In this document: positions 1 to 64,000 of the stretch, one piece after another | How the letters are laid out: each line of letters begins with the position of its first letter | How positions within the stretch are numbered: the stretch's first letter is position 1 | From: Euprymna scolopes | Lineage: Eukaryota | Strand: one strand, 5' to 3' | Length of the DNA: 64,000 bases | Assembly (NCBI GenBank): GCA_053919585.1 | Contig: CM132817.1 | Translations under genes and position numbers: made by a program | Notes under the pieces: model-generated | The model's database searches: none | What the model was told of the DNA's origin: nothing | The model's input: the letters and a program-made list of their open reading frames with translations, nothing else

Positions 1-259
1 TTTATCCATTTTTACTGGGATTCGGCGTTCCAAGGAGCTCAAAAGGGGTCACAAATGACCCAAATTGCAAAATATAACACTTTTTACACCCATAATTTTT
101 GCCCCATCCATTAGATTTTTCTGAAACTTGGCGAAATTGTGAAGGCAACGTTGGCCCTTCACCCTTCTCACGTTCATCATTTCTTCACTATTTTTTGTGA
201 CGTCATCTCACAAGCAGCACCAGAGGTGGACCACGCACGCGCGGCTTGTATGCAATTGG

Positions 260-1050
260 ATTTAGCTCGGATGACAAAAAATAATGCTGGATTTCACCTC
301 TACAGTTGATTTTCTGATTTTATTTATATAATGACTTAGATACAAGTTTAAAATGCAAAAGTTAAATATCATGGTTCGATTATTCATTTTGGATACGCCC
401 CTGTCTTATAAAAGAACCTACTGTGGATTTTATACGTCAAGTCCTTCTGCTTATGCTGTGATATAACTTCTAAAATGTACTTGCGATGTTAAACTGTTCA
501 AATTGATCAAAACCAGTTCCTTTTTTAATGGGATTTTTTTTCGATTTTATAACACAACAAATAATGAGAAGTACGTCAGCCCGGCTGCCACATATGCATA
601 ACAGATTTTAAATTGTATCAGACAACTTGCCAACATATTTCTATTTCTTTCTGCGTGTGCCGATATTCAATTCATTACTTCAAGTCGTTTAATACTAAAT
701 CTTTTTTTACCTATCTCTCGATAGCTATATGAACCTGAAATCATAAAAATGGTCAGTCATTTCATGTATAGCAATAACATACTGAATTTTCAAGGATTTA
801 CAACAATTTAAAATGCCTGTACAAAGAAAGTATGAAAACTTATTGAAGCCACTATATACTATACATAAACATCGATTCTATATGATAAAACTTGAAATGT
901 AATATATGCTATATCTGTTAATTATTTGAGAGTTTGTAACGTGTTGAAACATTAGTAAAATAAGGACAGAACTTACTGGCAAACTGCACAGTCGTTAGGT
1001 ACGCTTAAATATGATATTTTAATGTCTGCATATTAAGTATTTATTATTAT
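260..1050. repeat. Left arm of a ~0.8-1.1 kb inverted duplication (partner ~13690-14830)
   Basis: 340-880 is the near-identical reverse complement of 14050-14650; 950-1025 matches 13695-13770 in reverse. Confidence 0.85.
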
Positions 1051-1577
1051 AGAAGCAATTCACTATCGATTATTATATTTGTATCAGAAGTCTTTGTCTA
1101 ACGCAAAGCAACACAACGTTTTGGTTTAAACGTCAAGCAGAGGTTCGCTAGTCACAAGTTGACTCGAGTAGAGTTCGTTGTTCACAACACGAAATATACG
1201 CCGACGTTCTTTATTCGAATGTCTTAAACGCTTCTTCCACTCCTCCCAGTGACTCACCTTTTATGATGTTTCGGGTACACCTAATTTGCATATACCACAC
1301 GAGGCTGCTCGAGCTGTACGCGTGACCGGAGGCTTTAAAAGACAACAGCCGCCATATTAGGCCTCTTTTTTTCTTTTTCTGTCTTTCAGCCTGCTGCCGA
1401 GAGATTCTCACCCGTTTCTGAGGTAGCTCCTCTCTATGTCTATCGCAATATTAAATGCTAATATATAGCAAAGAAATCAAAATTATTGATAATACACATA
1501 TTTTAGTTCAGCGTCTCCCCTTCTTTCAAAATTTTTAATTTTATTAGTTTCGCTTACCTTTTCATTTCCCTCAACCA

Positions 1578-2765
1578 AATTCTATTTGAAACGTAAGAAA
1601 CGAAAATTATACTTCAAACGTAAGCATGTACAGATGAACGAAAATTCTATTTCAAACGTGAGCATGACTGTCAGATAAAAATTCTATTTCAGACGTGAAC
1701 ATGATAGTCAGACGAGAATTCTATTTCAAACATAAGAGTTATAGACAGACGAAAATAAACGTGACAGACTGACAAAATTCTATTTCAAATATAAGCGTGG
1801 CAGATAGGCGAAAATTCTGTTTCAAACGTAAGCGTTACAGACTGACGAAAATTCTTGGTCACACATAGGCGTGACAGAAAGACAAAATTTCTATTTCAAT
1901 CTTTAAAGATTGGTCAGTCATTTCATGTATAGCAATAACGTACTGAATTTTCAAGGCTTTACGACAATTTAAAATGCTTGTACAAAGAAAGTATGTAAAC
2001 TTATTGAAGCCACTATATACTATACATAATAAACATCGATTCTGTATGATAAAACTTGAAATGTAATATATGCTATATCTGTTAATTATTTGAGAGTTTG
2101 TAACCAAAATGTAATAGCTGTATAGTGCGATGAAAATGTGATTTGAAGCAAGATGTGCTGAAGCATATTCTAATTCAATCGCAAGTATTTTAATTACGAT
2201 GTAAGCAACGAAAATTCTATTTCAAACTTAATTGTGTCAACCGACGGAAAATTCTATTTCTAAAGCAAGTATAACAGACCGACGAAAATGTTATGTCAAA
2301 TGCTAGCGTAATAAACCGACCGAAATGCTATTTTAAAACATAAACTTTTAGAAACAGCGAAAATTTTATTTCCTTTACAAGCATGACAGATTAACGAAAA
2401 ATTATTAAAAACATATGCATGAGAGAACGACAAAAATTCTATTTCAAAAGTAAGCGTAACAGACAGACACAAATTCTATTTCAAACGACAGACTGATGAG
2501 TAGGATATTTCAAAAATAAGCATGACAGATCGACGTAAATTTTATTTCGAACTTGAGCGAGGCAAACGAACAAACATTCTATTTCCAACACAGGTATAAC
2601 TGATCAACGAAAATTTTATTTCAAATGTAGGCATGACAGACTTGCGAAAATTTTATTTCAAGGTAAGCGAGACAAACGAACTAAAACTTTACTTCAGGCA
2701 AAGATTCTACAAACCGACGAAAATTGTTATTCTAAACTAAGCTTGACAAACAGACGTAAATTAAT
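1578..2765 (+). repeat. Degenerate ~37-38 bp minisatellite array (unit ~GAAAATTCTATTTCAAACGTAAGCATGACAGACAGAC), interrupted at ~1910-2200
   Basis: AAAATTCTATTTCAAA core recurs about every 38 bp; 1910-2104 is a copy of 750-940. Confidence 0.85.
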
Positions 2766-3367
2766 TTACGATACGACCGGCGGGAATGGCTTTTATAAGT
2801 TTTCTTAATTAATTCGATTACTTCAGCTCAAAAATAAAGTCACCTACCTCAGATCGGAATCGTTTGTTTCAATGTTTCAAATAGAGCTCATTGTAAACGT
2901 TCGTCTTTGGAAGTTTCCAACGTTGATTGACGAACAGGATTATAGTTTTTTTATAAAGAGGCACTGGACGTGAATCACCTTCAATTCTTACCACGAAGCT
3001 CGCAAATTGAACGGTCCAATTAACAATTTATTGTTTTTTATATTAGTTTTAATTACGTACGTGTGAGCTGCATCGGAGATTAGACGGGTTGGCCGGAAGG
3101 GGTATCGTGTTGGTTGTGGGACAAAGGTTTGGAAGTGGATATGTCAAGGTTGTGAGAAAAGGAGGTGTAGAGGGCAAGGAAAAACCGAGCGATGAGGTGA
3201 AAGAGGGTGGAAAGTAGGAGGTGGATTGAGTGGTGACAGACGGAGTCTGAGAGGCAAATTGTGAGGAATGAAGAGATTGTAAGTTTTCAAGTAGAAAGAG
3301 AAAAATAAGCTGGAAAAAGAAATATAAAGAAAATGAAAGAGGCATAAAAGGATACAAGAATTAGAGA

Positions 3368-3418
<51 letters not shown>

Positions 3419-3712
3419 AAATAGTGTAAAGTTTTCTGCGTGTAAAAAAGAGGAAAAGAGGATGAAGAGGATATGATGCAATGAGAAAAAGAGAGAGTAA
3501 GAAAGGGTAAAGTTTTCTGTGTGCATTTCTAGCTAAAAGCCAACAACTACAAAACAAGCACCCACAATTACGTTTCTGATTTTTTAAGATGTGGATTGAC
3601 TATTCATATCATTTGGATTATTCAGACAGCTGCTCTCACCTTGAGTGTAAAATTCCCGAGATCGACATAACAATTCCGGTAGACAAAAAAAGATTACCAA
3701 GTTCGACAAGAA

Positions 3713-3757
3713 ACACCCGAAGAAGGTCGGAAGTTACATCGACCCAAACGTTGTGCA
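3713..3757 (+). ncRNA. Degenerate PLE-type hammerhead motif
   Basis: CCGAAGA-AGGTCG...CGACC-CAAAC-GTTGTG; same layout as 58513-58551 with core mutations. Confidence 0.45.
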
Positions 3758-4626
3758 AATAACACCCAATATGAGTACAGTAGTCCGAGGAATCCAAATA
3801 ATATAAAACATGCATAAAGTTGGTATTTTCTTCATTTGTATTTCCCAGGATGAATAAGATCTAAATTAAAAAGATATATATTCATTCTGTAGAGGGAGAA
3901 AAATACACCAATTTTCCGATTCGGATATCGATTCCAATACAATGAAAAGTTAAAGTTTTTCCAATTACTTATTCCGATTCCGATTAATCGTTCCAATACG
4001 ATTTGTCTAACCAGGATAAACTACGTTGTAACATTTGTATAGTACAGCTGTTAATGTTTGCTACATTAGTAGAACAACAAAGGCTACTTTGACAAGTGTG
4101 GAGCTACGTTAAATCTATTTCAACCTGTATTTTTCTGTTTAAAATAATAAACCTTGATTTGTCTAACAACAAAAAATACGTTGTACCATTTGTATAGTAT
4201 AATTGTTAATGTTAGCTATAGTAGTAAAAGAACCGGGGTTACTTTGACAAACGTGGAGCTTCTATGTTACATCTATCTAAATATACTCTTTCACCGTTCC
4301 GTTCTGTATTGTCAACATTGCAATCCGCGTTATTTAATTCATACTAAATTTACTTTTTTTTATATCTTAAAACGTAGATTCCAATAGAATTACCGATGCT
4401 GTTCTAAATTCGATACAGTTATCGATTCTAAATTGTTTAAATTTCTAAATATCGAGTTATAAATTTTTTTTCTTTTTAATTTGGTGATCGTATAGTGGCG
4501 AGATATATAGATTTAAGTTTCCTTAGTTGTTTAAAATCGATAACTATTTATCCTTTCATCATAAGTTACAGCAATTGAAAATTGAGTTTTCCTCTTATAA
4601 CACAGAGAGCGATGGATCCAGGGCGA

Positions 4627-5530
4627 ATCTATATATCTATAAAAGTAAGAATGTGTGTGCGTGAATACACATCTCAACCTATATATTACACGAATTCTTA
4701 GTCTAGAGACTTGAAATTTGGTATATAGGGTATTCAGACTTGTGGAGATTTTTTAAATCGGTTTTCACCCTAAAAAAGTGCCGCTAAGAGGTCAAAATTG
4801 AAAAATTATTACTTGGGAGAAGGGGTCATCGAATTTTAATCTGTTTGCTGTTTCACAAATACGCATGCGCAAATCGCTCTAATGTCAAATTGTTCATGTT
4901 AAGATGAAGTAGGTTTGAAAACACTTTTTCGAGAACGTGTCAAGCTGGCCTAATAGTTATGGTACTTGCCTCACTATCTTTAGGCTTTGGTTTCAATCTC
5001 AGCCTGCGTGTTTTTTTTTTTTTTTTTTTTTTTACTTACGCGAAGTGAACTGTTTAGGAAAACCCATAAACTCGCATGCACATGTCTCAATTTCTTTCGC
5101 CTTTTTTTTTTACTTCATTTTTTAAAAAAAGAAATTTAACTTTATGTTTAATACCTACGGTGTTTCGCCCGGCCCCTGCGGGGGCTGGGCATGAATATCA
5201 AAGTGTAGTATCTGTTCCGGAAGATACTGCAATCAAAGACCATATGTGGGGGAAACCCCACATATAAGACCATTGCTCTCGAGCAATCAGTTATTGGTCA
5301 CTGTAGAGGAAACCCTTCATATCAATTGTCACTATCCAGTACCTCTCGGGGGAACTGGTCCCCTCCCCTTCACTCTCCACGTTAAAAAACGGCCTTGTGC
5401 CTAATTTGCTAAGTGGGGAAGCAAATAAATAACGGTGTTTCCGTTTATAATAAATAAGAGTACTGCATGGATTAAAATATCATTTTCTGCGTATTTTACG
5501 AACAGGCAACATTAGGCGGCCTGCTAATAA
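4627..5530 (+). mobile_element. Non-autonomous Helitron-like element (related 5' part at ~38023-38390), carrying a tRNA-like segment and a nested structured insertion
   Basis: 5' TCTATATATCTATAAAAGT followed by TG-rich tract; degenerate 3' end CAGGCAACATTAGGCGGCCTGCTAA resembles the hairpin-CTAG ends elsewhere. Confidence 0.55.
5167..5431 (+). mobile_element. Structured SINE-like element, family S1, with 10-bp TSD
   Basis: ACGGTGTTTC at 5157-5166 and 5432-5441; ends GCAAATAAATA; homologous to 53660-54068 in reverse. Confidence 0.75.
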
Positions 5531-5733
5531 CACTATAAATTTCTAGTAACACTATAAATTGCTAGTAACACTATAAATTGCTAGTAACGCTATAAATTGC
5601 TAGTAACACTATAAATTGCTAGTAACACTATAAATTTCTAGTAACGCTATAAATTGCTAGTAACACTATAAATTGCTAGTAACGCTATAAATTGATAGTA
5701 ATACTATAAATTGCTAATAACTCTATAAATTGC
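5523..5733 (+). repeat. 19-bp tandem array (GCTAGTAACACTATAAATT) x ~11
   Basis: Near-perfect direct tandem units. Confidence 0.95.
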
Positions 5734-6289
5734 CGGGTGCGTTACTTGGTTTGTCAAAGGGACATTTGTTGCGAACGGGAACAGCAACCAGGGGAATAAA
5801 CCATATGTGCATATAGAGGATAGACGTTCGTCTCACCAGCTAGGGGTCACTAGGTTGATTTGGGTCGATTTAATACCGACCACATCTGCTGGTGGGTCTC
5901 TTTTGACGTCATTACGGGCAGGGTTTTATCAACGTTGCTAATAACAGAGACCGTTGGGCTGGATTGAACACTTGTCCAAATAAGCGACAAGACATCTTTT
6001 TTTTACATATGAAAATAAGATTATTTTATTTTAAACAATTAGCATATTGATTGTAGACACACGTTTTTCGTCGGCCGGCGCAAAAATGCTATGCGTTTCG
6101 CTAATGTGGTGTTTGGATTCACAACTTCAACCGTTAAAACAATTCTTCTTTCTTTGCAAGAGAAAGAAAGATTTTTGATTGGTTGTTTTTGTTTTACGGC
6201 ATATCAACCCTTTTCAGGTTATTTAATGCCGAATCCAAAAATTCGGAAGAAAAATGTTTTAATAGAATATATTTGTTGTTTTCAAGTCG

Positions 6290-6450
6290 GTTTCTTTTTA
6301 ACCCATAGTTGGGACCCTAACAGGTACTACCACTCCGGGTCAGAGTGGACCTGGGAACAATGGCAATTAAAGGGTGGCTCCACACTTCCCAAAGCCCGCA
6401 AGCTGGGGCCTCACCACTGGATATAGTTTAAGGTCATGTCCAGAACCAGA
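6290..6450 (-). mobile_element. Fragment of an abundant SINE/RTE-related repeat
   Basis: GGGACCCTAACAGGTACTACCACTCCGGGTCAGAGTGGACCTGGG matches a repeat I recall from octopod genomes (memory only). Confidence 0.5.
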
Positions 6451-6604
6451 GAGAAAGAGACTTATAAGAAAAAGAGAACAACAAAAGAAAGGGAGAGAGA
6501 TATATCAAAATATCATTTAAACACTACCGTGTTTGGATGAATGGTTAAGTGTTAGTTTTTCTCATTTAGAACTGCTTTAAAGTTTCACCACTCACTCATG
6601 TGAT

Positions 6605-6670
<66 letters not shown>

Positions 6671-7153
6671 ATATAACTACTTCATTTAATCACATAAATT
6701 AATATACAAAAACATAATTTTATGCATAAATTTTCAGTATTTACTTCAATAGTGCTCAATACATAGGTAGAGCTAGGTAGTAAGTTATAAAAATATATAT
6801 GGCGATTAAATTACACAGAATATCCCGCATTTCATTCTCATGAGAATTCGTCAGGCATAAGCCTTCACGAGAATGAAACGCGGAATATTCTGTGTAGCTT
6901 AATCNNNNNNNNNNNNNNNNNNNNNNNNNNNNNNNNNNNNNNNNNNNNNNNNNNNNNNNNNNNNNNNNNNNNNNNNNNNNNNNNNNNNNNNNNNNNNNNN
7001 NNNNNNNNNNNNNNNNNNNNNNNNNNNNNNNNNNNNNGGTTTCCTAGAAGTAAATCCAATTAAGCCTGTGTGATTATTAAAGAGTGCTCAATGGAGGACA
7101 GAGCTGGTATATAATCTATTTATTATACAAATATCATTGGTTACATATGTGCA

Positions 7154-7198
7154 TACATGTTTCAGTGGAATCCTAATTAAAGGTGACCACTTCATCAG
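7154..7198 (-). ncRNA. Minimal type I hammerhead-like motif (related copy 62962-63006)
   Basis: Reverse strand CTGATGA-AGTGG...CCACT-GAAA-CATG-TA; stem I poorly paired. Confidence 0.55.
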
Positions 7199-7901
7199 AC
7201 AAAAAATCAATTTTAGTCATTTAGAACTGCTTTAAAGCTTCACCACTCACTCATTTTTCGACTAAATTTCAAACAATTATTACAGTTTATAGATCACCTT
7301 CTCAGCTATATTTTGAAATGATAATGCTCAATTTTCGTACATTAAGACAAAAGTTATAATAAAATTACTGGTGTTCAAAAGTCCTCAGAATAAGTAAGGA
7401 GCGTTAGTAACGGTTTCTTCTGATTGGCCGTTGGTTACCATAGCAACTTTTTCAACATTGACGTTTTAGAGACAATTCCTTTTGATTAGATTTTGGTTAC
7501 CATAGCAACTTTTTCGTAGACACCTACATAAACTATACCGGGAATTTCGCTTGCATGCCATCTTATTTGGTTTATATAGAGAGGGAGTTAACAAAAATGA
7601 TGCTCTTTGCCGTGATAGAGCTGATAATATGTCGCTTAAAACATCACCTGTTAATTCTGTTTTTCTCTTTTTAGCCGTGCTAGGGCTGACAATCTTTCGC
7701 TGACGACATCGCCCATTAATTCTGTTTCTCTCTTTTTGTCTCTTCTTTCTGTTCATTTACTTAATTACGTCTTTTATTTGATTTTATATGTAGACAATTT
7801 AAGAAGTTGGTAATAATTTTTTATGGATTGTTGACAATGTGCATGATATTGAACATAAAAAAGAAAATATTATTTCAAAGCAAAGCCTGGAAAAATCATG
7901 G

Positions 7902-8240
7902 ATTATATAGAAAAACGAGAGCATGAAAAGTAATATGGTTAAGATTAAACTAAGAAAAGTAAAAGGACTAGTTGTAAAAACTGGAAAAGAAAAAGACAAG
8001 ATATTCTAGTAAAAAATACAATAAATTTATAACTTGAAATATTGCAGCATTAAGAATAAAAATCAATTTAACATCATATATAAATTCTTAATGCTGCAAT
8101 ATTTTAAGTTATAAATGTATTGTTTTTTTTTACTAGAATATCTTGTCTTTTTCTTTTCCAGTTTTAACAACTAGTCCTTTCACTTTTCTAAGTTTAATCT
8201 TAACCATATTACTTTTCATGCTCGCATTTTTCTGTGTAAT
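7902..8240. repeat. Long palindrome: ~157-bp inverted arms, ~24-nt spacer
   Basis: 7902-8058 is the reverse complement of 8083-8240 with few mismatches. Confidence 0.92.
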
Positions 8241-9699
8241 AGAGACATGCATACCCGCTAAGAAAACAAAGCGGCTGAAATATTATTTTGGTTTTTAAAT
8301 CACCGGCGACAGCAGCCAGGTTTAACTTTCGAGCATCTGTGTGTGGCTTTGACTTTTTTGAGTTTTATAAACAACTGTCAATCTCAAAATTTGGAAGGCC
8401 TAACATTTTGAATATCTGCGTCATGCCGTACATAACAAGTCTAGCACAGGGTTCACTCTGCGAGACCCCCCCCAGCTGTGCCACAATTATATTAAAAACA
8501 ATGAGACACAAAAAAAAACGCGTGCAGGAAGATCACTACACCAACGCGCCAAAAGCTCTTGAAGAAAAGCAAGGGAATCGATCAGACAGAGGTTACTTTG
8601 ACAATTACTATGGTAATCCGAGTTTAAACTGTATTTTTTTAGTTTTAACTGACCAACCTTGATTTATATAGTCCCTAAAATTACGTTGTAACATTTTAAT
8701 GATAAAACTGTAAAATATTTTACATCCCCCCCCCAAAAAAAAACACGCATGTCCTTGTGCCCAAACTCTTGCTAAAGAGGATAAATATATTCTTTTCCCA
8801 TTTCATTGCAAGCAGCGTTTTTTTTTTTATTAATACTTAATTAAATTTTATATTTTAAAACGTAGAAATGTTTACACCTGGTCTCCACCAAACGAGGGCA
8901 ACTTGAAACGCCAGGTTATTTCCTTAAGCGATTTGTATACAAAACGTTCCGTCAAAACTTGCAATCGATTTTCAAAATGTCAACAATGTTATAGCAAGCC
9001 ATTATTACTTCAAACATCCAGAAAAACAAACATCAAAGTTGAAAATAATGTATATTCTTATCAGGCAAGTTTAATTATAAAATACAAAGTTTTTTGTCCA
9101 CATCTTGTAGATGAGGAATAATAATCTGAATAATTTAGAAATATTCNNNNNNNNNNNNNNNNNNNNNNNNNNNNNNNNNNNNNNNNNNNNNNNNNNNNNN
9201 NNNNNNNNNNNNNNNNNNNNNNNNNNNNNNNNNNNNNNNNNNNNNNNNNNNNNNNNNNNNNNNNNNNNNNNNNNNNNNNNNNNNNNNNNNNNNNNNNNNN
9301 NNNNNNNNNNNNNNNNNNNNNNNNNNNNNNNNNNNNNNNNNNNNNNNNNNNNNNNNNNNNNNNNNCTCATTTGGGCTCATCAGTTAGGCACATTCGAACT
9401 CAGGATTCGAAACCCAAGCCTCTTGCACGCGAGGAAAGCACTACAAACCGAGCAAACGAGCCACACACAAGAAAGTCTTATTAACTATCATAGATCAAGC
9501 AAACCGCAAACAAATCCGACAGCGGAATGCACCTACCTTCGTCTCGAACAAGAAATGTGATCATCGCAATCAGCCTTAACCCAAGTCGATGTCTCACTAG
9601 TATGAATTTATACTTGCTAGGGATGTCATAACGCAAGCCTATCCTAACGAGCAATGTATTTTCAGAATGTGTGAGAGAATATATAATTTATCCATTGCC

Positions 9700-9737
9700 A
9701 GACTGATGAGCCCAAATGAGGGCGAAACTCGAGTCTT
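9700..9737 (+). ncRNA. Minimal hammerhead motif; inverted partial copy at 9366-9385
   Basis: CTGATGA-GCCC-AAATGA-GGGC-GAAA-CTCGAG-TC: full core, 4-bp stem II, palindromic stem III, GUC triplet; stem I weak. Confidence 0.7.
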
Positions 9738-9782
9738 AAACTTTCGGTTTGTTGGCTTTCGTGGCTGTGCTGGCTGCAATGT

Positions 9783-9841
<59 letters not shown>

Positions 9842-9842
<1 letters not shown>

Positions 9843-10998
9843 CGGTTGACCTAGATATATATAAAGCTTTTGACAGGATATGGCACGATGGTCTTCTCAG
9901 GAAAATCAGGTCATATGGTATCACTGGAAGAATACATAACTTAATTAAATCCTTCTCAAGTAAGAGAAGAATCCAGGTTGTCGTCGAGGGTCGTATATCT
10001 GAACAATATAATATAAATGCGGGAGTGCCTCAGGGGTCAATCCTTGGAGCTTTATTATTCCTAATATTTATAAATGACCTCTCTGATAAAATTGTCTCTG
10101 AGATAGGTATATTTGCTGATGACACCACGTTCTATAACAGCCCCAAGGGGAAAACCAATGAACACATATCTAAGGAAATGGCAGAAACACTAGAGGAAGA
10201 CTTCCAATCTGTAGTAGAATGGGGACAAAAATGGATGATCACATTCAATGCCGCTAAGACTAAGCTTGTTTCCTTTAATAATTACAAGAAATCTTCTCTA
10301 ACACCAATAGCAATGGCTAAAAACAGATTATCAGAACATACTTCTTTTAAATTCCTCGGCCTACCGCTCAGAGGGAACAAGAGAGCATTGCCAATGCTGT
10401 TCCGAAGAAAGTGGGATCTCTCTACCGTGCTAGAAAGCTACTTACGCCTGAAAGTATCCTTTACCTCTATAAGGCCTCCATTTGCCTATATATGGAGTAC
10501 CGTTGTCACATTTGGGCTGGTGCATCTGCTACTAGTTACTCACTTTTGGACAAGGTTCAAAAGAGAGTCACTAACCTGATAGGTCCTAAACTGTCGTCTA
10601 AGCTTCAACCTCTGTTCCATCAACGAAATGTGGAATCCCTCTGCCGGTTCTACAAGTATTTTAACGGTGAATGCTCTTACGAACTACAAGCCCTTGTACC
10701 CCCTCGACGTAAATACCCCGACAAACTCGCCAAGAAGCTAAATCTTACCCCTTCACAGTAGAGATTCCTAGGTATGAGAAAATCTTCTACTCTGATAGTT
10801 TCTTTCCCATAACTGCTAGACATTGAAACTTCCATCCGGGATTCTGCTTTCCCAACTGTACTGACATGCAGAAGTTCAAGTGTAATGTGAACAAACATCT
10901 TGCTGCTTATCTCCCTTCATAATATCCCTGCAACTTATGTTCCCGATAGCATCCCCCTACTTCAAAGTGGAACTGTGCCTTGTTTGGGGTGAAAATTG

Positions 10999-11000
<2 letters not shown>
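9842..11000 (+). mobile_element. 5'-truncated CR1/L2-like LINE: RT C-terminal half plus 3' UTR, frameshifted
   Basis: DIYKAFDRIWHDGL, GVPQGSILG, FADDT, then LYLYKASI..MEYRCHIW in another frame; flanked by TA arrays. Confidence 0.92.
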
Positions 11001-11029
<29 letters not shown>

Positions 11030-11037
<8 letters not shown>

Positions 11038-11894
11038 TGAACGTGTCTGTGTGTCTTTCTGTCTGTCTGTCTGTGTGTCTGTGTACATTTTCTACCGCAA
11101 TAACTGTCAATTTTTAGTCTGCAGACGCGAAATTTGATATACAGGGTACTGAGATTTAGGAAAATCTTTGTAATCCGTTTTCGGCTGTTAAGGGGTCAAA
11201 GTTCAACGATTTGACTTTTGAGAACTCCTCCGACAATTTTGGGTCTAAACACTTGAAATTTTAGATATGAGTTCCTTGGACAAGGATCTAACTTAATAAC
11301 TTGAATTGAACCCAAAACAATAAATGTTAAGGAGTCATAATAGTAGTCAAAGTTAAAAAAAATTAACCTCTGCGGTCAAATTACTCACACAATTTCTGGT
11401 CTAAACATTTGAAATTCTACATAAAGTGTATTCAGAGATAGGGCAAGCTTTTTAATCGGTTTGGGTCGAAAATTTTAGTTACCAATATATAAATGTATGC
11501 ATGTATGTTTGCATTCCTGCCTAAAACTTTCGAAAGAAGCGACAGATTTTACCAAAGTCAGTATCGTTTTGAAGTTCATCCGTTCAGACGACAAATATCG
11601 AAAAATTGGCTAAAAACATTAATATCTTCACCTTCAACTTGGCACTTTTCTACAGGGGGGGGGGTCGCTTTTTTGCCGATATCTTTGAAAGTCATCCTCT
11701 CCTTTTCGATTGTCTAGCCTTAATTTAAACATAAGTCATTTCCGGTTTGGCAGTGGTCGTAACAGCAAAGACGTCAGGGGGTTTCCAGTTCTTTTCTTTC
11801 TTTGCGGTACGGGTTCGAGCCTGACTTCCTACTACCACTTTTTTTGCTCAACATACACATCCAAACACCCGGGCAACGCCGGGCTGAAATGTTA

Positions 11895-11895
<1 letters not shown>
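11030..11895 (+). mobile_element. Non-autonomous Helitron family A, long copy
   Basis: 5' TATAAGTGAACGTGTCTG plus (CTGT)n; 3' hairpin CCCGGGCAACGCCGGG then TTAG|T; homologs at 25198, 26620, 38582, 60403, 63800. Confidence 0.8.
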
Positions 11896-11959
<64 letters not shown>

Positions 11960-11960
<1 letters not shown>

Positions 11961-12866
11961 TAGACTACCCGTGACCCGTTGGATCAGTATGTTATATTAA
12001 CTATGGAATTCATGTATGAGCGTGACACCTGTGACGTAAAGAAAATAGTTTTTTTTTTTTTTTTTTTACATAACAGAAACATTTCTATGAAAGTATATTA
12101 AAATAAAAAATCACGGACGGATCACTCAAACGTGAAAAAAATCCCCCCTATTCGTGTAAAGTTACCTATTTTTCCGAATAATCGCTCAAAAATCGAAAAT
12201 TAAACATGATTTTCCTACGAATCGAACGGCGATGAATGTCATTTAGCAGCAAAAATGCACATGAACCTACGGATGAGAAATATAAGAATGAAAGATCAAT
12301 ATTGGAATTCTTCAACCAAGTTATAGAAAATTAAAATCTAGAAAAAAAAAAAAAATTAATAAAACCTGAAACAAAAAATAAAACCTTGATAAATAAAATA
12401 AAGTAAAACTAATATTGAAACAGATTAGTAAATGTGTCAACAAATTAACCGTTCTCATACAACTATTTTGTATCTGGAAATGTAAACAAAAAATAAAAAA
12501 AGAAGGAAGGAAGGAAGGAAGGAAAGAAGGAAAAGGGACGGATAGAAGTAGTAGTAGTAGTAGCCTTGGCTTTACTACAATTGTTCTTATGTTTGTCAAC
12601 TGGTTAAAGTTGTTTAGTTGTAAGAAAATAGCGACAGTATAGTTGTAATAAAGAATAGTTGCAAAACACCCCCACTCTTCCAATGTAAAATAATAAATTC
12701 GAAATAATAACGTTAATATTTCAGTGCGCAGGTCAAAATCTGAAAAAGAAGCGATTTGTGTTTATTTATTTATGTTGTCTAAATGTTTATGCGCGCATGC
12801 GCAACCGGATATCGTAAACCGGAAAGTGGGTTACATCACTCGTTGCAAGGACATTTGAGTTTTATA

Positions 12867-12870
<4 letters not shown>
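11960..12870 (-). mobile_element. Non-autonomous Helitron-like element, different family
   Basis: ACTAG plus CCCGTGACCCGTTGG at its 3' end; bounded by TA arrays. Confidence 0.5.
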
Positions 12871-12930
<60 letters not shown>

Positions 12931-13528
12931 CACAAGTGAGATATAAATGAGGAAAAATCGATAGATCATAATGGAAAAGCTAGTTTAGAATACATGCTGC
13001 ATAAAACTGGTGATCACCCGATCGAACTTTGATTGATTTTCGTATTCAAATAATAATTATTGAAATGAAATAAAACAAACAGAATGTGACATAATTAAAA
13101 ATCGCAATTAAACATTTTTTTCTTCCTTTGTTCAATCTATATAATTATGAACTCTGGACCGCACGGGCGTCCTTCCTTGCTTGCTGCCTCGCATATTGTC
13201 TTTGACAATCGGACGATTCCATCTTAAAAGAAAAGGACGACAGGTGAATTTTTATATGGACGTGGTTCAGAGGCTAACGAATGAGGGTAGATATTAGTAT
13301 GTTTTGGTTTCGATTCTAGCTGATGGCACCCAAGTCACACATACACACACACATACACACACATATATTTGTATATTTTGGCAGCAAGTCGTTATTCAAG
13401 CACGTCTGATTCAACACGACGGAGTTCTTTTGTTGGATAACTTTTAATTCGCCGAGCGTTTCTTTTTATATTTCTGCTGGCATGTTGTATATTATGGCGC
13501 CCAGTAGTTGTTGTTCGGCCATATTCTT

Positions 13529-13569
13529 CTCAAGCGCTTTCAATCGGTACATCCGATCGTCGTCAGGAG
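13529..13569 (-). ncRNA. Minimal type I hammerhead motif in a PLE 5' remnant
   Basis: Reverse strand CTC-CTGACGA-CGATCGG-ATGTA-CCGATT-GAAA-GCGC-TT-GAG; stems I, II and III can all form. Confidence 0.65.
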
Positions 13570-13689
13570 CGATTGTTGTTGTTGTTGTTGCCATTTTCTT
13601 TATTGAGGCTTTATGCATTTATAGTTTGTTCTATTTTTTTTAAATTGGTTATAAAGGTAGGTTCTGGATGGGTAGAAAATACGTAATCT

Positions 13690-14830
13690 GCAGAAATTAA
13701 AATATCATATTTCAGCGTACCTAATGACTGTGCAGTTTGTCAGTAAGGTCCGTGCTTACTTTTACGAATGTTAGAAAATATAAAATAATTGACAGATATG
13801 ACAAATACAGGGTAACCCCTAAAAAACAAAAGCTAAATGGAGGTCATCTAGAACATATGCCGTAGAACGGAGAAAAAAAGGCCAAAGACCCTAGTGTTTT
13901 GGTGTGATGTTTTGAATATAATAAACTAGTTATGACCAAAGTTTCATTTCATTCGGACAAAACACTAAGAAACAGGGCCTTATTAGAATTTGGGCCCGTT
14001 TTGTTTTGGGGGGGGGGTCACCCTGTATTACATTTCAAGTTTCATCATATATAATTAACAGATATAGCATATATTACATTTCAAGTTTTATCATATAGAA
14101 TCGATGTTTATGTATAGTATATAGTGGCTTCAATAAGTTTCCATAATTTCTTTGTACAGGCATTTTAAGTTGTCGTAAACCCTTGAAAATTCAATATGTT
14201 ATTGCTATACATCTTATGAGATGACTGACCAATTTTTATGATTTCAGGTTCATATAGCTATCGAGAGATAGGTAAAAAAAGATTTAGTATTAAACGACTT
14301 GAAGTAATGAATTGAATATCGGCACACGCAGAAAGAAATAGAAATATATTGGCAAGTTGTCTGATACAATTTAAAATCCGTTATGCATATGTGGCAGTCG
14401 GGCTGACGTATAACCACGTCTCATTATTTGTTGTATTAAAACATCGAAAAAAATCCCATTAAAAAAGGAACTGGTTTTGATCAATTTGAGCAGTTTAACA
14501 TTGCAAGTACATTTTAGAAGTTATATCACAGCATAAGCAGAAGAACTTGACGAATAAAATCCACAGTAGGTTCTTTTATAAGACAGGGGCGTATCCAAAA
14601 TGAATAATCGAACCATGATATTTAACTTTTGCATTTTAAACTTGTATCTAAGTCATTATATAAATAAAATCAGAAAATCAACTATATGTTCTCTACAGTG
14701 CAATGTAGACTACAATGTGTGTATACTAAGTCTATGCAGAGAGGCATGTGAGCTCCCTACCCTAACACTAACACTACCTTCTGGTGCAATCCAGCGTTAT
14801 TTTTATCATCTGAGCTAAATTCAATTACAT
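13690..14830. repeat. Right arm of the inverted duplication with 260-1050
   Basis: Direct reverse-complement comparison. Confidence 0.85.
13808..14025. mobile_element. Tc1/mariner-type MITE with TA TSD
   Basis: TIRs CAGGGTAACCCC / GGGGTCACCCTG, TA on both sides; absent from the paralogous arm near 900-960. Confidence 0.85.
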
Positions 14831-15095
14831 AACAAAACATTAAAAATGACGTTCATAAATGTATAAATGTATATTTGCATATGCTTAGAAGTAACACATT
14901 TAATCAACTTACGCCTACCAAGTTCCATTTTTTTTTCAATTTTGACCCTTGAGCAGCTATTTTTACCGGCTAAATGCCAAATCGAATTTTTTCCACAGGT
15001 CCGAAACCCCTATATGTCAAGTTTTAAGTCTGTGGACCTAAAAGTGACAGAGCAATTTGGTAGAGACCGTTCCGCACACAGAGAGACAGGGTCAC

Positions 15096-15181
<86 letters not shown>

Positions 15182-15659
15182 TAACAGGCCACCCGACGTT
15201 GCCCGGATATTGCATCCAATCAATATTTTTTCTTTCTATTGATACGTAATTCTAAATTGATTTGTACTTCAAGACCTTTTATACCCGATATTGCAAAAAG
15301 AAAACAATTTTTATTTGTCCTTTCAAAGAATTTTTCCACGCCTCTAATCTAGACATTTACCTATTATTGTTTTTTTTTAATATTTAACATTTTAGGTTAT
15401 CAACTAACAGTCAATCTTCTTACCTAATCCAATTGATAAAACAGCCGGAGACGTTATTTATCTAACTCCCACGGCTTGAGGATGCGACACAAGGGTAAGA
15501 AAGAGGCATCGATTGGGCCAGGGAATACTCTGGCCTATAAAAAGTCTGGATACCCTCATCGGAATTCTGAAGTAGGGACGGTTCAAGCGATGAGCAATAA
15601 ACTAATCCTTTCTCAAAGAGAGAAGGCAAAGCCTGGGAGGATGTGTCTCTGAAACTGTT

Positions 15660-16310
15660 GTACACTGGGGGAGTAAATATTATGTACGTGTGTCTAAAAT
15701 CGTGCATCGTCTAGTGGTACAAAATTTTCTAATGAATGTGTGTATACGGAGTGTATATACGTTTGTATATGTGCGTCACAGTCACCTATATGACGTGTGT
15801 ATATATGTGTGTTCGTCTAATCTAGTTTTCTATCGTTCATTGAATTGATGCGTGTATAACACTTACGACAATATTGGTATATTAACAGATACATTTAAAC
15901 AACGAACACGTAACATTGGCAACAGAAAGGGACAAATAACAGTTCTCTGTGGTAACATTGGGCTAATTGGAGAAATATACCTGGTCTGTCTTTCCTCTCG
16001 TTTGACGGATCCTCGGAAAAACTGCATAGGAGATTTATCCCAATGAATCAACAAATTTCCGGTAGTATTCTCTGCAATTTTATTTAACGATGTTTCCTCA
16101 TTGAAAACTGCAACACTATCTTAAACTAACGCACGCTGATCCCCACCATCGTCGTCCGCGGACCGTTTTCCTCCTCTCTCAACTCCGACCCGTCTGCTCC
16201 CTCTTACTTCTGATTCTTGACTAAATATACGTGCTTTTCTAAGTTCTACCCTAAGTTTACGCCACTTTAAGTGACCTCTACGTAAGACTACGTCAAACTC
16301 TAGAGGTTTG
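15660..16310 (+). repeat. Dispersed repeat, possibly LTR-derived; inverted homolog ~41300-42240
   Basis: Shared CTGGGGGAGTA..ATATTA..TACGT..GTCTAAA start and AACTGTTATTTG(T/C)CC block. Confidence 0.55.
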
Positions 16311-16745
16311 CCTATTTTTATATTATCGTTTGCGTTCTAATATTCTTTTCTATAAAACGCATCTTATCATAAATATTTTTACTGTAAATATTTATTTTGC
16401 TATGAGAACAGTCTATTTTTACAAATATTATAACGATCATAATAATCGTCGACTTACACATCTTTCGGCGTTGCCGTACCAATATCTAACAGAACTTCAC
16501 AGGAATAGCAACGTACTGCAGTCAACAGGGAAAAGGCTATTTCAGAAGTGATTTGACTGTTGATTTTGGTGCCGAAGAAATTCCGTGTTTGTTCACTCGT
16601 CAGAAAAACAGATTGTATAAAAAGACGAATAAAATTGCGCCTTTTTTTTTTTTTTTTTTTTTTAAAGACTATGATGTTTTGGAATTAAAATGTATTAAGT
16701 ATTACGCATTACATCTAAAGAAAAAACACCCTTTCAATGAGTAAA

Positions 16746-17662
16746 TATCTATCTATCTATTATATAAAAAAAGAACTTCGTCTCTGTGTCTGAATTTGCT
16801 CCATATATGCTCTGAAATGGCCGGGCTGAGTTATATGAAATTTCACACAAATGTAATTTATGTATCTGTGTTGTGAGACCGACTTACCTGCACGAGGGAC
16901 CCTTTCAGTACTATATATTTGATGTGAGATAATCCTTTCAGGGAGTAATATCGTAACACTGTAGAATCAGCAGGAGTACTTAGTACTCAGTGCAAACAAC
17001 TACCCATAATGGACACCACCGGATTGTAAGCTTTATTTACCCTTTACCTATCCGGGTAACCTTTTGATTAATATATCTCTTCCTAGTCCCAACCTTGAGC
17101 ACACATAAATCTGGCAGTGTTCTTAGATTTTGTACCGACACATTTTCTATAACTATCGATAATCGATAATCGAAAATATCCGATGAAGAAAAAAAACAAT
17201 CGATTTTGACGAAAATTGACACCTTATCCAGTCTAGCATCGCAAATGCATTTAAGAAGTTTTGTTATCACACATGCAGAAAGGCCCGGGATATAAAATCA
17301 ACAGTAGGTTATTTGATATGACAGGGATACATTCGAAATGAATGTTTCTGTTTAAAGAACAATTAAACCATGATACCTGAATTTTGGATTTTAAACTTAA
17401 ATTCAAGCCGTTGCATATAAAAATAATTTATAAAATCAACAGTAGGCTCTCTACAGTGCAACGTAAACAATAATGTATTGTAATCTAAGTCACTGTGGGA
17501 GGCATGTGAAGCTTCCTCCCGCTGCATCGCAAGGGGTCCCCAAATAGAGCAGGCAATTTGATTGAAAAATGGACTTCACTAATGTCTATGACAATAAAAT
17601 ATTAGTGTGAAACATTCGTTGATTATCATTCAATCTCGGGCAATGTCGGATCTCCCTACTAG
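16746..17662 (+). mobile_element. Non-autonomous Helitron family B (related 63215-63630; internal part shared with 14540-14750)
   Basis: 5' TCTATCTATTATATAAAA; 3' CGGGCAATGTCGG...CTAG|T. Confidence 0.7.
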
Positions 17663-18292
17663 TGCTAGTATAATCGGCGTCTTTTCATTTTTTTAAATGG
17701 TGGATTCTAGATCGGGACGAGGTTATTAGCTCCAAAACAGAACAATTTTTTTTTCATTAATACGTAGCTAGCAGGACCCGTGGAAATTCCACGACATGAG
17801 AAATATATTTAATAGACAAATATGTTTCGGTAAAGCTGGTATTTTTCTGGAAAACGTAAAAGTAGATTTTGGACAGAAAAAAAATAATCGAACACAGCAT
17901 ATATTAATTTAGTAATATTTCTATGAAAATAATGTCTATTGTATCTTTAATATAGAACTGATCCAAATGAGATAAATAAATAAGTACTAATAAATACTCA
18001 GAAAGTAATATTTTGCTACATTGTTCAATACAAATAGTAAAATTACATTGTAAGGGTCAATCTTTAATATACTTCTTCAGTCTAGTACTTCTTGGCAGGC
18101 AATGTTCTTTTTGTCCTGTATCTTTTGACTGTTCCCTTTTCCGTAACGTTTCACGGACTTCTTTCTTCAGTGAAGAACCTTTGTGCGTCGAAATTATGAG
18201 TTTCTTTCTACCACCATTACAACAATGGTCATATATTATTTATTTTATTTAATGCACTTCTAGGAGGTTAGACACAAGATCAGGCGTGTGTG

Positions 18293-18327
<35 letters not shown>

Positions 18328-18464
18328 GTGTTTGTTCAAAATGTTTCTGTGGAACGAACTGGATTCGAACTGGGCATACTCAGGTTTTCAGTCCAGGTCG
18401 TTAACCCCCTAATCATCGTCATCCTCAACTAAACTGTTATTTAGTGACTTTTATTATTGCCACA

Positions 18465-18600
18465 ACAAATCCTCAGAAGGCCAGCACATGTAGAAAGTTG
18501 GGCGACTCGTGTACACTATGTTTGAATGAGAAATTAGCTATCCTAAACTTTAAAGAATCCGAAAATTTATTAAATTGCAGGAGTGAAATAGCAAAATAAA
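18465..18600 (+). pseudogene. PLE C-terminal (GIY-YIG end) remnant
   Basis: Translates CTLCLNEKLAILNFKESENLLNCRSEI, matching the CxLCxxEK...LLNxRSE pattern of PLE C-termini. Confidence 0.65.
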
Positions 18601-20738
18601 GTTTATCTTAGGATACCAACGCACACAAAAAACATTAATAAATAATAATAATAACAAGAACAATAACAAAAATGATACTCATAATTAAAAAATAAAAAAA
18701 TAAAAATAATAATTAATTAACTAACAAATAATTAACTAACAAATACAACAATAACAAAATGATATGTATAATTATAACAAACAAAATGCATAAACAAATA
18801 CACTAGTAGAAATAAAATGGAAGTGAAAAACATCCAGATTTAAACGAGGTCACTTCCCAACATAAAGAAAAGAGAAACCTGATCTCCGCTAAAAAGAACA
18901 CAGAAACAAGTAAATTAGAATTCAAGTGAATCTTTGTCTGACAAATGCGCACCTATTGGCTACGATAAATATGTGCACGAATAACAAAGAGTCTGATTGG
19001 CTGACTAGCAAACTCAGTACCACGGGAATATATAAAATCACGAAGCATCATCGATTTATGCTATAGCCTAACGGATAAAACGCGGAAAATACTGCGTAGC
19101 TTAATTGCCATCTATATTTTGAGAACTTACTTCTATATATATTCATCTTCTTCCTTCGCTTATATATAACTTTTACACCCATTTTATATTAAATGTTGGT
19201 GTATTTTGCGATACCCGTAGACTATCGTCGTTCCAAAATCACCATTACCAAATCCAGGGAGCATGCCACAATTTAATATTTTATTTACTGGCGGCCATGA
19301 TATATTCGCTGAATTTGCGCGAAATATGCAAGTTAGTAAAATTAGGAAGCTTCATTTTAAGCTTTCCTCAAAGACTTACCTAGCAATGTTTTCTTTTGTT
19401 CGTGTGGGGTGGAGTGGGGCGCAACAATTATTTCACCACTCGATCCCGGACCCATAGACACTCTAATTGCGATTTTTATTTGAATATTTTAATGTTTTTT
19501 TTTTGTTTATTTACTTGTGTTTTTTTTGGGGGGGGGGCTTCTTCTAATGAAACGATCACCAAAGTGTTCCGCGTATAACAGTGATAAAACAAAGACTGAT
19601 GATGAAACGATCACCGAAGTGTTCCGCGTATAACAGTGATAAAACAAAGACTGTTGGATATTCAGGATTGAATGTTGGCGGACAAGTCAGGCGTAGACTA
19701 AAGTATAGTTTTATCACGTATGTTTTGATTGCAGAAAGAATTGAGGCTGTTATTAATCATACAATACTTGCTTTTTGTAAGAGGTGCATTACAAAATGAA
19801 ATGTGTGTAATGAGTTTCATGATCCCCTAAGGCAATGTTGCTAACTCTGTACCTTTTAATAACTTCAGAATAAAGATTATATTCAAGATTATCTTGACAG
19901 ACATTGCAAGGTTTCATATTTTACATNNNNNNNNNNNNNNNNNNNNNNNNNNNNNNNNNNNNNNNNNNNNNNNNNNNNNNNNNNNNNNNNNNNNNNNNNN
20001 NNNNNNNNNNNNNNNNNNNNNNNNNNNNNNNNNNNNNNNNNNNNNNNNNNNNNNNNNNNNNNNNNNNNNNNNNNNNNNNNNNNNNNNNNNNNNNNNNNNN
20101 NNNNNNNNNNNNNNNNNNNNNNNNNNNNNNNNNNNNNNNNNNNNNNNNNNNNNNNNNNNNNNNNNNNNNNNNNNNNNNNNNNNNNNNNNNNNNNNNNNNN
20201 NNNNNNNNNNNNNNNNNNNNNNNNNNNNNNNNNNNNNNNNNNNNNNNNNNNNNNNNNNNNNNNNNNNNNNNNNNNNNNNNNNNNNNNNNNNNNNNNNNNN
20301 NNNNNNNNNNNNNNNNNNNNNNNNNNNNNNNNNNNNNNNNNNNNNNNNNNNNNNNNNCGCCTGTGCTTTTTATTCATATTTATACACGTTTGCCTGACTA
20401 TTGTATCAACAAGCCGTAGAAGAGAACAGTGCGTACTTTGTTAATTATGGTGAGAACTTCCGTTTAGGATTATACATCCGGCATTTGAATTCCATTTGCG
20501 TGTTTTTTTTTCTCCTTTCGTGTTATTCTTATTTAAATTATTTATGCTGTCTGTTTGGTGCAACACTGTCGTATATAAAAATAAGTTAGTCATAGCTAAC
20601 AAAAGCTTTGTCCGTCATGTCATACTTTCATAGGAACATAATAGATAAGATATAGTTATATATAGCAGACGAGAAAGTTTATTAAAGGGGGATAATCATC
20701 TACTAAGGGAGGTAACTTATGAAATTCTTTCTTATTAC

Positions 20739-20916
20739 TAGGGCTGTGACAACAGCATATTCATTTCATTGTTTTTATTCTTGACTATATATCCGTTAAT
20801 ATCTTGTATGTTTTTATATGAACGAATGTGTTTCTCGGTTGATTAAGTAAAAACTGCGTCGGACATATACCCGAGAGAGTAAAAAGAATGTAAAGAATAT
20901 GCTATTGTCAGCCCTA
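20739..20916. mobile_element. hAT MITE (TAGGGCT termini), 8-bp TSD
   Basis: TIRs; flanks CTTATTAC / CTTATTGC. Confidence 0.82.
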
Positions 20917-21021
20917 CTTATTGCACATACGAAGTAAACAAAGGCAGAAAAAACAACCTCACACACAAAAACCAGGAAAGAAAACCTGAGTATTATTGTT
21001 GTGGTTCTTTTACCTAGTCGA

Positions 21022-21086
<65 letters not shown>

Positions 21087-21334
21087 ACAATTAGTTAATA
21101 AAACATGTTTAAAAACACTTTCAAAAAGAGTTAAAACATATTTAATTTTAAGCTTACAAAAGTATTTAATAACTACTTGTTCTTATTATAAGCTCTATTT
21201 CCTATTTGGGTTTTATCGAGCTTTTACATCCAGCTGAGATTACTTTATAAATATTAACTCTTCAATATTTATAATATACTTTAGTTTCGCCATCTTGGAT
21301 TATTTTGGTAAACGTAACTGTAATTCTTATTTCG

Positions 21335-21375
<41 letters not shown>

Positions 21376-21629
21376 ACTTTGACATTTTGTACTAAACTTT
21401 TGATGAAGCCTTATAGTAATTGATATAAGAACATTTATTTTCTGTTAAAAAATAATTACACATGTATATAATGCCTTTTTTATTGAAAATATTTATCTCA
21501 ACCTACATATACTAATTTTCATGTTTACGCAATCTTCAGTGTAGGAAATGATGATTACTAGCAGTCGAAGTGTTACGTTTGCGTCTGAAGTTTTGTATTT
21601 AACCACTACCGATTATTATTATTATTATC

Positions 21630-21915
21630 GTTTTTTTACATAGGCATCACCACTTATCAAGGCCAAGAGGCCACTAGATGGTAAGGGTTAAAGAGTGTAC
21701 AGTAGACAATTGGACACTATAGTAATAGTTAGTAATGGGAATTCGGTAAATTTGTTTACTTATATGGAACGACTCATCAAAAACATGTTTACATTAGACT
21801 TGAAGACAACCATATTGTAGTCAGCTGGAAAGCAGAAAAAACGGAATAGAATTCCACAGGTGTGCACTTTTAAGAAAGAAACTTTGTTCATGGAATCTAT
21901 TTATGTGGTGCAAGC
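21630..21915 (-). mobile_element. CR1/L2-like LINE 3' end
   Basis: Reverse-complement homology to 46450-46690 including poly(A). Confidence 0.75.
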
Positions 21916-22012
21916 ACAACACTCCCGTCGACATACACATCATTAATATAAGGCTTATATTATATCATACATCAGCAAGCACTCTGTGGGAAAGACTTAG
22001 ATATTTCTTGTG

Positions 22013-23207
22013 TACTGAAACCAGTCGTTTCTGCTGTGAACTTCATTCGGGGAAATGCACTCAATCACCGTCAGTTCCAGGCTTTTCTTGAAGAAATTGA
22101 TTCTGATTTCTGTGACTTGCCTTATTACACAGCAGTGAGATGGCTCAGCTGTGGTAAAGTCCTGTTTCGTTTTTACAAGCTCCGAAACGAAATAGATGTT
22201 TTTCTCACTGAAAAAGATAGAGCCGATCCACAGCTGTCAGATCCTATCTGGCTGTCAAAGTTGTCTTTTTTGGTCGACGTCACATCCCACATGAATGAAC
22301 TGAACTTGAAACTTCAGGGAAAGGATAACCTCGTCTGTGATCTCTACAGAATCATCAAAGGATTTCGGAGAAAGCTGTCATTGTTTGAAGCACAACTGGA
22401 AAGAGAAAACTTCTCTCATTTTCACTGTTTCAGATAGTTTTGCGCTTTAATCGCTGAAGGTGTCAACCTCGATTTTCCAAAAAAGATTATTCGTGACTTG
22501 AAGAAGGATTTTTTGGAGAGATTTTCAGATCTCGACAGAACTGAGAGTGACATTCTTCTGTTCCAGAATCCGTTTGATTGTAACCTTGATGATGTGCCAG
22601 TTGAACTACAGTTGGAGCTCATTGATTTGACAGCAAATGACTTGTTGAAAGAGAAGCACAGAGAAGGAAAACTTGTTGAATTTTACCGCTGCTTACCTGA
22701 TCCTGAGTTTCCGAAATTGAAGAAATTTGCCGCTGGTATGGCATCAGTGTTTGGAACAACTTATGTCTGTGAGTAAACATTTTCAAAAATGAAGTATGTG
22801 AAGTCAACACATCGAACGAGATTGACTGATGATCATTTGAAAGCAATTTTCTGAATTGGATGCAGCAATTCCAAACCAAACATTGATGATTTCTTGAAAG
22901 CCAAACGTCAGTTTCACAAATCTCACTAAACTTTTTTGCTGTTTGGGTTGTGAGATTCGGACATGTGCACACTAGGTTTGATGTAACTATCTTTTTGCTT
23001 ACATCGCCTTCTTTGAAAACTTTTTAGTAAATAAAATGCTGGTTGTCTTTGTTTTTTGATTAACATGGAATGCTAAACTTAGTTTTTCGTCTTTTTTCCC
23101 AGAGCTTTCGTTCTGACTTGCAAGTATTGTACAGAATGATTATGCGGCCCGCGCTCGTCATTCTTTCAGTTATCCGGCCCACTGTGAAAAAAGTTTGGTG
23201 ACCCCTG
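22013..23207 (+). mobile_element. 5'-truncated hAT transposon (Buster/SPIN/GTF2IRD2-like transposase), pseudogenised, right TIR intact
   Basis: ALNHRQF, YYTAVRWLSCGKVL, LNLKLQG, FGTTYVCE; frame runs to QFHKSH* near 22929 with three in-frame stops; ends AAAAAGTTTGGTGACCCCTG with GGCCC subterminal motifs. Confidence 0.92.
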
Positions 23208-23209
23208 AT

Positions 23210-24280
23210 ATAAGCGGATGTTGCCGCTGTTTGCGGTTTTCCATCGTCAAGATAGCATAAAAATGTTTACAGGATAAACGGAGCCACATTTAATCCGATC
23301 CCCATGCGGGTCAGGCAATACCTTTGTCCCTGGATTAGTACAGTTTGATAGGGTCACAGTGATTAATATAAAGCTATGCCTTGCGAAGGTCTGACACCGA
23401 TACATTCGATCTCGCTGATCGCCTTACTTTTAACTTCTCGGTGCATATGTCTGCGTGGGCCGTAAATGAGTCCACGTGCTCATTTAATTCTCGATAGGCC
23501 AGCATCGGCTTCCTCTTTTGTTGATTCAGCTGAATGACTGCCATTAGTGGGATCAACCGGTTTAAGGGCCCGGATTCCTTGTCTGGGTACGGAAATAACC
23601 ATCCATTAGCAATCATAGCTTCTAGCTTGGTATCATAGTCTGCGCGGGCTGTTTGCAGAGATGTTATACTCTGGTACTCTGTGGCATAATTTTTGTGGAC
23701 CACTTCTACGACACGGTCCAGGTTCTGGTACGTTTGTCGAACTGTGCGCGAAAGTCAGGCTGTTCCAGCTCTATTGTTGTACCCAGAGCAAAAGCCGTCT
23801 CAGCAAAATGTATCTAATTGCCTCCCTTATCGATATGCACGTCGCTAAATTTCTTGATGATGTCCATCCCCAGAAGGAGGTCAGATCCCTATGATTTGCT
23901 TTTTACCACCAGTACACCAGTCTTCAGTGGACTTCTGTAGGTAAATGTTAGTGCTATACTGCAAACACCATGGCTAAACAGGCATTTCCATCGTGCCGTC
24001 AGAATTTTTCCGAACTTTGGGTTAACATAAAAACCCATTTACAACAGATAATGATATCCTGGGCACTAGCAAGAATCTGCTCCAAGGTCATCTGTTCCAT
24101 TCTGGAGGATCCCCGTAACTGTTGCCAAACGGACTGGGAGTCTTGACATTAAAGCGTAACGGAGCCGTCGATCAGAGGGGTTCTCTTCTATTAGCTGTCC
24201 AAGATCCTGCAGGTTACCCAAGCATTCGTCGACAATTTCCACACGGCAGAAACACGGGAGACAACTTGCGTTGGAAAATT
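23210..24280 (-). mobile_element. Degraded Ty3/Gypsy-like gag-pol fragment (RT N-terminus at 23374-23703)
   Basis: LIPLMAVIQ..RKPMLAYRELNEHVDSFTAHADIC...SDLRKA resembles the RPVxDYRELN...LDLRKAY region of LTR RTs; upstream boundary uncertain. Confidence 0.7.
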
Positions 24281-25138
24281 GTGTTAATTCTGATGGTGCT
24301 TATTTCGATCGATAATTTTTTTGAGCCGAGATATGTTCATTTAAATTTAAAAATTAAAAACCGCAAGAACATTCTTGTCAACCTGATAGGGGGCAACAGT
24401 TTCTTAGGTTACACTAATTTTCAAGACACAATTCAGCTAGTTTGACACATCTTGAAATGTAGTTTCTCAAAAAAAAAAAAAATAGCGGTTATTGTTAAGA
24501 TCGGGCAATTCAATCTGTACGATTAACGCTAGTTAAAAAGATGGGTGGATTCAACTAACAAATAAATCGTTGGTTTTCATAATAATAAATTCCGCGACTG
24601 GTGTGGCAAAGTTAAACGATCTTAAACAACAGATTAACGGCTGATCGTTACCGATGTGTAACGTTAGTGAAGCTCATATAACGTAAACAATCGATGGAAA
24701 ACACATTTCTCATATATCAAATAATCAGTGTTATTTATTGGCCACAATGTTTGCAGGATAGAAATTGGATGCCTCCTAGACACTGTCATCCAATGTCTAA
24801 GGCATCTCTGCACAAGGATTTGTCAGCACAATCTGACATGCGGATATGTTACCCTGTAAATAAACGCTAACGAAATATGAAAAATAATGTAGTGTTCGAA
24901 GCTAAACAGTGGCTCATACGAGTAATAGTGAACGTTTTTCAAATGGTGTATACTCAACAGCACTAAGGTGGATGTTTCATCAAACTTGATGAATTCTTTC
25001 TTGGAACAGGAAAGGACCAAGAGACCACTAAAAGATATGCTATAACATATTGAAATGGTTATTTAAGGAGACAATACTAATGTTATCAGCTTCTTAACTA
25101 TCTGCTTAAATTTTTGAAATTAAATGGAAAACAAGGAA

Positions 25139-25197
<59 letters not shown>

Positions 25198-25201
<4 letters not shown>

Positions 25202-26090
25202 GATTTCAGCGCGGTGTTGCCCGGGTGTTTGGATGTGTATGTTGAGCAAAAACAAAAGTGGTAGTAGAAAGGCAGGCTCGAACCCGTACTGCAAAGGAGG
25301 AAAAGAACAGGGTAAAACCTAACGTTTATGCTGTTACGACCACCGTTAAACCGGAAGCGATATTTTTTAAATTAAGGCTAGACAATCTAAAGGAGAGGAT
25401 AACTTAAAAAAATATCGGCGAAAAAAATGACACCCCTCCTGTAGAAAAGTGCCTAGTTAAAGGGGAAGATATTAATGCTTTTAGCCAATTTTTCGATATT
25501 TGTCGTATGAAAGGTCGAATTAAAAACGATACTGATCTTGGTAAAATCCGTCGCCTCTATTGAAAGTTTAAGGCAGACATGCAAATAGACATACATACAT
25601 TTATATATTGGTAACTAAAAATTTTCGACCGAAACTGATAAAAAAGCTTGTCCTATCTCTGAATACCTTTTATGTAGAATTTCAAATATTTGGACCAGAA
25701 ATTGTCTGAGTAATTTGGAAGAGACCGCAGAGGTCAATTTAAAAAATAAAAAAAATGATCGCTATTATGATACCTTAAAATTTATTGTTTTGGACTCAAA
25801 TCAAGTTATTAAGTTAGACCCATGTCCAAGGAACCTATATGTAAAATTTCAAGTGCATAGACCAAAAATTGTGGGAGGAGTTTGGTAGAGTTCTCAAAGG
25901 TCAAATCGTTGAACTTTGACCCCTTAATCGCCATATTTCTGGCCAAAAACCGATCACATCGATTTTCCCGAATCTCAGTACCCTGTATATCAAATTTCGA
26001 GCATGTAGACTAAAAATTGACAGAGTTATTGCGTAGGTAAATGTACACAGACACACAGACACAGAGACACCTTCACTTTTATAGATAGAT
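25198..26090 (-). mobile_element. Helitron family A, long copy
   Basis: Reverse complement of 11030-11895. Confidence 0.85.

Positions 26091-64000: not shown

What the first reader, a model, noticed from the sequence alone, without database searches (positions are those of the whole stretch)
5167..5431. Family S1: hairpin-chain retroposed element with no recognisable Pol III head
Seen: a 265-bp GC-rich unit between 10-bp direct repeats (ACGGTGTTTC) that folds as consecutive hairpins: GCCCGGCCCC-TGCG-GGGGCTGGGC, GTAGTATCT/AGATACTGC, ATATGTGGGG-GAAA-CCCCACATAT, TTGCT-CTCG-AGCAA and terminal ATTTGCT/AGCAAAT. The two units at 53660-54068 keep the hairpin order (GGCC-TTCG-GGCC, GTAGTATCTG/CAGATACTGC, GGGGAAACCC) while the middle sequence differs. 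I see no tRNA A/B boxes and no hammerhead core. Established: TSD plus a simple-repeat tail indicates target-primed reverse transcription. Inference: a mobile RNA whose structure is under selection, possibly a self-processing RNA or a LINE-UTR-derived parasite.
Basis: partly seen in the sequence, partly recalled or inferred. Interest (0 to 1): 0.75.

Follow-up and report, generated by a model that had tools for sequence, protein, structure and literature searches.

The report
U2-headed SINE copy with remodelled head
The 265-base "hairpin chain" is an old, decaying copy of a short parasitic retroposon whose front end was copied from the animal's own U2 spliceosomal RNA and whose tail mimics that of LINEs that home into U2 genes. 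It is a real mobile element, but I found no sign that it is a self-cutting RNA.

Summary
Window 5167-5431 is a 48% GC unit in 34% GC DNA, flanked by a perfect 10-bp duplication. It is built of consecutive hairpins and folds better than shuffles (z -4.98).

Bases 5197-5217 are identical to nt 26-46 of this genome's own U2 snRNA, and the sister unit at 54078-53847 (-) hits Rfam U2 (E 8e-5).

S1 belongs to a modular, very abundant family of U2-headed, LINE-dependent SINEs, like the crocodilian SINEU. In arrays the units stack head to tail, separated by the 8-bp U2 word ATCTGTTC. In the real U2 gene array I found two full-length LINEs (endonuclease, reverse transcriptase, zinc finger) inserted right after that word. 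Their 3' ends share S1's tail plan, including a 17-nt motif.

S1 is a small, older subfamily: about 250 heads and 5.4% divergence. Its U2 stem-loop I is replaced by a 10-bp GC hairpin, with an (A)GTTTC leader.

The stems are kept between subfamilies by compensatory changes, but individual copies decay neutrally.

I found no ribozyme or tRNA signal. RNA data could not be obtained.

This scan has already noted the same system many times elsewhere in this genome. I found no paper on such elements in molluscs.

The parts
5157..5166 (+). Left copy of the 10-bp target-site duplication. Its last 5 bases, GTTTC (5162-5166), coincide with the family's 5' leader.
   Evidence: leader analysis
5167..5190 (+). 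Hairpin H1: a 10-bp GC stem with a TGCG loop. It occupies the place of U2 stem-loop I (remodelled head). Together with the linker bases that follow, it defines the S1 subfamily.
   Evidence: about 250 genome matches to a 30-nt word running from the 3' part of H1 into the linker
5197..5217 (+). U2-derived segment, 21/21 identical to nt 26-46 of this genome's U2 snRNA, including the branch-point recognition GUAGUA. It ends at the LINE landing site (ATCTGTTC|).
   Evidence: real U2 confirmed by Rfam at 161 bits
5204..5231 (+). Hairpin H2: the U2 branch-site region paired with the 'anti-U2' first bases of the body. It spans the landing-site junction at 5217/5218.
   Evidence: array junctions
5242..5265 (+). 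Hairpin H3: a perfect 10-bp stem with a GAAA loop. This body module is shared with units U210, U245 and U208.
5272..5287 (+). Hairpin H4 (ATTGCT/AGCAAT). This module is present only in the S1 long and short subfamilies.
5294..5325 (+). Hairpin H5: an outer 5-bp stem plus an inner stem. The inner part is an 81% identical direct repeat of H3. Four pairs show changes on both sides relative to subfamily U194.
5336..5358 (+). Hairpin H6 (CCAG..CTGG stem). It is damaged in this copy. Subfamily consensuses differ by a compensatory C-G to T-A change.
5359..5377 (+). Pyrimidine-rich spacer.
5378..5431 (+). Conserved 3' module: the CACGTTAAAAAACG box; a 17-nt motif (5391-5407) identical to the 3' UTR of a U2-homing LINE, containing a small GGC/GCC hairpin; a terminal hairpin at 5404-5410/5420-5426; and a single-stranded AAATAAATA end that includes AATAAA at 5424-5429.
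5432..5441 (+). Right copy of the target-site duplication.
53847..54078 (-). Sister unit of subfamily U194 with a less altered U2 head.
   Evidence: Rfam U2 32.4 bits, E 8.2e-5
53659..53846 (-). Headless unit of subfamily U208, stacked directly behind the previous unit and joined through ATCTGTTC.
35385..35566 (-). Copy of a simpler U2-headed SINE family with a different terminal hairpin and a 15-bp TSD. The U2 part carries the intact landing site (ATCTGTTC|TTCAGATG). In two array loci examined, L041 and L044, arrays sit in copies of this family.

Best explanation
S1 is a dead, dispersed copy of a small and fairly old subfamily of a very abundant, modular family of non-coding retroposons in this large mollusc-like genome. 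The family is of the SINEU kind. Its head is copied from U2 snRNA and its tail imitates the 3' end of APE-type LINEs that home into U2 genes right after ...ATCTGTTC (U2 nt 46).

Shown here:
- The U2 identity of the head.
- The LINEs sitting in real U2 genes at that base.
- The shared 3' architecture: a small GGC/GCC hairpin inside a fixed motif, a terminal hairpin, and an A-rich single-stranded end.
- The stacking of units separated by the 8-bp word.
- Variable TSDs at dispersed copies.

Inferred:
- The LINE reverse transcriptase picks the SINE RNA by the 3' module and copies it by target-primed reverse transcription.
- The U2 piece is the upstream flank of the landing site, carried along in the RNA. 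When the cDNA meets a U2-like target it joins by homology, which gives precise stacking. Elsewhere it yields a U2-headed dispersed copy such as S1.
- In S1 the U2 stem-loop I has been rebuilt into a 10-bp GC hairpin preceded by an (A)GUUUC leader, and the 5' junction often forms by microhomology to that leader. In the window the target itself ended in GTTTC.
- The hairpin chain is a property of the source genes. It is kept through subfamily turnover by compensatory changes, most likely for RNA stability and recognition by the LINE protein. It is not maintained in inserted copies.
- Transcription is probably by Pol II from outside the element or from its leader. This remains open.
For: Family size and age:
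- 50 scored genomic copies at 79-100% identity, 4429 first-look candidates.
- Only 94 and 250 genome matches to two S1-head-specific 30-31-nt words.
- Mean 5.4% divergence from the S1 consensus, against 1.4-2.7% for array units.

U2 origin of the head:
- Real U2 array of 764-bp units on C9, Rfam 161 bits.
- The S1 consensus is 20/20 identical to it; the window copy is 21/21.
- The sister unit hits Rfam U2 at E 8.2e-5.
- The genome holds heads reading GGGCATCAAGATCAAAG, which lie between the U2 sequence and the S1 sequence.

Stacking: units are joined as ...AAATAAATACC|ATCTGTTC|CGGCAG..., and two arrays examined (L041, L044) end in ATCTGTTC followed by the rest of a U2-headed host SINE.

LINEs:
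- Two LINE insertions (about 6.9 and 7.2 kb by the spacing of the U2 genes), each with two ORFs, interrupt real U2 genes immediately after ATCTGTTC, with 22-bp and 46-bp U2 TSDs.
- ORF2 has Exo_endo_phos, RVT_1 and zf-RVT domains; ORF1 has zf-CCHC.
- At least 127 near-identical copies, many with an intact 1145-aa ORF2.
- Motif GGCCTTGTGCCTAATTT is 17/17 identical in one LINE's 3' UTR, and a 10-nt core is present in the other.
- The same 3' fold plan appears in both LINEs and in the SINE units.

5' leader: 15 of the 18 copies that align from position 1 are preceded by TTTC. In L010, L012, L015, L021 and L022 the leader lies outside the TSD. In the window, L004 and L029 it overlaps the TSD.

Structure:
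- z -4.98.
- H5 has 4 pairs changed on both sides, 0/500 shuffles reach this, and 86% of cells are paired against 29-48% when slid.
- H6 and H3 show compensatory differences between subfamily consensuses.
- Substitution rates are equal in paired (6.4%) and unpaired (6.7%) sites of inserted copies.

Precedent: SINEU with U1/U2 heads, mobilised by Keno-related Tx1 LINEs that carry the same heads, with transcription unresolved (PMC4494074). Keno targets U2 genes (PMC4640811).
Against: - No LINE with exactly S1's terminal hairpin was found. The two LINEs examined share only the motif and the architecture, so the true partner is not identified.
- The Tx1/Keno clade assignment rests on domain order and target site, not on a tree.
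- Upstream of the 20-21 identical bases, the homology of the GC hairpin and leader to U2 stem-loop I is an alignment-level inference.
- The compensatory changes come from few lineages: essentially one lineage for H5 and one event for H6.
- No RNA data could be obtained, so the transcript ends, the polymerase and the absence of processing are untested.
- Dispersed S1 copies insert at varied sites, so site-specific LINEs must be assumed to act off-target, or another LINE may be involved.
Confidence: 0.85

Rival explanations
1. S1 is a self-processing RNA element (retrozyme-like or with an HDV-like 5' ribozyme). On this view the hairpin chain is a catalytic fold that cuts unit-length RNAs out of longer transcripts.
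For: The RNA is strongly structured. Relatives occur head to tail. The 5' ends of units are razor-sharp. Some LINEs are known to use 5' ribozymes (my own knowledge).
Against: No hammerhead, HDV, twister, pistol, hatchet or hairpin ribozyme match even at E <= 10. By hand, the first 24 nt form a plain hairpin with no room for the nested P2/P3 helices of an HDV fold (reasoning). Array junctions carry the 8-bp target word, and sharp starts are explained by homology-guided joining at the landing site. Rfam covers only described ribozymes, so a new class is not excluded.
Confidence: 0.03
2. S1 is an internally deleted LINE (5' UTR plus 3' UTR, a 'bipartite' non-autonomous LINE), and the U2 piece is only an incidental transduced flank.
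For: The tail motif and architecture are shared with LINE 3' UTRs. The S1 leader CAGTTTC shares the 4 bases CAGT with the TCAGTGC start of both LINEs. Such derivatives are common (PMC5786205).
Against: BLAST of all six subfamily consensuses against both full LINEs finds only the 17-nt motif and nothing from the 5' UTRs. The body is made of duplicated hairpin modules. The U2 piece is present in many subfamilies and in thousands of copies, so it is not incidental. Only two LINE families could be examined.
Confidence: 0.07
3. S1 is a degenerate tRNA-derived SINE (for example of the cephalopod Ceph-SINE group) whose Pol III head has decayed beyond recognition.
For: tRNA-derived Ceph-SINEs are the SINEs described from squids and cuttlefish. 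S1 has no internal TTTT terminator.
Against: ARAGORN finds nothing. The consensus head of 27 copies is a plain GC hairpin plus U2 sequence, not a cloverleaf. The 23-nt Ceph/RTE motif quoted in PMC5786205 is absent from the window. The tail is not RTE-like.
Confidence: 0.02

Closest known systems
SINEU (SINEU-1/2/3 of crocodilians; Kojima 2015, PMC4494074)
   Same: Both are short non-coding retroposons with TSDs. Both have a head copied from U2 (or U1) snRNA and no Pol III internal promoter. In both, sequence has been added repeatedly at the 5' end, and in both there are Keno-related target-specific LINEs that carry the same snRNA head. The mode of transcription is unknown in both.
   Different: S1 comes from a different phylum and has no sequence relationship beyond U2 itself. 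Here the target of the LINEs is the U2 word itself, so elements carrying it become landing pads and stack into arrays. SINEU instead prefers a Mariner transposon. S1's U2 stem-loop I is rebuilt into a long GC hairpin. The body folds back on the U2 branch-site region. The body is a chain of hairpin modules.
Keno (Tx1-clade, APE-type LINEs specific for U2 snRNA genes; PMC4640811, PMC4494074)
   Same: The two LINEs found in the real U2 array have an APE endonuclease, RT and a C-terminal zinc finger, and they insert at one fixed base of U2.
   Different: Clade membership was not tested by phylogeny. The family is very abundant and largely dispersed (at least 127 near-identical copies on many contigs), which is unlike a strictly U2-restricted element. 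I did not compare the insertion coordinate with published Keno sites.
R2/R1-type co-transcribed, homology-guided 5' joining of site-specific LINEs
   Same: Upstream target sequence carried on the RNA would let the cDNA anneal to the target and give precise 5' junctions. This is the best available account of the exact ATCTGTTC| junctions and of the GTTTC microhomologies.
   Different: This is an analogy from my own knowledge. Nothing about the joining step was tested, and no ribozyme was found.

Membership tests
SINEU-type (snRNA-headed) SINE | Short, non-coding, multi-copy retroposon with target-site duplications | tested here: met
   10-bp TSD in the window. TSDs of about 7-30 bp at other copies. 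50 scored copies and 4429 candidates. No ORF.
SINEU-type (snRNA-headed) SINE | 5' head derived from U1 or U2 snRNA | tested here: met
   21/21 identity to nt 26-46 of the genome's own U2. Sister unit hits Rfam U2 at E 8.2e-5. S1 itself does not reach Rfam U2 at E <= 10 because stem-loop I is remodelled.
SINEU-type (snRNA-headed) SINE | No Pol III type-2 (tRNA-like) internal promoter | tested here: met
   ARAGORN finds nothing, and there are no tRNA, 5S or 7SL Rfam hits. The polymerase itself was not tested.
SINEU-type (snRNA-headed) SINE | Mobilised by Tx1-clade LINEs that share target preference, head or tail | tested here: inconclusive
   APE+RT+zf-RVT LINEs sit in real U2 genes at the same base where units stack, and they share the 17-nt tail motif and the fold plan. 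No RT tree was built and no LINE with the exact S1 tail was found.
Self-cleaving ribozyme element (retrozyme, or HDV-like 5' ribozyme) | Match to a catalytic core | tested here: not met
   No ribozyme family at E <= 10 in 5100-5500. In 53600-54130 there is only a noise-level RAGATH-13 hit (16 bits against a gathering score of 80).
Self-cleaving ribozyme element (retrozyme, or HDV-like 5' ribozyme) | Unit-length linear or circular RNAs; self-cleavage | not testable with these tools
tRNA-derived SINE / Ceph-SINE | tRNA-like head with A and B boxes; Ceph central domain | tested here: not met
   ARAGORN finds nothing. The 23-nt Ceph/RTE motif from PMC5786205 is absent. Full Ceph-domain consensuses were not available.
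Bipartite non-autonomous LINE (5' UTR + 3' UTR derivative) | Both ends alignable to an autonomous LINE | tested here: not met
   Only a 17-nt 3' motif is shared with the two LINEs examined. Other LINE families were not examined.

The most novel reading that the evidence does not exclude
The rebuilt S1 head (leader (C)AGUUUC plus a 10-bp GC hairpin in place of U2 stem-loop I) may not be mere decay. It may be a new 5' 'address' that has shifted this subfamily to a second landing pad. In 9 of the 30 best copies, S1 sits in one 1.2-kb repeat ('H'), and where the junction is intact it lies immediately after ...CAGTTTC. It is often stacked there with a short S1 variant and separated by the same 9-12-bp duplication. 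The downstream part of H itself begins with a related head. If this is true, a SINE can change its insertion target simply by changing the few bases at its own 5' end, with no change in the LINE enzyme. The leader's match to an initiator-like TCAGTT could also mark an internal Pol II start.
Probability: 0.15. Interest if true: 0.65.

Novelty: new variant of a known kind. Interest (0 to 1): 0.42.

Why it matters
snRNA-headed SINEs have been described only from crocodilians, and where their heads come from and how they are transcribed is unresolved. In this genome the whole chain can be read in one place: real U2 genes, LINEs inserted at one base of U2, SINEs carrying exactly the upstream flank of that base, and arrays built on it. 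That supports a simple origin for such heads, as the landing-site flank carried on the RNA. It also shows how a gene-specific LINE can multiply by spreading its own landing pad. S1 adds a derived stage in which the U2 hairpin has been replaced. This is useful for asking which parts of the head matter. For this window, the practical message is that the feature is a decaying repeat, not a gene or a ribozyme.

Tried and rejected
- A whole-genome Rfam U2 search failed twice.
- Two canonical U2 patterns found nothing, because this species' U2 reads GATCAAAGTG with an extra A. The corrected pattern found the array.
- I first thought the 5' end might be an HDV-like ribozyme. By hand, the first 24 nt are a simple hairpin without room for the nested helices, and Rfam gave nothing, so I dropped the idea.
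- I looked for the partner LINE in several places, without success:
  - The window's three RT fragments are unrelated, and no 3' module lies next to them.
  - All 60 loci contain no LINE piece inside the arrays.
  - A LINE next to one S1 copy (L016/L061) turned out to be an unrelated poly(A) LINE.
- A possible pseudoknot in the tail (CUCCAC upstream pairing with GUGGGG in the terminal loop) is compatible with all subfamilies, but it varies only by wobble changes, so it stays unproven.
- The idea that upstream TATA or CCAAT boxes of repeat H drive S1 was rejected. The TATA lies about 110 bp upstream, and dispersed copies do not carry the intervening sequence.

Full report
**Observation**

Window 5167-5431 is flanked by a perfect 10-nt direct repeat, ACGGTGTTTC, at 5157-5166 and 5432-5441. 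It is 48% GC in a 34% GC neighbourhood. As RNA, the + strand folds into a row of hairpins at -96.4 kcal/mol, with z -4.98 against dinucleotide shuffles. The reverse strand gives z -2.43. ARAGORN finds no tRNA-like gene. Rfam finds nothing at gathering level in the whole window, and no ribozyme family at E <= 10 in 5100-5500.

**It is a repeat family**

The genome (5.9 Gb, 925 contigs) holds many copies. Fifty were scored at 79-100% identity, out of 4429 first-look candidates. Many of them are 5'-truncated, as expected of LINE-mediated retroposition. Clustering 190 units from 60 loci gave six subfamilies that share modules: U208, U194, U210, U245, S1-long (the window copy) and S1-short. Two words specific for the S1 head occur only 94 and 250 times in the genome. 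S1 proper is therefore a small subfamily. The large candidate number reflects the shared body and tail. S1-long copies are on average 5.4% diverged from their consensus, against 1.4-2.7% for the array units. The sample is biased towards the best matches.

**The head is U2 snRNA**

Earlier notes of this scan suggested a U2 head for related repeats in this genome, and I tested that here. The sister unit at 54078-53847 (-) matches the Rfam U2 model over positions 1-47, with 32.4 bits and E 8.2e-5, below the gathering score.

I then located the real U2 genes. They form a 764-bp tandem array on contig C9, with full-length Rfam matches of 161 bits. This species' U2 reads GATCAAAGTG, with an extra A. 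That explains why canonical patterns failed, and it shows that the SINE heads come from this lineage's own gene.

The S1 consensus is 20/20 identical to U2, and the window copy is 21/21 (5197-5217 = U2 nt 26-46), including the branch-point recognition sequence. Upstream of this, where U2 has its 4-bp stem-loop I, S1 has a 10-bp GC hairpin. The flanking bases align loosely, GGGCATGAATCTCAAAG against GGCTAAGATCAAAG. The genome also contains heads reading GGGCATCAAGATCAAAG, which lie between the two. I could not fetch those copies to see their 5' ends.

**Arrays and the landing site**

In many loci, units of several subfamilies are stacked head to tail as ...AAATAAATACC|ATCTGTTC|CGGCAGATACTGC... 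Only the first unit carries U2 nt 1-38. The two arrays I read through (L041, L044) end with ATCTGTTC followed by the remainder of a simpler U2-headed SINE. A solitary copy of that simpler family, with a 15-bp TSD, lies in the window at 35566-35385 (-). The 8-bp U2 word therefore behaves as a target duplication regenerated at each insertion. The two units at 53659-54078 are such a stack.

**The LINEs**

The regular 764-bp spacing of the U2 array is broken by gaps of about 7.9-8.4 kb. I fetched two of them. Each holds a LINE inserted immediately after ATCTGTTC of a real U2 gene. The TSDs are 22 bp and 46 bp of U2, and both LINEs start with TCAGTGC. One has an ORF1 of 887 aa with a zinc knuckle and an ORF2 of 1145 aa with Exo_endo_phos, RVT_1 and zf-RVT domains. 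The two LINEs are 74% identical over 3.6 kb. The first is young and abundant: at least 127 copies match its ORF2 C-terminus at 96-100%, and many have the full 1145-aa frame open.

Its 3' UTR contains GGCCTTGTGCCTAATTT, 17/17 identical to S1 5391-5407. The other LINE has the 10-nt core. Folding shows the same plan in both LINEs and in the SINE tails: a small GGC/GCC hairpin within the motif, a terminal hairpin of variable sequence, and a single-stranded A-rich end. This fits Keno-like, U2-specific, APE-type LINEs as the mobilising enzymes (literature). I built no RT tree, and I did not find a LINE with S1's exact terminal hairpin, so the partner is inferred and not identified.

**The 5' end of S1**

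Of the 18 copies that align from S1 position 1, 15 are preceded by TTTC.
- In L010, L012, L015, L021 and L022 the TSD ends before (A)GTTTC, so the leader belongs to the element.
- In the window, L004 and L029 the target itself supplied GTTT(C).

I read this as microhomology-mediated joining of the cDNA end. The window's TSD is thus somewhere between 5 and 10 bp. The 3' end of the family is AAATAAATA(A)CC, as in the arrays.

Nine of the 30 best copies lie in a 1.2-kb repeat that I call H, in most of them right after ...CAGTTTC. They are often stacked with S1-short and separated by the same 9-12-bp duplication. The part of H downstream of the site begins CAGTTTCGGCTGGG..., which resembles the S1 head. 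This could be a second landing pad chosen through the element's own 5' bases. I rate that at about 15%, because I could not sample copies without bias or show that the insertions are independent.

**Is the structure selected?**

Between subfamily consensuses the stems are kept while the sequence changes.
- The outer stem of H5 is TTGGT/ACCAA in four subfamilies and CCAGT/ACTGG in U194. That is three adjacent double changes, and an inner T.T mismatch also becomes G-C. On a 12-sequence alignment, 4 pairs have changes on both sides (0 of 500 shuffles reach this), and 86% of cells pair, against 29-48% when the partner is slid.
- H6 differs by C-G against T-A at one position and has loops of 4-16 nt.
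- H3 keeps an 8-bp core, with different outer pairs in U208.
- The inner part of H5 is an 81% identical direct repeat of H3, so the body grew by duplication of a hairpin module.

These are few independent events, so the support is moderate. Within S1-long, substitutions are as frequent in paired sites (6.4%) as in unpaired sites (6.7%). Inserted copies therefore decay neutrally. Any constraint acts on the source genes, as is usual for SINEs.

**What it is not**

- Not a ribozyme by any described family. The array junctions argue for serial insertion rather than rolling-circle products.
- Not a tRNA-derived or Ceph-type SINE (literature).
- Not a deletion derivative of the two LINEs examined.

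**Transcription**

There is no TTTT inside S1, and there is an AATAAA at 5424-5429. U2 genes use upstream Pol II promoters, and the same open question exists for SINEU. I could obtain no RNA data. Pol II transcription from an outside promoter, or from the initiator-like leader, is an inference.

**Novelty**

In the searchable literature, snRNA-headed SINEs are reported from crocodilians only. I found no report from molluscs. Within this scan the same system has already been noted many times on other pieces of this genome. Those notes gave me the U2 lead, which I then verified independently. What this finding adds is a derived subfamily with a rebuilt head, a defined leader, and a possible second landing site.

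**Limits**

The organism was not identified here. Size, contig number and composition fit a cephalopod, as earlier notes also suggest. 

Noticed in passing
G000 contig C9, about 168.867-168.969 Mb (loci L066-L073): The real U2 snRNA gene array has 764-bp units on the minus strand. At least four gaps of about 7.9-8.4 kb break the spacing. The two gaps I fetched hold LINE insertions of two related families (74% identical), both inserted right after ATCTGTTC of U2.
   Followed up: partly
L072 (ORF2 at 1164-4598, minus strand) and the coordinates listed: The U2-array LINE is very young. Fifteen listed copies have a 100% identical ORF2 C-terminus and at least 127 are 96% identical or better, many with the full 1145-aa frame open. 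They are spread over many contigs, so it is not confined to U2 genes.
   Followed up: partly
L009:1098-2573, L023:1170-2600, L018:1766-2560 and similar stretches in L016, L017, L024, L025, L026 and L030: A repeat of about 1.2 kb ('H') hosts S1 stacks at one site. It has no Rfam match. It contains an internal run of repeats of about 38 bp, and its downstream part starts with a head resembling that of S1. Its nature is unknown.
   Followed up: partly
L041:1275-2900 and L044:1270-2880: Two loci with different flanks carry arrays with nearly the same order of unit types inside a U2-headed host SINE, and the L044 composite is flanked by a TSD of about 16 bp. Whole arrays may be retroposed as single units.
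   Followed up: no
window 5522-5733: A 19-bp minisatellite (11 copies, 91% matches) lies about 90 bp downstream of S1.
   Followed up: no
window 4940-5035: A short stretch with tRNA-like words is followed by a run of about 30 T just upstream of S1. It may be the end of another retroposon on the opposite strand. ARAGORN finds no tRNA.
   Followed up: no
window 9749-10579 (+), 35622-36140 (-), 45615-46586 (+): Three reverse-transcriptase ORF fragments of decayed LINEs. The one at 35622-36140 lies beside the U2-headed SINE at 35385-35566 (-). None has the S1-type 3' module next to it.
   Followed up: partly
window 53645-53658 and 54100-54113 (minus-strand reading): The two-unit stack at 53659-54078 seems to be flanked by a duplication (ATCTTATGTTTTTG...). 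About 22 extra bases lie in the upstream copy between two parts of the duplication, so the exact TSD is unclear.
   Followed up: no
window 5372-5427 and alignment A1, columns 233-278: RNAalifold pairs CUCCAC upstream of the tail motif with GUGGGG in the loop of the terminal hairpin. Together with that hairpin this would make a pseudoknot. It is kept in all subfamilies, but only through wobble changes.
   Followed up: partly
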